From: a virus
Direction: 5' to 3' (one strand)
IMG/VR virus record: IMGVR_UViG_3300005663_000028
Span: 96,001 to 160,000 of that record
DNA: 64,000 nucleotides
The notes under the pieces are model-generated. The model was not told the origin of the DNA. It made no database searches and saw only the letters and a program-made list of their open reading frames with translations. Shown piece after piece: positions 1-64,000 of this stretch. Position 1 is the stretch's first letter, and each line of letters opens with the position of its first letter. Made by a program: the position numbers and the translations under genes.

Positions 1-65
1 ATACACGTTTCAGGAACATATCCCTGTTGAATCATCAATTCTTTACCCCGCTCACCTTCAAACAT
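1..65 (-). CDS. 5' end of a gene running off the left edge (MFEGERGKELMIQQGYVPETC...)
   Basis: ATG at 65-63 overlaps the TAA of the 65..1255 ORF (TAATG coupling); frame stays open to base 1. Confidence 0.55.
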   Translation of the reverse strand, partial: MFEGERGKELMIQQGYVPETC

Positions 66-1255
66 TATGATACTCCAAGTAATTCCCTAGCTATGACCCC
101 AACTTTATCGTAGCTAAACTCGGCCGCTCGTTGTTTCGCAGCTTCGCCCATAATCCCTAATTCTTTGTCTTGCCACATCTTATAAGCACTCTTCATACAC
201 TCAATAAAATGACAAACATTCGGCTCGAACCAACTTTCTTCCCCCGTGTATAAATCCGGGAAGCTATCCGTATGTCCAAAGCATGGAGTCAATTGTCCAT
301 CTATGAGCCATCCGGCTTCAGTTGTTCCTGATCCATCGCTCGAAAATATGTTGTCTCGCGAAAACCAGTATCTATCAACATACGTACTATCAACCAATTC
401 CGGATAAGACCCCCAATTACTCAATATCACAGGATTTCCAAATCCCATAGCGTCATGCGCCGGAATTCCCCATGCTTCTCCGTGACTTGCCGAGACGAAT
501 ACATCACACGCCATATGCAATCTATCCAATTGCTCATCCGGAAGGAAATCAGTGATACACACTACTGGGGGATAGTAAGGGTGTCGAGCATAAATGTGTA
601 TCGATTTTTTAATGTCGTCGATAGTACTTTGAACAACGCTCCTTGCTTCTTCTGGTGTTTTACCAGGAACATTAGTCTTAATAACAAGAACAACATCGTC
701 TCGTAAACTGAATGCTCCATAGAAAGCCCTCAAAATAGCTACGACATTTTTTCTACGACTCATTTCACCAATTGTGTAAAACACGCACTTGTTTTTTAGT
801 CGTGGAATATTCAATGGCTCTGGGGGACTGTTGAACCTTTGAATATCACAGGCACATGGAAGTATTTTGGTTGGAGTGGTAACCTTGCTGTTTTTTATTG
901 CCTGCACGTTCTGGGTAGATGGAACCCATAATTCGTCCATAAGGTTACAGCAGTGACCCCAGTTTGATTTATTAAAATGAGAAGTCTCCCAACAAAAAAT
1001 ACCAACGTTTTTAACACCCGCCTTGTATTCAAATTGATGAGGAAGAACGTGCTGGATAACTACATCGACACCATCGGTTGTTTTATTCTCTAGGTGTTCC
1101 ACCCTTTTCGCTAGTTCATTGTTTTGCGACGGAGAAAACTTAACCGCACGGGCGACAACATCAATTCCACCAGCCTCTAAAGCCAAAATGTTGTTCACGG
1201 CCTGGGCACTGTATCCAGTTCCATCTCTGTAAACACCTATGTAACATATTTTCAT
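65..1255 (-). CDS. GT-B fold glycosyltransferase (GT4/group 1-like)
   Basis: C-terminal CDVFVSASHGEAWGIPAHDAMGFGNPVI matches the GT4 ExF(G)...EAM..G.PVI signature; IGEMSRRKN motif. Confidence 0.85.
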   Translation of the reverse strand: MKICYIGVYRDGTGYSAQAVNNILALEAGGIDVVARAVKFSPSQNNELAKRVEHLENKTTDGVDVVIQHVLPHQFEYKAGVKNVGIFCWETSHFNKSNWGHCCNLMDELWVPSTQNVQAIKNSKVTTPTKILPCACDIQRFNSPPEPLNIPRLKNKCVFYTIGEMSRRKNVVAILRAFYGAFSLRDDVVLVIKTNVPGKTPEEARSVVQSTIDDIKKSIHIYARHPYYPPVVCITDFLPDEQLDRLHMACDVFVSASHGEAWGIPAHDAMGFGNPVILSNWGSYPELVDSTYVDRYWFSRDNIFSSDGSGTTEAGWLIDGQLTPCFGHTDSFPDLYTGEESWFEPNVCHFIECMKSAYKMWQDKELGIMGEAAKQRAAEFSYDKVGVIARELLGVS

Positions 1256-3012
1256 TACATCACCACCGCATCAAATTGTTCTTCAGTCTTACCGCTCAAA
1301 CTCTTCAATCTTCGTTCTTCAACAACATTCGCTTCTTGTACCATCTTTATGAAGTGTTCCACAAGCACTTGACGGTTAAATGGTATTCGATTCTCCCCAA
1401 CTGTTTTCGATCCACTGTTTAGGCATTGAAGCCACTCTCCAGCAAAGTGTTTATTCTCATCACCTTTGGAACCCATTCTTGTGTTAGAACGACGAACTAA
1501 CTCTGGATGACCCCAAACATCTCCGATAACCCAGTCAACAAACTCGTTGTTACTCATATCATTGCTTGGCGGAACTAGAACTGGCTTTCTGATGCGAGAA
1601 GTTGGGCAGAGCCAAGTATCTTTCTGGTCTTTAATTTCAGTCTCACGAAGAACTTGTCCCCAAATTGCCGCTGTTCTATCCCATCCTCTACGACACATTT
1701 TGATGTCTTGCCCATAAGTATCAACTAATTCTTCGGCATATGCTCTAGTTTGTTTGGATTTATCGTCACGTACAGACTCACTCTGTTTAAGGAATTTGTC
1801 CAGTTTATTTGCGAAATCTTGATTATCTGGAAGTGCTCGTTTTTGTTCCGTTTCTATAATGGATTCCCAGAAAAAGCGGCCAACATCAATGGGAATACTG
1901 GTGGGGCATTGAAAATAATCTTCCATTGCAGAATATCTTGGTGCTGCAACCGGAACACCACAAGCCATTGCTTCCCATGCTGGCATGCCGGCGCCCTCAC
2001 AGATCGAGTATTGGACATACAAATCAAATGACTTCATAATATCCGCGAGTACGTCTCTCGGACATGAGTGACCTGCATTTGGTGGACGAGAGGCAAGTTT
2101 TCCACATTTACGACAAATTACCAATTCCCCAGCAAAAAATGATGGATAAGCTACGTGACAATTGGCACATAAATATGTCATAATTACTTTATTGCCTATC
2201 TTGAAATCTCTAATGGCTTTGCCCATATCGTACCCAACGTCAGGGTAACTAGTGTGTAAGTAAAGAAATGTCCGTTTAGCTAATTCTACATGACCTTTGG
2301 ATTTAGATTTGTAAAGCCACATAGAAAATGCTTCTATTAGATCGTAAAACAATTTTCTCTTTTGATTTCGAGCCGTCATACCTATAATCAAAGAGTTTGG
2401 ATCAATTCCAAGTTTAACCTTATGATCTCTTTTGTTTTTTGGTGGCTTAAATATTTCTAAGTCAACACCCGGTGATGCTAGAGTTACAAGTTCTGTTCCC
2501 CTCCTACCAGTTCTCTTAAGTAAATCCATCCCATATTCAGAATATGTAAGAATACGGTCACACTGACGATATGAATCCAACCACAGTTCTCTTTGAGGTT
2601 CTCCGTCAATCGTAGGCATCCATATAAATTTGAAATTTTTACGGAACGGAGACCTCAAAATAAATTCATCCATCCAAAAATCCCTAATTCCCACTACGAT
2701 GTCTGGTTTGAAGTCCAGGCACACATCATCAAATACTAACTCACCAAAATGACTGCGAGGTTGATCGGCCATATATTTCTGCATCGCCTGTTTATCACTT
2801 CTCGCAGGTGCTGCCGGATAGAACTTCCACGGAACTTGTTGACAACGAGGATCGTCCGCATGACCGTAACTTCCAATTTCTAAAATTTCGAATTCTCCCG
2901 TAGCGTGTAATCGACCAAGAACCTCGTTGTAATAAGTGCTGAAACCCGTAGCAAGGAAACTTGCTTCACCAGTAAATAAAACTCGCCGCTTTCTTTTAGT
3001 CTCCATAACCAC
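1255..3012 (-). CDS. GT4-like glycosyltransferase with inserted CxxC...CxxC zinc ribbon
   Basis: ARNQKRK and DLYVQYSICEGAGMPAWEAMACGVPV motifs; insert CANC...CRKC. Confidence 0.85.
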   Translation of the reverse strand: MVMETKRKRRVLFTGEASFLATGFSTYYNEVLGRLHATGEFEILEIGSYGHADDPRCQQVPWKFYPAAPARSDKQAMQKYMADQPRSHFGELVFDDVCLDFKPDIVVGIRDFWMDEFILRSPFRKNFKFIWMPTIDGEPQRELWLDSYRQCDRILTYSEYGMDLLKRTGRRGTELVTLASPGVDLEIFKPPKNKRDHKVKLGIDPNSLIIGMTARNQKRKLFYDLIEAFSMWLYKSKSKGHVELAKRTFLYLHTSYPDVGYDMGKAIRDFKIGNKVIMTYLCANCHVAYPSFFAGELVICRKCGKLASRPPNAGHSCPRDVLADIMKSFDLYVQYSICEGAGMPAWEAMACGVPVAAPRYSAMEDYFQCPTSIPIDVGRFFWESIIETEQKRALPDNQDFANKLDKFLKQSESVRDDKSKQTRAYAEELVDTYGQDIKMCRRGWDRTAAIWGQVLRETEIKDQKDTWLCPTSRIRKPVLVPPSNDMSNNEFVDWVIGDVWGHPELVRRSNTRMGSKGDENKHFAGEWLQCLNSGSKTVGENRIPFNRQVLVEHFIKMVQEANVVEERRLKSLSGKTEEQFDAVVM

Positions 3013-3583
3013 TCCGGATCAATTTCGGTTTCAAACTCTTAGTCTTCAACCATTGTTGTTTTCTATTAACACCAAGCCGCTCAACAGTTTCGTCAATACA
3101 TGCTCTAATAAAAATTCTGTCTTCTTCGGTCAATTGATTTGATGACAAAATATCGTTGAGCACATTAAATGACTCCAATTCCACTGACGGTTCGTTAAGA
3201 AGTTTATCCAAAAAACTGAGATCAATCAATGACTGTAAGTCCATAAATCTTTTCTGTGAAATTTGGAGTTCGTCGCAAATCTCCAATTCTGTTTTCCCCA
3301 TAGCCAAAAGCATCTCAATCTTAAGTGCTAACCTTTTAGTCCCATGTGGAGCAGAAGCGGCAAACATGGCATCCATAGCAGTATCTCTCATGGTACGAGC
3401 CACCGCAGCAATAGCATACGAAATAAAGTCACGATGTTCGTATTGACCCCCACTGATTTCCGCCAACTTAAGATGCCCTGCTTGAATGTAGTCATCCTTG
3501 TCAGCACAACAACTAGGATAGAGATAGGCAATTTTTGTCGCAAATCTCTCCATAAATACATCAAGAGTCCGCCGACGTTCCAC
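2996..3583 (-). CDS. sigma-70-like transcription factor (region 2-like plus HTH)
   Basis: DDYIQAGHLKL...FISYAIAAVARTMRD resembles sigma region 2; TELEICDELQIS HTH-like segment. Confidence 0.55.
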   Translation of the reverse strand: MERRRTLDVFMERFATKIAYLYPSCCADKDDYIQAGHLKLAEISGGQYEHRDFISYAIAAVARTMRDTAMDAMFAASAPHGTKRLALKIEMLLAMGKTELEICDELQISQKRFMDLQSLIDLSFLDKLLNEPSVELESFNVLNDILSSNQLTEEDRIFIRACIDETVERLGVNRKQQWLKTKSLKPKLIRSGYGD

Positions 3584-4029
3584 TAGAAAGGGATCTCGCT
3601 ATCATCAACATCTGGCACCGGCACGGACTCTGGCTTTGGCTCTGACTCTGGTTTTGGCTGTGATGTTTCCGACTTTGTCGGAACATCACTCTTCTTGTGT
3701 CCATTTTTTTCCACCAATTGGAAATCACGAATGTTCATCGAATGTGCAGTACGCTTTTGACCATCCTTTTCCCACTTATCCTGCTTCATGTAACCTGTTA
3801 CATAGACGGGCTGACCAGACTTAACTATTTCAGCCATTTTTTCCGCACGAGTCCCCCATATTTGACCCCTCAGAAAACAAACCTCTTTTTCGTAATCTCC
3901 ATCCTGTTTCTTGTAGCTACGATTGAAAGCCAAGTTAATAGTACAGACCGGAGTATTTTTACTACCAACATACCTCAATTCCGGGTCTCCCGCCGCCACA
4001 CCAACACCAACAACCATTAATTCTGCCAT
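3583..4029 (-). CDS. ssb: single-stranded DNA-binding protein
   Basis: DPELRY...VCTINLAFNR...KSGQPVYVTGYMKQDKWEKDGQKR OB fold; acidic tail ending DDSEIPF. Confidence 0.95.
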   Translation of the reverse strand: MAELMVVGVGVAAGDPELRYVGSKNTPVCTINLAFNRSYKKQDGDYEKEVCFLRGQIWGTRAEKMAEIVKSGQPVYVTGYMKQDKWEKDGQKRTAHSMNIRDFQLVEKNGHKKSDVPTKSETSQPKPESEPKPESVPVPDVDDSEIPF

Positions 4030-4041
4030 TTCATTTACTCC

Positions 4042-4566
4042 TTACTTTGTTTTTTCTTTACCCCAATCTTCCTTTGATACCAACTCTGATTTTGTCGCTG
4101 GTACAACAACAGCAATACCGAATTCAACTAGTGCGTACTTCCCACTTTCTTCCGGACACCTCGCCTTTAGTTTGTAGTCATCAAAAATCTGACATGACTT
4201 AATTTGCACCAATATGTTCTTTAAACTCACATCAGAATCACTTTCATCTATGGTTTTCTTGAGCCTTGCTAAAACATCTAATTCAATCATACCAAGAAGA
4301 TGGTCGGTGCCATACTTACTACACCTTCCAATCATAAAGGTTGGAATTTCGAACATTCCGCGAGACAATAATTCCGCCACTTTCTTAGCTTCGAAATCAC
4401 GCAACCCATGTCGAATTACACACTCCCCATTGGTGTGATCCGGAGATTTACAGAAAAATACATTTGCATTTGGATCAATTGAACGATTTTTCCTCTCGGG
4501 AGAATAATCCACACACTGATTAAACCGCCCTAAAAATAATTTGTATTGCTTACCTTTGTCACTCAT
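4042..4566 (-). CDS. hypothetical protein
   Basis: 174-aa ORF directly downstream of the promoter motif at 4622-4650. Confidence 0.7.
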   Translation of the reverse strand: MSDKGKQYKLFLGRFNQCVDYSPERKNRSIDPNANVFFCKSPDHTNGECVIRHGLRDFEAKKVAELLSRGMFEIPTFMIGRCSKYGTDHLLGMIELDVLARLKKTIDESDSDVSLKNILVQIKSCQIFDDYKLKARCPEESGKYALVEFGIAVVVPATKSELVSKEDWGKEKTK

Positions 4567-4597
4567 AGTCCTATTTTTCCTAAAAACACAATCTTAC

Positions 4598-4655
4598 GGG
4601 ATTGGGTACTCCCAATACCTTATGATACGCCCAACTCTATTTTTTGTCCCATAAA
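4598..4655 (-). promoter_or_regulatory. conserved phage promoter copy 1 (GGGACA-N17-TATCAT) with downstream hairpin
   Basis: -35 at 4650-4645, -10 at 4627-4622, 17-nt spacer; ATTGGG-AGTA-CCCAAT stem at 4601-4616; same layout at four other sites. Confidence 0.75.
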
Positions 4656-4657
4656 AA

Positions 4658-6508
4658 TCAGATTAACTTCTGAATATCTGAAATTATGAAGCTACCATTT
4701 TTCTTCTCACCATGAATCAGACCAATAATGTCTTCCTTACAGCATGCCTTTATTCGACTAAACGGGCCTGGGAACACAACCGCACGATCAATCGAATACG
4801 TAGAATCCGACACTGTAAGAATACACATTGACTGACCCGGATTCTTTCCTTTTTTGGTTGTCGTATGTTTGACACTATCGATAATGGCACATATAGCAAT
4901 TGATTCATTATTGGGTGCCTGTGCTACTTCTAGACAAGTATGGGTGGCAAAAGTACTATCGACGTCATCCGCCTGGGAGCAAGACAGAGAAATACCAAGG
5001 AAATGCTTCTCAGCAATCGCCTTAGCCCCATTAGTGTCCGAAATAGGTTCCTCTAGGAGTTCTGCTTTTTCTTCTACTCTTGTACGTCTTGCATCGCTTG
5101 AACAAGGAGGCTTAACCACAATATCCTTGTAACCATTTTGCACCATCAAATCGGCAATACCCTTTTTGGTTCGACCCCCAATACTATTTAACCACAAATC
5201 TTTTTCTTCTGGAGACGTGTATACAAATTTACCATCTCCGTCCATAATTTCGTCAAAAGCTGCGCATACCTGATCCAAATACCCAATCGCTGCACTCACC
5301 AACTCTGGTTTACTCATCTGCCCTATTTTCTTGATTTTGTTCCCTGGGGGTTGGGCCATTTGCAGCAAGATTTCTTGTGTAGTCATTATTCCTTCGGAAA
5401 GCTGATTAAAGAAGTAGACCTTTTCTTTTGCGGTCAACCCTTTAATTTCGACCTTTTTACCTTCAGAATTGTACGCGGCACCCCCAAGAACTATTTCAAG
5501 CTCCCTTACCATCTCACTGCGGCCCATATCAAAGCAGTCACATGCACCAGATTTAATCAACGCTATCCCTACATTCCTGTGGAGCCTTGGAACTGCCGAG
5601 AGGAAGTTGGCCCAGGTGTCTAGAGAGCCTGTTCCTGACGTTTTCCCCGCCGCTGAGATGATTTCCTTGATAGCCGAGGGTCCGACACCCCTAACGTGCG
5701 CCAGGCCGAAGGCAACGCATTTCTGTGGCTTTTCGACAATCTGAAAGTTCACATTTCCACGACGAATATCTGGCGGCAGCACCTTGATATCAAATAATCT
5801 GGCATCCTGTACCAATCTATATATTTCTTCCTTCGGATCACTCTTATAATTGGCAAAAGTGAGGTAACTGGCAAAAAATTCATATGGGAAGTGAGACTTT
5901 AACCACGCTGTGGGATAACTTATTCCTAGTCCATAACTTAAAGCGTGACTTTTATTAAATTGGTACTTTTGGCACTTTTCGATCCATCCGAAAATTTCTT
6001 CAGCCACATCTTTATCAATACCACTATGTTCTTGACATCCCTCGATAAATTTAGTTTTTAGTTTAGCCATCTTTTCTGGTAATTTTTTTCCAATGGCCGA
6101 CCGAAGTGTATCTCCATCGATTGGGTCAAAGCCCGCCAAATCCGTGGCAATGCGCAGCGATTGCTCTTGGAAAACCATCTGAGCGTTGGTAGATTCTAAT
6201 ATGGGCTTCAAAGATGGGTGTAAATAAGATGGCTCTTTGCGTCCAAATTTAACGTCAACATATAGCTCGCTGAGCCCACCTTCGAGGGGTCCAGGTCTCA
6301 AAATACTAACCAACGCAGCAAGTTCTTCTATATTGTCCGGTCTTACTTTTTTTGACCAATCTTGACCTAGACTTTTTTCAAGCTGAAATACCCCGACCGT
6401 GTGGCCTCCGGATATGAGCTTCCAGGTAGCAGGACAATCAAGGCGAACGTCGTTTATGTTGAATTTGCCCCTCTCAACTTGACATTTACAGTTTGTGAAT
6501 GTGATCAT
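4658..6508 (-). CDS. dnaE: DNA polymerase III alpha subunit, C-terminal fragment (fingers, HhH, OB)
   Basis: TVGVFQLE, LVSILRPGPL, VFQEQ, LRSAIGKK, YQFNKSHA, VLPPDI, FGLAHVRGVG, AEKHFLG, terminal OB fold; lacks PHP domain and catalytic Asps. Confidence 0.92.
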   Translation of the reverse strand: MITFTNCKCQVERGKFNINDVRLDCPATWKLISGGHTVGVFQLEKSLGQDWSKKVRPDNIEELAALVSILRPGPLEGGLSELYVDVKFGRKEPSYLHPSLKPILESTNAQMVFQEQSLRIATDLAGFDPIDGDTLRSAIGKKLPEKMAKLKTKFIEGCQEHSGIDKDVAEEIFGWIEKCQKYQFNKSHALSYGLGISYPTAWLKSHFPYEFFASYLTFANYKSDPKEEIYRLVQDARLFDIKVLPPDIRRGNVNFQIVEKPQKCVAFGLAHVRGVGPSAIKEIISAAGKTSGTGSLDTWANFLSAVPRLHRNVGIALIKSGACDCFDMGRSEMVRELEIVLGGAAYNSEGKKVEIKGLTAKEKVYFFNQLSEGIMTTQEILLQMAQPPGNKIKKIGQMSKPELVSAAIGYLDQVCAAFDEIMDGDGKFVYTSPEEKDLWLNSIGGRTKKGIADLMVQNGYKDIVVKPPCSSDARRTRVEEKAELLEEPISDTNGAKAIAEKHFLGISLSCSQADDVDSTFATHTCLEVAQAPNNESIAICAIIDSVKHTTTKKGKNPGQSMCILTVSDSTYSIDRAVVFPGPFSRIKACCKEDIIGLIHGEKKNGSFIISDIQKLI

Positions 6509-6513
6509 ACTCT

Positions 6514-6548
6514 ATTATACCTCCAAGTTGAATATTTGTTCCACAAAA
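6514..6548 (-). promoter_or_regulatory. conserved phage promoter copy 2 (GGAACA-N17-TATAAT), probably leaderless, for dnaE-C
   Basis: -35 at 6542-6537, -10 at 6519-6514; only 5 nt to the ATG at 6508; no Shine-Dalgarno. Confidence 0.7.
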
Positions 6549-6575
6549 TCAACATTTTTTTGATGAATAATGTTG

Positions 6576-7130
6576 TCAATCGTCTACTCCTGGTTTTGGG
6601 ATTACCACTAGCATGAAGTGTTCATCTGGGGACAGTTTCGTGTATACATTCTGGTATTTATCAAACGAGTGGCGGTCGAAAGTGGAGACATGTATTGAGT
6701 TAATACTACCTTTATACGGTACGGTGAGGATAACTGCTTTTTCAGCAGCTTGGTACATTTTCTCTAAGATGACCATAGGGTTGCTGAAGTGCTCTAATGT
6801 CTCTGCTGAAATAATATAGTCATACACTCCAGGGAGATGGTCCGTAATTATATTTATACAATGTGTTTGTACTACTGCTTCTTCACATGCTTTTGTGCTG
6901 AAATCTAATCCTTCAACAATCCAATCTTTGCAAATACTAACCATGTGTGTTGGGCCGAATCCGAATCCACTGCCAATATCTAATATCGTTGCAGTGCATC
7001 TTGGGATTACCGTTGTTATCATATCGTAAAATCGCAATCGTTTCTTAGATGACCAAATTTCTTGAACATCGGCGATAGAATATCTATCGTTCCACCACTT
7101 AAGCGTGTTGTCGTTTTTTTTCTGCGACAT
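6576..7130 (-). CDS. class I SAM-dependent methyltransferase
   Basis: ILDIGSGFG motif I, DYIISAETLEHF; likely start MSQKK near 7130 rather than 7247. Confidence 0.85.
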   Translation of the reverse strand: MSQKKNDNTLKWWNDRYSIADVQEIWSSKKRLRFYDMITTVIPRCTATILDIGSGFGFGPTHMVSICKDWIVEGLDFSTKACEEAVVQTHCINIITDHLPGVYDYIISAETLEHFSNPMVILEKMYQAAEKAVILTVPYKGSINSIHVSTFDRHSFDKYQNVYTKLSPDEHFMLVVIPKPGVDD

Positions 7131-7143
7131 ATTAACTCCTTTT

Positions 7144-7743
7144 TTACTGCTTTTCACATACCCAACGATAACACCATCTTGGTGGCTGATATTCCGTAAT
7201 AGCATCGTGTGGTATGTCGTCATCCTTTGTGAGTTGTTCATAACCAAAACCAGCTTTGTCTAGTTCTTGAGCAGACCATGAAGGTGTCTTTCCTGGATAT
7301 ACCGAACCAGTATTCTGGGTTATAATGAATAATCCACCCGTTTTCAATACCCTAGCAGCTTCTGTAAAAAATTGTTTTACCACTTCGTCCTCACAGTGTT
7401 CTATTACAGAGACACTGAACACTATATCTATGGAATTTTTTTTCAAAGGCATGTTTGTCATAGAACCTTGATGATACTGAAGACCAGGGGTTATTTCTCC
7501 AATGGACCACGCAGCCTGATCTATGGCAACAACTAATCCCGGTGAGACATCGGCTAAATGGTGGCAAAACGGATGTGTTCCACCGCCAGACGCTGCGTCT
7601 ACCATACGAAGCCCTGGCTTTACCCATCTCATAGCAAATTCATATTCGTAAGGACGACTCCATCTGGATTTGAGTGGAAGATCGTGCCGACCAACAGAGT
7701 CTATTGTCGGATCACCACTTACAATATATCGTGATTTAATCAT
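7144..7743 (-). CDS. class I SAM-dependent methyltransferase (Methyltransf_11-like)
   Basis: MVDAASGGG, DIVFSVSVIEH, EAARVLKTGG. Confidence 0.85.
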   Translation of the reverse strand: MIKSRYIVSGDPTIDSVGRHDLPLKSRWSRPYEYEFAMRWVKPGLRMVDAASGGGTHPFCHHLADVSPGLVVAIDQAAWSIGEITPGLQYHQGSMTNMPLKKNSIDIVFSVSVIEHCEDEVVKQFFTEAARVLKTGGLFIITQNTGSVYPGKTPSWSAQELDKAGFGYEQLTKDDDIPHDAITEYQPPRWCYRWVCEKQ

Positions 7744-7757
7744 TTTTCATTTCCTTT

Positions 7758-8402
7758 TCAGATTATGTTTTTGTTGACAAAAAGATGACAAGGCCAATCG
7801 TTGGTTTCTGTGGTCATTAAGAAAAATTCAGACATTCTTTTAATAGCGTCTGTTGTTTGTGCTTCTGGATAAATTCTTCCTCCATGAAAAGAGACGCAAA
7901 GCTGCCCTATTTTATTTCGTAAATCAGGTTTTCTCATAATTTCATTTATTATTTCAAGTTCAGCACCTTCACAGTTACAAAAGAGAACATCTATGCGAGG
8001 TATATCGTTTGTTTTCAATATAGACTCCACACTTGTTGATTTCACCTTAGTCCTTTGTGTCAACCTCATACTTGTCTCTTTCTTGTGTCTTGGATAGATA
8101 CTATGAGAACACCCTCCTGGGAATTCAAAAAAATCAATTTCACCATCTTCTCCTGTCACGGCTAATTGACGAGTAATAATTTTTGATCCAAATACTGCCT
8201 GATTTAACAAATGACAATTCTCTTCATTTGCTTCATAAACAATAGTCGTACCACTGAATTTTTGATCAAGAGCAATCGCATGAATTCCAGTTCTCGATCC
8301 AATATCTATAAAGATTGGCTCTGGTGGCAAAATTCCTTTTGCAAAAAATAAATAACGACTACACCTGTCTAGCTGTAATCGTGTTTTAATGTGTTCATCC
8401 AT
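7758..8402 (-). CDS. FkbM family methyltransferase
   Basis: FIDIGSRTG, VYEANEEN, IDVLFCNCEGAE. Confidence 0.8.
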   Translation of the reverse strand: MDEHIKTRLQLDRCSRYLFFAKGILPPEPIFIDIGSRTGIHAIALDQKFSGTTIVYEANEENCHLLNQAVFGSKIITRQLAVTGEDGEIDFFEFPGGCSHSIYPRHKKETSMRLTQRTKVKSTSVESILKTNDIPRIDVLFCNCEGAELEIINEIMRKPDLRNKIGQLCVSFHGGRIYPEAQTTDAIKRMSEFFLMTTETNDWPCHLFVNKNII

Positions 8403-8417
8403 TTCATCACCCTTTCT

Positions 8418-9125
8418 TTATTCGGACCATTCGGTTTGATTATGATCATCTGGTTTGTACTTTCTTATGAGAGGCAGACCGGAAACCTTATAGTCGCCAA
8501 ATGCGTGTAGAATAATATGTCCATCTCTATTGTCCCATCCTGGAGGCAAAATCCCGAGACTTAAGTCTTTAGCCTTTGTCGTTGCAGGGAATAGTGCTGG
8601 CATATCTCGCCCACAACCAAGCAACCTCCAATAGTATTCCCATTTCGTGAACAGCTTTGTGGTATTTTCTGTTTTACGAAAAAAGAAAACACCTTCCTTA
8701 TAAATCGTTGCGGGATAATCTTCCTGATTCATGAATTTGCCATATAACCATGCCATAGGTAATCTCTGTCTGTCTATCCCTATTCGTTCGAAGACTGAGA
8801 ACATCACATCATAGTTCTTCGCTGTTGTAAATCCACCTAAAAACTCCGCTGATTGAACAGCGGTATCTGTATCGCAGAATAATGTAATATCAAACGGTGA
8901 AAACAAATCTGTTCGAATTTTGTAATATCGATTATCTTTCTGTTCAACACCAACTACTTCAAATGATACGTTCGGTAAGTCATCCCATTCTTTACATCTT
9001 TGATCTTTTATTAAATTTGTAATCACCCTAACTGGAATGTCGCTATATTTTCTTATCAAAATTACCGAGTGAGCACACTGATAGTCATACTGTTTGCCAA
9101 AAGCAACATATAGTACTCCATTCAT
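8418..9125 (-). CDS. putative GT-A glycosyltransferase
   Basis: NGVLYVAFG start, SPFDITLFCDTD (DxD-like), GRDMPAL. Confidence 0.65.
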   Translation of the reverse strand: MNGVLYVAFGKQYDYQCAHSVILIRKYSDIPVRVITNLIKDQRCKEWDDLPNVSFEVVGVEQKDNRYYKIRTDLFSPFDITLFCDTDTAVQSAEFLGGFTTAKNYDVMFSVFERIGIDRQRLPMAWLYGKFMNQEDYPATIYKEGVFFFRKTENTTKLFTKWEYYWRLLGCGRDMPALFPATTKAKDLSLGILPPGWDNRDGHIILHAFGDYKVSGLPLIRKYKPDDHNQTEWSE

Positions 9126-9151
9126 CTCTAGTCCCCTTTTCTCAAATTCTA

Positions 9152-9985
9152 TTAAGCGCCATAACTTTTCATTACTTGACGCAATATAGAGCCAATTTTT
9201 GGTGACTTTATTACTAATTCGTCAAATAGTGAACTTTGACATGCGGCAAGAAATTCTGATTTTCTGAAAGAATATCCTCTGGATTTTTTAAGATTATCGA
9301 TTCCCAATTCTGCCAAGCGAATATGAACTCCATGATGGGCGGATGTTGTCAAAAAAGACCAGTAGGTATCTGAAAGATTTTTCGGTATTTCACCCAAATC
9401 AGACTCCAGAATCATTTGTAAAAGAAACCGTTCATTAAAACCTGCCCCTATTTTTGGTACTCTACGTCCAAGTTCGCCAGCAATAAGTTCTGAACGATAT
9501 TTGTCAATTACTGGCATCATTATCTTAAACCATTCCTTTGGTTTTACGACATGAATACCACCCATTCTATTCGGACCAGAACTTGCTCGAATACAGTTGC
9601 TATATGGTATGTCAAGTAATTCACAATGAGATAAGTGTTGTTGCATATAAGACGGAAACTCTTTACAAATAGCCATATCTACGTCTCCGATAGAAAGACA
9701 ATCAAATAGTTCGAATACTGGATCGAACATTAGCCACCTCAAACACTTTATGGTCTCGCCATCCACCCTACCGTATTCATCAAAAGCATTCTCTTTGACA
9801 ACAAAGCTGAATGGCAAAATACTTAATATCTCTTCAATGTTTTCCTCTATGTGTCTATCCAAAAATATCATTTTATGTGATTCGGGGTAAGCCTGATCTA
9901 AAAAATATAACCACCAAGGAATATATTGTTGATACGATCCATTAGCTACTGTAGTAAAACACATTTTATTTGCATCTAATATCAT
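9152..9985 (-). CDS. hypothetical, possibly glycosyltransferase-like protein
   Basis: IGDVD DxD motif; position within the glycan cluster. Confidence 0.5.
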   Translation of the reverse strand: MILDANKMCFTTVANGSYQQYIPWWLYFLDQAYPESHKMIFLDRHIEENIEEILSILPFSFVVKENAFDEYGRVDGETIKCLRWLMFDPVFELFDCLSIGDVDMAICKEFPSYMQQHLSHCELLDIPYSNCIRASSGPNRMGGIHVVKPKEWFKIMMPVIDKYRSELIAGELGRRVPKIGAGFNERFLLQMILESDLGEIPKNLSDTYWSFLTTSAHHGVHIRLAELGIDNLKKSRGYSFRKSEFLAACQSSLFDELVIKSPKIGSILRQVMKSYGA

Positions 9986-10740
9986 GTTTGTATTCCCATA
10001 GCTTTTCTAAACATTTGTCCGAGTAGGGTGGAAGATTCTAGAAGCTGTTCGCGATTCATTGTTAAGGATTGGGAATTACCCTGCTTGAACATTTGATGGA
10101 AAAGCATTGTACCCAAAGAATCCTCGGAACAGTATTTATCAATTGATTCTTTCCCATCAAATCGGAAGGCTTCCCAAGAAGGAATTTGCATCAAGAGACG
10201 ATAATCCAAATGGTGATATTTCTTTCCCTTAACCGCCTGTCTGATAGTGGCTGGACCTAGTGATCCCCATGTGAATATGTGTTTTGGTGAATGAAGATTC
10301 AATTGATACTCAATGACCGAGACGGCTTTCGAGATCACCTCACCGCGCTGCGTAGAGAGTAGGAACCCGCATTCCGGTTCTCCGTAGTTAAGGCCGGGAG
10401 ATGCTGTTGCTACTAGATCGATTCCATCTTTCAGAAAATCATACAATGGCTTTAGGCTTTTAAACAGTATTAGGTCCGAGTCAAGCCAAATTCCTCCGTG
10501 TTCTCTCAACAACATATATCGAAGATAGTTCGATCGATTATTTATTTGCGATATTTGGAAGAAGGTGTCTGATATATTTGGTAGAAACTGTCTGACATTT
10601 TCAGTAGTCACCATGTGGATATCAAAATCTCCTTGGCAGTGTCTCCTGATTGTCTCTAGACACAACTGGATATAAGCAGGTGATTCTGTTGCTGGTGGAA
10701 TATTATCCCAATATAGCCAAATTTTAGGTTTTTCCATCAT
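9982..10740 (-). CDS. capsular-polysaccharide-synthesis/DXD-type glycosyltransferase (GT32-like)
   Basis: KIWLYW, RSNYLRYMLLREHGGIWLDSD. Confidence 0.85.
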   Translation of the reverse strand: MMEKPKIWLYWDNIPPATESPAYIQLCLETIRRHCQGDFDIHMVTTENVRQFLPNISDTFFQISQINNRSNYLRYMLLREHGGIWLDSDLILFKSLKPLYDFLKDGIDLVATASPGLNYGEPECGFLLSTQRGEVISKAVSVIEYQLNLHSPKHIFTWGSLGPATIRQAVKGKKYHHLDYRLLMQIPSWEAFRFDGKESIDKYCSEDSLGTMLFHQMFKQGNSQSLTMNREQLLESSTLLGQMFRKAMGIQT

Positions 10741-11312
10741 CTCATCACCGACTGAAGGAGAACGTTGCGATGATCACCCATGTAAATATTCATATTCTTG
10801 ATTCCCATCGACTTCATCTTCTCCCTCAGTTCACCTTCTTGGTGTTTAGCACTAGGTGATTTCCGGACATCAAAGTCTATCAATAGCGACTTAACCATAT
10901 TATACTCGCCGGACTCAAGCAAATTCATAACAATCTCGCATTCACTTCCCTCTGCATTAATTTTCAGGAAAACCTCATCTCCCACAAAAATGTTTTCTCT
11001 GAACCATTCAGACGCATTAATAAATTGACATTTAGTAATACGTGGTTCTGGGTTACAGGTGGTTTCATAGTCTAGATGAACGCTAGCTCCCTGCGACCCC
11101 TCGTTGTGTAAATCCATTTTGCACGTCTCTGACCACAATCCAGCTTTGACGATTGTCACTCTTGGATTATTCTCAAACTTGCGATCCAAAATGTCGTGAC
11201 ATATTGGAGAAGGATCAAATCCAACAATCTTGTCGACCTTGAATCTCGGACTCAATAACAACTCTATCGTCTGCCCAATATTACTGCCTACATCTAGAAA
11301 TACTCTTGCCAT
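10737..11312 (-). CDS. FkbM family methyltransferase
   Basis: VFLDVGSNIG, GFDPSP, FLKINAEGSE. Confidence 0.85.
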   Translation of the reverse strand: MARVFLDVGSNIGQTIELLLSPRFKVDKIVGFDPSPICHDILDRKFENNPRVTIVKAGLWSETCKMDLHNEGSQGASVHLDYETTCNPEPRITKCQFINASEWFRENIFVGDEVFLKINAEGSECEIVMNLLESGEYNMVKSLLIDFDVRKSPSAKHQEGELREKMKSMGIKNMNIYMGDHRNVLLQSVMR

Positions 11313-12155
11313 CTACTTTCTCCAATCAAAATATACAAAGCGAGCCAGAAATACGTCATTGTGAATATGAAATGCGAACTTGAGTTTCGACAGCAGTCCC
11401 GCTACTTGCAATTGACGAAAAGCAAATTCATGATTAGACGGAACACCCTCCCTTAAAAACTTACCTATATTATCATACAGATTACCAAATTGGTCCATAA
11501 TCTCTGAACCACCAAAAAACCAATAATCCGCCAATGCTGGATAGTGTGGAGTGTGAGGATAGCCAGTATGTGTATGTCGAAGTTCTTTGTTTTCTTTCTT
11601 GTCCCACCCGTGAAAAAACCAGTCTGCATGACGTATTCCTTGTCCGTCGGGCATTTTCATTACACACCAATTACTAGCGTAGAAATGATTCTGGTCAAAC
11701 TGATCAAAATGGACATCCACCATCCACGCAACATCAAATCTACCAATCATAACCATATCATATTTGAATTCATGCTCCATTTCATACTGCTTCTTAAGTT
11801 GCACACACCTCTGTATGCCATACCATCTGGCAATCGTAATCTGGCTTTTGGAATCTATTTTGTCTGAATAATTATTACCAACCTTGGCTCCGATAGTGTT
11901 GAATCTTGGATCAGATTCAAATATCGTTGCTTTTGGATTGTAAGCAGCAACTAGGTCTTGTTCTGCATCGACACTGGGTGTATGTATGAAGACATCAACG
12001 TCATTATGAGCTAGTATGTGTTTTCGATAATGCTCTAGTCCTTTTCTCCATTCGACAGGTGTACGTTTACCAGATTTGCCATCCCACATCTGACCATTAA
12101 CTGTTTTTTTGCCCGGATGCAAAGCCATTCCTGTTAAACACAAGGCTATTTTCAT
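11313..12155 (-). CDS. conserved glycan-locus protein (MKIALCLxG family)
   Basis: MKIALCLTG, VDVFIHT, YDMVMIGRFDV, ADYWFFG pattern recurrent in polysaccharide loci. Confidence 0.55.
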   Translation of the reverse strand: MKIALCLTGMALHPGKKTVNGQMWDGKSGKRTPVEWRKGLEHYRKHILAHNDVDVFIHTPSVDAEQDLVAAYNPKATIFESDPRFNTIGAKVGNNYSDKIDSKSQITIARWYGIQRCVQLKKQYEMEHEFKYDMVMIGRFDVAWMVDVHFDQFDQNHFYASNWCVMKMPDGQGIRHADWFFHGWDKKENKELRHTHTGYPHTPHYPALADYWFFGGSEIMDQFGNLYDNIGKFLREGVPSNHEFAFRQLQVAGLLSKLKFAFHIHNDVFLARFVYFDWRK

Positions 12156-12165
12156 TGCTTCACTC

Positions 12166-12912
12166 CTATTTTTTCTTTAATTTTCCAAGATTAGTTTTGT
12201 CGACAATAATTGATGAAGTATCAACTTGTTCTGCAACATTTTTTTGTATTTCTAATCTCATCCATTCTTTTTCTCTTTTTATTATGTCTGCTGGGGTAGA
12301 AGGACTACCACACCTCTCGTCTAAAGGTAAGTTGATAGCTATAAATTGTCTTTTTGAGAGTATCGTTAATCCAGCACGTCTATTACCCATTCCCCATGGG
12401 AAGTCGATAATATCATAACTACCGTCATAGTATTTAGTTCGTAGGTCAAGAACAAATTCGCGACAGCCATCTATACGAAGCGTGTCGTGGAATGCAATCA
12501 TACCTGTTGGCGAAAGCAATGGATAGATAGTGTCAAAATCATTCTTAAGTCCAGGATATGAATGACACCCATCTATAAAAGCGAAATCTATTACGGGGCA
12601 TTCTGACAATAATATTTCTTTGAATTTTTGCGTTGTGGTGTCAACTTTATGGAGAGTAAAGTTATTATGCCCTTCTTCCACAAGTATTTTTTCAACAGAT
12701 TGTTGAGAATATTGCATTTGGAATTGTTTGTTTAATCCATGAGTACCCCAAAGATCAAACCCATACACATGTCCGCTGGTTTCTTTGGCCGCTTCGCATA
12801 GGTATTTAGTTGTTCCACCCCTAAAAACACCTATTTCTACACAAACCTTATATCTGTTAAATATTATGAGTTGCTTAATGAACACACTTTCACTTCTAGC
12901 ATGTTCTTTCAT
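12166..12912 (-). CDS. class I SAM methyltransferase (Methyltransf_24-like)
   Basis: CVEIGVFRGGTT, IDFAFIDGCHSY, LSPTGMIAFHD; likely start MKEH at 12912. Confidence 0.85.
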   Translation of the reverse strand: MKEHARSESVFIKQLIIFNRYKVCVEIGVFRGGTTKYLCEAAKETSGHVYGFDLWGTHGLNKQFQMQYSQQSVEKILVEEGHNNFTLHKVDTTTQKFKEILLSECPVIDFAFIDGCHSYPGLKNDFDTIYPLLSPTGMIAFHDTLRIDGCREFVLDLRTKYYDGSYDIIDFPWGMGNRRAGLTILSKRQFIAINLPLDERCGSPSTPADIIKREKEWMRLEIQKNVAEQVDTSSIIVDKTNLGKLKKK

Positions 12913-14483
12913 GACAACCTTCCTTGTTCGTTCAGAAGATTCCACAACATAAGCTTCCCAAGATGAAACAACATTTCAGCATATGGTTGGTGATGCAATG
13001 ATGCTATGTTAAGATAAATCAATGCCGTCAATACTTTGACCTTATGGTGGTCATAATGATTGCGAATCAAATATTGTTTTAGCCATGTTTCACAGTCAAT
13101 AAGTGTCTGTCTCCTAAGTAGGTCAAAGTTAACCGTCGTACCATAAATGTCTATTTCATACAATCCTTGGTGAATGATTCCATGAGATACTATTAGTCCA
13201 TGCCATAGCTTTGCTAGGTCATAGTAAATGTCACCATAGTCCTTTAATCCACCAAAGTTCTGTCTCCAATCCAGTAGGCAAAAACCTTCTCCTGTGTCTA
13301 TGGTATTCTCAAAATGCAGATCGCCATGGAATCGTACCGGTATGCCAGTAGACATCCACGACCAATCTATCCGACCTAGTAATTCTGCAACGGAAGGAAC
13401 ATCCACACCATTAATACATTGTCTAGAATCATGATAGCCAAATCGTTCAAAATAATCATGTATTCGTTGAGTGGTTTTATCCTTATAAAATTCTAGATAT
13501 ACTTTCTGGATTTCTTTTGTCAACAGTTTTTGTTCGCCCCAAAGACCCTCTAACCACGTTAGAAAATCCTTGAATCGTGATGTAGTAATAGTGTTGGACA
13601 AAACCCGTCCATCTACCATTGGATAGCAATACATACTAGCAGTACTTCCCTCAAGCTTTGGAACATACCCTTCTAAAGTATTGGCTCTTACCACTCTTTC
13701 TGCTGTGAAGTCTTGGTCTGTAGAGAATTTTATTACCCTACCATTGCAAAACCAAATATGTTCCTGTTCTTTCGGGAGAATATTTGGATCACCATCCCTG
13801 CTAAAAGTATCATTCGCATAAGCAAGAGCTTCTACTGTTCCTGTATCATACCAAGTAAACTTTTTACCTCGAACTGTCTGTTCTTTTACCATTCTTGAAA
13901 GGGCACCCGCTTCACCCTGACCTGTTCCACCAACAGTTTTTATAATTTTCATGTTTCCCCAAAAGGCTTTGTAATCATAAATACCACAAATACCAATATA
14001 GGCTTTAGCTTCAGTGTGTATACCCTTTTCCCCAACATCTTTCACTACAGTATCATCCCATGAATCTACCACAATGGAACGATAATCTTGACCAGCACGA
14101 ATATCGGCGTATCCCATCCAATCATGATCCGGTACTGGAACATCCTCGGTTACTATCGCATCATTCGTGAAGAAAATGAACGGACATTGCAATATTTCTT
14201 CGTAGTCACATAAATCAGATGTAAGACCCTTTCTATTAGCCCAAATAAATGTGAACTTGCGATCCGGATAAGCCAAAGTTAAAAACTCTTTCACCAATTC
14301 ACCCTTGTGTCCAAGATCAATGATCAATTCTATGTCTGGCGGAAACTTCTCTATGATGTACGATATAATAGGACGGTTAGCTACGGGGACCAGGGTCTTA
14401 TTAACATGATCACAATGATTCCCTAAGCGAGAACCAACACCGGCAGTTGGTATCAGCACCTTGTACTTCTTATTCTCTTCCAT
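12909..14483 (-). CDS. nucleotidyltransferase fused to choline/aminoglycoside-kinase-like domain
   Basis: N-terminal LIPTAGVGSRL...NKTL (NTP transferase); C-terminal RFHGDLHFEN...LLDWRQ...YDLAKL. Confidence 0.85.
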   Translation of the reverse strand: MEENKKYKVLIPTAGVGSRLGNHCDHVNKTLVPVANRPIISYIIEKFPPDIELIIDLGHKGELVKEFLTLAYPDRKFTFIWANRKGLTSDLCDYEEILQCPFIFFTNDAIVTEDVPVPDHDWMGYADIRAGQDYRSIVVDSWDDTVVKDVGEKGIHTEAKAYIGICGIYDYKAFWGNMKIIKTVGGTGQGEAGALSRMVKEQTVRGKKFTWYDTGTVEALAYANDTFSRDGDPNILPKEQEHIWFCNGRVIKFSTDQDFTAERVVRANTLEGYVPKLEGSTASMYCYPMVDGRVLSNTITTSRFKDFLTWLEGLWGEQKLLTKEIQKVYLEFYKDKTTQRIHDYFERFGYHDSRQCINGVDVPSVAELLGRIDWSWMSTGIPVRFHGDLHFENTIDTGEGFCLLDWRQNFGGLKDYGDIYYDLAKLWHGLIVSHGIIHQGLYEIDIYGTTVNFDLLRRQTLIDCETWLKQYLIRNHYDHHKVKVLTALIYLNIASLHHQPYAEMLFHLGKLMLWNLLNEQGRLS

Positions 14484-14823
14484 AATCATCCTCCAACCTC
14501 ACAACATCATCTAGTTCTGTTGTAGAACATTCAAGATAGACGGCAGGATGATCAGGGAAACTAAATGTGAGCCCACCTTTCATGCGATGATTGACTCCTG
14601 GAAGAATAGTTATATGATCTCCCTTGGTTAGCGTAAGTATTTCATGATCAAAATAGATCAATAGCACACCACTCAACACATATATCGTCTCGGTCTTATG
14701 TTTATGGTATTGCTTGCTACAGCGTTTACCTGGATTCATACACAATCTCTTGACAACGTACTTATCTCCAACAAAAAGTATCTCTTCTTTCCCCCATGGC
14801 TTTTCTATCGTTTTCATTTCAAC
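14470..14823 (-). CDS. cupin-domain protein (mannose-6-phosphate isomerase type II-like)
   Basis: KPWGKEE, SKQYHKHKTETIYVLSG, PGVNHR. Confidence 0.8.
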   Translation of the reverse strand, partial: VEMKTIEKPWGKEEILFVGDKYVVKRLCMNPGKRCSKQYHKHKTETIYVLSGVLLIYFDHEILTLTKGDHITILPGVNHRMKGGLTFSFPDHPAVYLECSTTELDDVVRLEDDYGRE

Positions 14824-15811
14824 ACCCCAAAGATTCCAAGTAATGATCAATCACTCTCGTTATCTCACAAAGAATACCTTCTCTCACATCGCATTCTTCT
14901 GCAAGTTCACTTATCAATCGTTCATATAAAGGTTCATGGTAATGATAATGACCGGCTACCAAGGCACATAAGTATTGACCTTCCCAACTGTCAATCCATT
15001 TTTTCCAATTGTCATGATGAACTACACGACACACGAATCCCCTAGTGTCTATACCATAAATAAGAGCTTGAGACAAAACATAGTTTGTTTGTACGACACC
15101 CAACTGTGGTGCGATATTAACTGCATCTACTATTCCACGACGCCGCACTATCTGTTCTCTGGTTAAATAGTCGGCATTGTGCTCTTTCAGTTTTGTACCA
15201 CAACTTTTGAGAATTTCGTGCATCTTGCCTACGCTGTCTGTATTAAATGCACCAGTATTACGTGTTTCACGAACCAAACTCCCAGTCTGCACGACGTAAA
15301 AGACAGGGTTGGCCACTTGCTGGCACGCCTGTACGTCTTCTCTGATCTTGTTTACATCTAATTCTGCTATACCAACATTGTCGTCGGTACCTATTTCAAA
15401 CATAACGTCAGACCTAATATTCTTGGCAAATTTCATAAGTTCAACAGTTCGGTTAATTTTTTCTTGATGAGACATTTTAGCATGACACAGATCAATATGA
15501 ATTAGATCAAATCCGTTTTCTAGATCACACCTAATTGTATCCCTAACGGATTGTATCGTATCATCTTTTGGTCCGAATCCGGGTCCACAGTGATCGCGAC
15601 AAATGGTTACGTTAGATTTCGGGTACTTTCTTTCTATCTCGGCAATATAGTTCATATACTGTTGTGTGGTGAATACATATCCGCTATTTTTATCTACTTG
15701 ATTTCTAGAGCATATCAGCATCAATGGCTTACACCGAGTTTGTGAGCAATAGAAAACTGCCTCAATGATTTCCTTACTCATGGGTCCGCAGGCTAGCTTA
15801 GATATCGACAT
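14819..15811 (-). CDS. tagatose-bisphosphate aldolase GatZ/KbaZ-like TIM-barrel protein
   Basis: LICSRNQVD, CRDHCGPG, GFDLIHID, KEHNADY, VNIAPQLG. Confidence 0.7.
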   Translation of the reverse strand: MSISKLACGPMSKEIIEAVFYCSQTRCKPLMLICSRNQVDKNSGYVFTTQQYMNYIAEIERKYPKSNVTICRDHCGPGFGPKDDTIQSVRDTIRCDLENGFDLIHIDLCHAKMSHQEKINRTVELMKFAKNIRSDVMFEIGTDDNVGIAELDVNKIREDVQACQQVANPVFYVVQTGSLVRETRNTGAFNTDSVGKMHEILKSCGTKLKEHNADYLTREQIVRRRGIVDAVNIAPQLGVVQTNYVLSQALIYGIDTRGFVCRVVHHDNWKKWIDSWEGQYLCALVAGHYHYHEPLYERLISELAEECDVREGILCEITRVIDHYLESLGC

Positions 15812-16212
15812 TTTAGAAATTCATCCCCTTCCATTCCTTTGTTTCTTTCTAAATTAACACAAAGTGCCGTGTCAACACCTTTTCTTTCTGGTTTAACGTC
15901 GTTTATAACCATTCTCGGTCCTCGTGGCAAATCCATGATTAAATGATTCCACCACAATCCTGCCTTGCGCATCTGATCTTCTGTTGTCTTACGCATGCTT
16001 CCTGGCCTTCCAGTGGTTATGACAAGGGTATATCCTTTATGGCCCCATTGTTTGAACGCCTCTTTTACTCCGGGCAGCAATTCGCACGAATTAGACATAA
16101 TTGCACCTATGTCACCTTGATGCTTAAACACACAACCGTCTAAATCACAGAAAATTGTTTTAATATGTATCGCGTGATCAATCTGTGTCACTTTAATCCT
16201 CCCCGTCACCAT
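15793..16212 (-). CDS. HAD-superfamily phosphatase
   Basis: IFCDLDGCV motif I, ITTGRP, INDVKP. Confidence 0.8.
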   Translation of the reverse strand: MVTGRIKVTQIDHAIHIKTIFCDLDGCVFKHQGDIGAIMSNSCELLPGVKEAFKQWGHKGYTLVITTGRPGSMRKTTEDQMRKAGLWWNHLIMDLPRGPRMVINDVKPERKGVDTALCVNLERNKGMEGDEFLKCRYLS

Positions 16213-18511
16213 CCGGATTATTAACCAGATTCATAGCCATCCACATCTTGTCTAGCGCGACGACCCCGAGGAAATCAAATTTAACAGCACCCATCTTCTC
16301 TGCATCTGCCATTTCCAAACCAACAACACGATCCTGGGTTTTCGCATCATAAACTAACGGAACCAGTTCTTCGATTGGTCTATCCGCAATAACTACACCT
16401 GCTGCGTGTCTAGATTGTGATTTTTTAGTACCTTCAATTCTCATAGCTTGGTCAAAAAGAGGCTTATACCATTCATAAGCTTCCTTAACGTATTCAACAT
16501 TGTGAACGGCCCATTGCAAGATACCATAATCATCACCGAACTCTTTGCGGGCTTCTTTTAATTCATCGGCAATTGACGCATCATCTGGCATATGTTTAGT
16601 AATGTCATTACATAGGTCGTGTGGAGATATGCTAATGTCTTTTTCATCGTTACCCTCTTTTACAGCCCTTACCTTCATCAAATGCTTAACCGTATCCGGA
16701 TTCGCACGGAATACTTCTTTTAGGGCGGCTTTTCCCTGAAGTCGTCCAAAGGTGATCATCTGAGCAACATATTCGTCACCCCATCGCCCTTTAAGGTATT
16801 CAATAACCCTGCCACGAAAAACAACTCCGATATCTGTATCGATGTCAGGGAGACTAATGTGACCATCGTGAGTCTTCACTTTTTTCGCAACATCCAGTTC
16901 TTCTGGCCCACATATTGTTATTCCAAGACCGTATGCTAGATGTGAATTTGACGGATTGACTGCTGGCTCAAGCTTGATCATATCGTACAAATACATCCAC
17001 ATCCTAGAATTATTCTTATCTATCCATTCAACCTCTTCCCTCATCGTGTCGGTAAACTTGACAGAATCACGATCCCTTATGTGTCTTGCTAAATGCTTCG
17101 ATACCGACTTCCTTTCTTCGTCTATATCCCTGGTGTGGAATAATTCGAAATTCTCCGACATCCAGGATACGAAGTCGGTTTGCCCGACATCGAAGTGGGG
17201 TGGAATGTTGCGACTTATATTATAAAACCGCTCAAAGTATAGTCCGTATTCGATTGGATCAATGCCAGTGATGCCCGTTAGATAGTTTACCAACGACCCA
17301 GCCCCAGAACCACGCCCCTTGCCACGGGGTCCATTATTTTTATCGATGAACTGACAAGCGTCCCAAACGATAAGAAAATAGTCTGCCAACCCAGCTTCCC
17401 TGACAACAATTAATTCTCTTTGCAGTCTTTCCCAGTATATCTTTTTCTGTGCAGGGTCCAGGTGAGTCAATTTAACCCCAGCGCCTTGAATACAAAGATG
17501 TTTGAGATATTCATTTGAGTCGAGTCCCAACTTTTCTGATTCATCATTTGTAAAAACTGGTAGATATGGACTATGCCCCATTGGGGAGTACTCTATTTGA
17601 GCGGCAATGTCTAGTGTGGTTTGCAGTTCTTTCTCTGTAAAGTGTTCTCTCATTTCTGCATAAGACGGAATATAGTAGTTGTCAGAGAGAAAGAAGTCCA
17701 TGACATCTTGACCTGTAGATATTTTGTAATCCTGAGCTTCTTTTGTCGTATGTAAAAATGCATAAAGCAAAAGTCTCTGGTCCTCAGCATCTTCTTTTCT
17801 ACAATAATGAGCATCAATAGATGCAACTGTCGGTACTCCAGTTTCTTCACTAAGCTCTCTTAAGCAGTCTAACACAACTGCTTGGATTCCCATGCCGGAA
17901 TTCTGAAGTTCAAGAAAATAGTTGCCTTTTCCAAAAACAGCGATATGTTTATGGATAATTGCTTTACCAACTTCTTTCCAATTGGGTTTTAGGTGTTGTC
18001 TAGACCCAGCAGCGTTTCCGTTTCTACCAGCCATGATCGCTTCTTTGAAGTCTGTGAACAATGCCATAGGCAATGCCCCGGCGATGCACGCTGATAGGAA
18101 TATCAGATTACCTCGTTTTGCAAATGGGGCTATCCCAGCTAAATCAATGCGCGGCTTGCGATAGAAATGATGGGGCTGATTAGATTCACTAACTAAACCC
18201 ATTAGGTCTTCGATTCCCCGGTCGTTCTTTGCCAGAACTATTAAGTGGTTCCGTTTGTTGTTGTCGTTGTTTTTGATTGTTGGGTCTTGTTCACAAACGT
18301 ACATTTCGATGCCTAAAATGGGTTGGATTTTCTGTTTTTTGCATTCGTCATAGAATGTTTTCATGCCTCCAATTCCACCATGGTCGGTAATCGATGCTGC
18401 TGGTAAACCTAGTTCTACACAACGATTCACAATGTCCTTGGGAGAACTGAGTCCATCCAGAAGGCTAAAAAACGAATGGATATGGAGTGGCGCATATGTT
18501 TTCTTTGACAT
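16193..18511 (-). CDS. dnaE: DNA polymerase III alpha subunit, N-terminal fragment (PHP plus palm/thumb)
   Basis: LHIHSFFSLLDG, ITDHG, GIEMY, DAHY (PHP); GRGSGAGSLV, SLPDIDTD, RHAAGVVI, KFDFLG; ends right after KFDFLG. Confidence 0.95.
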   Translation of the reverse strand: MSKKTYAPLHIHSFFSLLDGLSSPKDIVNRCVELGLPAASITDHGGIGGMKTFYDECKKQKIQPILGIEMYVCEQDPTIKNNDNNKRNHLIVLAKNDRGIEDLMGLVSESNQPHHFYRKPRIDLAGIAPFAKRGNLIFLSACIAGALPMALFTDFKEAIMAGRNGNAAGSRQHLKPNWKEVGKAIIHKHIAVFGKGNYFLELQNSGMGIQAVVLDCLRELSEETGVPTVASIDAHYCRKEDAEDQRLLLYAFLHTTKEAQDYKISTGQDVMDFFLSDNYYIPSYAEMREHFTEKELQTTLDIAAQIEYSPMGHSPYLPVFTNDESEKLGLDSNEYLKHLCIQGAGVKLTHLDPAQKKIYWERLQRELIVVREAGLADYFLIVWDACQFIDKNNGPRGKGRGSGAGSLVNYLTGITGIDPIEYGLYFERFYNISRNIPPHFDVGQTDFVSWMSENFELFHTRDIDEERKSVSKHLARHIRDRDSVKFTDTMREEVEWIDKNNSRMWMYLYDMIKLEPAVNPSNSHLAYGLGITICGPEELDVAKKVKTHDGHISLPDIDTDIGVVFRGRVIEYLKGRWGDEYVAQMITFGRLQGKAALKEVFRANPDTVKHLMKVRAVKEGNDEKDISISPHDLCNDITKHMPDDASIADELKEARKEFGDDYGILQWAVHNVEYVKEAYEWYKPLFDQAMRIEGTKKSQSRHAAGVVIADRPIEELVPLVYDAKTQDRVVGLEMADAEKMGAVKFDFLGVVALDKMWMAMNLVNNPDGDGED

Positions 18512-18512
18512 C

Positions 18513-19460
18513 TTATTTCTCCTCAGGTTTTCCTATTGCAAGCTGACCTTCATAAGTCAAATTAGTGTAACGATCTTCTATGTATTCACTTCCCATTGTG
18601 TTTAAGTCCGACCAAACCCTATTGCAAATGCCGTTGTTGTTGAATGAACACATCTTGCAAGTCCAATGTCTATTTCTCAAAAGCAATGTGTCCTGCTTTA
18701 CCGTTGTGAAAAATCTATGTAATACCGCTACAGTCCTAGCCAAATCATCTTGAGAAAATGCTACTGTTACTGGCCCACCGTCGTTTGCATAGTAGAATGT
18801 AACGATTATGTTTTTGTATTGAGGATACAGAAAATACGCCGCCAAGTGATATAGTCGAGGCTGCACTTCTTTTGTAAGAACTTCTTCATCTATGTCTTCT
18901 TGTGTGTGAAAGTTTTTTCGATTACCAGTTTTCCAGTCCACAATTTCAATCGTTTCTTTGTCGATTTCTTTAACTAGGTCAATAAAGCCTCTCGCAGCAA
19001 ACTGATGTTTATTTCCATCTTTGTCAGTACATTCCCATTCTTCTCCTGGCATCTCCATTGCAAACCATTGTTCGATACCTATTGATTCGTTATCATATGG
19101 ATTGTAGTGTTTATCAGCTAATATTGTTTCTAAGGCAACCCTACACTTTTTGTGGTCAGCGGCTTCCTTAAGGTCTCCAGTTTCTTTATCTATACGAGTA
19201 GTCACCCGTCTAATCGCAATTTCAGGAGATTCTGCTGTCAACTCATCCCAGGCCCGATCCAACAACCACATTGGGTCAACATTAGTCTTGCCTCGCCTTT
19301 TCAGTTGACACATCCACTCAAGGGTTTTATGAACAATGCTTCCTTGCAGAGCCGCCAACCCAGTTTTAGTTTCCATCCCCAATATATAATGAAGAAAATA
19401 AGCAAATGAACAATGATAGTACATCCCAATTGCGCTGGCGCTGCATTTTGTTATTTTCAC
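18513..19460 (-). CDS. PD-(D/E)XK exonuclease, Cas4/AddB-like with Fe-S cysteines
   Basis: GSIVHKTLE, RGFIDLV, IVDWKTG, QPRLY; N-terminal C plus C-terminal CKMC...C. Confidence 0.85.
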   Translation of the reverse strand: MKITKCSASAIGMYYHCSFAYFLHYILGMETKTGLAALQGSIVHKTLEWMCQLKRRGKTNVDPMWLLDRAWDELTAESPEIAIRRVTTRIDKETGDLKEAADHKKCRVALETILADKHYNPYDNESIGIEQWFAMEMPGEEWECTDKDGNKHQFAARGFIDLVKEIDKETIEIVDWKTGNRKNFHTQEDIDEEVLTKEVQPRLYHLAAYFLYPQYKNIIVTFYYANDGGPVTVAFSQDDLARTVAVLHRFFTTVKQDTLLLRNRHWTCKMCSFNNNGICNRVWSDLNTMGSEYIEDRYTNLTYEGQLAIGKPEEK

Positions 19461-19894
19461 GATTTGTCTTCTTTGTCCTGCTCTGTGTATCGAGCGGGTC
19501 CATCCTGAAACAAGTGCTGGAGATGAATTACTTTATTCTCCATGTCATTTAGTAAGGCTGCCATCTCACATTTTGGTGGACGATCGTCATTTAATTTCTT
19601 ACATTCTATCGCATCAATAAGTACTCCGATACATGCTAAAGCACTTGCCAGATGAGGAACTTCGGTTTTTTGATCAGCCCATTCCCCATTAAACCACTTA
19701 TCTAGATGACGATTTACTGCTGCAAAATAAACAGAAGCCTTAACACCAGAGACTCTGTAGTTATAGCCCCCATACTTCAGATCACCTTCAGTCATAGCTA
19801 GAGCACCATACGCCCTTGCTGTAGTAGGAAATAGGCTCAAATCTAGTCTAGCTGTTGCCATTCTATCTTTAGGATTTGTATCTTTTTTCTTCAT
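19457..19894 (-). CDS. dATP/dGTP diphosphohydrolase (DUF5664 / dGTP_diPhyd_N family)
   Basis: EGDLKYGGYNY...YFAAVNRHL..W..GE..D..TEVPHLASALAC signature. Confidence 0.85.
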   Translation of the reverse strand: MKKKDTNPKDRMATARLDLSLFPTTARAYGALAMTEGDLKYGGYNYRVSGVKASVYFAAVNRHLDKWFNGEWADQKTEVPHLASALACIGVLIDAIECKKLNDDRPPKCEMAALLNDMENKVIHLQHLFQDGPARYTEQDKEDKS

Positions 19895-21048
19895 TAAACC
19901 TTTTCCTCCACCAAATAACCATCAGAAAACAACTCTGCCCGAGAAGCCTTCTGTATGATAGGATTAATTTTCTTTACAATATCATCTGCAAACATCTCGC
20001 CAATATCTTTTCCAGTCTCAGGTGTTACGCAAAATACTCGAAAGTAATGAATCAAATCTTGTTCTAACTTCTTCATAGCTTTGAGACCGGCTTCGTCATT
20101 ATCAAGCATACACACAATGGTTAACGCCCCTGCGTTCTGTAGCATCAACCGCTGCTGACGAGACATGCTAACCCCTAGTAGTGCTACGCTATTTCTAATC
20201 CCTGCCGCCTCACATGCCCAAACATCTCCAGGGCCTTCAACCAAAACAGCATAGCCCGTTTTGTTAATAAATGGTTTCGCATACCAAATATTGTAAAGAC
20301 TCAATTCCCCACGGAAGTCTTTGGAATGCTTCCATTTCGTGTACACTCCACCGTACTGCTTATCTGGACACGATTGTCGTTCAGGATGGTGATGCATTCC
20401 ACACTTAGAGCATTTGTCATAAATACTACGACCGGACCATCCAATCACATTTCTCCCTGTCACATCCAGAATAGGGAAAAACGCTCTTTTGTACATAGGT
20501 TTACCCTTAACGTTGCAGAATGAAATATAGTATCTAGCAATAATCTCCGGAGAAACACCTCGGTTAGGATAATAAACCTGATCTGATTGTAGCTGAGAAA
20601 CTATATCTCTCAGTGGTGTCCCCTTCCTATTGATAGTCGCTTGTTTTTTCTTATGCTGCTTGACAAATTTAGCTATCTCAATATCCTGAGCCGTACTTGC
20701 ATCAACACTACACTTATCCAACCCCAATGCCTGAGACACGAATCTGACCGCTTGCTGAAACCCCCATACTTTTTCTGTCTTGCTGCTCATCGCCCCACGG
20801 ACCAACCCAAACACGCTTGTCGATGGACCAGTTATCGGTTCAAGATGACAACCCCTGGTTTTACACTGCCAATGATTAGATCGAATAGCCCAAAACATAC
20901 CTCTTTGATTATCTCCCTCATGAACAGGACAGGCACATTGAAGATAATCGTGACGTTCAACAAATTCTAATCCTAGCGCATCGAACACCTCTGCTATGCG
21001 GTCATTAGCTCGATCTTGGATAAATGCCACTTTGTCACTGCTAATGTG
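19894..21048 (-). CDS. dnaG: DnaG-type DNA primase
   Basis: CPVH zinc-binding domain, IGWSGR, TOPRIM LVEGPGDV and LDNDEAG, KDIGE. Confidence 0.9.
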   Translation of the reverse strand, partial: HISSDKVAFIQDRANDRIAEVFDALGLEFVERHDYLQCACPVHEGDNQRGMFWAIRSNHWQCKTRGCHLEPITGPSTSVFGLVRGAMSSKTEKVWGFQQAVRFVSQALGLDKCSVDASTAQDIEIAKFVKQHKKKQATINRKGTPLRDIVSQLQSDQVYYPNRGVSPEIIARYYISFCNVKGKPMYKRAFFPILDVTGRNVIGWSGRSIYDKCSKCGMHHHPERQSCPDKQYGGVYTKWKHSKDFRGELSLYNIWYAKPFINKTGYAVLVEGPGDVWACEAAGIRNSVALLGVSMSRQQRLMLQNAGALTIVCMLDNDEAGLKAMKKLEQDLIHYFRVFCVTPETGKDIGEMFADDIVKKINPIIQKASRAELFSDGYLVEEKV

Positions 21049-22483
21049 TTTCATGAGCCTCGTTATCCGGCACAGATTGCGCAACTTGTGAAAACTGCTT
21101 ACCTTCTATAAACGCCCCTACTGATAACCTGCTTAAGATATTGATATAATTACCGCTTTCCATTCCCGGTCCGTTTCTAGTGTCTGTTACTACCAATTTT
21201 TTAGTTCCATTTACTGGGGGGTCTTCGTTCAATTCTGTTGGTGTTTTATCTTTTAGGATGGTAAAGTTAGAGCATAGCCATCCAATTCTATCTGACCCAG
21301 AAATTACATGAGCACCTTCTTTTTCAACACCATCTCGGTTTAATTGAACAGTAGCAAGAATGGGTAATCCAAATTTAACGGCAAAGTTATGCAACGCAGT
21401 AATGAGAAACCCGAGTAATTGATGTTCTTGTAGATTATTTTTAAACCCACCATCATCCATCAGTTTCAAATAGTCGTAAATAATTAAACATGGCTTAGTT
21501 GCCCCACTATCAGTAAATCCAACAGTTTTAGATAACCATCGTCTTGCAATCGACATAATTGCTTGCGGAGATAAGCCTGCTACGGAAAAATGATCAATGG
21601 GAAGTTGTTCAATCTTTTTCTGACAACCCCAGAGAGCTTCTGACTCATGTTCATTACTTTCGAATTGACCAGTTTCAACATGATTCAATTCCACGCCAGA
21701 TACCAAAGAAGTTAACCTATACAATTGCATATCACTGGTAAGTTCTGTATCTAAATACAGTACCGGTATTCCGTTCCCTGCTACGTTACGAGCTATATTT
21801 ATACAGAGAAAACTTTTTCCTTGCTTCTGACGAGCCCCAATAACATTAACCGTAGCGGGACGAAAACCTCCTCCAATCATAGCATCCCATATAGGAAATC
21901 CCGTTGGTATACCTACAATGTCCTGTGGATTTTCTGATAAAGCATCCATGGTGCTCTTGAACTTATCTCCTAAAGTTACAACCCCAACACCCTGGCTCGT
22001 TATTTGACCAGTAAACTCAAACACCGGCTCTTCAATTAAGCTGATGATTTCATCAACACCTTCTACTCCAGTAACCTTTTTAAGACTGGATTGTATCGTT
22101 GCTGCTATCATATACGCACGACGAGCTAAGGATAGTTTATATACCGCAGCTACTAATGACCGAACATTATCTTGAGACGACCCTGTTTCACCAATAATAT
22201 CCTCAAGATATTCTGAGTATTTTCCTCCCGTAATGAAATTGCTGTACCCAAGAATTTTTGCCACTGCCTGTATACTCGGAATATCGAATGTTTTAGTATC
22301 TTCGTTATGAACCAGATGGGAGATGATTTTGAAAAGTTTTTGGTTGTGGGTCCAATAGAAGTCTCTTACACTAATAATCTCTTCAACTTCAAAGAAACAA
22401 TCTGCTCCGTACGTAGTTATTCCGGCAAGGATAGCTCGTTCCATACCAGAGTCTTGAAGAATAGCGTTGGTCTTGTTACCCAT
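21041..22483 (-). CDS. dnaB: DnaB-like replicative helicase
   Basis: GIPTGF, Walker A GARQKQGKS, VLYLDTEL, IIYDYLKL, ATVQLNR, ISGSDRI. Confidence 0.92.
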   Translation of the reverse strand: MGNKTNAILQDSGMERAILAGITTYGADCFFEVEEIISVRDFYWTHNQKLFKIISHLVHNEDTKTFDIPSIQAVAKILGYSNFITGGKYSEYLEDIIGETGSSQDNVRSLVAAVYKLSLARRAYMIAATIQSSLKKVTGVEGVDEIISLIEEPVFEFTGQITSQGVGVVTLGDKFKSTMDALSENPQDIVGIPTGFPIWDAMIGGGFRPATVNVIGARQKQGKSFLCINIARNVAGNGIPVLYLDTELTSDMQLYRLTSLVSGVELNHVETGQFESNEHESEALWGCQKKIEQLPIDHFSVAGLSPQAIMSIARRWLSKTVGFTDSGATKPCLIIYDYLKLMDDGGFKNNLQEHQLLGFLITALHNFAVKFGLPILATVQLNRDGVEKEGAHVISGSDRIGWLCSNFTILKDKTPTELNEDPPVNGTKKLVVTDTRNGPGMESGNYINILSRLSVGAFIEGKQFSQVAQSVPDNEAHETH

Positions 22484-22997
22484 TAAGTCTACCCTTAGTT
22501 CCTTTGAGACATTTTGGACACTTTTGTCCTATCTCTCCGTTGGGCCTATCAGAATTAAAAAATTCAGTACATTCGCTGCACGTTGCTTTGTAAATTGTCG
22601 CAGGTGGTCTTTTTACCCTTGTTTTGTTATTCCTTGTTTTCATCGCCTTTTGTTTATTTTTTTCTATTTCTTCAGGATCAGGGGAGTTGGTAATAAAGTG
22701 AGTATTATCATCTGTTAAGATAGAATCGTCTTCTACCTCCTTGGTTTTTTTCTTCTTTTTCCCACTTCCCTTTGGGCGTCCAGACTTTTTCTTTTCTGGA
22801 TTTGTGGTTTTCCGTATTGAGGTATTGGATACTATAGCACCAATGTTAGCCAATGCTTCTTCTGCCGAAAAAGTCCCAATAAATTCCTCTATTTGTGGTA
22901 CCGGCAATGAAATCCCCGTTAACAATGAGTATCCCTGACAAACATCTTCCCAACTACCTTTTGTAATACCTTGTTTTATATAATCTATTGGACTCAT
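22476..22997 (-). CDS. hypothetical protein with AT-hook-like motif and C-terminal zinc ribbon
   Basis: KKKSGRPKGSGKKK; CSEC...CPKC. Confidence 0.55.
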   Translation of the reverse strand: MSPIDYIKQGITKGSWEDVCQGYSLLTGISLPVPQIEEFIGTFSAEEALANIGAIVSNTSIRKTTNPEKKKSGRPKGSGKKKKKTKEVEDDSILTDDNTHFITNSPDPEEIEKNKQKAMKTRNNKTRVKRPPATIYKATCSECTEFFNSDRPNGEIGQKCPKCLKGTKGRLNG

Positions 22998-23413
22998 CTA
23001 TTCACCCCTTCGTTATACCTAGCTCTAACTAACCCACTAATACTTTGTCCAATCATTTCAATTCTACGGGTAAGATATGCAATCCGTTCCACTCTTAACT
23101 CTGCCAACCTTACCCATTCGTTCAGTTTTGGTTTGTCGTCTCCGAATAAACGATTGACTACTTGGCCAGACCATCTGAGAAAGGTCTTACATTCATTCGT
23201 CTTCTGTTGGAGGAATAGGGCGTATTGCGATAAAATGACTGCGTCTTCGGATAATTCTGTTGACGACCTTTCTCTTAGAGACTCCCTTGTAAACCCAAGA
23301 ATATCTTCTACCTCAGTGTTGGATGGTTGATAGTAAGGAAGCCCAAGAGATTCTATCCATCGATCAAGCTCGTTCCTATAAACAGTTTTTTCATCTTGCA
23401 AGCTACTCATCAT
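22994..23413 (-). CDS. hypothetical helical protein (possibly UvsY-like mediator)
   Basis: 139-aa helical ORF between recA and dnaB; resemblance is weak. Confidence 0.35.
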   Translation of the reverse strand: MMSSLQDEKTVYRNELDRWIESLGLPYYQPSNTEVEDILGFTRESLRERSSTELSEDAVILSQYALFLQQKTNECKTFLRWSGQVVNRLFGDDKPKLNEWVRLAELRVERIAYLTRRIEMIGQSISGLVRARYNEGVNR

Positions 23414-23762
23414 AAATCTCTAAAAGTCGAAATCCGTTCAGGTTACACCAATCTCTCTTATTCTGATCCGTAGTCTGCTGTTTGTGAAACGCTCTTTTCG
23501 TTTTATGAAAATGCTTTATGTGCTCTGTGTGTTGACGTCCATGCGCCTCTACCACCAAGTCTAATGATGGTATGAAAAAATCTAAAATAAAACCTTCCCC
23601 TGGAACTATAACCTCCTCAAAAATAACATCATGAGGGTATTGTTGGACTAGTTGCTGTCCTATTTCGTACTGAAATTGTGACTTAGATTTACCTCTAGTT
23701 CGAAGTCTTTTATTACTCAAGCGAAGATTGGTAGTTCCACCACTAAGTAGTTTAACTTCCAT
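23403..23762 (-). CDS. PD-(D/E)XK / Vsr-DUF559-like endonuclease
   Basis: LDFFIPSLDLVVEAHGRQH...DQNKRDWC..NGFRLLEI. Confidence 0.8.
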   Translation of the reverse strand: MEVKLLSGGTTNLRLSNKRLRTRGKSKSQFQYEIGQQLVQQYPHDVIFEEVIVPGEGFILDFFIPSLDLVVEAHGRQHTEHIKHFHKTKRAFHKQQTTDQNKRDWCNLNGFRLLEIYDE

Positions 23763-23763
23763 G

Positions 23764-24288
23764 TTAAACTACCGTCACCACTAATTTTCTAATTGTCTCA
23801 AGTTCTTTCGTTATCAACAGTCGATTGTTGGGCTCCCACCTAACAACTTCTATATCCTGATTTTCTAACATGTCTCTAACAACCGAATTAAGATTATCAA
23901 CCCGAGCATTAGAATACGCTCCTTTTGATGATGTTGTAATCGGTCCATATACTACTCGTTTAATTCCCTTTTGAATGATATGAGCCCAGCAGTGGGTACA
24001 CGGCGGTCCTGTTACATACACAGTAGCCCCATCTAGGTCACCAATAGCATTTAGTATTGCATTTTCTTCTGAGTGTAAAATTGGTGGGTATTTTTCAGGT
24101 CTAGTTTGAGGCATTTTGTCATCATCAACACCCCTTGGGTATCCATTATAACCTTGACCAACAGGACGACCACGTTTATCAACTATTACACATCCACATT
24201 GCGTACTCTCATCTGGACTTCGAACCTTAGCCCAAAGAGCCTGAATCATGAAATAGTCATCAAAACACAATCTACTTCTTAACATCAC
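23764..24288 (-). CDS. dCMP deaminase
   Basis: GYNGYPRG, HSEENAI, PPCTHC zinc motifs. Confidence 0.92.
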   Translation of the reverse strand: MMLRSRLCFDDYFMIQALWAKVRSPDESTQCGCVIVDKRGRPVGQGYNGYPRGVDDDKMPQTRPEKYPPILHSEENAILNAIGDLDGATVYVTGPPCTHCWAHIIQKGIKRVVYGPITTSSKGAYSNARVDNLNSVVRDMLENQDIEVVRWEPNNRLLITKELETIRKLVVTVV

Positions 24289-25327
24289 CTGTCTCCTGTG
24301 GGAGAACTATATCTCTCACTTCGTCTTCTAATTTCTTCAGTTTATCTGGATTCTCAGTCAAAAAATTCGATAACCTAGCAAGCCCCTGAAATTTCGGTGG
24401 ATCGCCGCCATCTGCAAACATCGGAATTGCATACCATGATCCGGCCTTCTCGATTAGTCCAAGGTTCTCTGCTGTCGTAACTATATCCCTGGTAGTGTCT
24501 ATGCCAATTCCATACCTAAGAGGTAATACGCAAGGCAACAGTGGCCTTCCCATCGCAGATGATTGTATTGTTATGTGCATGTCGTGGCCGTCTGGGGCAT
24601 TAGTCTCTGGGTTTTTCTCCCATTGCTTGGTCCAAGTGACCTTTAGCCAAACAGAACAGGCATATTGTATCGCCAACCCACCTTTCTCCATCCACTTTGG
24701 ACCCATGGGTTCCCTGTTGGTCATCATCTGAGATATGAAAATTAAAATTACATCATTAGTATCAACAACTTGCTGAGCCCTTCTGAAAAACGCCGACAAC
24801 AACTTTGCTGGTCCTGCCATATCCTTATTAGAACCAATATCTTCTTCATGTTCTGTCATTGTCGAGAGTGCTGCAATGCTGTCTATTACAACCACGGCCT
24901 TTTTTTGTGTTTTAGCGATGCGTTCTATGATGTTCAAATAGTCTTCTGCCATGAGCGGTTTATCTAGTTGGCTTGGAATTACCTTAAGTTTGGTCGGGTC
25001 AAGTTCCCTAATTGTAGCCAATAGAGATGGGGTACATCGTTTTTCTATATTGATGTAAAATGTGGGACGATTAACCAATTGTGCATTTTTAAGCAATTCA
25101 AGACATAGGGATGTTTTTCCGGACTTTGGCTTGCCTGTTATTAGACAAATTGTTCCATCAGGAATCCCCCCGCTTAATGCCATGTCAAGAGACAATGGGG
25201 TGTGAAGAACATCTCTAGATCGTGGAGCCAGAGCGTCACTCGCTGGAGCAATTATTCCTTCACCATGTATTCTAATAAGAAAAGCATCTAGCGATTCATT
25301 TTCGATCTTCGACTTCTTTTTAGCCAC
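24272..25327 (-). CDS. recA: RecA/UvsX-like recombinase
   Basis: LDMALSGGIP, Walker A GKPKSGKT, VVIDSIAAL, IFISQ, GGLAIQYACS, KAGSWY. Confidence 0.9.
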   Translation of the reverse strand: MAKKKSKIENESLDAFLIRIHGEGIIAPASDALAPRSRDVLHTPLSLDMALSGGIPDGTICLITGKPKSGKTSLCLELLKNAQLVNRPTFYINIEKRCTPSLLATIRELDPTKLKVIPSQLDKPLMAEDYLNIIERIAKTQKKAVVVIDSIAALSTMTEHEEDIGSNKDMAGPAKLLSAFFRRAQQVVDTNDVILIFISQMMTNREPMGPKWMEKGGLAIQYACSVWLKVTWTKQWEKNPETNAPDGHDMHITIQSSAMGRPLLPCVLPLRYGIGIDTTRDIVTTAENLGLIEKAGSWYAIPMFADGGDPPKFQGLARLSNFLTENPDKLKKLEDEVRDIVLPQETGDVKK

Positions 25328-27209
25328 CCTCTATTTCCCTTATCTTTGCCAGTACACCCTTTTTACCCGTATCAACAAATGTTGAATTCCTTTTGGAATC
25401 AATTTCTTTTACGGAGGGTTTTGCACTAAGTTCAGTTCTTTTCTTTTGCAATTCAGCTTTTCTAGCAACAATACACCTAGTTACTTTTTGCACAGTAGTT
25501 TTGTATGATAGTGATTTTATGTTATGCTCTTTAATTATTTGAGTAAAAGCTGTTTGAGTAAGCGGGTCTTTATTTCCAACACTCTTAAGAACATTAGACA
25601 CACCCTTAACTTCGCGTCCGAATTTTGGACCCCAGTATTTTTTGTCACTCCAGAATCTTGGACCTATCTTACTGTTTACATTTAGACAAATCAACTCTAT
25701 AATATAAGCTTGAAAGGTGACATATAACCCAGGTGTTGTCGGTGACTTAAATGGAAACTTTTCACTCTGTGGTTGATGTCGTATTGCCATTATGTATTCT
25801 TTATTAAAAAGAAACCAGCTTCTATCACAGTCTTTTCTTCTGCAAACGCCTGATCGAATTTTGGTTGTCTATACCACGATACATTAACCTTTTGTCCGTC
25901 ATAATAGCCAATACCACAATCATTGTATTGAGGACCGTTCCAAACACCACGGTGCTTGTTTCCAAAGAAATACCCCTTTTGGTTCGGAGGCATTTTTATA
26001 TCCACACCATTCGGTCCCTGAAGTCTCATTTCAGTTATCGAAATACCTGGATTAACCTTTAGCCAATCGGCAAGTCTTGCCCATGCATGTCGAATATTTT
26101 CCTTTCTATCATCCTGAATAACAGTTCTTCCATCAGACAGTGATGCCAAAAATCTCACCACCGGTGTTTTTTTTGTTACTTCAAACGCTAATGTCTGGTC
26201 ATTGACTGTTTCTGTTTTATTCTCCATCTTGATCCTTTCCACTAAAAGGAGAGCGACCCAACTGCTCATCCGCCCTTTGAGATTCACTCGGAGTCATAGC
26301 ATGAACACCTTTACCGGCATTCAGTGCAATTGCTTTGTTCTTAGGTTTAAGGCAAACGAGACGGTCATCCATATGATTAGGCTTTGATTTCTTTTTCTTA
26401 TCCTTTTTGGGTTTTTCTGTTTGTTCGGACATATCTTCTTGGCTAGATAAAAAACTATCAAGAATAGCAGATATATCGCTCAGAAAAACCTGTCGTGTTT
26501 TCGTCGTTTTCCGACCTAGATTCACCGTCGAATCTTCTAGAAACCTTAAAAGCTTTGCCTTAAATTTACTTGCTGTCATTACGAAACCTCCTTTGTGCTA
26601 CAATATACGATGTTCTATTTTTACTTCGCAAAAATGTCGTATACTGCTGATAACACTCCTGACTACACGCTATTAATTTCCAAAACATACCACCACGTTC
26701 TTTGTCTTTCTTGTGTACATTGTTGCTAGAGTTCAGTGGGTCAAACAAGTCCCCCTCACCAGACGCTAACACAAAAAATCTATTATCCAACCACTTAGCA
26801 AAAACCTTAAAATCCACAACCACTCCATCGGTTTTGTGGGGTGTTCCATTTATGTCAACAGTAATTAAATTCATTTTTTAACCCACGTCTTAAAAAGAAA
26901 GTCTGCTTCTGGAGCCCCGGTGGTATCGTTCTCAATATCGAATCCAATCTGATCGTTGGGAGCACCAGGATAAAACTGTCCAGCAACTTGTTCCACATAA
27001 GAATATCCAGAACAAAATCCACACTTAGCAACCACTCTTGTAAGCACTTGTGATTGAGGTTGAGGTTCTTTACTAATACTGGTTAGCTGTAAACACAATA
27101 GTTTTTCCCCACAGTCTGCACAACAAAGAGTGACAATACCTCTGTCTACCAAACCCTTGAGTTGGCGTTCTTGCTGTTTTCCAATTTCGAGTTTCTTTTT
27201 TTCCATCAA
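25320..27209 (-). other. five hypothetical CDS (25320-25790, 25790-26227, 26217-26579, 26566-26874, 26871-27209)
   Basis: coupled ORFs; the last has CxxC pairs; no family recognised. Confidence 0.65.
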
Positions 27210-27517
27210 TCTATCGTTCCTTCCCTAATGTATTTTTCCGGATTCTTGAGTATTCTTTTGTCTACTTTACCATCTCGCCACCACGGTTGCTCTGCCTTAA
27301 ACTTACCCTCTCCAAGCTTATCCTTCTTAGGCAAAACTCGCCCCCCAGTACACTTATTCTTTGTTCCTTCAATGATTGGCGACAAACCCATACCAATCAG
27401 TTTAATCAACTTTGGTCGACCACACCTAGGGCAATCAACAAGAGGCTCTGAAGACATCGAATGAAACGCCTCAAATCCATGATCACACTCACCGCATTCA
27501 TACTCATATGTCGGCAT
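27206..27517 (-). CDS. FmdB-family zinc-ribbon protein
   Basis: MPTYEYECGECDHGFE...CPRCG. Confidence 0.85.
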   Translation of the reverse strand: MPTYEYECGECDHGFEAFHSMSSEPLVDCPRCGRPKLIKLIGMGLSPIIEGTKNKCTGGRVLPKKDKLGEGKFKAEQPWWRDGKVDKRILKNPEKYIREGTID

Positions 27518-28041
27518 TAATCATTCCTAGTTGTTGATAATACTTTCACCGAATCCGGAGGAATTTCTTTAATGTTCTCCATGGGATCAGGCTCTTGACT
27601 TAGGGTGTCAAAATGTGCAAGAACTTTTTCTCTATCACATTCATCAACACCAAACAATAATTGTTCTTTTAATCTTTGCGCCTTTTGCTCTTCTGTCGGT
27701 TTCAAGTTTAGAAGATCACCCAGTCCTTGCGCATCTTCCTTCAAATCCCAAACACAGAAGTTCTGAAAAGTTCTACGAATCCACCTACAAAAACGTGCTA
27801 CTAATCTTTTTAATACCATAATTTCTTATCCCATGTTGATATTAACCTGAATCATATCTTTAACCTGTTCGGCATCACCGTTCATACTGAATTCTTTTAG
27901 AAAAAGAACTATATCCCCAAGAGTCGCTTTATCAAGATAAACATTGTGAAGACGCTGCATATTGGTTGATCTTATTTTTTTCTCAACTTCCCGTTGAGTT
28001 TCTGATTGTTCACAAACAGACATTGTATTGGTTACTGTCAT
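27517..28041 (-). other. two small hypothetical CDS (27517-27819, 27826-28041)
   Basis: ORF track; lie downstream of promoter copy 3. Confidence 0.55.
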
Positions 28042-28068
28042 TCTGTTCCCCTTTTTTGTTTTTCTTAC

Positions 28069-28128
28069 GATAACGGGTATACCCCGTTATCTTACTATAC
28101 CTCTAACTCCTTTTTTTGCCCCACAAAT
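28069..28128 (-). promoter_or_regulatory. conserved phage promoter copy 3 (GGGGCA-N17-TATAGT) with 9-bp hairpin
   Basis: -35 at 28122-28117, -10 at 28099-28094; GATAACGGG-N5-CCCGTTATC at 28069-28091. Confidence 0.78.
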
Positions 28129-28664
28129 GTCCCTCTTTTTCTTGCAAAATGTCCTAAATTTTTCCGATCCTTCTCACAATAATCACCCAGAGCAACACAT
28201 TTTTTCAATTCCCCCTTGATTTTCGACACAGTGTCCGGAGAATCTTTTCCCACATCTTTAATCGCACCGGTCAGCATTGACAACATGTTACCCCGTTTCA
28301 TAAACGCCCGGACCAACAAAAGACCCGCTCCAAGAAAAATTACAGCCATGATAGATGTTCCTATGACTACGGCTCCAGCACCACTATAATTGATAGTCTC
28401 CGCCTGTATGCTTTTCCTCCAGACGGATAATTCTTCGGCGATTTGAGTCGTTTGTTCTATTCGATTGTTGACCTCCCCTATCTGATCTGCAACGACGGTA
28501 TTATCGGCCTTTTGGTCAACGATTTTTTCAAGGACACCCATATCATTACGAATCCCCTGTATATCTGTCTTGACTGCCTCTGGAGAGACGCAGGATAGCA
28601 AGACACAAAATAGAATAGTAAAGACTACAGCACCGACGCTTACTTTTTTCGTTTCTTTGGACAT
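28095..28664 (-). CDS. membrane protein with two hydrophobic segments and a coiled coil
   Basis: VVFTILFCVLLSC and AVVIGTSIMAVIFLGAGLLLV; start MSKET at 28664 with GAGG RBS. Confidence 0.65.
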   Translation of the reverse strand: MSKETKKVSVGAVVFTILFCVLLSCVSPEAVKTDIQGIRNDMGVLEKIVDQKADNTVVADQIGEVNNRIEQTTQIAEELSVWRKSIQAETINYSGAGAVVIGTSIMAVIFLGAGLLLVRAFMKRGNMLSMLTGAIKDVGKDSPDTVSKIKGELKKCVALGDYCEKDRKNLGHFARKRGTFVGQKKELEV

Positions 28665-29077
28665 TTTTGTTTCCTCTTTTCGAATACTGCATTGACTAGA
28701 GCATCCGCACGCTTGTTCTGGTTTCGTGGCACCCACTTAATTGTGTAATCTTCAAAGTGATCCAATAGTTTCAACACGTGATCTCTATGATCTATTAATT
28801 CTTGTTTCTTGGCCTTAAACGCTCCAGTAACTTGCTTAATGATTAACTGCGAGTCACCGATTATATAGATGATATCTACTCCAGCTTTGAGAGCACCTTG
28901 TAGGCCAGCAATCAAGGCTCTATACTCAGCCAAATTTGATGTACCTGTCCCACAGGTTCTACTTCCAGATGCAAAAACTTCGGTTTCATCTTCTGGATTG
29001 CAGATATACCAACCATATGCCATCTGACCCTGTCGAATACCCCCATCGAAATAGAGTGTGGCACAGAATTCATTCAT
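28640..29077 (-). CDS. rnhA: ribonuclease HI
   Basis: YFDGG, SNLAEYRALIAGL, GDSQLII, WVPRNQNKRADAL; ATGA-coupled start at 29077. Confidence 0.92.
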   Translation of the reverse strand: MNEFCATLYFDGGIRQGQMAYGWYICNPEDETEVFASGSRTCGTGTSNLAEYRALIAGLQGALKAGVDIIYIIGDSQLIIKQVTGAFKAKKQELIDHRDHVLKLLDHFEDYTIKWVPRNQNKRADALVNAVFEKRKQKCPKKRKK

Positions 29078-29288
29078 AAAGTTCCCCATCTAATAACTTC
29101 CCCAGTAGAGTGATCAATAGGTTTTCCGAGAACGTGTGCTGCCCATTCCCGCTCCTCCCTGGTATATTGTTGACGTTCGCACTTTGTCCCTCTTCCCGCA
29201 CAAATTTTTTCAGCCATATCCAAAATAAATGTTCGTCCAAAAACAGGACAGTTCATCAACCCAAGATTAAATGTGTCGTCAGTGACTT

Positions 29289-30245
29289 TCAAAACGGTGT
29301 CTCCCCATCTTCAATTTCAGTTATCGGACCTGAGCACATATCGCGCATAAAGCATTTTTTACACGCATATTCATTATCCGTCTTGGGGAAAAAGTCGGGG
29401 TTGTCTCTATTTTCGAAAGCCTTCTTAAGCATTGGGGATTCATTCCGAATTATACCAGCCTGTCGCTTCATGTGCTGCATCGTTACTTCTAGATGTGGAG
29501 CGGCCTGTTCTCCCAATTCTGCAAACGCTGCGAGATACACTGGGATAATCACAATATCTTCTGGCTTCTTGGCCCATTTCTGCTTTAAAGCATAAATCCC
29601 ATAAGTAACCAACTGGTCTATCACTGAGTCAGACACTTTACCAGTCTTCCAGTCCAGGAGATAAACTTTACCTTTATACCTAAATCCACAGTCGATCTTA
29701 AGCGTTACCTCCTCTCCCGTGTCTAGCTGAAACTTCTGGAAATCCTCTAATGTCAACCAATCTTCGTTTTTCAGACCCTTAAGAACCTCGAATAGAGGCA
29801 TCTCATAAAAAGCCTTGAGTGATTTTAAAACCTTCTGCTTACATCGATCGGTAGTATCCTTATCGATATCCTCTTGATAAAAATGTTCTGAGAGGTTAAT
29901 ATTTCCCTTTGGCCTCCCCTGCCACCTCTTATCGATGCTTTGCTTCCAGCCCTTTCTGAGAGCTTGAATGCCACCCTTTTGTGCTTGCTCTAAATTTATC
30001 CACTCTCCAGTGGCCCGACCAGTTGTGATGATTTCTTCTATGATATTATGCACCACTGAGCCCGTCCACATCGCAAAATTCGTCATCTGTTTGAGCATAT
30101 AGGCGCGCCTTTTTTCTTGAGGAGCTTGTGATTCCCAACCTTTCCAGGCAGTATTATACATTAAATTATACTTCCACATACACTCTCGCATACACTGAAC
30201 ACGAGAATTCGACCACGCATAAGATTGCTCGAATATTTTACCCAT
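29289..30245 (-). CDS. PD-(D/E)XK nuclease superfamily protein
   Basis: GSVVHNII, KIDCG...LLDWKTG, QLVTY, C-terminal CKKCFMRDMC. Confidence 0.85.
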   Translation of the reverse strand: MGKIFEQSYAWSNSRVQCMRECMWKYNLMYNTAWKGWESQAPQEKRRAYMLKQMTNFAMWTGSVVHNIIEEIITTGRATGEWINLEQAQKGGIQALRKGWKQSIDKRWQGRPKGNINLSEHFYQEDIDKDTTDRCKQKVLKSLKAFYEMPLFEVLKGLKNEDWLTLEDFQKFQLDTGEEVTLKIDCGFRYKGKVYLLDWKTGKVSDSVIDQLVTYGIYALKQKWAKKPEDIVIIPVYLAAFAELGEQAAPHLEVTMQHMKRQAGIIRNESPMLKKAFENRDNPDFFPKTDNEYACKKCFMRDMCSGPITEIEDGETPF

Positions 30246-30888
30246 TGATTTTTCCTTTCCTTGTTCTTACCGGTGTCGTTAAAGCTTTTTCTATTGTCCA
30301 TTTACGTCTTAATCTCGTAAAAAGTGTACTAGGTTTAATATCAACTTCTTCGGCCCAAGCTGCAATGCATTGTGTTTTCCCAAAACAAGTAATTAAACGA
30401 TTGTTTCGCTTATTTCTCATTTGTTCTTTTTTAGTTGCCCATCGACAGTTGGATTTATAGTATCCTTTATCATTATTAATTCTGTCAATCTGAAGCCCCT
30501 TTGGGGCTTCACCCATATCTTTGAGAAAATTTTCAAATTTTCTCCATCGCTTGCAGACTGTAATTCCTCGACCACCGTAATCTTTCCATTGTTTATTATT
30601 CGGATTATTACATCTTTGAATCATATCCTGCCATATTTGAAAAATACGAGTTACTTTATTTTTTCTTGCGTGTCCGTGTTGAGTAAATCTTTTTATAGAT
30701 TCTTCTTTTCGCCAACATCCACAACTTTGAGTATGACAATTCTTAAGACTCCCAGCCCGTGCAGTAATCTTATTTCCACAATCACATATACATAGCCACT
30801 GAATATTATTGTGTTTATCCTTGCCGTCCACACGAATAATAATCAATCTCCCGAACCTCTTCCCAGTTAAATCAATAAACTTACCCAC
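30238..30888 (-). mobile_element. free-standing HNH-type homing endonuclease gene (copy A)
   Basis: DLTGKRFGRL..WLCICDCG..SCGC..YGGRGITVC..IDRINNDKGY..NCRWAT; GTG start at 30888. Confidence 0.8.
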
Positions 30889-31435
30889 TTTTCCACTCTT
30901 CTCCTTCATCATCCTCATCGTCACAATCATTCTCATTCTCATCCTCATCCTCACCATATTTATCCAACCACATCCCGACTCCTTCCAGGACTCCTTCTCC
31001 TATTATGGAAATACCCATCGCTTGCATGAATAGATTCTCAGAATCATAAATCAGTTTCAGGATAGGTTCGTCGTCAATTACAATGGATGTCAAAGAAAAC
31101 TCGAAAATAAAGTAGATAATTTTTAACACTTCAGATGACAATGATTGTCGAGCAGCCATTTCGTCTAATAGATGGCGTAACGATTTTTGGCAATTATCTT
31201 TGAATTCGATGTCTTGTTGATCGATTTCCAAAAATTCTTCTGCAACAGCCTCAATTACCTTGACAACCTTTCTGGATTCCCAGCGAAGGACATAAACAGT
31301 TGTCATTGCAGACTTCATTTTGATTTTTTCAAATCCCTCAATAATGTCTTTATGTTCCTGATCATTTTCAGGTGCGAGCATTTTGACATTATGTTCTTCA
31401 ACAACCTTCACTTTTCTTCTCCTTAATAATCTCAT
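30881..31435 (-). CDS. hypothetical protein with acidic C-terminus
   Basis: ORF track; EDEDENENDCDDEDDE tail. Confidence 0.6.
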   Translation of the reverse strand: MRLLRRRKVKVVEEHNVKMLAPENDQEHKDIIEGFEKIKMKSAMTTVYVLRWESRKVVKVIEAVAEEFLEIDQQDIEFKDNCQKSLRHLLDEMAARQSLSSEVLKIIYFIFEFSLTSIVIDDEPILKLIYDSENLFMQAMGISIIGEGVLEGVGMWLDKYGEDEDENENDCDDEDDEGEEWKSG

Positions 31436-31865
31436 TACCGTCCACTAACAACGATCACAATCAATCTTTCACACAATCACAATCAATATCCCGATTTAGC
31501 ATAGGAACTCGTCCTGTTCCATGACAGTCCAGACACCTTGTGTTTGGCAATTGACTAAACCAATCGATAAATGACTTAATAGTACCTTGATCCACAATAA
31601 AAAGATACCCACTTAAAAATACCTCAAAATAATCTCTATTATCTTTTAGTGCGGACTGTAATTCATCACAAAAGACCTTGTGTTGTTTAATTGGACGAGT
31701 AAGTGAGTGTATGGGTTCGATATTGGGAGGGTGTGTGATTTCTGTAAGAATACCTTGATCACAATATGTATAAGTTATTGTAGTTTGTCCTGTACTGATC
31801 AACATTGAGTTATTAGAATCTTTTAATAATCTCATTACCGCCCCCTAACAACGATCGCAATCGAT
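31423..31865. repeat. 43-bp imperfect direct repeat (31423-31465, 31823-31865) flanking one gene
   Basis: 39/43 identical, copies 400 bp apart; each spans a DCDRC-stop, spacer and ATG AGA TTA TTA junction. Confidence 0.85.
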
Positions 31866-32102
31866 AGTTTTGGAAACACGTCTATTTTCACCACAAGTAG
31901 CTTGAGCACATGAAGCATCGTTATCTCGAACCCTAACTTTCCCTGTTCCATTACACTTTAAGCAAGTAGCCATTCGGACCATTGCGACACAATTACCACA
32001 CAGATCATAAATGCCAAAAGACACACTGCCCTTATCTTCACTGTTTATACCCTCATTACAAATATCACATTTACGACTTTTCATTTTCTTCCCCTTAAAC
32101 AA
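31461..32102 (-). other. two small CDS with CxxCxGxG zinc fingers (31461-31835, 31845-32102)
   Basis: CLDCHGTG and CLKCNGTG. Confidence 0.65.
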
Positions 32103-33270
32103 AAATTGGAGCTTCCACAGTCTTACCCTTCAAAGGGTGTATTAAGAAAAATGACTGCTGTGGAGTTTCGAAGGCAGCTTTTATGCTAAGACTATATGGT
32201 CCATACCCAATTATCGATCCATTTCCAACAAAGTTTTTGCTAGAAATCCTCTGGTGCCAGTGGCCAAAAACATCCAAGCTTGCCGGTTTGGATTGATTCC
32301 ACTTATCTATTGCTTTATTCAAGGGGATAGTAACTCCCCCTACTCCCCCTGCATATCGTATATAGTTCCCGTGATGAAATCGTATGGTCTGATCATATAC
32401 ATCTAAATAATTGAAATACCCTCTAGACAACTTAAATCGTACCACCTTAGACTGTTCATAGTATGACAGCAAAAAGTTGTAGATTAGCCATTCGAAGTTG
32501 TTTTCAACGCATGTAGATATTCTTATCTTCGGCGTCGTCCGACTATGGTTCCCAACGCTGGTGACAACAGTTATCTCGTCAAAGTCCCCATTTTCTACCA
32601 TATAGTCTATCGCTGATACGCACATCTTGTATACGTCTATAGAAGCTTCTACCGGGGACATAGCATTGCTTTCCATAAGCTCTTCGTGTATGTATCCAGC
32701 GATCATATCTCCACCGAGCCAAAGTACTAATTTTCTAATATTTGACTTAGACCTTGTCATGTCTATCAACTTCAAGCCGTTCTTAAATACTTTGTTGAAT
32801 CGCTCTTTAGCTATCTTTGGATTATATTCATTGAGTCCATCTATGGTTCTCGGATCAACAATCTCTTCGTAGTGTAAATCAGAACACAGGATGACAGCAG
32901 TAGACTCAGAAGGTCTACCATCTGTGACCACCTTTATTTTTTCGTGATCTATTAGATCAAGGTTTCTACTAAATAACTCTATGCTGTTGAGTTGATTCGT
33001 CTGTTGCTCCATCACCCCAAGAAGTTCATCATACTTTTTCTTTAGCAATCTCTTTTCTATTGTCGCTCTCTTCAGTTTCGCATCCAGACCAATCTCTTGT
33101 CCAGCAGACAACTGTGGAGTCCCTGGTACATAACCTTTGTCTAGGGCCTTATTGTAGCGACTACTAAGGGTTTTGCGAGGAATACCCATCACTTTTGCCG
33201 CTTCCGTTACGCTACTGTACTGCGATACAGCATCTATTGCCTCTTGTAATGTTTTGTTTTCACTTTCCAT
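32095..33270 (-). CDS. HTH plus calcineurin-like metallophosphoesterase
   Basis: SVTEAAKVMGIPRKTL HTH; SDLH, GGDMI, GNH, FHHG, GHWH. Confidence 0.85.
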   Translation of the reverse strand: MESENKTLQEAIDAVSQYSSVTEAAKVMGIPRKTLSSRYNKALDKGYVPGTPQLSAGQEIGLDAKLKRATIEKRLLKKKYDELLGVMEQQTNQLNSIELFSRNLDLIDHEKIKVVTDGRPSESTAVILCSDLHYEEIVDPRTIDGLNEYNPKIAKERFNKVFKNGLKLIDMTRSKSNIRKLVLWLGGDMIAGYIHEELMESNAMSPVEASIDVYKMCVSAIDYMVENGDFDEITVVTSVGNHSRTTPKIRISTCVENNFEWLIYNFLLSYYEQSKVVRFKLSRGYFNYLDVYDQTIRFHHGNYIRYAGGVGGVTIPLNKAIDKWNQSKPASLDVFGHWHQRISSKNFVGNGSIIGYGPYSLSIKAAFETPQQSFFLIHPLKGKTVEAPIFV

Positions 33271-33299
33271 AGTTTCTAATCACCTTTCTTCGACGATTT

Positions 33300-35069
33300 C
33301 TAAAGATCACATGTACCACTAGGGCAGTCATCAACTGCCGCCTGTTCTTCCGACTGCTCCAAGTACTTTTTAGCTTCTGACAGCGGGACAGGTGTTAGGG
33401 GAGACTCGCTCCGACTACCGTCCCGATATATGGTAACACCCTTCAACTCACCTATGTATTTTCTGATAGCGAGGGATAGTTGCTCGACAGAAAAGTCTGT
33501 AGAAACATTAATTGTTTTGCTAATCGCCCCGTCAATATGTCTCTGACACACCGCTTGCATTTTCAGATGATCTTCTGGTGAAATATCGTGTGCGTTTTGA
33601 ATGTGCTTAATGGACTTATTTTTCCTGAGAAACTCAGCTAGTAATGGATGAATTATAACTCTTGTTGTTCCATTTCTTTTATCTTTGTTGTGCATGTCTT
33701 TGTGTTTGTTGAATCGTCTCTTATGAACTGCCTGAAACACTGGTTCTATACCCGACGAACAACCAGCGACTAATGAGATAGTCCCGGTCGGCGCGGCCGC
33801 TAGTAAGGCACAATTGCGAATACCATGTTCTTTGATTAGACGATGATGACTGCGAGTAAGATGTTTTTTTGCAAATCCAGTTCTGGTGTGCTTAGTTGCA
33901 TCAAAAGCTTGAAATGACCCCTTCTCTACGGCCAAAGTAATACTAGCATGATAAGCCTGCTTTTTGATAAAGTTCATAACCTTATCCACAACTTCTCTAG
34001 CTTCTTTACTAGAATATTTGAGGCCAAGTTCAATCAACATGTCGTGCAACCCCATGACACCTAAACCAATCCGACGATGTTTTTGTGATGTCTGCTTAAT
34101 GATTTCGAGTGGGTAATTGTTTTGTTCCAATACGTTGTCTAGAAACCTGACTCCAATAGCAACAGTTTCTTCTAGTAAGTCCCAATCTACTTCTCCGTTT
34201 ATTATATGTGTGTGGAGATTAACAGCACCTAAGCAACAACATCCGTATTCTTCCAACGAAACCTCACCACATGGATTAGGAGACGAAACCTCTCCACCAC
34301 TAACATATGATATAGTATTTTGTTCTTGCATGAGGCCCATATTGAGTAAACCAGGGTCTCCACCGTTCCATGCATTTTGAATAATCTTATCCCACAAGTC
34401 TTGAGCAGCAATCTTTCCTCGCTCTTCACCCTGCCACTTAAAGACTACGTCTTCCTTACTATCCAGTAGTTTGAAAAACTCATCATCAACCAGTACAGAA
34501 ATGTTTGCATTAGTCAACTCATTATGGTCTAGCTTAGCTTCAAGAAACTCTGGCAAATCAGGGTGTCTCCAATCAAGACAGTAGAGTAAGGCACTTCTTC
34601 TGCCACCTCCCTCACGTAACTCATTACAGACTGCGTTTATGGCTCGCATAAGACTAACCGCTCCGGTAGCCTCGCCGCCAGTTCCTCGAATGGGAGTACC
34701 TCTTGGACGTATTTTTGAAAAGCTAATTCCAACCCCTCCGCCTGTACCAGATATAATCGTAACCGACCTGAGAACATCTCCCCATCCTTCTCTACTATCC
34801 TCAGCAGGCAAACAAAAACAATTTAATAACATCCCCCTTGGTCGTCCTGCTCCCCTCCATATTCTTCCCCCAGGAGAAAACCGGTTGGTTTGCAAAACAT
34901 CCAAAAATCTATCAAAGTATTCATTTCGTTTAGTACCTAATTCTGCATCAGCTATTGTTCGAGCTACTCGTTCACACGCTTCGGCAAAAGTTTCATCTTT
35001 GTGGATTGCATAACGATCTAGAAAAATTTCTAGAGCATTGCCTTTTGGTTCGTAAACTTCCAGACTCAC
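33300..35069 (-). CDS. nrdJ: class II (B12-dependent) ribonucleotide reductase
   Basis: SPGGRI, NCF, GGGVG, NPCGE, CCLGAVNL, RRIGLGVMG, APTGTIS, ISKTIN, TIYRDGSR; no nrdB nearby. Confidence 0.9.
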   Translation of the reverse strand: MSLEVYEPKGNALEIFLDRYAIHKDETFAEACERVARTIADAELGTKRNEYFDRFLDVLQTNRFSPGGRIWRGAGRPRGMLLNCFCLPAEDSREGWGDVLRSVTIISGTGGGVGISFSKIRPRGTPIRGTGGEATGAVSLMRAINAVCNELREGGGRRSALLYCLDWRHPDLPEFLEAKLDHNELTNANISVLVDDEFFKLLDSKEDVVFKWQGEERGKIAAQDLWDKIIQNAWNGGDPGLLNMGLMQEQNTISYVSGGEVSSPNPCGEVSLEEYGCCCLGAVNLHTHIINGEVDWDLLEETVAIGVRFLDNVLEQNNYPLEIIKQTSQKHRRIGLGVMGLHDMLIELGLKYSSKEAREVVDKVMNFIKKQAYHASITLAVEKGSFQAFDATKHTRTGFAKKHLTRSHHRLIKEHGIRNCALLAAAPTGTISLVAGCSSGIEPVFQAVHKRRFNKHKDMHNKDKRNGTTRVIIHPLLAEFLRKNKSIKHIQNAHDISPEDHLKMQAVCQRHIDGAISKTINVSTDFSVEQLSLAIRKYIGELKGVTIYRDGSRSESPLTPVPLSEAKKYLEQSEEQAAVDDCPSGTCDL

Positions 35070-35722
35070 TAAGCATCTCCCCCTTTTATATGCATCCCCT
35101 GAAACGGACAGGTGAATTTAGGTTGTTCGGTCCCAGGCTGTTTTCTTAGATAAGACAAAACGGCTGAGTAAAATGGTTCTATGTATCTATTATAATACTG
35201 TTTAGAACCTGAATAAGATGCAGAATCTGCAATCCGTACAGCAAACCAATTACCTATGTTGTCTTGCCCCACATCGGCAACAAATTTACGTATTGTTTTT
35301 TCCCGTGCCGCATTGCTTATGTCATACATATGAGTAGAGACTATTCGAGACACTCGATCAATTATGTAGTCAGAAGCGCCCCATGAACTCAAAGTATCTT
35401 CAGCAATATTCGCCGACGCTATGGGGTGTCCAGGAAACCTAGGCAAAGATGGATCATCAACTGGTTGTATATCACATTTCCCAAGATCGTGGAATAAACC
35501 TGCAAGCAAAGCTATGTCTTTATCGTCATGCAAAAGATCGATCACCGCCATTGTGTGTTCCCATACTGACTGGCCGTTTTTTTGATTTACATATTTCGTC
35601 GCTTCGAGTTCTGGAAAATTAATGCTTGGACATATCCAACACATACTTGGCCAATCATTTCGCATTCGCAACAAAATTGTTTTCAGTGATGACGATTTAG
35701 TCATCACACACCACATTTTCAT
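35069..35722 (-). CDS. HD-domain phosphohydrolase resembling the C-terminal part of CCA-adding enzymes
   Basis: FPELEA..Q...VWEHT, LFHDLGK, FPGH, THM; no nucleotidyltransferase head. Confidence 0.75.
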   Translation of the reverse strand: MKMWCVMTKSSSLKTILLRMRNDWPSMCWICPSINFPELEATKYVNQKNGQSVWEHTMAVIDLLHDDKDIALLAGLFHDLGKCDIQPVDDPSLPRFPGHPIASANIAEDTLSSWGASDYIIDRVSRIVSTHMYDISNAAREKTIRKFVADVGQDNIGNWFAVRIADSASYSGSKQYYNRYIEPFYSAVLSYLRKQPGTEQPKFTCPFQGMHIKGGDA

Positions 35723-36524
35723 CGATAAATTGATTCACTATTGTCATAGAAATAGCATAAGATAGGTGGGGAAAAAATTGTCCATTAAAAGCAATGTCAA
35801 CCTTAAATGGAATGCCTATCAAATAATAGTGACCATCGTAGAACTTAAACAAACCACCACCACTGGAGCCTGGGGCTATATGTGCCGTACTAGTGTATAG
35901 GGTGTATTCTTGTCCGTCCTGAATCTTAGTCAATATCTGAGACACAATCCCAAAAGTGGGACTAGGACTATTTCCAAGTTGACAACCAACCGCATATACT
36001 TCATCAAAAACTCTTACGATTTCTAACATTTTTTGGTTGGCTAATTTTACTACGGCAAATTGTTTAGAAGACTCAAACGACAAAAGGGCTAAGTCGCGAT
36101 GAATACTTTCGGCAACGATCCGTGTTTTATGTCGCGTTCTTTCTTTTGTTTGATGGTCAAACGTTAGAACAGAACAACCATAATTAACTTTTACTATTTT
36201 TGGTTTACCCGTTACAACATCTGCTCCAACCACATATTCAGCAATACGATTTGCTATAACGTGTGCGTTAGTTAACACCCTATATTCGAATACCTCTTTT
36301 TCGTCAATATCTAAACGATCAATGATGGTCCCAGACCCATTTCCGAAATGTGTCCCAACGAGAACTACAACATCCCTCATTTCTTTTTGTTTCAAAGTGA
36401 TCGTGTCTACGGACACAACAATCGTTGATTCTGTATTGTGACTACTGTCTACTGTTTCGGGAGCAGAAATCAACATAATTCCTGCAAGTAAACCAATAAT
36501 ATATTGCACTATCTTCAAAAACAT
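35697..36524 (-). CDS. trypsin-like serine protease with N-terminal signal/TM segment
   Basis: LTNAHV (His), DLALL (Asp), PGSSGGG (Ser). Confidence 0.88.
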   Translation of the reverse strand: MFLKIVQYIIGLLAGIMLISAPETVDSSHNTESTIVVSVDTITLKQKEMRDVVVLVGTHFGNGSGTIIDRLDIDEKEVFEYRVLTNAHVIANRIAEYVVGADVVTGKPKIVKVNYGCSVLTFDHQTKERTRHKTRIVAESIHRDLALLSFESSKQFAVVKLANQKMLEIVRVFDEVYAVGCQLGNSPSPTFGIVSQILTKIQDGQEYTLYTSTAHIAPGSSGGGLFKFYDGHYYLIGIPFKVDIAFNGQFFPHLSYAISMTIVNQFIDENVVCDD

Positions 36525-36540
36525 TTTTACTCCCAAAAAT

Positions 36541-36570
36541 ATAAGGGTGGTCCAACTGGACCACCCTTAT
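36541..36570 (-). terminator. intrinsic terminator hairpin
   Basis: perfect 13-bp stem ATAAGGGTGGTCC / GGACCACCCTTAT followed by ATTTTT on the minus strand. Confidence 0.75.
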
Positions 36571-36578
36571 TAATGCGA

Positions 36579-37025
36579 TTAATTCCTAAATTCCTCAACG
36601 GCATCAAGAGCACCATCGATACCTGCGTTGATTAGACCAATAATGAGTTCTTGGTCATCAGTAACGCTAAGATTTGCCCTAACTAAATATCTCTCCAATA
36701 AATCAATAATCGTTAAGCCGTAAATTTGATATTTCTGTGGAAGCTGCATTTTTGCAAGCTGCCGAGCACCAGCAAAATTAGGGGTACCGGGTACAGCCAA
36801 CAAATCTTTTAACGCAATCAAATATCCTTCTACGACTACCACATCCTCAGAAGGAGTATTTGCCTCACTTAAAACAAGTCTCGTAGCCAGTTTAGAAAAG
36901 ACAAAAATATCAGACTTGAGAGTCTGTGCATTATCCTGCCAATTGTTTCCGTTTGTCGTAGAACAACCAGCCATTGGCAAAACCATCGCCACCAACATCA
37001 ACAATACTGCTAAAACACGCTTCAT
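36579..37025 (-). CDS. putative lipoprotein
   Basis: MKR + hydrophobic stretch + lipobox MAGC. Confidence 0.7.
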   Translation of the reverse strand: MKRVLAVLLMLVAMVLPMAGCSTTNGNNWQDNAQTLKSDIFVFSKLATRLVLSEANTPSEDVVVVEGYLIALKDLLAVPGTPNFAGARQLAKMQLPQKYQIYGLTIIDLLERYLVRANLSVTDDQELIIGLINAGIDGALDAVEEFRN

Positions 37026-37069
37026 TATCCATTCTCCTTACACACAAAAACTATAATCCAGTTAAGGGT

Positions 37070-37417
37070 TTATACACCTTCCGACCTACCTCTTTCCAAT
37101 TTTTCTCGTCTCCTTTGTTTAGACACTTGGTTCTCACTTCCCTCATTTTTATTTCTTTCATCCCTATCTTTACCAAATTTTCGTCCCCTCTTTTGTTTTT
37201 GTGATTTGTCACCGTGTATAGTAGCAGTATTAATTCTGTAACATTCTCCACATTCTACATTTCCTGTACCTGTATTAATATGTTTTTTCCTGCATTCACC
37301 TTCACATTTTAACACATGTCCCCCAGAACAGGCACACAAATCAACCCCCAATAATCGTTCTAAACGATTAATTCGTTTTTTAGCTTTGTTGCTCTTGTTT
37401 CTAACCTTTTCGTTCAC
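37070..37417 (-). CDS. hypothetical Cys-containing basic protein
   Basis: ORF track. Confidence 0.5.
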   Translation of the reverse strand: MNEKVRNKSNKAKKRINRLERLLGVDLCACSGGHVLKCEGECRKKHINTGTGNVECGECYRINTATIHGDKSQKQKRGRKFGKDRDERNKNEGSENQVSKQRRREKLERGRSEGV

Positions 37418-37418
37418 A

Positions 37419-37934
37419 CTACTTCTCCAATTCCATCTGATGCCTCTGTCGCATTTTACCTATTGCCCTATCCCTTGTTCGACAAATTGTAGAAGAAACA
37501 CTCCCACAATTTTGTGATATTTCTCTGATAGTTTTATTGTTAAAAAATAATTCTATTATTACATGATGTTCGTCCCTGGTTAAAAAGCTGAGATATTCTT
37601 GCACTGTCATATTCGCATCCATATCGTGGATAGGACTAACAATATTAGCTGTTGAATTTTCAGATACGGATTGTGTGCGACTTGCCCTCTGTTCCACATC
37701 TCGAACATGTCGTAACACACCAAATAGTCTACTATAGAAAAATGTTGTAAACGCCCCTCGCCCATCGTAGCGAATCATACATCTTAGCAACTCCTCTTTC
37801 GCGTGAGACTTTAGATTCTCTATATTCATCCTGTTACGACTAACCCTATAAACTATCCTATGTATTAAAGGTACGTATTTTTTACAAGCGTACATAAAAT
37901 ATGCTTTTGTTATACGGCGTTCCGGTGAAATCAT
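37419..37934 (-). CDS. sigma-70 family RNA polymerase sigma factor
   Basis: YVPLIHRIV..RYDGRGAFTTF (region 2); LTRDEHHVI..NKTIREIS..RAIGKMR (region 4). Confidence 0.8.
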   Translation of the reverse strand: MISPERRITKAYFMYACKKYVPLIHRIVYRVSRNRMNIENLKSHAKEELLRCMIRYDGRGAFTTFFYSRLFGVLRHVRDVEQRASRTQSVSENSTANIVSPIHDMDANMTVQEYLSFLTRDEHHVIIELFFNNKTIREISQNCGSVSSTICRTRDRAIGKMRQRHQMELEK

Positions 37935-38587
37935 TAAATAAAATCTCCGTCAATTTGCTGTTCCATCTTCGGGGTCCAAATACCATCGATTAAACCTATT
38001 TTCATTGCTTGTTTAGGAGACATCCATCCAGTATCTCGCATAAGTTCCTTAAGCTTTTTCGGAGAAAGCTTTGATCTTTTCGCTAAATCGGTTACCTTCT
38101 TGTCATAATCATCCTTCAGATAACCTGTCATTGCTAAGTGCTTCTCAATGGAATCCGCTGGAGCTTGAATTACTATAGAATGTAACATCATTGACGAATT
38201 GGGTGTTGCAAATCTAAACCCTTTTGTTCCATACATGGCAATCATAGCGCCCATAGAATGAGCATATCCACGAACAATAGTATTGATGGGAGCACGACAC
38301 GCTGCCATTTGATCTATAATTGCGTATCCAGAAGACATACACCCTCCTGGACTATTGATGTACATATATATAGGGTCTTTAGATAAAGAAAACACTTGCA
38401 AATAACTACAAGTTTGTAAAGACGTGATTTCATCTATAACACCAGAAATTAGTAGTCGCCGTGTTTTTATTAGGAAATCTTCAACCAACTCATTAAACTC
38501 TACACAAATCGAACCGCCCCCCTCCTGTTCTGGACTATGTGTTTCTTCACAATTACCGTTGCATTTCTTTTTTTTACTAAACTGCAT
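37934..38587 (-). CDS. clpP: ClpP serine protease subunit
   Basis: IYMYINSPGG, AHSMGA (Ser), MMLH (His), RDTGWM..AMKIGLIDGI (Asp). Confidence 0.9.
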   Translation of the reverse strand: MQFSKKKKCNGNCEETHSPEQEGGGSICVEFNELVEDFLIKTRRLLISGVIDEITSLQTCSYLQVFSLSKDPIYMYINSPGGCMSSGYAIIDQMAACRAPINTIVRGYAHSMGAMIAMYGTKGFRFATPNSSMMLHSIVIQAPADSIEKHLAMTGYLKDDYDKKVTDLAKRSKLSPKKLKELMRDTGWMSPKQAMKIGLIDGIWTPKMEQQIDGDFI

Positions 38588-39461
38588 TAATTTCTCCGAA
38601 AGGATGACACCGTTTGTGGAGTAATTTCAATTTTTCTGGACTAGTGACAAGATAAGTCTGTGTTGTCGATAGATGTTTGTGACCCAACAAAACTTGAATA
38701 AGTTCAAGATCAACTCCTCGATCCATAAGTGACGTTGCGCATGATCGTCGCAGTGTATGAGAAGTAGTGTGTTTCACACCAGCACGACGCGAAAGAGATA
38801 GTAACATACCACTAACCGCCCTGCGACTAATCCTCTGGCCATCCCCCTTGACAAAAACAGCATTAGAGGTAGATTTCCGTTCTAAATCTATGTATTCTTT
38901 AATAGCCTCTATGCATCGACTAGTGGTTGGGACGATTCTCTCGCAGAAACCCTTGCCCTTCACCTTCATTTCTCGTCTGGCAAAATTGATGTCGCAGACA
39001 TCAAGACTACATAATTCTGAGACTCGCAGCCCACTGTGATACATAGTCAGTATAATAGCGACATCCCTACGAACGTTAGTTGCTCGCAATACGGGTACAC
39101 GATTTTCCACAGTGGCCACCAGAGCGTCCACAGCCTGAGATTCAAGTACATCAAATGTTCCTTTTTCAATACGAACAGAGTCTGTCATTCCTAGAATGTT
39201 TTTATCCAATTTTCCAAGACTGATGAGGTGGTTACAAAAACAACGAATAGACATGTATTTTCTACGTACACTTGTCGACTTAAGCCCTCGTTGGTGTAGA
39301 CTGCTAACAAATTCTTCAATAAGTTTCGCCGTCAACTGTTTGTTTCCGATAAAACATAGAAATTCTTTCACATCTCTAGTGTACGCTGAAAGTGTTTCCT
39401 GAGATAAACCAAGTTCTGTTAGGATGTATGTTTCAAACCCATCAATTGTTAGGGAAGTCAC
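38577..39461 (-). CDS. XerC/XerD-like tyrosine recombinase
   Basis: SQETLSAYTRD SAM-like domain, GLRVSEL, VKGKG, HTLRRS, LLGH, TQTY. Confidence 0.92.
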   Translation of the reverse strand: MTSLTIDGFETYILTELGLSQETLSAYTRDVKEFLCFIGNKQLTAKLIEEFVSSLHQRGLKSTSVRRKYMSIRCFCNHLISLGKLDKNILGMTDSVRIEKGTFDVLESQAVDALVATVENRVPVLRATNVRRDVAIILTMYHSGLRVSELCSLDVCDINFARREMKVKGKGFCERIVPTTSRCIEAIKEYIDLERKSTSNAVFVKGDGQRISRRAVSGMLLSLSRRAGVKHTTSHTLRRSCATSLMDRGVDLELIQVLLGHKHLSTTQTYLVTSPEKLKLLHKRCHPFGEINAV

Positions 39462-39678
39462 GCTGAAATTCCAATCTCATTTCTTTGGAATTAAAAATGG
39501 CCTGCATATAAGATTCCGGAGAACCGTCTCCCCATTGAAGTCTCGCTTGAGTAGAAATCTCTCTGAAAGAAAAACATATTTTGGATTCTAATCCGCAACA
39601 CTTACCGTCTTGTCCAATATTCTGTGCCTCTGCACAGATATGTGGTCGATCCGGATTTTGTTCACACTCATAACACAT
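39442..39678 (-). CDS. small hypothetical protein
   Basis: MCYECEQ start downstream of promoter copy 4. Confidence 0.5.
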   Translation of the reverse strand: MCYECEQNPDRPHICAEAQNIGQDGKCCGLESKICFSFREISTQARLQWGDGSPESYMQAIFNSKEMRLEFQRDFPNN

Positions 39679-39701
39679 TGTTTCTTTTCCTTTTTTCTTG
39701 C

Positions 39702-39761
39702 GATAACGGGTATTTCCCGTTATCTTATTGTACACCTAACTCGATTTTTTGTCCCAAAAAT
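39702..39761 (-). promoter_or_regulatory. conserved phage promoter copy 4 (GGGACA-N17-TACAAT) with 9-bp hairpin
   Basis: -35 at 39755-39750, -10 at 39732-39727; GATAACGGG-N5-CCCGTTATC at 39702-39724. Confidence 0.78.
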
Positions 39762-39785
39762 GTAAGGAAAACCATGGTTTTTTTC

Positions 39786-41603
39786 TTACACTCTAGGATA
39801 TTTTGATTCAACCCCCTCGGTTCCATCTTCCAGCTTGACTATTTCCAGTCCATGTGCAAAAAGCGGTGCTTTATCTTGTAGGATACGGCAGATTTTGACG
39901 GCAAGCTTTCTTATCTCAAGGTCGGCGGCCGGATTTGCCCGTAATTCAATCAAGTGACGAATTGCTCTTGCATTCATTGTGACAACTATTTTGGTTTCTG
40001 TGGCATTCGGCAATACAGATCGTGCAGCTTGACGAGCCTTTTTCCTCCGTTCTAGTCCACTCTCTATATCACTATACATATCCGATAGTTTAGTTGTCAA
40101 TTCTTCATAGACTTGTCGAGACCTTTCGCAGTGTTCAATCCACGATCGATAAGCTTCTGGATCAATCTTTTCCAATTCTTGCATAGCAGGAGGAACTATA
40201 AAGGACACATCAGAAGAATCAACATACCGTTGACTAATTTGAGAATACGAAGCAATTCTGTGACGAACTAACTCGTGTGTTAAGCTGCGGGAAACATTCC
40301 ATATTAAGAAATTGAAACTGGCATGCTCAATACAAGAATTTCCACACCATACCGGTTTACCATTTCTTCTGACATAAAGTGTATGATTTGGAACTTCTAC
40401 GCAATAAACATTCCCTTCCCAGGAATCAATCCAGGATGTTTTTCCTACGCAGTCAACATATTTGTTCACTTCAGGCTTAAGTTCTTTTCTTATGACAGAT
40501 AAACGTATAAGTGTTTTATTCCCGAATGAATTTTTTCTTTGTGTTCCTTCGTATTCGTGGCAGATGTTGGCAGCCAATCCTATGTGTAGACATAATTGTT
40601 GAAACTGGTTTGCCAATTTCCTACTCGTAGTGTCAAAGGATATTTGGTGTGATCCCCGCGATCCATCAGCTTCTATCAAGCCTTCATACAAAGCAGTTAA
40701 TTGATCAATGGAACTTTTCACAAATAAATATTGTGGAATTTGCTTGTTTCTATCCTCGGTATACATATCTCTAAACACACGAACTTCTGCATCAGTAGAC
40801 AAGGTTACAGCAAAGTTTCCGTCTTGACCCTCCCTAATTGGTAAATTCAGTGACTCACACAATCCTTTTAGAAAAGAAATTTTTCTCTCCTTGTATAGAT
40901 GAAACTTTACTTGCCTGCTGTTTGGTTGACTACTTCCGTCTCCAATGGCAAATCCCAACAATTTATAATGATTACAACTCATATCATCTGTTTGGTGTCT
41001 GATTTTCCAATCCGCAGTTTTAATATATGCGTGTGAGGAATCATTTAGTTCATCCGCCCTAATTAGGTCAAAATTTTCTCTTTTTCTGCCTTGTTTAGTG
41101 GTGGTTTTGCATACCAACATACTGTGATTAGGAGTCACTAATAAGTCTACACCCTTACCCTCCACTCGATACATCTTACCTTTATGTAAGTATGTCGTAA
41201 AGTTAGATGCTGGTTGATATTCCAGTTTGCCATCTACACTTCTCGTAGCAAACAAATCTTTGTCACAAATATCTCTAAAGTATTTCCACCCATCAGATGT
41301 AAGAACTTCTGTCTCTTCATCATAACAGCCATGTCCTATCTCAATGAGATGCTTAATATGATCTTCGTGAGACCTTCCCTTGGGTTCCTCTCCCTGTTTG
41401 GGCCAACTTAAGTAGCATAATCTCCCCGCTGCTTCCACTAGCCATTCCGCATCGTCATCACCAAGAGATATCATAGACTCTAGCTTCTTTTCGAATTCAG
41501 GCCAAGCGAGGCCATGGTCTTGTAAGAATTCTGTTATTCCATCAATTTCTATAACTGGTTTTCCCACCAGTACGACTTTCGGTTCAGTTACAAAATTACT
41601 CAT
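39786..41603 (-). CDS. thyX: flavin-dependent thymidylate synthase ThyX (intein-containing precursor)
   Basis: AGRLCY, GHG|SCIEHAS after excision, SRSLTHELVRHRIASYSQISQRY, RSVLPNATET, MNARAIRH. Confidence 0.93.
   Translation of the reverse strand: MSNFVTEPKVVLVGKPVIEIDGITEFLQDHGLAWPEFEKKLESMISLGDDDAEWLVEAAGRLCYLSWPKQGEEPKGRSHEDHIKHLIEIGHGCYDEETEVLTSDGWKYFRDICDKDLFATRSVDGKLEYQPASNFTTYLHKGKMYRVEGKGVDLLVTPNHSMLVCKTTTKQGRKRENFDLIRADELNDSSHAYIKTADWKIRHQTDDMSCNHYKLLGFAIGDGSSQPNSRQVKFHLYKERKISFLKGLCESLNLPIREGQDGNFAVTLSTDAEVRVFRDMYTEDRNKQIPQYLFVKSSIDQLTALYEGLIEADGSRGSHQISFDTTSRKLANQFQQLCLHIGLAANICHEYEGTQRKNSFGNKTLIRLSVIRKELKPEVNKYVDCVGKTSWIDSWEGNVYCVEVPNHTLYVRRNGKPVWCGNSCIEHASFNFLIWNVSRSLTHELVRHRIASYSQISQRYVDSSDVSFIVPPAMQELEKIDPEAYRSWIEHCERSRQVYEELTTKLSDMYSDIESGLERRKKARQAARSVLPNATETKIVVTMNARAIRHLIELRANPAADLEIRKLAVKICRILQDKAPLFAHGLEIVKLEDGTEGVESKYPRV
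40338..41327 (-). mobile_element. 330-aa intein with LAGLIDADG homing endonuclease in thyX
   Basis: starts CYDEETEVLTSDGW, block B VTPNH, LAGLIDADG-like LLGFAIGDGS and LYEGLIEADGS, ends VYCVEVPNHTLYVRRNGKPVWCGN followed by Ser+1. Confidence 0.93.
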
Positions 41604-43330
41604 CAGATTTTTCCCTCGTTTTCAACAATAAGGTCCAATTCTTTAGCCCGATTCCCACACTCTATCAATTTACGTCCAATCATAATAGCTTCATCCCCTG
41701 TAAAATCCATAGGGAAAAATCCTTTGGGCCAATAATTTCCCATTTTCTCTAAATCAAGCTCCACGTTAACACATACATCTGGTCCTTCTCCCCATGTACA
41801 AGATATACTTACCTCATCCCCCGTTTTCAAAACATATTCCGATACCGGACCTTTATCGTGGTGCATCTTCATTACCCTTTCTTATTTCACAAACTTCCAA
41901 CAATTCCCACTAACGACAAGTTTCACCCCATCTATACTCTTCTAGTTCATTAACATTCCCTATATAACAAAGCGCTCTTAAAGCATCTAAATTATTCCCA
42001 TTGTAAATTGGATTTATCGTCGAATATAAGTCGAATCTCCAACAACCATCCCATATTCCTTTAATTACACCATCTTTGTGACAAAAGACACAGGTTCTCT
42101 CATATGAAGTTTTACCCATTGGGTGCCAAATATGTCCAAATGGCCAAGTCCAAAAACATTGCTTGTGAGATAGAAAACCGTTTCTGTTTATTAATTTGTC
42201 AATTTTCCTGGTTATTGCAGCCCTAAGTTTTGTTCTCATTTTCTCTTTCTCTTATCAACAGCCTTTTGCAATGCTTTAATCATCGGTTTTACATCCCAAC
42301 TCCACATGAATTGGTCGAATGGCGATTCCGGATCCAAGCATTCAGCGTCAATTTCAGTCAATGGACATTTACCACAATCGCCGCTACGACGGGGATCATG
42401 AGTTTTACACAACGCACATGTAGAATCATCAATTCTTAGATAAGCAATATCACGATCACAATCATCTTCATCGTCAGTAACATCCGATTTATTCATCACA
42501 TTTCCATCGTATAGTACTACATCGTGTTTCTTTAGGTTTGCGGGTTTAAGGCCAAGCCATTTCTTAAGTGAGTGTCTAAGAGCGTATCTTTTAGACACTT
42601 TATCTGCCGGTGTTCGATAAAACTCTTTTTTCCATGTTGCCAAACTCATTGTTTTCTCCTTAAATCATAAAGCATTTTACACTTCTCTTCTTCGACTTTA
42701 TTCAAGTTAATATCGAAATAATCTGCTAACCATTGTTCAATTCTAGAATGAATGGGCCAGTATTCTTCGTTTTCCCTATTGCATATGAACAAATGTTTTT
42801 CATCTTGTAGCCATTCCAAAAATCCACCTATCGTCTGCGACTGATCTCTTACTGCCGCCATTTTTTCGCATTCCAGATATCTTTTTGGTTTATCCTGTTG
42901 ATTTTTCATTTCTTTTCATCCAAAAAGATATCAGATTGTATTGTTGGCGGTTTCATATTTTCTTTCCTTTATGCGAATATGCGAAACTAATACAAAACGA
43001 ATCCACATTGGGAATAAACGGCAAAGCGAATATTTCTTTAGTTTTCTGATGTAAAATAACTTCTGACATCAAATGATCAATGAGTTGCCCCCGCTCTGTT
43101 GCTGTTTTTGTGTATTCAACGTTTAAAGAAATATGAGTAATTTGTCCATTTCCATCAAACTCTTCTTGAAGAAAGAGTAGTTGTTTACGTCTACCTTTCT
43201 GAGTTTTTGCAAATTCCAAACAATAGATTTTAAAAGAATAATCATCTCCATAATCTACTTCATAAGTTTCAACAACTTCACTACCTTGGATTTGAATTTT
43301 ATTTGATTCCAGAAAGCTTTTCGTCAACAC
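41603..43330 (-). other. five small hypothetical CDS (41603-41872, 41910-42239, 42236-42649, 42646-42909, 42953-43330)
   Basis: ORF track, coupled starts and stops. Confidence 0.6.
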
Positions 43331-44793
43331 TTGACTTCTCCTTTTGTTATTTTGTACGGAAGCGTAACGCCCTTAAATTCGTTCGGTGAAATTATTGCTA
43401 ACTGTTCCACCACACGACTCCTAAGACTAACAGCAATATCTAAAACAATTTTCAATTCACTCGACTCAACAGTATCAGAAGTTCTATGGGGAAATATCAG
43501 CTTCAACAACCCCGATCCAATCCGGACCAAAGACCTTTGATTCCGTTGAGACATATCCCCAAAATCGACGTTACCCATTATAAGCGGAGCGTAGTTTCTA
43601 TCTCTCATATGATGCATAATTTCACTGATATAATCGGCCATAAACCCTTCACCCTTAGCGAGCTTTGATTCACGAATCTGTGGGATGCGCCAACCTGGAA
43701 TATACCCGTGTATTCTATCAAGGAAGGCTCTGTCTTGATTGATTACTTGGGGGAATGGGGAGAACAAACTGCGATATCTTACAGAGACTTCTCTTTTGTT
43801 GCGATCACAATCAATGTTGCCAGCAAACATAATGGAGCAACCGGAAGTAAATTCCGCTGTACCACGACCAAATCGCCCCGAATTCATAAAGTCCTTCAAC
43901 ATATCTATCAAGTCGCCTTGCCCAGACCACTTATTGGCCCCTCGACTACTAGCAAACTCATCGAACATAACTACATCTCGGTATCCAATGAGACCCAACT
44001 GTCGTCTCAGTTTGTCATAAAACAAGGATGCTACAGTAGTTTGACCACCAGAAATAACAAAACTATAAGAACTGAGTGATTGATATGCAAATGTCTTTCC
44101 AGTCTCTGGTGGTCCCAGTTCTACAAGATTGACGTTGGGTTCAATAAACGGGACCAATCTTGCTATGTATAACCACTTCTCCTCTTCAGAAAGATGATCC
44201 GGATCAAACCCAATGCTGGTAATCATCAAGTCCAACCATTCTTGGTCTGTAAGTTTAGCTCTACGTTCTATCCAAGTATCGACGTTGATTCCAGTAATTT
44301 GAATTGGCTTGAACTCGGTCAGTAAAAACGGATACAATTTGTTTCTCATCACAAACGAATCATCATAAATGATTTTGAAAACCCCCCAAGCCCCTGTCGT
44401 CAAGAGAGTCTCCCCGAATTCTGCGATAAGATAGGGGTCTATCCTTACGTATTGGTTCCCCAAAGCTGTGACATCACACCAATATTCATCTTTCGATTCA
44501 TCATATCGACATCTGATTCGGCCAATGAGGGTGTATTCACCCTTCTCACGAATTTGACTTTTCACCCAATCCTTCTGATCAGCTTCCATAAAATGCGAAT
44601 CGAGAAGCTTACCAATTCTTTCCAACCCAGGAGTCGGATCGGTGGGGTCTACCATTTCTGCAACAAGGAAATCTGCTACAAAACTTGGTAATTTTCTCCA
44701 TTGTTCATTCAAGATTGTCAGACTTTTGTTTACAATTATTCCGCGATCTGGGAAAACAGTAGTTATTTTTGATCTTGTCTCAGTTTCGATCAT
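43324..44793 (-). CDS. brxL: BrxL-family AAA+ ATPase lacking the C-terminal Lon protease domain
   Basis: NLVELGPPETGKT, ISGGQTTVASLFY, GLIGYRDVVMFDE, AFLDRIHGYIPGW; ends shortly after RSRVVEQL. Confidence 0.85.
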   Translation of the reverse strand: MIETETRSKITTVFPDRGIIVNKSLTILNEQWRKLPSFVADFLVAEMVDPTDPTPGLERIGKLLDSHFMEADQKDWVKSQIREKGEYTLIGRIRCRYDESKDEYWCDVTALGNQYVRIDPYLIAEFGETLLTTGAWGVFKIIYDDSFVMRNKLYPFLLTEFKPIQITGINVDTWIERRAKLTDQEWLDLMITSIGFDPDHLSEEEKWLYIARLVPFIEPNVNLVELGPPETGKTFAYQSLSSYSFVISGGQTTVASLFYDKLRRQLGLIGYRDVVMFDEFASSRGANKWSGQGDLIDMLKDFMNSGRFGRGTAEFTSGCSIMFAGNIDCDRNKREVSVRYRSLFSPFPQVINQDRAFLDRIHGYIPGWRIPQIRESKLAKGEGFMADYISEIMHHMRDRNYAPLIMGNVDFGDMSQRNQRSLVRIGSGLLKLIFPHRTSDTVESSELKIVLDIAVSLRSRVVEQLAIISPNEFKGVTLPYKITKGEVKC

Positions 44794-45441
44794 TTATTTT
44801 CTCCGCTTCTTATGTTTTCTCACTGGTGTCATTAAGGCTTTTTCTATTGACCAACCATGATTTAATCTCCAGTAAATAGTATTGACATGAATTCCAATTT
44901 CTTCAGCCCATGCTGTAATGCATTGTGTTTTCCCAAAACAAGTAATTAAATGATTTGTCCGTGTATTTCTTGCCTGTTCTTTTCTGGTAGCCCAGCGACA
45001 ATTAGATTTACAATATCCTTTATCATTATTAATTCTGTCAATCTGAAGCCCCTTTGGGGCTTCACCCATATCTTTGAGAAAATTTTCAAATTTTCTCCAT
45101 CGCTTGCAAACTGTAATTCCACGACCACCATAATAGAGATAATTACCATTACTGGGATTGGTACATCGTTGAATTATGGCAGCCCATATCATATAAGTTT
45201 TAGATGATTGACCATTCTTGTTATGACCATGAATTGTATTTTTCATGCTAGTCATTTTCTTTTGTAGACAACCACAACTTTGTGTGTGGCCACTCTTTAG
45301 ATAATCACCGCGAATAATTTTTTCTTGTCCACAATCACATCGACACAACCATTCATGATTTCCATATTTATCTTTTTTAAGATGTCTTAATACCAAAAGT
45401 TTACCAAATTTTTGTCCAACCAAATTTATTAATTTTGACAC
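44794..45441 (-). mobile_element. free-standing HNH-type homing endonuclease gene (copy B)
   Basis: same motif set as 30238-30888; shares a 95-nt and a 34-nt identical block with it. Confidence 0.82.
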
Positions 45442-45701
45442 AATATTTCACTACCTTCTAAGAGGGACAATGCATCTGATCGTTGTACCAAAAACTCTTC
45501 CCCAACAAACTCGGGAGTAGCTGTATTTGACATCCTTGTGGCCGCTACTGGATTCCTTAGACACATCAGGTGTATCGCCCCCACCAATCCCTCAGACTCT
45601 TTAGAATAGCTCCAAGAGCCGTCTGTGGAATACTCGACTTGGTTTCCGTAAAATATTTCTTCTCCAGGTTGAATTTTTCCATTACAAATTAAACATTCCA
45701 T
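45429..45701 (-). CDS. small hypothetical protein
   Basis: ORF track; CxxC...HxxC. Confidence 0.55.
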   Translation of the reverse strand: MECLICNGKIQPGEEIFYGNQVEYSTDGSWSYSKESEGLVGAIHLMCLRNPVAATRMSNTATPEFVGEEFLVQRSDALSLLEGSEILCQN

Positions 45702-46088
45702 TATCCCGTAATCTCCGTGCGCACCGCCTAAGATAAATTAAATCATGAGTTAAGTCTAATTCAATGGAATCTTCGTTTTGACTCATGATATCATTGTTGC
45801 GTTGAAATTAACATTTGCTTCGATCTTTCTATAAGATAATAAATCACAGAGATATTCAGCTAGACAGAGAATATATGTGGTTGTTTCACTGGTAATCCCT
45901 TCTAAGTTATTTGCGCCATAATTCTAATACTTATTTCAATTAAAATGGTTCATTTATGAGAGAGAATACGAGCAAAGTAAAGTAACTGAATTACTATTAG
46001 TATAGAGAGGGAGTTTTTGCAAAAATGTTCCAACAAAATCAGAAAAAAATGAAGAAAATCTTTTCTCTACAGTTACCACTTTATTCCT

Positions 46089-46595
46089 TTAAGTGTCAAA
46101 TTTTTTCCTTAGTTGTTTCAGAGCACTTTTGTTAGTCAGACTTTCGTCAGGATTCATGCGGTCAATTATCAACTTTCCATCTAGGTGGTCGATTTCGTGT
46201 TGCCAAATTCTAGTTGTGACACTATCTCCAATTGTCCGAATCGGGAGTCCATTAAGTCCTTCACCTTCTAAAATTGAAGAGGTGGCTCTTTGTATTGTTA
46301 CAGAAACTCCAGGCAAAGAAAGACATGCCTCGATTGCTTCGCTTTGTCCACTAAGATAAAGTAACACTGGATTCCAAACAACTTGATTCGTATAATTTTG
46401 CTTCCAAACAAACATACGGATATTAAGTCCGACTTGGGGTGCTGCAAGTCCGCAACCTATTCTATTCGTCATTATTTTCCACATCTCTGTTGCTAATGGG
46501 AGTCGTTCCTTCAGAACTGTTTCTCTATTTATTCCATTAACAGCATCATTACATATCTTATAGAGTATTGGATCAGGATAATATACTAGTTGCAT
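46089..46595 (-). CDS. def: peptide deformylase
   Basis: GCGLAAPQVG, EACLS, QHEIDHLDG motifs. Confidence 0.93.
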   Translation of the reverse strand: MQLVYYPDPILYKICNDAVNGINRETVLKERLPLATEMWKIMTNRIGCGLAAPQVGLNIRMFVWKQNYTNQVVWNPVLLYLSGQSEAIEACLSLPGVSVTIQRATSSILEGEGLNGLPIRTIGDSVTTRIWQHEIDHLDGKLIIDRMNPDESLTNKSALKQLRKKFDT

Positions 46596-47780
46596 TGAGC
46601 CATCCTTAACATATGATCAGTAACCCAAAGAGATGCATTTCTATACCTACACACCCACTTACCAAACTCTTCATCTAACATTTCTGTGTCTGGCAATCCC
46701 AATTCTATTGGAGAATCAAACCAGAGGAGTCTACAAATATCTGGAATTTCCCCGTGACAGACTTCGAGTACGAAGTCATTGCTCCGGCACCTTATTACTG
46801 TCGGCATTAATTTACTCATCAATTGTCCTTTCCTCTATAAATAATTTCCTTTTCCAATTCTTGAAGTCGTTATCTACGTCAGCCTTGGGATTACTATGTG
46901 TTTGTTTACATGTTGGGCACTTAATACATTCTTCTTCTATTGGTCCTATTTCGTTTTCTGCCTTTTGTTTTGTGGAGAATACACCTCTGACCCTACTACT
47001 CCCTACTGGTTTGTTGCCACACAATTGATCACTTTGCATTACTAGATAGACTTTCATTTGATTTTCCTTTTGAGTATTTTTTCTAGTCTTTTTATTCCCT
47101 TATTATTTGTCTTTTTCTCAGGGTACGCAAAGCTTTTGTGAACAATACGTCCTTCTACAAAAATGCCGTAATGTAGTGAGTCTATTATATCTACGGTAAA
47201 TTTAGGCAAACCTTCAGGAAAGAAGGCATCCTTAAACTTTTGGACCTCTTCTTGGTTTTCGTAACCTTCTAATAGTAATTCAAGATAAAAACCTTCCTTT
47301 GTCTGAAGCTCTGAACAACTCATATTTTTACCTTCTACAACGATCTCCCCAGTACAAGGTTCTCCCCATCCTTGATCTAGATTATTTTGATTCCACTCAG
47401 CTAGTTCTTCTGTATCGAACAATCTTGGATATGCCGACCCATCACCACAATCCTCTATAGAATAATAAATAATCAACTTCTCCACCTTCATAATACTCTC
47501 CTTGTAACACACACATACTAAACTAGCCTGACTGACGGAATTCTTTTGCAGTACTTTCCTTGTATAGTTCCGGAAAATCATCGCCATCGATTCGAACATA
47601 TATAGGGAATTTTATTGATCTTTGTAGACGTTCTGCTCGTTTGATTGCCTTATCCTTTGTCTCTGTTTTCTTCCAACATCTCCTAAGAGATACAAATATT
47701 TCGTTATGGATTAATAAATTAACAGAAGCTGTTTTATCTGGCCATACATTTATCTCTATTCGATTTGCATGCGATTTCAT
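46586..47780 (-). other. four small hypothetical CDS (46586-46822, 46812-47057, 47054-47491, 47523-47780)
   Basis: ORF track. Confidence 0.55.
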
Positions 47781-47794
47781 ATTAACTTCCTTTC

Positions 47795-47980
47795 TTAAGG
47801 CTTAAAAGTTTTTCCGATAGAGGGATGTCTCATTATTTCAAATTCAATTGTATTTCTTAGGTCGGCCTCAAGTGTATCCAGAAATTCCTTTGAAACGCGA
47901 CTCATCGGCCTCCCCGCCCGCATTTCCTCAAATCTAACCAAAATGAACTTCTTGACTGCCGCTCTATTTAGTAGACTCAT
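47795..47980 (-). CDS. small basic protein, candidate truncated histone fold
   Basis: MSLLNRAAVKKF...RVSKEFLDTLEADLRNTI...RHPSIGKTFK; RVS loop-1 and KT loop-2 spacing like short bacterial histones. Confidence 0.45.
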   Translation of the reverse strand: MSLLNRAAVKKFILVRFEEMRAGRPMSRVSKEFLDTLEADLRNTIEFEIMRHPSIGKTFKP

Positions 47981-48186
47981 TACCTTCCCCCACACTGAGT
48001 TTCCCGCTCCTGAGTTTCCTCTCTTTGGTAATATTCTTCTTTGTCTCGCTGAGAAACTGTCTCCCCCAAAGCCTCTTCTATCTCACCTATGAAGTGAGCA
48101 CATTCGGCACCTAGGAATCCTTGTCCATCTATGGAACAATTACCTTCGGTGTCTATGTCGATGACTATTTTCTTTTCACCTCTCAT
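47980..48186 (-). CDS. DUF2997-family protein
   Basis: IVIDIDTEGN..IDGQGFLGAEC....IEEALG..V..R.KEEYYQ. Confidence 0.75.
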   Translation of the reverse strand: MRGEKKIVIDIDTEGNCSIDGQGFLGAECAHFIGEIEEALGETVSQRDKEEYYQREETQERETQCGGR

Positions 48187-48199
48187 ATTATTCCTCCGT

Positions 48200-50973
48200 T
48201 TAGTACTTCAGTCCTTCGAAGTAAAGGAATCGCTCGTATTCCCCCTTACACCCATCTTGTTTAGCTAATTCGTCGCTCGCATCACAGAGTTCTTTAATAT
48301 CTTGCTTGAATTTAGCTAATTCGATCTGCAATTGGTCGGACGTAAAAACACCCTTTTTCTTTCTTGCTCCAATCCATGTTTTTTTACTTATTTCTACATC
48401 TACGTCCAAAGCAGATATCCACTTAGCTTCGACCCTGATGCCACACTCTTCCCAAATTCGAACGAGATACGTTCTAGGTTTGAGTAGCCGACGAAGTTCT
48501 CTTGCAGCTTCTTTTTTTGTCATGGTTTCTTTCCTAGTTGAAACTCTTGGTATGTAAATTGTTTGTATCCCCCTCCTACCTTTTCTTCTCGTAAATGGTT
48601 TGTACCAAATTTTTTCACAACCACTTCCCCCACAAGTTGCACATATTACTGCGGTTCCTTTTGGCTCAGCACACCCAATATATAAACCAGTTCCATCACA
48701 ATCCCAACATTCTGCTTCTATACTTTCCTGACTCATCGTTTTATTTCTCCAATCACTAGGGACAAGGTTCAGATAAGGGCTCTAATTGTCTCATAATATA
48801 CCCCAAGGTGTCATCCAACAATTTCTATAAGCGGCTTGACGAGCCCTTCTCCTTGCTACGACTAATGACGTACATCTTTTGATTTTACGAACATAAGCCG
48901 CTTGTTCTTTCATGTAAGGCAAGTGCCAATCTATCCATTGTTTGTAATTGAGTTGTCCCAGGCCGAATAAGCATACACCTTCTTCGCAATGACTACTACC
49001 ATCAAAGATTTTCCAGTTAATTTTCATGATCCTTATTTTCCACAAGAGCCAATAATCTTCTAGCCCATAGAACTTTTCCTGCATTTTGTCCCGCTCTGTA
49101 TGCCCGCTGGGGAGAGTATTCTGCATAACCACACACTGTACCATTCTTATCCCTTTTAAGTTGGTCTGACCAACACTGTTTTTCTGCCATCTGCCTAATG
49201 TGTTTAACCAATACAATGAACTCATCTGCCATATCTTTATTACGTGCCCATCCCATTTTTCTTCTCCTTATGAAATTTTTCTGTTTACAGAAAATTTCTT
49301 ATCTAGAGTCTGTGACCCCTACACTTTTAACCCGAACATCTATAATATCAAGATCGTCTGCGTCCATTTCTGGAAAAAAGTCAGCCCCTTCAAGAGCATA
49401 TGTGCCGTTAGCTTCTTCGTCTTCGTGAAGCAAAACATCTAGAACTACTCTATAATGTACTTTTCTCATATTTTTCTCTCTTATTTTGTTAAGCCTCTAG
49501 CAAACTGTTTCGCATCAGAAAAGCAGAAAAAATCTTGATACCACGATTGGCGTTTTGGGGAGATAGACACGGAATAATAGAATCTATTTCCGTATGCATT
49601 ATATTTTCTTATGGCATAACTTCCATTATTCTGGACTAATTTTCCCCTGGAATCGTATTCTCTAATCCAAACTGTTTTACTTCTACCTCTAGTTCGAGAC
49701 ATAAAACAAACCTCCTGGAGAAAACTCCTTAATCTCGAACTCAATCGCTTTCTCACGGTTTTTGTTTTGGTGAAGAATTTTCCCATCTAGAGATAAGACC
49801 TGCCAGACTTGTTCGCCTTCATGAAATTCTACGTTTGATGCTTTGTGGACATTTGTTACTTTACCAATAGCGAACAAGTCGATTTGGTCTGTCCATAAAC
49901 AGTGAACATCACCTTGGTTATCTATGTCTAAAACCACCTTCATCGATCAGACTCCACTTTTATTTCTATGGTTCAATGCAATATACAACTAACGCTACTA
50001 TAGAAAGCATCCAAGCGACCAAAATAACTAGGGTTATTTTCCAACTAAAAATCAATCCTAACAAAGCTAAACAGAGTCCTCCCCCAAAAAGCCAAACACA
50101 AATAACGGAGTCCCAAATTTTCATGAGTTTCTTTTTTATTTTACTTTTCATTTTGTTGTTCCCAAGCGTAGTGTCCCGTTCCGAAAGGCCCCCACCCTGT
50201 TATCCTTGGTGCTGCCTGAAGTGCCGCACCAAGTGTCCAACTATACCAGACACATAACGATAGTAATCCCGTCTAAAAACATACTTGGCCTAATTTTTTC
50301 ATATTATTTTCCCTTAATAGTCCCACATAGGGACAAATCCAAAAACATCGACTAATTCCGCTAATAGTTCTGGACCTTCTAAACAATTTTCATCATTTTG
50401 CATAACAGATTCACCGTTAAAACATTGAGTTTTAATAAAAAATTCCAAAACTTTTTCAAAGACTTTATTTTTTGTTTCTTGATCATCGTGATACATAAGA
50501 TTCAATAGCGATTCTCCCTCAAATGTTCTCATTGTCATTTTTTATCCTTTCTTGTTTGTCCATAGCACTTTCAAGGTCTTTCCCCACCGCTTCCCAATCT
50601 TTGCGAATAGTATCCTCATCAGTCACAGACAGTATTTTTTCCGTTTCTGCGAATGGACGAGGGTTTTCTTTTGGGAAAATACCGATCTGTGACATAGCTT
50701 TCCATAGATTTTTCCAGAACTTTTTAAGGGTCACTTTTTCTTTCCTTCATTAGCTCTTTTTTCAATTTGTCTAATCTCTTCTTGTGAAAGATATTTGTAA
50801 GCAGCCATCCTTTGCTCTTTTGCATATTCTACTAAACTACCACAGCTAGCCCCACCAAAAACACCTCTGACAAAAAGTTGTGTTCTTGCCGACAGATCGT
50901 CTGTATCGTATTTGTCTATAACGAATGTGGTGAATTCAGCTAATGCATAGGCTATTTTATCGACAGACATCAT
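48200..50973 (-). other. cluster of small hypothetical CDS (e.g. 48200-48736 with CxxCxGxG, 48791-49030, 49017-49256, 49299-49469, 49689-49943, 49966-50151, 50314-50538, 50519-50734, 50731-50973)
   Basis: ORF track plus a manually read 56-aa ORF at 49299-49469. Confidence 0.5.
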
Positions 50974-52483
50974 TAATTGTCCCTTTTTGGTTTGTTATAG
51001 TAAAATCGACATTTGTTCGAAATTCATTAATATCAGAACATCCAGCATACGATATTCCCGACCTTAAAGAACCTGCATATCTTTTAAGTAACTTTTCTAA
51101 TGATTCTCCTAGTGGAAGGTATTTTACGCAACCTTCCGGGGCGTCATTACTTACTGAGCCTCTCCATTTTTCTTGTACTAATCTACTGGCCATTCCTGCA
51201 TAGATTTTTTCTCCGTGTTCATTTAACAAGGCGGCACTTTCCGGGCATGAAGCAAAAATCTTACCAGCCATTACACTCGATGAGCCTGCGGCTATTGCCT
51301 TAACAAAGTCTGCTGGTTCCCTAATTCCTCCATCGCTAATTATTGGTAATCCGTAGGTTCTAGAGGCTGTTATACATTTCTGGATGGCTGAAAATTGTTT
51401 CTCCGTTACACCTGCCGTATTTTTGGTTTCACAAACAAATCCTTGTGCTATCCCAACCTTTACGGCCGATGCAAAGTCTGCGCTTTCTGCGAACAAACCT
51501 GGGTTAATTGTATTTCCAACTACGATATGAACGTTTGGTGCAAACTGTTTAATTAGACGGCCAAGTTCTATAACAGGTTCACAATATCCATGCGCTACAT
51601 CAATAAAAATAATATTAGCATTAGCCCGAATGAGCTTCTTGGCTAGATCAAATTGTGAAACACCGATACCTACCGAAACCGCTACCCATCTGTTGTTTTT
51701 ATGTATTTGGTTAGTCCATTTTTCCAACACGTTATCAGAAGAGGCCCTATGGAGAACCCCCATAGCTCCTAATTTTTCTAATAAAATACAAAATTCAGGG
51801 TTGGTTACAGTGCTCATGTTAGAAGCAATTAATGGAATATCTAATTCAACACCTCTTATTATTTCGGATACAATATTTACATTAGACCGTGATTGAACTA
51901 CTGATTTTTTTTGAAGAATACTGACGTCTTCGAATCCGAGAGATATTGGTGTTGTCGACATTTTGATAGAGGGGTTAATAAAATATTCACAAGTACTATG
52001 GTCAAAATGAATAATACCCCGACCGACGAGATCAAAAGCAATTTTTTCCAATTTTGAATGTAATTTTCTATGGTTGGAATTACTTGATACGGCACAGAGG
52101 TTTGTCAATGAGTTATCGTCTTTTCGGCCGTTAATGTGGTGGATTATCCACCCATTATCTATCAAATTAAACCCCGTGGTTTCTTCCATAACTAGATGGT
52201 GTTCCCCAATATAGCGTTTTCGTCTTTCATCCCAAATCATTATGTAATTACCAGGCTTACCGGCCTTGATTTTCCTACCGAATCTGGTTTTTATTTTTTG
52301 GTTGTCCCTGCTTCTGGAGCATGGTCCACACAAATCCTTTCCCCATTTTTCCCTAGAATCTTTGGCTTTTCTCCACTGTGGTTTACTTTCTGTCCCACAA
52401 GAGTCACATATCTTTAATACTAGGTATGTTCTCTTTAATGTTGAAAAGTCGTTTATTGTTTTATTATCAAGTGTTTTGATCAT
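50957..52483 (-). CDS. HNH endonuclease fused in frame to an IMP dehydrogenase / GMP reductase family enzyme
   Basis: N-terminal CxxC pairs, EHHLVME..IHHINGRKDDN..NL (HNH); from residue ~175 SLGFEDV, IPLIASNMSTV, IFIDVAHG, KVGIAQGFVCET, IISDGGI, YAGMAS. Confidence 0.88.
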   Translation of the reverse strand: MIKTLDNKTINDFSTLKRTYLVLKICDSCGTESKPQWRKAKDSREKWGKDLCGPCSRSRDNQKIKTRFGRKIKAGKPGNYIMIWDERRKRYIGEHHLVMEETTGFNLIDNGWIIHHINGRKDDNSLTNLCAVSSNSNHRKLHSKLEKIAFDLVGRGIIHFDHSTCEYFINPSIKMSTTPISLGFEDVSILQKKSVVQSRSNVNIVSEIIRGVELDIPLIASNMSTVTNPEFCILLEKLGAMGVLHRASSDNVLEKWTNQIHKNNRWVAVSVGIGVSQFDLAKKLIRANANIIFIDVAHGYCEPVIELGRLIKQFAPNVHIVVGNTINPGLFAESADFASAVKVGIAQGFVCETKNTAGVTEKQFSAIQKCITASRTYGLPIISDGGIREPADFVKAIAAGSSSVMAGKIFASCPESAALLNEHGEKIYAGMASRLVQEKWRGSVSNDAPEGCVKYLPLGESLEKLLKRYAGSLRSGISYAGCSDINEFRTNVDFTITNQKGTINDVCR

Positions 52484-52596
52484 GTTGTTGCTTCAGCTAG
52501 TCTGATAATTATATTCTGGGTCTTGTTCGAATTCAGAGAAGGTCGTTGCGGGACCAGCAAGATGTCGTTAAAACAAAGATCGTGTTGTTCAGTCAT
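52480..52596 (-). pseudogene. orphaned 38-aa N-terminus of an IMPDH/GMPR gene (MTEQHDLCFNDILLVPQRPSLNSNKTQNIIIRLAEATT)
   Basis: read manually; LCFNDILLVPQ matches the GuaB/GuaC start motif LTFDDVLLVP; TAATG-coupled upstream and ATGA-coupled to the HNH fusion. Confidence 0.8.
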
Positions 52597-52853
52597 TAGT
52601 CAATTTTCCATTTCTTGTTTTTCCCAAGGGTTAGTCCTAACGCGAAAGCTCTCACTTCGTCTAGAGATTGAAATACCCCCATTTTAGTTTCACATCTTGG
52701 GTCTTGGCTATCCATCATAGACTGCCATTTGTTTATATACCTACTATCTCCCACAATAAAGTTTTGATTATTTAAGATATCAAGGAAATAACAGTTTCTT
52801 CTCAGTTCGTCTTGTAATCGACGAAATCTAATTACCGTGGTAGAGTCGTACAT
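52596..52853 (-). CDS. small hypothetical protein
   Basis: ORF track. Confidence 0.55.
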   Translation of the reverse strand: MYDSTTVIRFRRLQDELRRNCYFLDILNNQNFIVGDSRYINKWQSMMDSQDPRCETKMGVFQSLDEVRAFALGLTLGKNKKWKID

Positions 52854-52865
52854 TTGTTTCTCTCC

Positions 52866-53294
52866 TTAAAGTTTTATTTTTCTTACCAACGAATATTTCT
52901 TTTTGTCTGTTGGTTTCGGTTTGGGATTTTTGACGGCGTACTCGGATGCATAATTTTTACCACCATGCCCTTCAACCACATTCAATACACTGTCTCCCGG
53001 TGCCGCTGCTGGTGCCCCCGCACACATTTTGAAAAATTGTTCTGGACTTATTAAGTCTATTCCTAAATATCGAGCAATTTTTGCCTTAGCAGACATGCTT
53101 GCCGGGTCAGCTATAACCAGTATAGTTGTTTTACTAGTTACTGTTTTGGTTGTTGACGCATTGGCAGCTACTGCTATGGCCTCCATTTCGCTACGAGGTT
53201 TAGGACTTTTACCTGTGAAGCAGAATATTGCTGGCTTTATGGCTCCAGTACTGTCATTCAAAAATTGCATTGGCATTTCTATTCTGGTCCCCAA
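52866..53294 (-). CDS. stand-alone BRCT-domain protein (NAD-ligase C-terminal type)
   Basis: FCFTGK..RSEME......TVTSKTTILVI...SAKAKIARYLGIDLISPEQF. Confidence 0.82.
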   Translation of the reverse strand: MGTRIEMPMQFLNDSTGAIKPAIFCFTGKSPKPRSEMEAIAVAANASTTKTVTSKTTILVIADPASMSAKAKIARYLGIDLISPEQFFKMCAGAPAAAPGDSVLNVVEGHGGKNYASEYAVKNPKPKPTDKKKYSLVRKIKL

Positions 53295-53493
53295 CTGTAT
53301 GACTTAAGAACCTTTCCATCTCTTTTAACCTCGAACGATCCACTACCATCTGCATTTATAGTGGTTGAGGAGAATGTTCTCCAAGTATCCGCTTTACCCG
53401 TAGCCGATTGACTACCGAGTCTACTAGACCCTTTACACCTATTTGCATCATATCCAAAAGCTCTTGCTCTACATTTAGCCATAACAATTCTCC

Positions 53494-53910
53494 TTACCTA
53501 TATCCAGTAATCTCAACCCTTTGGTGACCACTCTCAGGGCATCGCTCTCTAGTGACGGTCCGCCCCATCTCTTCTTGGTCTAGCTTCAGTTTATGAAACG
53601 CATAATTTTGCCTGAGTTGCCCAACCCATTTTGCCCCATACCTAGTGGAGTCATATTCTGAGATAATGGCTTGATATGTTTCTTCTTCGGTTTTTGCGAA
53701 ACCCAAATCATTAGACATGTCTCCGACATGTCTCTTTCGGATTATGATATGGGCCTTCTCTGCCCTCTCGTCATCTTTCCAGCCAACGAGAGACTGAGGG
53801 GTAGCATGTACCTCTATTTGGTCGAGGCTCCACTTACCAGTTTCCATTAAAGCAGCGACTAATGCTGTTTTGTCGGTAAAAACGGTCTTTACTATGCAAT
53901 ATCTTGACAC
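53494..53910 (-). CDS. DUF1257 (Ycf35-like) protein
   Basis: SRY..VKTVFTDKTALVAAL...L.GW...R...A.III.......SNDLGF...Y.AIISEYD...L.QNYA; GTG start with GGAG RBS. Confidence 0.78.
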   Translation of the reverse strand: MSRYCIVKTVFTDKTALVAALMETGKWSLDQIEVHATPQSLVGWKDDERAEKAHIIIRKRHVGDMSNDLGFAKTEEETYQAIISEYDSTRYGAKWVGQLRQNYAFHKLKLDQEEMGRTVTRERCPESGHQRVEITGYR

Positions 53911-53911
53911 G

Positions 53912-54943
53912 TTATTCTCCTTGGTTTTTGAGGTACCGGGCTCTTGCAAAAGCATTTAGGGGTGGAATTACCACCCCATTACATTCACAATTATTCTGTA
54001 ATTCTCCACAGTCTGAGCAAAATGAGTCATCGCAACGACAGGGATAAAAATCACAATCACCACACCATTCGTCGTCGTCATTATCATTCCATTTCTTTAT
54101 CCCCGCACGAGGGTACCATTTACAGACAGTGGAATCATTTTGAAGGACATCACCGCATCTGCACCTACGTGGAGATACCACTTTGGGATCGTCAGGACAG
54201 ACACAGTCGAATCCGTGGCAATCTTCACATAGTTCGTCGCAGATACACACATCTTCGAGACAAACATCGCACCAAGGATCATTTTCATCACTGTCGTCTA
54301 GACAATCGGTACACCATACCTCTCCCTTTTCACGATCCATAATACCACAAAGATTGCACCCGGCGTTATCTTTGTCGAGCCCGCATAAACATTGACAATG
54401 AACATCGTCTACGAAACCACAATCACAGTCAAGGAAATCATCTAGACAGCTTTTACAGATGAATCTGCCGTCAGTTGTTTTCCTTGCAATACTACAAACG
54501 GAACATCCCCTACCCTCACAGCAGTCACTTACGCTATCACTACATTCGATACAACAATCATTGTCTTCGTCACAGAGACAGTCACAATCATGGTCACTAT
54601 TGTGACCCGAGCAATCAATGAATCTTTGGTGACATTTATCGCATGTGTCGTCTGCTATACATTCTTCGCATAGTTTTTTGTTACCATCAGCCAAACTTCC
54701 GTTACAATCGACACAAGTTCCTCGATAGACTTCGTCAGCATCAGCTTTGCACTGATCATCTTGACTACATTCGGGACACTCACATCGACCAGCCATAAAC
54801 TCGTTAATACTGGTCAATAAATCATGGATCGCTATCGCGTCGGGAGTGTTGACCCCTTCTGATGTGCGAATCCAACCGTGGTCCCATATTCTTTGGAATT
54901 CCTGAAATAAAGACGTCGCTACTTGAATATTACTTTTTACCAT
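53912..54943 (-). CDS. very Cys/Asp-rich repeat protein (51 Cys in 343 aa)
   Basis: repeated CxxC-x4-6-CxC units; AGGAG RBS upstream. Confidence 0.75.
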   Translation of the reverse strand: MVKSNIQVATSLFQEFQRIWDHGWIRTSEGVNTPDAIAIHDLLTSINEFMAGRCECPECSQDDQCKADADEVYRGTCVDCNGSLADGNKKLCEECIADDTCDKCHQRFIDCSGHNSDHDCDCLCDEDNDCCIECSDSVSDCCEGRGCSVCSIARKTTDGRFICKSCLDDFLDCDCGFVDDVHCQCLCGLDKDNAGCNLCGIMDREKGEVWCTDCLDDSDENDPWCDVCLEDVCICDELCEDCHGFDCVCPDDPKVVSPRRCRCGDVLQNDSTVCKWYPRAGIKKWNDNDDDEWCGDCDFYPCRCDDSFCSDCGELQNNCECNGVVIPPLNAFARARYLKNQGE

Positions 54944-54954
54944 TTTTTCTCTCC

Positions 54955-55215
54955 TTAAAGTTCCGAGGGTTTTTGAAATTTACGTGGTTTAGGATTTTTG
55001 TTTTCCCATTGTAGTAAGCCTGTTTTTATTTCTGCCTCCATTTGTTCTTTTAGTTTTTGAACTATTTTTAATCTTTGTTTATGCTTTTTATCATCCCATT
55101 TAACAAACTCTGATGTGAGCTTTTTCTTTCCGTTACAGTACCCACACCGTACAGAGCGGTGCCCCAACCTTGTTTTTCCTTGTCCGTAACACTCGGGACA
55201 ATTCCTAATTTTCAT
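54955..55215 (-). CDS. small DnaJ-type zinc-finger protein
   Basis: CPECYGQG...CGYCNG. Confidence 0.6.
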   Translation of the reverse strand: MKIRNCPECYGQGKTRLGHRSVRCGYCNGKKKLTSEFVKWDDKKHKQRLKIVQKLKEQMEAEIKTGLLQWENKNPKPRKFQKPSEL

Positions 55216-56204
55216 AATATGATCCTTCGTTTGAGTTCCCCAAGGAACCCACCTGCATTTTCACCCTCTGCCGCCGCCTTTTGTCTAATCGAGTTTAGCG
55301 CATTTGTTACTCCATCCTGCACTGTGGTTGATTCGAAATCTTCAGGAGATGCTGTAGAGTCCAGAAACATTTCGCTAAACTCTGTGAGCATTTTTTCTAT
55401 GTCTTGGTCTTCAAAGATATTCATCTTCCGGAAACGATCGACGTACTTGCGATAGCTGGTAATTGACCTAGCTGTTAGTTTCTTGCTCTTCTCCTCATCC
55501 TTGTAAGGTTGGCCACTGACACGGGCGGTCATCATGTCACAGAATTCGATCGTTTCTTGTCGCATGGCGGCTACATATTCGCCTACGAATTTCTCCACCT
55601 CTTTCTGCATTTGTTGTCGAAGTTCTTTTTCTCGTTCTATCTGGATTTTTTGTTTCGCCGAAACTTCCTCGACTGTGGTTTCTTGGATTGATCCAATCCC
55701 AGCTATTTGGAACAAATACCAATCGAACTTATATCGCTTTCTGAGGTGCTTTGTGCTTGCCGGGTAGTTTCCCTTGAGACATTTTTCCCAAAAATCAGGA
55801 TGATCCTCCTTTATTTTACCAACGGTGTCGTCGAATCTGACCATGAAGCTGTCTACCCTATTGAAAAATTCCTCTTTGAGGTCTTTCAACTGTTGCTCTA
55901 CGGTAGTTAGAATGTTGTTCGGTACAAAATGGGCGCTAGCCACGCAAAACGGGATTGACCATTGTTCCAGAATCTTCCTTGCTTTTTGACTTATCTGGTC
56001 AAAGGCTTGAAGCTCTTCCTTTGGCACCATTAATTTTCTGCCGAGGTTGACTATGTCGCTTGGAAGATTCTCTTGGTTTTCATATCCCATCTTGACGAGG
56101 TCTGCTCGTGTTAGCATTTTGCGTCCGCTCCACACCCCTATCTTAAGATTGACGAGTGTTCCAAGTTCAAACAGATTGATTGTGTTTTTGTCTGTCGTTG
56201 TCAT
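55212..56204 (-). CDS. DUF3150-like protein
   Basis: LVNLKIGVWSGRK.L....L.....LP.....LG.K....E.L..F..I...A...L....PF.....FVP pattern. Confidence 0.65.
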   Translation of the reverse strand: MTTTDKNTINLFELGTLVNLKIGVWSGRKMLTRADLVKMGYENQENLPSDIVNLGRKLMVPKEELQAFDQISQKARKILEQWSIPFCVASAHFVPNNILTTVEQQLKDLKEEFFNRVDSFMVRFDDTVGKIKEDHPDFWEKCLKGNYPASTKHLRKRYKFDWYLFQIAGIGSIQETTVEEVSAKQKIQIEREKELRQQMQKEVEKFVGEYVAAMRQETIEFCDMMTARVSGQPYKDEEKSKKLTARSITSYRKYVDRFRKMNIFEDQDIEKMLTEFSEMFLDSTASPEDFESTTVQDGVTNALNSIRQKAAAEGENAGGFLGELKRRIIL

Positions 56205-56213
56205 TTTTTTATC

Positions 56214-57797
56214 CTAGTTTGAGTTAGGGTCTCCATTACTCAATACAATTTTTCTACCTTCTGCTTTTGGTTGAGGATTCTCCTTATGGGGATTTGCGGG
56301 CTTCGCGTGTTTTTTGCACCACATTCTTATTGAACCAATACGATCCGATTCAGTTACTGATAGTGGTATAATTTCTCCTATTGCTTGTATCAGGTGTTTT
56401 TGCTTAAGCTTTTTATCATTTCCAAATGCTATCTTTAAGGACACCTTAACTATTTGTTCTATATCGGCTCCCGTACACCCAGGAGTGGCAATTGCCAGTT
56501 TTGTAATATCTAAATCTTTTGATATTTTATTTCTTTTGGAAAGATGGATATTGAATATTTCTTGACGCTCTCCTTCGCTCGGCAGGTCTAATCCAAAAAT
56601 TTCATCGAACCGCCCTTTGCGACAAAATTCTGGAGGCAGTGACTGGACCTGATTAGCTGTCGCTATTACATAGACAGGGGATGTTTTATCATTTAGCCAT
56701 TTCAGAAATATTCCAAAGACCCTACGAGAAGAACCTCCATCTGAATCTCCGGTTCCTCCGAAGCCTTTTTCTATCTCGTCCAAAACAAGTACACAAGGAG
56801 CGATAGTCTCAAGCATCCTGATAGCATCTCTCATATTAGACTCTGATTCCCCAACATACTTATTCATAATACTACCAACGTCGAGCGAAATAAGTGGTAA
56901 GCCAAGTTCAGAAGCAACGGCCAGAGAGAGTAATGTTTTTCCACAGCCAGGAATACCGACGAGCATCAATCCTTTAGGAAACTCAATACCAAAATCCCTT
57001 GCCTCTTGGGTGAAGCAGGGTTGATCTAATCGAATGTGTTGTTTCAACGCTTCATAACCACCAACACTATCTAAACCACCTTCTGGGGGTTCTATGTAGG
57101 TAAGCAACCCAGACGCACGAATTATGGCAGCTTTTTCCCTAATTATTGTTTGGACTGCATCGACATTCAGGTCTTTATGTTTTCTCAACGCCAACGCAAC
57201 TCTGTCTGCCACCTGCTGAGTAATCATTCCTTGACACGCATCGATAATTTGTGGTAAGATTTCTGGATCGGGTTCAAATTTACCCCCGTCTTCTGTTTCC
57301 ACACTACGACATACATAAGAGATTCGTTCTGCTATCTGCTTTTTGTCTGGTAGACTGAATTCAATAGTTGTTATGTCATGAAGTAACTGTTTGGGTACAT
57401 GGAAATCCGGTCCGACGAAAACGATGGTTTGTTCTACGGACGATATTATTTTGCGCAGATCATCTAAATATCCTATGGCCATGTCGTGTTTTGAGTACTT
57501 GCCTTGTTGTAGATAGAGTCCAAAATCTCTTAAAACACAAACGGTTTTCTCTGGGAACCCAAGAATTGCTGGTAAATGATCCTCGACGGGCACCTTCGAC
57601 TTAGGAGCCCCGCTTACCGCTATTCCTCCTTCGTCAATCCATCCCTGGGAGATGGACCACACAAAGACTTTCCTGTCAATTTCTGCCGCCGCCTCTGCAA
57701 TTTCAGCAATAGCCCTGTCTTTTTCAAAGGTATCTACATTCAACAAAGCATGACCCGAAAGTATGTAATCGATAAGGTCTTCTTTGAAATTTCCCAT
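56214..57797 (-). CDS. Ycf46-family AAA+ ATPase
   Basis: degenerate N-terminal ATPase-like region; VGGYEALK, PKGLMLVGIPGCGKT, VGESE, CVLVLDEIEK, ATAN, RKGRFDEIF, GCTGADIE. Confidence 0.88.
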   Translation of the reverse strand: MGNFKEDLIDYILSGHALLNVDTFEKDRAIAEIAEAAAEIDRKVFVWSISQGWIDEGGIAVSGAPKSKVPVEDHLPAILGFPEKTVCVLRDFGLYLQQGKYSKHDMAIGYLDDLRKIISSVEQTIVFVGPDFHVPKQLLHDITTIEFSLPDKKQIAERISYVCRSVETEDGGKFEPDPEILPQIIDACQGMITQQVADRVALALRKHKDLNVDAVQTIIREKAAIIRASGLLTYIEPPEGGLDSVGGYEALKQHIRLDQPCFTQEARDFGIEFPKGLMLVGIPGCGKTLLSLAVASELGLPLISLDVGSIMNKYVGESESNMRDAIRMLETIAPCVLVLDEIEKGFGGTGDSDGGSSRRVFGIFLKWLNDKTSPVYVIATANQVQSLPPEFCRKGRFDEIFGLDLPSEGERQEIFNIHLSKRNKISKDLDITKLAIATPGCTGADIEQIVKVSLKIAFGNDKKLKQKHLIQAIGEIIPLSVTESDRIGSIRMWCKKHAKPANPHKENPQPKAEGRKIVLSNGDPNSN

Positions 57798-57844
57798 AGA
57801 AAAATCTCCATATGTTTGTTTAGTTAATTAAAGGAATCTTGTAC

Positions 57845-58060
57845 TCAAGATTCCAGGAGTGAACGGACTTGGAAAAGCTCATTTCGAGTAGAGAAGACAT
57901 CAAACCCCAAATCTTTCACCAGTAACGATAGGTGCTCCAATAACACCTCTATATCATCCTCGTGTTTGGCAGATTTCTTTCTGCTTATCAGACTATCAGG
58001 CCCGATATCCTCTCGATTAAGGATTTCCCTCAATTTGGCTTTTATTTGCTTCTGATCCAT
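57845..58060 (-). CDS. small hypothetical protein, probably leaderless
   Basis: ATG lies 6 nt downstream of TATAAT of promoter copy 5. Confidence 0.6.
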   Translation of the reverse strand: MDQKQIKAKLREILNREDIGPDSLISRKKSAKHEDDIEVLLEHLSLLVKDLGFDVFSTRNELFQVRSLLES

Positions 58061-58066
58061 CACCTT

Positions 58067-58101
58067 ATTATACGTCCAACTCCTTTTTTTGTTTCATAAA
58101 T
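58067..58101 (-). promoter_or_regulatory. conserved phage promoter copy 5 (GAAACA-N17-TATAAT)
   Basis: -35 at 58095-58090, -10 at 58072-58067; spacer AAAAAAGGAGTTGGACG closely matches copy 3. Confidence 0.75.
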
Positions 58102-58116
58102 CCTAGCTTTTCTTTT

Positions 58117-59332
58117 TCATGAGTTCTCGGACCTGGACTGCGGAACAACCGAACCTTCATCATTCCTGAAAAGCCCTATCTTCCCCAACACGACTTTTTC
58201 TGTCTGGCTACCCCCATCACACCCACTAATCTCAACCCAATGAGTATGACAAAGGTTTTTCCCGATATACTTGTAATCGGACATATTCCGACATCGGGGG
58301 AAGTCACATATCATACTAGCTCTACGTTATGTATCGTTAAATTACCCAAAGTTCCATCCCACTCATCAGGATATGGTCTTGCTCTCATAAGGCGACTTCT
58401 GGGCATAGTTGTTGATATCATTTCTGTAGTACGGCCCTTTTTCTCCCAATACAAAATACTATATTCGTCTTTACAATACGCCCCTCCCATGACTATGCAT
58501 ACTTGTTCGTCATAACCAGTACAATTTTTGTTGTCAAACCTAACAATCGCCAAATCACCAATTCTCGCCCTCATCACTTTACCCCTTTGTTTGTTACGAG
58601 TCGTCTACTTGGTCTGTAAACAACTCTGGGTCCAGGTCAGTTTCTTCAATAGTTTTTTTATCATATAGTACATCGCCGCATGTATCTAGGATGTGTCCCA
58701 GTTTACGAAGGATACGAGAACCTTTTCGGTGATCACCAGTGCTACACAATTGATTAGACATAGCCCCTATGATTCCCCTCTGAACTACAATGGTTGTCTC
58801 TCCTGTTGCCGTATTGACTTCGACAACTTCGAACGGCGGGTCATTCCGGGTTTCACGTTCCATCTGATCTGACATTTTCATACTCCTGTCTTAAAAAGAG
58901 ATTAGTGCCTGTAATTTCATTTTGTTTCGTTTGAGTTTGTGACAACAAACTCTATTTCATCGGCCCGGTAACGACCTTTGAGACCATCATCCCACTCCAC
59001 AGAGATGATTGCTCCTTCTTCGTCAAAATTGATTTCCCCAATCTCTCCCAAACCAAACTGGCCGTGCTCTACCTTAATGATTGCAGTCATCTGATTACCT
59101 CCGCATAATATTTTTTTGCAATAGCTCTCCACGCGACTAGGATAATTACGGTGTCTGCGGCTCCAGGAACATTAAAATGCGACTTTAATTCCTTAACCCA
59201 TTTTGGACATCCTGGCCCTTTCCAAACTCCATTCCTTTCTAAGTACATCAAGTCTTGGTATATTTCATCTGCTTGACACAATATTAAATCATTGGCAAGA
59301 ATTTCTTCTGCTATTGACAGTACGTGTGACAT
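58117..59332 (-). other. five small hypothetical CDS
   Basis: ORF track (58117-58314, 58311-58577, 58594-58881, 58917-59093, 59087-59332). Confidence 0.5.
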
Positions 59333-59422
59333 AATTCAACTCTCCCTTTAAGAGCCAGAACTTTTTTGTGGTGTATAACATATATGCTTTGGTACATAAA
59401 TTGGTAGAAAAGGAGGTTTACG

Positions 59423-59662
59423 ATGAGTAAACGTATTACAAGACTGTTACTGGTTGCTGGTTTTCTGTTCTGTGTTACAGGATGTTCTATAGTTACGAAC
59501 GGTGAAGCTAGTTGGGAAGTATTCATGGGTGCAAGACACAAACAGATTGGTGAAAAGCCCGCTTCTGTTGGTATACAGTCCAAGGTCATAGAAGATGTGA
59601 TTTCTGCTATGGTCGGGACCAAAGATGCCCCGGAAGATACCCCAGAAAATACTCCTGAGTAA
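59423..59662 (+). CDS. small lipoprotein, paralog 1
   Basis: AGGAGG RBS; signal peptide with VTGC lipobox; SWEVFMG. Confidence 0.7.
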   Translation: MSKRITRLLLVAGFLFCVTGCSIVTNGEASWEVFMGARHKQIGEKPASVGIQSKVIEDVISAMVGTKDAPEDTPENTPE

Positions 59663-59677
59663 TTAATAGCTACTGTG

Positions 59678-59965
59678 ATGAGAAACATTAGTATACTACT
59701 ACTATCCGTCTACCTACTCATATTTTCTCTAAGCTGTTCCGTTACAACGAGGGGTGGTAGTTGGGAAATTTTCACTGGAGTTAGGATAACTCAACACAGC
59801 ATACAACAGCCTTCTATCGGAATAGAGTCTCAAGTTTTAGACGGGCTTATTGAGGCTCTTACTGATGGAAAAATAACACCTGCCGAAAAAGAAATCATAA
59901 TTAAAATCATCTGGTGGACTGCTAAGTGGTACTTTAACATTCCCGGTGTGATGGATTTGTTTTAG
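59678..59965 (+). CDS. small lipoprotein, paralog 2
   Basis: signal peptide with SLSC lipobox; SWEIFTG; similar to paralog 1. Confidence 0.68.
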   Translation: MRNISILLLSVYLLIFSLSCSVTTRGGSWEIFTGVRITQHSIQQPSIGIESQVLDGLIEALTDGKITPAEKEIIIKIIWWTAKWYFNIPGVMDLF

Positions 59966-59994
59966 TTCTGTGTTTGCGAACATACCTTAATAGT

Positions 59995-60273
59995 TTATTC
60001 CCCCCTCTTGTCTTCCAAAAGTGTACGGAGCACCGCACACTCGCGCCGCGTAGCTTCAAGGTCAAATACAACATAGTTTGTGACCAACCTTACGGAATTC
60101 ATGGAATCCATAACAGTCGAAAGGACTTTACCGACAGTCTGGAGATTCTCTTTGTGTTGTTCATCTTGTTGTTCCTCGACCATAAGACTTATTCCTTCTT
60201 TTAGTTTTGATAGACTGCTTATTAGTCCACTGAGGAGGTTTACGAGTTCGTCTCCTGATTTTTCTTTAGACAT
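59995..60273 (-). CDS. coiled-coil hypothetical protein
   Basis: ORF track; likely start MSKEK. Confidence 0.55.
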   Translation of the reverse strand: MSKEKSGDELVNLLSGLISSLSKLKEGISLMVEEQQDEQHKENLQTVGKVLSTVMDSMNSVRLVTNYVVFDLEATRRECAVLRTLLEDKRGE

Positions 60274-60431
60274 TTTGAATCTTCCTATTTTTGGTGTCAA
60301 TCATTATACCCACCTTTAGTGCAGGTTATCATGTATTTAGATTTTATACGGATCGCTTCTGGTGGAGTATAACCCACTCCATGTTTGGAACACAGTAAGC
60401 AATTCATCCCCTGGTCAATCTGTTTTATTCT

Positions 60432-61091
60432 CTAGTCAATCATTTTCTCTCTGGTTTCGTAGTAGTCGCATTGTGAGAAATGTTTGTATGGAGATTCACC
60501 CAATGGGCACCAATGTATTATTCCGTTTTCGTCGACAAACATATTGTCGTTCATAGCGTTGTCACACATAGCTACGTCTTGATATTTGCTTGGCACGTTG
60601 TTATCATACGCCCTACCAACTAATACAATGTTCAGACCCAAGTCCCCAGCGAATTGCACAAAAATACGATGCTTATGTTTGAATGATTGTTTTAGTTTTT
60701 CAAAAGCTTCTTGTCCGTATCCATCTTTGGAATGAAATTGTGATTGAGATATTCTAATGGTAATATTTTGAGTATCTAAGCTCAAAATAACACGAACAAA
60801 TTCATCAAGGGTTGCTTTTTGTTTTACGAATACACCATTTGTCATTATGCCTCCCTGATAATGGCCTTGAAAGGTGTTTCTCATTAGATCGCCGTAATTC
60901 GGAATTAAAGATACTTCTCCACCCATTACGGATATATTTGAATCCACTCCTTTAGGTAACCATTCATTTAATTGTTGGGACATCTTTTCCGTCATGTGGG
61001 TCTTATTTGATGGGCCAGACCTGAACATGCAATGATCACACGTCTCGTTGCAAAAGTTCGTTAATCTGATCGTTGTTTCGTGTTTGGACAT
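60432..61091 (-). CDS. short radical SAM protein
   Basis: LTNFCNETCDHC (CxxxCxxC), MGGE, MTNG; C-terminal C...C twitch-like segment. Confidence 0.82.
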   Translation of the reverse strand: MSKHETTIRLTNFCNETCDHCMFRSGPSNKTHMTEKMSQQLNEWLPKGVDSNISVMGGEVSLIPNYGDLMRNTFQGHYQGGIMTNGVFVKQKATLDEFVRVILSLDTQNITIRISQSQFHSKDGYGQEAFEKLKQSFKHKHRIFVQFAGDLGLNIVLVGRAYDNNVPSKYQDVAMCDNAMNDNMFVDENGIIHWCPLGESPYKHFSQCDYYETREKMID

Positions 61092-61136
61092 GTAGTTGAC
61101 TCCGCTAACATTGATTATGTTTGTGGTCCAAACACA

Positions 61137-62572
61137 TTAAATCTCGTTCTCATTTGGGTGATCTATGCAAAAGCAAAGTTCCCATTCTCCTACATGGCTG
61201 GTGGTTGTGTTGCTTTGGTTGTCCCATATACCACAATTATCAATAGAGAGGAACATCGGTGACTCCTCTCCCTTGGATTTCATAAGCGACAACAGAGCTT
61301 CGGCAACTTCTTCTTTCGAAAAACAAAATGTCGTCGACGCCCTACACTCACATTTTCGCAACCCGTGCATTTTACTCGTTGGTGAGCATCTACACTCTTT
61401 TGGTCTGTGTGTTTTCTTCATTTTTAACTCTCCAGTTCTTTCCAGTATTTTTTATCGAGATGATCCCTCATTCCGTTTTCTGAAGGATTGTCTCCATAAA
61501 ACCCCCAACACGAATTCAGGTTTGGACCCTTACCGTCGCAATGTTCATAGGGTGGACCCCGTAGGACAAATCTATATACGTCACCTCTAAGATATTGATC
61601 ATATGTCTCAACTTCACCGATTAGGCACTGACGGGTTTTCCTTCTTATTTCTGTTTTAAGGGTGTTCGTTCCGCCGAACGTTGATTCTGCCATTGCTTTA
61701 GTACAAAATATAAAACCGATTTGACCACTGTCCCACCGACAACCGAATGGGGTTGTTTGGATAGCAAGACCAGAGTGGTTCATCAGGTAAAGGGGTAGGA
61801 TTACCGCAACGTCATTAGACGCTTCGATTACATTTTCCATTTCGTCCCATGAATTATAATCATCATGTTTCAATTCGTGTTCGTCACCAAGATTGAGATT
61901 TTTGTGAAAACAAACCATTTGCCCAATATTATCCCAACTTCTTGGGGATTCGACGTCTTCGTCTGGGTGGATTTCTAACGTGCAGCCGTCTTTGAGTTTT
62001 ATTGTTTTAATCATCATTTTTAGCTCGCCCCTTCCTTCTTTTGCTCTAGGAACTTTTCCAATCGATTTTGAAACTGTTCAACATACATTTTAAGTTCGCC
62101 TAGATCACACTCAAATGACACGGTAATAGATGAACACATGTCCAAATAGACTTCTTCAACGGAGGCTATGTCCGGAGGTATATTGAGATCGAATAATCCT
62201 TCAGATAACACATTTGTGTTTCTGTATCCTTTTACTTGTCCTGCATATGCGTGCCCACCGTCGTACCTTTCTGTTACCTCCTCATCAAATTGTCTGTCGG
62301 ACGTCCAATCTGGTAAACCAAATATCACCTGAACGCATTCAATACTACTTTGGGCCACGATTCCATTCCTTCCATTTTTCGATAAGTGCCATCGCCTCTT
62401 TGTCAGAAAGCCATTGTTTAGACACTCCGTTTTCTGCGGCGAAGTAGAACTGTTTGCCTGTTGTGGATTGTTCGTTTACGGAGACATGGATTATATGGTT
62501 GGTTCTCATACACGGATAATATGGATACCCAAGCCCTTCATCTCTGGTCATAGTAGCGATAATCCACTTCAT
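61137..62572 (-). other. four hypothetical CDS (61137-61421, 61424-62017, 62020-62358, 62345-62572)
   Basis: 61424-62017 carries SPRSWDNIG...LYLMNHSG...WDSGQIGFI, a pattern I recall from mobile elements; function unknown. Confidence 0.55.
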
Positions 62573-62575
62573 ATT

Positions 62576-63235
62576 CTACTTCGCTCCCATTTCATTTGTA
62601 AGCAAATTCAAATCGATTTCTTTATCAAGCTCGCAACCTCTCAGCCACTTGGCGAATTGTGCAACTCTTAATCCCGCTGAAACGTTTGCGCAGTAAATGG
62701 TTGTCTTAGCCGTACACGACCCATTGTAAGTTTCTGCTTGTGGGAAAAATGTTGTGCCGTAGTGCTCTCGTGAAGTGTCATCATAGACGATGAATATTCT
62801 CATATATTCAGCGCTCATCCTGGCATCTATAAATAAGTCTGCTCGTTCTTTTACGGTTTCGAAAATTGATTTTCTGGTGGAAATTTTATCTACACAACAA
62901 AATAGTACACCCCCAGTGAAGTCCATTGATCGGAACTTACGGTTGACGGTAGTTATTTCAATTGCGGGGTTGATAGCAGCACAAATATCCTTGACTGCAT
63001 CTACTTTGAATTTTCCGAGATCGGCTTCGTGATATCCTTGACAAGCAAGATTCTCTACAGAAACTAAATCGAAGTCGATAAGCCGTAGTCGTGGCACTCC
63101 AATAGCTGCCAGTTGAAGTGCCACTTGTCTTCCTCCTGCACCGACACCAACTATTGTGGCTCTAATAGCGGATAGTTTATCTGGTGGTATTAATTCTTTT
63201 TGTCTGATGTCTCTATTTTTTAGCAGATTTTCCAT
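62576..63235 (-). CDS. ThiF/MoeB/E1-like adenylyltransferase
   Basis: IVGVGAGG, LIDFDLVSVENL..Q, KVDA, CCVD, IDARM, GSC; AAGGAG RBS. Confidence 0.88.
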   Translation of the reverse strand: MENLLKNRDIRQKELIPPDKLSAIRATIVGVGAGGRQVALQLAAIGVPRLRLIDFDLVSVENLACQGYHEADLGKFKVDAVKDICAAINPAIEITTVNRKFRSMDFTGGVLFCCVDKISTRKSIFETVKERADLFIDARMSAEYMRIFIVYDDTSREHYGTTFFPQAETYNGSCTAKTTIYCANVSAGLRVAQFAKWLRGCELDKEIDLNLLTNEMGAK

Positions 63236-63279
63236 GGTTTTCTACTCCTTTTGTGTATAATAAGGTTGGAGGAAAGGTT

Positions 63280-63918
63280 ATGAAATATTCGAAAGCCCAA
63301 CAAAGTCGCGTAGATAAGGGGTTGTGCGCTAAATGTGGGGAGCCCACTGATCATACTGTTTATTGTTCCAAATGTACTAGAGTGTGTACTGAATACAATA
63401 GACAGAGAAGGGCCAAGCGACGAGAGTTGGGAATATGTTATACGTGCGGAAACAGTACGGAAAATAATCGTGCGTATTGTCCAGAGTGTCTAAAAAAGGC
63501 TCGTAAATATAGAACTGCTTACAAATTGAAGGCTCCATACGGTGTTTGTGTTATTTGTCGTGTGGAATCATGCCTGCCATCATTAGTAGACGCAACATTA
63601 TATCGGCGAATTTGTCAGAACTGTTATCTTAAAAACGCGTCCTGTTCACAATTAGGGTCGGTTGAATACTGGAAGCAATTGCTTTGTAAACTAGAAGCCC
63701 AACAATTTCGTTGTGTATATTCTGGAGATGAACTTATATTGGGAGTTAACGATTCCATGGATCATATTTATCCAAAATCTAGGTATCCTGACAAAGCCCT
63801 AGACCCATCTAATATCCAATGGGTTACTCGCACAGTCAATATGGCTAAGGGGTGTTTAGATCATGATGAGTTTTTAACCCTAATTCGCCGTATCAACAAC
63901 CGTTTTCCAAAAGACTAA
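63280..63918 (+). mobile_element. free-standing HNH endonuclease with N-terminal zinc-finger repeats, antisense to flanking genes
   Basis: three CxxC...CxxC units; RCVYSG..MDHIYP...NIQWV...N.AKG; own TATAAT (63256-63261) and GGAGG RBS before ATG at 63280. Confidence 0.82.
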
Positions 63919-63983
63919 TCCTCTTCTGTGTTCATGATTAGTTTTCGTTGACGAATATCCCTATCTTCAATAACTGAAGTCAT
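63915..63983 (-). pseudogene. orphaned 22-aa N-terminus of the ThiF gene (MTSVIEDRDIRQRKLIMNTEED)
   Basis: read manually; GGAG RBS; RDIRQ..LI matches the ThiF start MENLLKNRDIRQKELI; stops at the HNH boundary. Confidence 0.8.
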
Positions 63984-64000
63984 ACTTAATCTCCATAAAA

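Follow-up and report, generated by a model that had tools for sequence, protein, structure and literature searches.

In the phage group studied here, the locus between a BRCT-domain gene and an 84-aa gene holds one gene of the IMPDH/GMPR family per phage, which codes either for a divergent enzyme, usually with an in-frame N-terminal HNH module (type A), or for a canonical CBS-less enzyme (type B). In one of these phages, an HNH-type A cassette has displaced the type B gene from about codon 37 on, leaving its first 38 codons behind. The arrangement was analysed in a 64,000-nt window (the whole stretch of DNA under analysis) of the virus IMGVR_UViG_3300005663_000028:96001-160000, in which the locus lies on the minus strand throughout. 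It is probably best read as the product of a homing-type 'cleave-and-replace' cassette, composed of an HNH nuclease with putative cleavage activity and its own enzyme, that displaced the canonical gene. Homing endonucleases are usually pictured as short-lived parasites, which enter or adjoin a gene and then decay. Here, a nuclease of homing type is joined to a metabolic enzyme that is complete and divergent, the two have been inherited as a pair over deep divergence, and footprints indicate that in different phages the pair repeatedly overwrote the gene's ordinary version.

The stub and the HNH-enzyme fusion

The remnant of the displaced canonical gene is a 38-codon mini-ORF (52480-52596, minus strand; MTEQHDLCFNDILLVPQRPSLNSNKTQNIIIRLAEATT). 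Its ATG overlaps the TAA of an 85-aa ORF (TAATG) and its TGA overlaps the ATG of a 508-aa ORF in which HNH and enzyme share one frame with no intervening stop (50957-52483, minus strand; ATGA), all as located in a preliminary description of this DNA. The 85-aa gene (52596-52853, minus strand), to which no function was assigned, is the first of this translationally coupled chain and carries its only SD (AAGGAGAG). No SD-like motif was present before the ATG of the mini-ORF, of the HNH module or of the internal MSTT, the last in agreement with the preliminary description; an SD was present for 30 of the 46 genes in the window (background 16%). The 85-aa gene has 15 homologues in a library of 1.84 billion proteins, and homologues occupy the corresponding position in a related phage (L020), with the BRCT gene on one side and the enzyme gene on the other, and immediately precede the stub in another (L019).

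That the mini-ORF is an orphaned IMPDH/GMPR N-terminus, as had been proposed, was borne out by profile and alignment searches. When all 6,913 six-frame ORFs of the 179.5-kb genome were scored with an N-terminal HMM built from 10 unrelated phage and bacterial GMPR/IMPDH proteins, the fusion ORF came out on top and the mini-ORF next (mini-ORF E 0.029, following ORF E 0.38), and among 18,950 NCBIfam models the sole match of the mini-ORF was to the N-terminus of the GuaB1 IMPDH-related family. With tblastn, it aligned with the opening codons of the intact type B gene that three related phages carry at the syntenic locus, with E-values of 3e-7 to 4e-6 that are relative to very small databases (single loci of ~5-7 kb). 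The stub is identical to the DNA of one of these, L050, at 25 of 27 positions across the FNDILLVPQ codons, and its conserved Ser-Arg has decayed to Ser-Asn. Judged from its sequence, the mini-ORF is a genuine 5' stub from a gene of the IMPDH/GMPR family, the resemblance being beyond chance.

The HNH module occupies fusion residues 1-174 (51962-52483, minus strand) and was assigned by Pfam HNH_3 (PF13392; residues 95-139, E 1.4e-7, 31.4 bits versus a gathering score of 24.8) and by PHROG 19902 'HNH endonuclease' (residues 20-170, E 6e-21). It is laid out as a CxxC...CxxC zinc ribbon followed by the HNH_3 core (HHINGRKDDNSLTNL...NHRKLH) and a helix and beta-hairpin linker. Among 22 diverse fusions there is no variation at residues C26, C29, C52, C55, H95, H115, H116, K121, N128, L129, H138, H142 and Y167, and the HNH motif is at least 80% conserved across 98 fusions. 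The AlphaFold model of the module (pLDDT 90) found its best solved match in the phage HNH homing endonuclease I-HmuI (1u3e; 3.0 A over 78 residues, 20% identity) with a Z of 5.7, below the tool's secure level but well above the next match at Z 3.5, and the top Foldseek row was also I-HmuI at a non-significant E of 0.27. I-HmuI is encoded in the DNA polymerase intron of Bacillus phage SPO1 and has a C-terminal helix-turn-helix, whereas in the present module the zinc ribbon is N-terminal and the enzyme comes after it. Modules of this kind are typical of free-standing phage HEGs, and relatives adjoin thymidylate synthase and methylase genes. Here and in more than 100 relatives, the module is not free-standing, with no stop of its own before the enzyme.

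The enzyme body (type A, resembling GMP reductase; 334 aa plus stop; 50957-51961, minus strand) continues in frame from the HNH module and is the product of the only PF00478 gene retrieved by a search of the genome. The Pfam IMPDH/GMPR profile (PF00478) matches fusion residues 182-501 with E 1.5e-61 (208.8 bits versus a cut-off of 25.6; profile positions 2-338 of 345). The catalytic-loop Cys is present (GIAQGFVCETKNTAG), and C177 of the enzyme part (GIAQGFVCETKN), which is invariant in 16 type A sequences, appears to align, in a by-eye reading, with the type B GIGPGS(I/C)CTT loop. The enzyme scored under all four NCBIfam GMPR equivalog cut-offs (PRK05096, PRK05458, TIGR01305/6; bits versus cut-offs 166.1/397, 162.3/344, 148.5/492 and 142.5/466) and under that of the IMPDH equivalog TIGR01302 (172.6 versus 481.5 bits, in two stretches skipping the CBS region). 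The CBS (Bateman) subdomain is absent and the 334 aa leave no room for such an insert. With no CBS insert and a collinear full-length alignment, the predicted architecture of the enzyme is GMPR-like.

One locus, two enzymes

The left flank of the locus is the BRCT-domain gene (52866-53294, minus strand; Pfam BRCT E 1.6e-8), syntenic in L002, L005, L020, L050, L042 and L003. The right flank is the 84-aa gene (49689-49943, minus strand), recognised by synteny downstream of the enzyme gene, with 57-63% identity in L002, L020 and L050 and 61% over only 23 aligned residues in L005; it is found there whether the locus holds type A or type B. The small ORFs between the BRCT gene and the enzyme gene vary in content, marking this region as plastic.

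Each of 11 phage records holds one full-length gene, either type A or type B and never both. Relatives with an HNH-free canonical allele, foreseen in the preliminary description, do exist: in L050 and L020 an intact type B gene stands between the same flanks as in the window (BRCT, DUF1257, DUF3150 and 84-aa genes), and in L051 a type B gene stands with a subset of them, in a different order and with no BRCT match. The intact type B genes start at the corresponding locus as MQDRKLCFNDILLVPQYS... (L050), ...HKFCFDDILLVPQYS... (L020) and ...PKLCFDDILLLPKHS... (L051), the intact gene of one related phage beginning MQDRKLCFNDILLVPQ. All 119 type B relatives lack an HNH.

The resident type A enzyme shares 21-42% identity with type B in every 40-aa window over its entire length, and the type B genes that match the stub are 29% identical to it. 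On the tree, computed by FastTree only, the two types are split by long branches with 100% support. The start SLGFEDVxIxQKK is native to type A, its HNH-free members included (L003, L019, L036 and others).

Age, erosion and recurrent stubs of the cassette

More than 100 distinct metagenomic proteins have the HNH-type A fusion, 43-79% identical over 93-98% of their length, in a set biased toward HNH-bearing proteins; in an enzyme-only metagenome sample, the full HNH was present at only about one quarter of the loci. The identity of the HNH co-varies with that of the enzyme (Spearman 0.45), and the 22-aa junction is devoid of any Met in 49 of 98 fusions. HNH-less and 5'-eroded forms are nested repeatedly inside HNH-bearing clades, requiring at least 10 changes, and the linker segment is kept in many of the truncated forms. 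The window and L002/L005 share 77-79% identity in the cassette and 48-64% in the flanks. The flanks of the type B-bearing L050 are equally or more similar (78, 64 and 63% to L005), and type B genes are not conserved above their own flanks; the argument for transfer of the cassette consists of such identity differences for a few genes. The fusion is old and widespread and, since it is conserved as a unit over deep divergence, the cassette evidently arrived in the window phage as a unit. The preliminary description had the fusion formed in this phage, a view that its age and the co-divergence of its parts contradict. As for annotation, metagenomic proteins of about 500 aa labelled 'GMP reductase' are nuclease fusions, and small ORFs before them can be gene stubs now serving as translational relays.

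A type B or canonical stub was found upstream of type A at five independent loci (the window, L019, L041/L094, L047/L081 and L093). The stubs are about 30-51 codons long, from a gene of about 340 codons, and among these five loci there was neither a stub longer than 51 codons nor a 3' remnant. At four of the five, the stub ends no more than 10 nt from the next start; in L093, stub and type A are separated by an RHH gene and by an HNH that is free-standing and different from the fused one (PHROG 374, E 1e-20). A free-standing HNH of the L093 kind also precedes type A in L039, and L119 and L120 have inteins in the enzyme gene. Three of the five stub loci are in unrelated backbones, L041 and L047 having no flank in common with the window, and stubs of different canonical subtypes precede the cassette in unrelated genomes. 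Four of the stub loci fall in four distant clades of the type A tree, from which L093 was left out. At about 20 of 24 HNH-bearing cassette loci, a stub was not detected. A pattern that looks like the invade-and-replace event of the preliminary description is seen here and in other phages, with the difference that the whole enzyme, and not the N-terminus alone, was replaced.

The L019 stub agrees at 15 of 15 positions with the beginning of the type B gene that is intact in L050. It stands before a full-length type A gene without HNH, an arrangement, here with a stub of like kind, that the preliminary description had counted against its own reading. The sister L042 is HNH-free too, and the clade of both is nested among HNH-bearing ones. 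This may be a stub-leaving displacement without a fused HNH, or the HNH may have been lost later; the case weakens a strict need for the HNH in cis and does not overturn the model.

Mechanism, rival explanations and known systems

According to the 'cleave-and-replace' reading, a variety of intronless homing, the HNH would be a nuclease of homing type whose cuts or nicks fall in the conserved N-terminal coding region of canonical genes, at about codons 30-51, just before or inside the ...P(L/I)IS(A/S)(P/N)MD motif. Repair from a co-infecting cassette-bearing genome would then copy in the HNH together with a cleavage-immune isofunctional enzyme. As this enzyme has no start signal of its own, it would be produced as a 57-kDa fusion, in this genome by a translation relay that begins at the SD-bearing 85-aa gene and passes via the stub (TAATG) to the fusion (ATGA), and this relay may be why the stub frame stays open though conserved residues decay. 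Being fused would also protect the nuclease against simple loss, since with a frameshift or stop in the HNH the enzyme would no longer be made. The homing role is suggested circumstantially by the patchy distribution, the erosion, a cassette more similar than the backbone, and the stubs. Counting against it, most HNH-bearing cassette loci show no stub, and the left junction inside type B requires an illegitimate join; classical two-sided homologous repair produces no illegitimate joins.

More tentatively, at somewhat less than even chance, the cassette could be a natural 'cleave-and-rescue' homing element, in which a nuclease directed against the canonical 5' region of competitors is welded to an immune recoded enzyme, overwrites a metabolic gene in unrelated backbones and is not lost by simple nonsense mutation without loss of the enzyme. 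If so, this welding would be why a selfish nuclease persists in more than 100 diverged lineages. Should the nuclease cut the ordinary gene, the system would be nature's equivalent of the engineered cleave-and-rescue drives, a mechanism of non-orthologous gene displacement in viruses, and a source of new sequence-specific HNH nucleases with a guessable target, the type B 5' region.

It is unlikely that the fusion is instead functional, with an HNH domesticated for instance to degrade host DNA or RNA and feed nucleotide salvage or to tether the enzyme to DNA, type A having replaced type B when related phages recombined in the ordinary way, with the stubs left as incidental scars. That fusion and HNH active site have been conserved for so long would be equally expected of a useful domain: the architecture is old and widespread, its parts co-diverge, catalytic and zinc residues are conserved, the internal start is frequently missing, and the linker persists in many truncated forms. 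In an AT-rich genome (40% GC), conversion of G to A nucleotides could pay. Against this, the HNH was lost or 5'-eroded many times while the enzyme was kept, so that it is dispensable for the enzyme, the module is of the free-standing phage HEG type (PHROG 19902), and other kinds of HEG (free-standing HNH in L039 and L093, inteins in L119 and L120) have reached the same gene. Moreover, stubs with clustered break points in unrelated backbones are unexpected from flank-homology recombination.

It is improbable that type A and type B were once tandem paralogues, with type B decaying to a stub several times and no nuclease involved, as the adjacency of stub and type A on the same strand and the plasticity of the region before the enzyme gene might suggest. 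This accounts poorly for the absence of both intact genes together (0 of 11 phage records), of any remnant longer than 51 codons and of any 3' remnant, for the stub ends within 10 nt of the next gene start at four of five loci, for the full identity of the L019 stub with the L050 type B start, and for a cassette lying behind stubs of differing canonical subtypes in unrelated genomes.

Insertion of the HNH in the phage's own gene, giving only a new N-terminus to an otherwise original enzyme, was the claim of the preliminary description and would account for the duplicated N-terminal motif (stub plus SLGFEDV...) and for the tight coupling of stub, HNH and enzyme. It is very improbable, since the whole enzyme is of another subfamily: it is type A from the first through the last 40-aa window and never type B-like, all type A members have the same N-terminus with or without HNH, and the stub matches genes only 29% identical to the resident enzyme.

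Least credible of all is an intron or intein, with the stub as an upstream exon spliced to the enzyme, or an accidental resemblance, as the weak score of the mini-ORF on its own and its lack of a Pfam or PDB match might be taken to indicate, given that the enzyme N-terminus is already complete (profile position 2 onward) and would be duplicated by splicing, that the HNH is in frame with the enzyme with no splice-site boundaries, and that the N-terminal HMM rank and the alignment to intact type B starts rule out chance. Phage nucleotide-metabolism genes commonly contain group I introns with HNH ORFs, which favours the intron reading; such an intron was rejected as far as the sequence goes, with no Rfam family at E<=1 in 49000-54500 and a downstream gene complete alone.

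The proposed 'cleave-and-replace' cassette is a new form of intronless homing and of the gene hybrids of fungal mitochondrial mORFs. In phage T4, SegF/gene 56, SegG/gene 32 and MobE/nrdB are cases of intronless homing by free-standing endonucleases beside a cleavage-resistant target allele (reviewed in PMC2988022). Likewise, the present HEG lies beside a gene whose HEG-less alleles it presumably cuts and which co-travels with it, is patchily distributed among relatives, and belongs to a promoter-less cassette expressed by coupling to upstream ORFs; as in MobE and I-HmuI, it is of the HNH type, which nicks (here nicking is predicted). Unlike in T4, HEG and co-transferred gene form a single in-frame fusion, this gene is a distant xenologue (~29% identity) of the displaced one and not a near-identical allele, a 5' stub is left, and the unit is conserved over 43-79% identity.

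Fungal mitochondrial mORFs create gene hybrids in atp6 of Allomyces macrogynus and in atp6, atp9, cox2 and nad3 of Glomus, with no stop between mORF and gene in the atp6 case (PMC3630166). The features of such hybrids, a stub, an in-phase endonuclease (here HNH) and a foreign gene (here the enzyme), are all found at the present locus: the endonuclease ORF carries a foreign copy of the target gene, partial in fungi, read in phase, and part of the native gene is left as a duplicated unexpressed stub. In contrast to the fungal cases, the stub is N-terminal and upstream instead of C-terminal and downstream, practically the whole gene and not a terminal segment is replaced, the nuclease is an HNH of dsDNA phages and not a mitochondrial LAGLIDADG or GIY-YIG enzyme, and the fusion is a stable, widespread protein family. 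In its logic only, a nuclease disrupting a resident gene and linked to an uncleavable recoded version, the cassette resembles ClvR, an engineered system that works with Cas9 and guide RNAs, occupies an unlinked locus and spreads because non-carriers are killed; the present system is natural and protein-guided, inserts into the locus it targets and would spread through gene conversion.

Elsewhere in the window, beside a ThiF/E1 gene, an ORF on the plus strand (63253-63915) codes for an Endo VII/HNH-like protein (PHROG 1035, E 2.4e-11); unlike the fused HNH, this HEG is free-standing, of another family and on the opposite strand.

Anatomy of the locus and origin of the 38-aa ORF

The source record is a 179.5-kb IMG/VR phage rated complete, of which the window covers bases 96001-160000. 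On the minus strand, a BRCT-domain gene (52866-53294) is followed by an 85-aa ORF bearing a Shine-Dalgarno (SD) motif (52596-52853), the 38-aa ORF MTEQHDLCFNDILLVPQRPSLNSNKTQNIIIRLAEATT (52480-52596), a 508-aa ORF (50957-52483) and an 80-aa ORF (50731-50973), the latter overlapping the end of the 508-aa gene by 17 nt. The junctions of the 38-aa ORF with its neighbours, TAATG and ATGA, and the in-frame position of the HNH domain before the enzyme are as the preliminary description had stated, the single 508-aa ORF carrying both Pfam HNH_3 (residues 95-139, E 1.4e-7) and the IMPDH/GMPR domain (residues 182-501, E 1.5e-61). Since the latter match begins at profile position 2, the enzyme part is complete without the 38-aa ORF. 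The HNH-enzyme unit, hereafter the cassette, is not marked by its GC content (37-39% vs 40% for the window), and a megablast search of 50,697 phage records with 50000-53500 was negative. A counterpart of the 80-aa ORF follows the cassette in L005 (64% identity), whereas L002, L041 and L047 lack one (L handles denote contigs or loci of other phages, related or not, and of metagenomes), so that the ORF is not considered part of the cassette.

The 38-aa peptide had no match in Pfam or, by phmmer, in the PDB at E≤10, so that a purpose-built N-terminal HMM was needed; its one NCBIfam match was to a GuaB1 IMPDH-related N-terminus (E 0.15). Ten GMPR/IMPDH proteins, from Salmonella and from unrelated phages, went into the HMM, which was run unfiltered on the full set of 6,913 six-frame ORFs in the genome; there the 508-aa ORF ranked first (E 2.3e-4) and the 38-aa ORF second (E 0.029), the next ORF being at E 0.38. 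A protein-database search for longer proteins with the 38-aa ORF read through its TGA (42 aa) returned a single candidate and nothing that scored. An intact allele starting MTEQHDLCFNDILLVPQ, which the preliminary description had proposed to seek in relatives, was not found in that database at close identity, a negative of little weight.

Relatives of the 85-aa protein did not come up in a viral-contig scan, but an all-against-all HMMER search yielded 15 homologues. In L020 the gene order is DUF1257, a 67-aa gene, BRCT, the 85-aa homologue and then a canonical 356-aa IMPDH-type gene (start ...HKFCFDDILLVPQYSELSSRTIPDITTH; loop GIGPGSCCTTR), and canonical genes also lie at the corresponding position in L050, where the start is MQDRKLCFNDILLVPQYSKLDSR, and L051. 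By tblastn the 38-aa ORF aligns to exactly the first codons of these three genes (E 3e-7 to 4e-6), and over the FNDILLVPQ codons the window and L050 are identical at 25 of 27 DNA positions. From these intact genes in relatives, the alignment to their first codons and the DNA identity, the 38-aa ORF is taken as the 5' stub of a canonical gene (type B), upholding the earlier proposal of an orphaned IMPDH/GMPR N-terminus, to which the N-terminal HMM also points. It is thus very likely that the ORF is a type B remnant and that the whole gene was displaced by a unit of HNH and a divergent family member (type A). Import of the stub together with the 85-aa gene from elsewhere was rejected, the 85-aa gene being native to the locus in relatives such as L020.

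The resident enzyme and its HNH module

Type A shares 21-42% identity with type B in every 40-aa segment and 67-95% with its own relatives, and in a tree of 154 sequences long branches part the two types with 100% support. The current start of the enzyme, SLGFEDVSILQKK, is a type A signature found as well in the HNH-free genes of L003 (MFYQSYGFSDVAIKQK), L019, L036, L037 and L042. Because the enzyme is type A throughout and its start is native to HNH-free type A genes, displacement extended beyond the N-terminus to the whole gene, and the earlier suggestion of a replacement N-terminus placed on the old enzyme does not hold. Neither type reaches the NCBIfam equivalog cut-offs for GMP reductase or IMP dehydrogenase, and the CBS insert is absent from both. 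Each of 11 phage records contains exactly one full-length family member, of type A or type B.

With the 508-aa protein as query, more than 100 distinct homologues of the fusion were recovered (about 490-550 aa, 43-79% identity over 93-98% of the length), most of them carrying HNH_3 and IMPDH domains in the precomputed annotation. In a set of 98 full fusions, no two of them identical, HNH and enzyme identities co-vary (Spearman 0.45), HNH identity being 35% where the enzymes are 50-60% identical and 82% above 90%. In at least 80% of these 98, both the CxxC...CxxC ribbon and the motif HHIxGxKxxNxxxNL...H...H are conserved, and 13 residues are invariant across 22 diverse members. HNH and type A, which co-diverge, thus form a unit that is both old and widespread; an HNH is absent from all 119 of the nearest type B relatives. 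Almost the entire HNH module is covered by a match to a PHROG of phage HNH endonucleases (E 6e-21). Its AlphaFold model (pLDDT 90) has the homing endonuclease I-HmuI as closest solved structure, at a modest Z of 5.7 with the next at 3.5; Foldseek of the model against the PDB gave nothing significant.

The internal ATG (MSTT) is not preceded by an SD-like motif, as noticed earlier, while 65% of the genes in the window have one. Consequently, the enzyme is most likely made as a fusion. In 49 of the 98 fusions the 22 residues around the junction hold no methionine.

Several observations are read as signs of a selfish nuclease, the occurrence of a single family member per phage record among them. 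Genes bearing a full HNH, its C-terminal part only, a short leftover extension or none of it are interleaved on the type A tree, which requires at least 10 gains or losses of the HNH, some of the partial forms possibly being artefacts of gene calling or contig ends. In an enzyme-only metagenome sample, a full HNH is present in only about a quarter of the loci. In L039 (2378-2986, 203 aa, E 1e-57) and L093 (1720-2436, 239 aa, E 1e-20), the gene immediately before an HNH-less type A gene encodes a free-standing HNH of a different family, PHROG 374; Pfam had no match for either ORF, and PHROGs then named both HNH endonucleases. The cassette of the window is 77-79% identical to those of L002 and L005, with flanking genes at 48-64%. 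The backbone does not track the type of enzyme: the flanks of the type B-bearing L050 and the type A-bearing L005 are 78, 64 and 63% identical, as close as or closer than those of type A-bearing phages are to one another. The conservation of type B genes does not exceed that of the genes beside them.

Recurrence of stubs and a possible homing mechanism

Applied to 30 viral and 79 metagenome loci, the N-terminal model located stubs at five independent loci, all upstream of type A and on the same strand. In the window the stub overlaps an HNH-type A fusion (ATGA), and such fusions also follow the stubs of L041 and L094 (MIKIYKNDTLHFDDVVIVPQHSTIRSRKEVDCSTKLGQLTLSTPVLSANMD, 9 nt to the start) and of L047, which equals L081 (MFTQGYTFDDVLLIPKHSEVSSRSSVDLSVKLPYGLSLDIPLILRGG, 1 nt). 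In L019 an 85-aa homologue precedes a 40-aa stub, MQDRKLCFNDILLVPRYSTLDSRAAPNIVTRYKHLDIIRR, which is followed after 5 nt by an HNH-free type A gene, and in L093 a canonical stub (1401-1499) is separated from type A by a small RHH gene and the free-standing HNH gene. Pfam's own IMPDH model detects the stubs of L041 (E 4.9e-8) and L047 (E 1.3e-6). Of the roughly 340 codons of a full gene, all five stubs cover no more than the first 30-51, and no longer type B remnants or 3' remnants were found in the scanned loci; L002 has seemingly kept about the first seven type B codons (MNLENTD vs MNLDNIEE), overlapping the end of the upstream gene. The window has no flanking gene in common with L041 or L047, and the four stub loci on the type A tree, from which L093 was left out, fall into four distant clades. 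As stubs recur in unrelated flanks at clustered break points, the insertion point is set by the target gene and not by its neighbourhood, a pattern that a gene-specific nuclease would produce. A single ancient event behind the stubs of the window and L019 was rejected: the L019 stub is near-identical to a living type B start and that of the window is decayed, and their type A genes belong to distant clades.

In the mechanism proposed, the HNH would cut or nick canonical genes close to where their conserved N-terminus is encoded, repair would then copy in the cassette, and type A would be immune through its differing sequence. The reading frame of the stub may persist in order to relay translation from the 85-aa gene, which has the SD motif, and the fusion may guard the nuclease against loss. 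In L019 and L047 the 3' end of the stub also supplies an SD-like motif (AGGAG or GAGGGGAGG). Judged from sequence comparison, this full course of events is somewhat favoured. Weak points are that most cassette loci have no stub, that the left junction requires an illegitimate join, and that in L019 the stub is present and the HNH absent. The preliminary description had named the occurrence of the mini-ORF in genomes with an HNH-free full-length gene as evidence against its reading; the L019 pair has this form, its full-length gene being type A and its stub resembling type B. Rfam detected no RNA family in 49000-54500, and hence no group I intron, even at E≤1.

Related systems and further elements

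The cassette can in part be assigned to homing-endonuclease-mediated gene replacement, a kind already known. It shares with intronless homing in T4 the logic of a homing endonuclease gene travelling with a resistant allele of its neighbouring target. Free-standing genes of this sort in T4 are expressed by coupling to upstream ORFs (PMC2988022); the cassette differs in that its HNH is fused to the enzyme. In the mORF gene hybrids of fungal mitochondria, the endonuclease ORF carries in a C-terminus of foreign origin that is read in phase, and the native one stays behind as a stub (PMC3630166); the arrangement of cassette and 5' stub is the mirror image of this. By analogy, synthetic ClvR drives also link a nuclease to an uncleavable rescue copy (PMC6442612). 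Unusual here are the stable in-frame nuclease-enzyme fusion family and the xenologous displacement of a whole gene. Full-text literature searches brought up no paper describing HNH-GMPR/IMPDH fusions in phages, which does not disprove that one exists elsewhere.

Two type A enzymes, of 632 aa in L119 (1082-2977) and 735 aa in L120 (2438-4642), are interrupted after GIAGG by CFAAGTRILMSNG..., and these inserts at the catalytic-cysteine loop appear intein-like, which would make them, next to the free-standing HNH genes of L039 and L093, further mobile elements at this gene. In the window, a 605-aa ThyX (39786-41603, minus strand) matches Thy1 only at profile positions 52-190, by residues 423-580, and has a LAGLIDADG_3 domain at residues 301-373; the thymidylate synthase is probably interrupted by an intein that includes a homing endonuclease, and the window would then have three nucleotide-metabolism genes with a mobile-nuclease footprint. 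A ThiF/E1-like gene (62576-63235, minus) adjoins an opposite-strand ORF (63253-63915, plus) with a PHROG endonuclease VII/HNH match (E 2.4e-11); this is the thiF case with which the preliminary description compared the present one. A tyrosine integrase/XerC-like gene (38577-39461, minus) lies near a BrxL-like ATPase (43324-44793, minus; 489 aa; BrxL_N and BrxL_ATPase, E 6.5e-104) that has no Lon protease part within it.

A close type B relative (P0198, 57% identity) is found on a 4.9-Mb contig named Candidatus Heimdallarchaeota archaeon, which could reflect a provirus, a transfer or a binning artefact. In L006 (4559-6329), another phage, an HNH-type A fusion precedes a short gene for an adenylosuccinate-synthetase-like protein of 191 aa, a NADAR gene and an N6/N4 methyltransferase, an arrangement that hints at a purine or base-modification context for the enzyme in that phage.

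Follow-up and report, generated by a model that had tools for sequence, protein, structure and literature searches.

The window analysed here is a 64-kb stretch of viral DNA, taken from a complete virus record of 179,553 bp (bases 96001-160000). At and just beyond its far end, read along the minus strand, the genes are arranged in the order JAB/MPN gene, a 58-amino acid ORF, a 22-codon mini-ORF, an HNH endonuclease gene in antisense orientation, a 44-nt spacer and thiF. The initial annotation had described the mini-ORF, the antisense HNH gene, a new ribosome-binding site and a full ThiF in this order, and that arrangement is confirmed. The features of the locus are as follows, where the parts of the mini-ORF are referred to as the scar.

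62576-63235, minus strand: thiF, a ThiF/E1-like adenylyltransferase gene; intact, 219 aa, start MENLLKN-RDIRQ
62994-63235, minus strand: putative donor-derived 5' tract of thiF; codons 1-16 certain, to about nt 120 (63116) strongly indicated, to about nt 242 possible
63236-63279, no strand: divergent spacer of 44 nt separating the HNH and thiF starts; holds both ribosome-binding sites (AGGAG on the minus strand)
63253-63260, within the 44-nt spacer: invariant T(T/C)ATACAC box
63280-63918, plus strand: HNH endonuclease gene; 212 aa from the likely real start, ATG 63280
63253-63918, plus strand: the mechanical HNH ORF, which starts at GTG 63253
63983-63915, minus strand: mini-ORF; 22 codons, MTSVIED-RDIRQ-RKLI-MNTEED-stop, opened by TAA-GT-ATG
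63948-63983, minus strand: scar part 1, the recipient's original thiF start; codons 1-12, MTSVIED-RDIRQ, old ribosome-binding site retained
63936-63947, minus strand: scar part 2, the presumed junction patch; codons 13-16, RKLI
63915-63935, minus strand: scar part 3, MNTEED-stop; in all likelihood the C-terminal end of the donor JAB gene
63986-64000, running to 64162 beyond the window, minus strand: 3' end of the orphan 58-aa ORF; contains the old thiF ribosome-binding site
Upstream of the 58-aa ORF, minus strand: JAB/MPN gene; 307 aa, PF14464 (E 1.6e-5)

On L001, the 58-aa ORF and the JAB gene occupy positions 3087-3263 and 3260-4183, respectively. The genes are tightly packed, as the start of the 58-aa ORF overlaps the JAB stop, its final codons hold the GGAG that serves as the ribosome-binding site of the mini-ORF, and the TAG of the mini-ORF overlaps the TAA stop of the HNH gene. 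The 58-aa ORF has no homologue except itself among 5.8 billion proteins, and the DNA of the region has no match in 50,697 phage records.

The thiF product belongs to the ThiF/E1 family (PF00899, E 4e-24, 85 bits as compared to a cut-off of 28), has the same length as ~100 homologues, and retains the Rossmann nucleotide loop VGVGAGG together with 45 invariant columns. It falls short of the equivalog cut-offs that NCBIfam sets for true ThiF and for MoeB, and it is therefore an E1-like paralogue and not a thiamine enzyme. Residues 83-219, which we refer to as the body, are 77-83% identical to a clade of homologues whose proteins begin with a start of the MSTVIE type. In a tree of the C-terminal part of ThiF, the window lies outside the clade (support 94/92) that contains every other HNH-linked allele.

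The HNH protein matches the PHROG endonuclease VII and HNH families (phrog_1035, 2.4e-11; phrog_144, 7.9e-6) and carries CxxC zinc-ribbon repeats at its N-terminus. All residues that are invariant in the family are present, including D170, H171, N187 and N196, and the motif DS-x-DH-I-x-PKS ... SN-IQWVTR-x-VN is invariant across 10 family members. The D-H...N...N motif aligns with the HNH domains of Cas9 (E 0.0065), and the NCBIfam matches of the protein are weak ones to Cas9 only; Pfam gave no match at E <= 0.01. An AlphaFold2 model has a pLDDT below 50 over residues 152-190, which form the catalytic part, and is unreliable there. The gene is best read as a free-standing homing endonuclease gene.

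The HNH gene occurs sporadically at this site in related phages. Nine loci, the window included, carry it between JAB and thiF, whereas more than 15 related loci do not. The homologues at the same site (47-75% identity; L005/L006, L007, L008, L049, L050, L058 and L059) are found in uncultured phage contigs, where they lie antisense and cleanly between JAB and thiF; these eight other HNH-bearing loci have neither a duplicated thiF start nor a scar. The gene is absent from the site in L002, L003, L009, L012-L024 and L057, and in HNH-less relatives the JAB stop overlaps or abuts the thiF start. Its presence is polymorphic even inside one tight thiF clade (L005/L050 versus L015), and a paralogue (32-42% identity) lies upstream of JAB in other relatives. 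A search of viral contigs with the single HNH sequence found nothing, and alignment-based scans of the contigs were needed to recover the HNH-bearing relatives. Alignment of eight HNH-bearing loci shows that the 44-nt spacer, its layout and the T(T/C)ATACAC box are conserved. With 4 copies against 2 expected over the 64 kb, the box shows no enrichment and is not a general promoter of the phage, and a scan for sigma-70 promoters and terminators found nothing above shuffled sequences. Taken together, the related loci indicate that the usual home of the HNH gene is the JAB/MPN-thiF boundary of uncultured phages of roughly 130-180 kb, in antisense orientation to both genes.

To the initial annotation, the mini-ORF was the old start of thiF. 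We constructed a 16-column profile from 114 homologous ThiF N-termini, leaving out the window, and searched it against the whole 179.5-kb genome, translated in six frames into 8302 segments. The best match genome-wide is the mini-ORF (26.5 bits, E 1.4e-6) and the real thiF start is second (26.1 bits), while the next match has an E value of 0.15. The closest ThiF homologues (74-78% identity) begin with M-[ST]-[TS]-[VI]-I-E-[DN], which is mini-ORF-like, and the MENLL-type start of the present gene is found in more distant homologues. Across 100 homologues, N-terminal similarity to the mini-ORF tracks similarity of the ThiF body (Spearman 0.44-0.51, p <= 4e-6), whereas similarity to the present first seven residues does not (rho -0.02), which places the scar, but not the present start, with the body. 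By both measures, the mini-ORF is the displaced, true old start of thiF, as the annotation had held. An alignment that it had proposed gives the expected picture, in that HNH-less relatives (L003/L004/L010, L057 and the P0002/P0008 contigs) have an MSTVIE-type start that is joined without interruption to the ThiF body and follows immediately on JAB. A second copy of the RDIRQ segment occurs in the window and in none of more than 45 other related loci.

The present thiF start has a different affiliation. The MENLL type is the one that adjoins the HNH gene in other loci, and it is the natural allele of the phages that carry them. This match agrees with the earlier proposal that the start and its ribosome-binding site came with the HNH gene. 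Comparison of an HNH-bearing locus (L005) with an HNH-less member of the same clade (L015) reveals how such an arrival may look elsewhere: their thiF genes are only 52-63% identical over nt 1-180 but 92-97% identical over nt 391-660, and their upstream DNA is ~88% identical right up to the insertion point. It follows from this pattern that the HNH gene travels jointly with ~200 nt of the thiF 5' end, and the gradient is the classic signature of endonuclease-driven co-conversion.

The thiF gene of the window is mosaic in the same way as the L005/L015 pair. At informative DNA sites, we compared it to the A clade (L003, L009 and L057, which lack the HNH gene at this site) and to an HNH-linked clade (L005, L008 and L058). 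The ratio of A-like to HNH-clade-like sites is 5:29 over nt 1-120, 12:10 over nt 121-242 and 49:17 over nt 243-660, giving a maximum chi-square of 29.5 that was reached by 0 of 5000 permutations; control genes of the A clade are A-like over nt 1-120. The first 7 thiF codons and the spacer are ~80% identical to those of L005, L008 and L058. Breakpoint estimates were aa 5-16 from the protein and nt 242 from the DNA, and better references gave a range of nt 114-242; the breakpoint is soft, because the control genes also show some heterogeneity along their length. A protein tree of ThiF residues 1-82 does not resolve the placement of the window, and grouping it with the A clade is compatible with an AU test (p 0.44), so the mosaic rests on the DNA sites and the first 7 codons.

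The upstream joint is marked by the end of the mini-ORF. The segment RKLI-MNTEED-stop does not continue thiF and instead resembles the C-terminus of a JAB protein, as the JAB genes of relatives end in a sequence like ...A-[DN]-E-R-[EK]-L-[AIV]-M-x-E-E. The stops of JAB and of the HNH gene also overlap in L007 and L049, with the same geometry as the TAG of the mini-ORF. A 9-column JAB-tail profile ranks the MNTEED segment first of the 8302 segments, weakly (E 0.23). The last 6-10 codons of the mini-ORF most likely derive from the JAB gene of a donor, a reading that was formed after seeing the data and is statistically weak. The four-codon patch can be read both ways, as thiF (QRELI) and as a JAB tail (ER-E/K-L-I/A), and may represent the microhomology at which the two were joined. 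The orphan 58-aa ORF and a JAB gene that is less than 50% identical leave no usable homology upstream. The closest relatives share 78% (ThiF) and 75% (HNH) identity with the window, and no near-identical empty-site relative or donor was found, which means that the junctions cannot be placed to the base.

These observations probably reflect entry of the HNH gene through repair of a double-strand break, with homology used on the thiF side and microhomology on the other. The ancestor would have been a phage with JAB, the 58-aa ORF and a thiF gene that started MTSVIED. In a mixed infection with an element-bearing phage, its thiF would have been broken somewhere in the first ~250 nt, presumably by the HNH enzyme, and transfer would have been from the element-bearing phage to this recipient. 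Homologous repair on the thiF side would then have copied at least 48 nt, and probably 120-240 nt, of the donor thiF 5' end, and along with it the 44-nt spacer and its ribosome-binding site, the HNH gene and the final few codons of the donor JAB. The resected end bearing thiF codons 1-16 would have been joined to the donor JAB tail at (Q/E)-R-(E/K)-L-I. Such an event would yield the old start fused to the JAB tail (the mini-ORF), followed by the HNH gene and a working, mosaic thiF. The end of the scar would mark where resection stopped and joining happened, which is not necessarily the cut site. Should the enzyme be active, it must spare the retained scar, and the recognition site could then not lie wholly within thiF nt 1-40.

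The proposed event has close counterparts in phage T4, whose intronless homing genes include SegF, SegG, SegB and MobE (PMC2988022). As in the T4 seg and mob systems, the endonuclease gene lies in the spacer beside a conserved gene, is sporadic among relatives, and appears to have co-converted flanking donor DNA over a few hundred bases; unlike in those systems, the endonuclease is an unrelated zinc-ribbon HNH protein and the target is a JAB/E1 module in uncultured large phages. One-sided homing in T4, which produces microhomology junctions after long resection, has been demonstrated experimentally (Parker, Belisle and Belfort 1999, as summarized in PMC2988022). The window resembles it in that one side lacks homology and shows a microhomology-like junction consistent with resection, but here the outcome persists in nature as a translated scar. 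We found no description of such a scar from a phage in open-access text. In phage Aeh1, mobE splits nrdA into two working halves without duplication (PMC2988022); there too, a free-standing HNH-family homing gene sits within the bounds of a conserved phage gene that still functions, whereas in the window thiF remains whole and all that is left over is a dead piece of its 5' end.

A further parallel is found in fungal mitochondria, where mobile endonuclease ORFs (mORFs) carry foreign C-termini for atp6 in Allomyces macrogynus and for atp6, atp9, cox2 and nad3 in Glomus (PMC3630166). The native remnant in these systems clusters with close relatives, unlike the inserted end, and the two copies differ mostly at synonymous sites, with 64-81% nucleotide identity (PMC3630166). 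The window shares with them a foreign gene end beside an endonuclease gene, a native end left nearby as a remnant that groups with the body clade (the correlation given above), and copies that differ mainly at synonymous sites. It differs in that the mORFs concern 3' ends, encode LAGLIDADG or GIY-YIG enzymes and are usually fused in frame, while here a 5' end and an antisense HNH gene are involved, and in that the remnant is regular in the fungi whereas the eight other HNH loci have none. The initial annotation had presented invasion of a target's coding 5' end, with supply of a replacement start, as a mode not known to be described for free-standing homing genes; the fungal ORFs represent its mirror image at the 3' end, so that the mode does have a description.

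A second locus in the window has a comparable layout. At 50957-52596, a 38-aa ORF with the motif F-N-D-I-L-L-V-P precedes a 508-aa ORF that combines, in one frame, an HNH_3 domain with a complete IMPDH/GMP-reductase domain. The HNH_3-IMPDH fusion also occurs, with 81% identity, in a related 181-kb phage (L055) that lacks the orphan ORF, and in an HNH-less relative (L056) the IMPDH/GMP-reductase enzyme starts directly. Pairwise similarity between the 38-aa orphan and the current IMPDH start is weak but in register (E 0.058), and the locus resembles another scar of this type that arose independently. When all HNH genes of the genome were scanned generically for duplicated flanks, the method proved too insensitive, as it placed the known thiF case at the null mean, and it carries no information on other cases.

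An alternative, which corresponds to the mode proposed in the initial annotation, is that the element is built to enter the coding 5' end of thiF and to supply a selected, recoded and cleavage-resistant N-terminus with its own ribosome-binding site, in which case the scar would be a regular by-product. The architecture of the locus fits this proposal, as do the joint travel of the HNH gene and the thiF 5' tract and the arrangement at the IMPDH locus, and fungal mobile ORFs do carry replacement gene ends (PMC3630166). Six of the seven codons for residues shared by the mini-ORF and the thiF start differ, exactly as the annotation stated. However, when thiF alleles of different phages are compared in 135 pairs, a mean of 58% of same-residue codons differ and 7% of the pairs reach the 6/7 difference of the window, so what was taken for a purpose-made start is ordinary allele divergence; the scar differs from the HNH-less L003 allele at 7 of 8 codons. 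The scar also has 12 consecutive bases of its RDIRQ stretch in common with two HNH-bearing alleles (L007 and L059), and within thiF nt 1-84, where a candidate immunity site was sought, no base separates HNH-bearing from HNH-less alleles. A dedicated mode of entry into the coding sequence is further contradicted by the eight scarless HNH loci, which lie at the gene boundary in the JAB/thiF spacer. Moreover, the imported tract is not confined to a carried N-terminus, since it extends past the 16 duplicated codons, to about nt 120-240. A built-in replacement start is thus unlikely.

Marginally less likely still is general illegitimate or homeologous recombination between co-infecting phages, with the HNH gene a mere passenger in the swapped segment. 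Phage genomes are generally mosaic, and thiF alleles are mosaic in many pairs (e.g. L005 versus L050, and L002), as such exchange would predict. A passenger would not explain why the divergent tract always abuts the HNH gene, why identity climbs with distance from it, or why its presence or absence varies even inside a tight thiF clade, and we prefer repair of an endonuclease-made break.

Two further explanations are each improbable. The mini-ORF could be a small gene that has been retained for a function, for instance as a leader peptide or a device that couples ribosomes from the upstream genes, as it retains a start codon, a ribosome-binding site and tight coupling to the upstream ORF; it is, however, found at no other locus, whether HNH-bearing or HNH-less, and its two halves derive from two different genes. 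The record is a metagenome assembly, and one could envisage that two co-occurring strains were assembled into a chimera, or that a local tandem duplication later drifted. The shared patch at the joint is at most ~12-15 nt, however, and a k-mer mis-join would need more; 3 contigs on record yield the same ThiF, HNH and 58-aa proteins; and the two copies of the start belong to different allele clades, an outcome not expected of a local duplication.

Homologous repair on one side and microhomology joining on the other would make the locus a natural footprint of a known process, and it does not constitute a new class of mobile element. Its value lies in being a readable record of a homing endonuclease gene entering a diverged genome, one that still preserves both the displaced and the imported start, the tail brought in from the neighbouring gene and the mosaic target. 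It lends support to the idea that illegitimate one-sided repair, known until now chiefly from laboratory work on T4, takes place in wild phage populations and lets homing elements cross synteny boundaries. For annotation, it warns that a short "orphan" ORF beside an endonuclease gene can be the displaced end of a gene, and that phylogenies can be misled by the 5' portions of endonuclease target genes. We raise, as a tentative and rather speculative extension, that scar-leaving one-sided homing could be a regular route between phages that share the target gene and not the upstream neighbourhood, with a portable, immunity-conferring 5' end of ~200 nt that includes the ribosome-binding site and the TATACAC box. 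If so, it would be the phage 5'-end counterpart of the fungal mitochondrial mORFs; scars of two HNH families in one genome, at thiF and probably at the IMPDH/GMP-reductase gene, would hint at recurrence, and such scars could be mined to map the targets of endonucleases and their recent invasions.

Over thiF and its upstream region, the related loci L005 (filled) and L015 (empty) form a naturally occurring pair of sites with and without the HNH element that lies between the JAB/MPN (JAB) gene and thiF. Across thiF, the identity of this pair rises along a steep gradient, from 52-63% in the first 180 nt to 92-97% in the last 270 nt, and a mosaic thiF is also seen when L005 is compared with a third related locus, L050. 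The 5' third of thiF is a recombination hot zone.

Several relatives without the HNH gene at the JAB/thiF site carry a paralogue of it (32-42% identity), which is located immediately upstream of the JAB gene and antisense to it:

L003, L004 and L010, each at 1349-1942, antisense to JAB: HNH paralogue
L017, 1432-2145, antisense to JAB: HNH paralogue
L019, 1784-2410, antisense to JAB: HNH paralogue
L024, 815-1408, antisense to JAB: HNH paralogue

Members of the HNH family are thus present in two or more spacers within one operon. Elsewhere in the genome (G000), Pfam matches identify three more HNH or HNH_3 ORFs:

G000 24228-24875: HNH or HNH_3 ORF
G000 65933-66574: HNH or HNH_3 ORF
G000 81253-82017: HNH or HNH_3 ORF

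The IMPDH locus is probably a second scar (window 50957-52596) of the same kind as the displaced thiF start, and contains two ORFs:

Window 52596-52480, minus strand: orphan 38-aa ORF with an IMPDH-type start, F-N-D-I-L-L-V-P
Within window 50957-52596, minus strand, downstream of the orphan: 508-aa ORF, an in-frame fusion of HNH_3 (aa 95-139) and a complete IMPDH/GMP-reductase domain (aa 182-501)

The related 181-kb phage (L055) has the HNH_3-IMPDH fusion and lacks the orphan ORF, and another relative (L056) has neither an HNH nor the orphan ORF at this locus.

In this phage's own locus (L001), a further ORF separates JAB from the old thiF start:

L001 3087-3263 (window 63986 to beyond its end): 58-aa ORF

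It has no homologue among the 5.8 billion proteins searched. It too is a lineage-specific insertion, as JAB abuts thiF in relatives. In the related locus L009 (about 3440-3500), a stop codon interrupts the JAB gene in frame, nine codons ahead of a normal-looking tail (ERDLAMMEE-stop), and the apparent start of thiF is GTG; either a recent nonsense mutation or an error in sequencing might account for this.

The phage operon that includes the JAB/MPN gene and thiF is positioned as follows:

L001 3260-4601 and window 60432-63235: thiF operon

Its upstream member encodes a cysteine-rich CxxC-repeat protein and its downstream member a radical-SAM protein. ThiF does not reach the scores that the equivalog models require of a true ThiF or MoeB; an E1-like enzyme belonging to a ubiquitin-like conjugation module is therefore the likelier identity.
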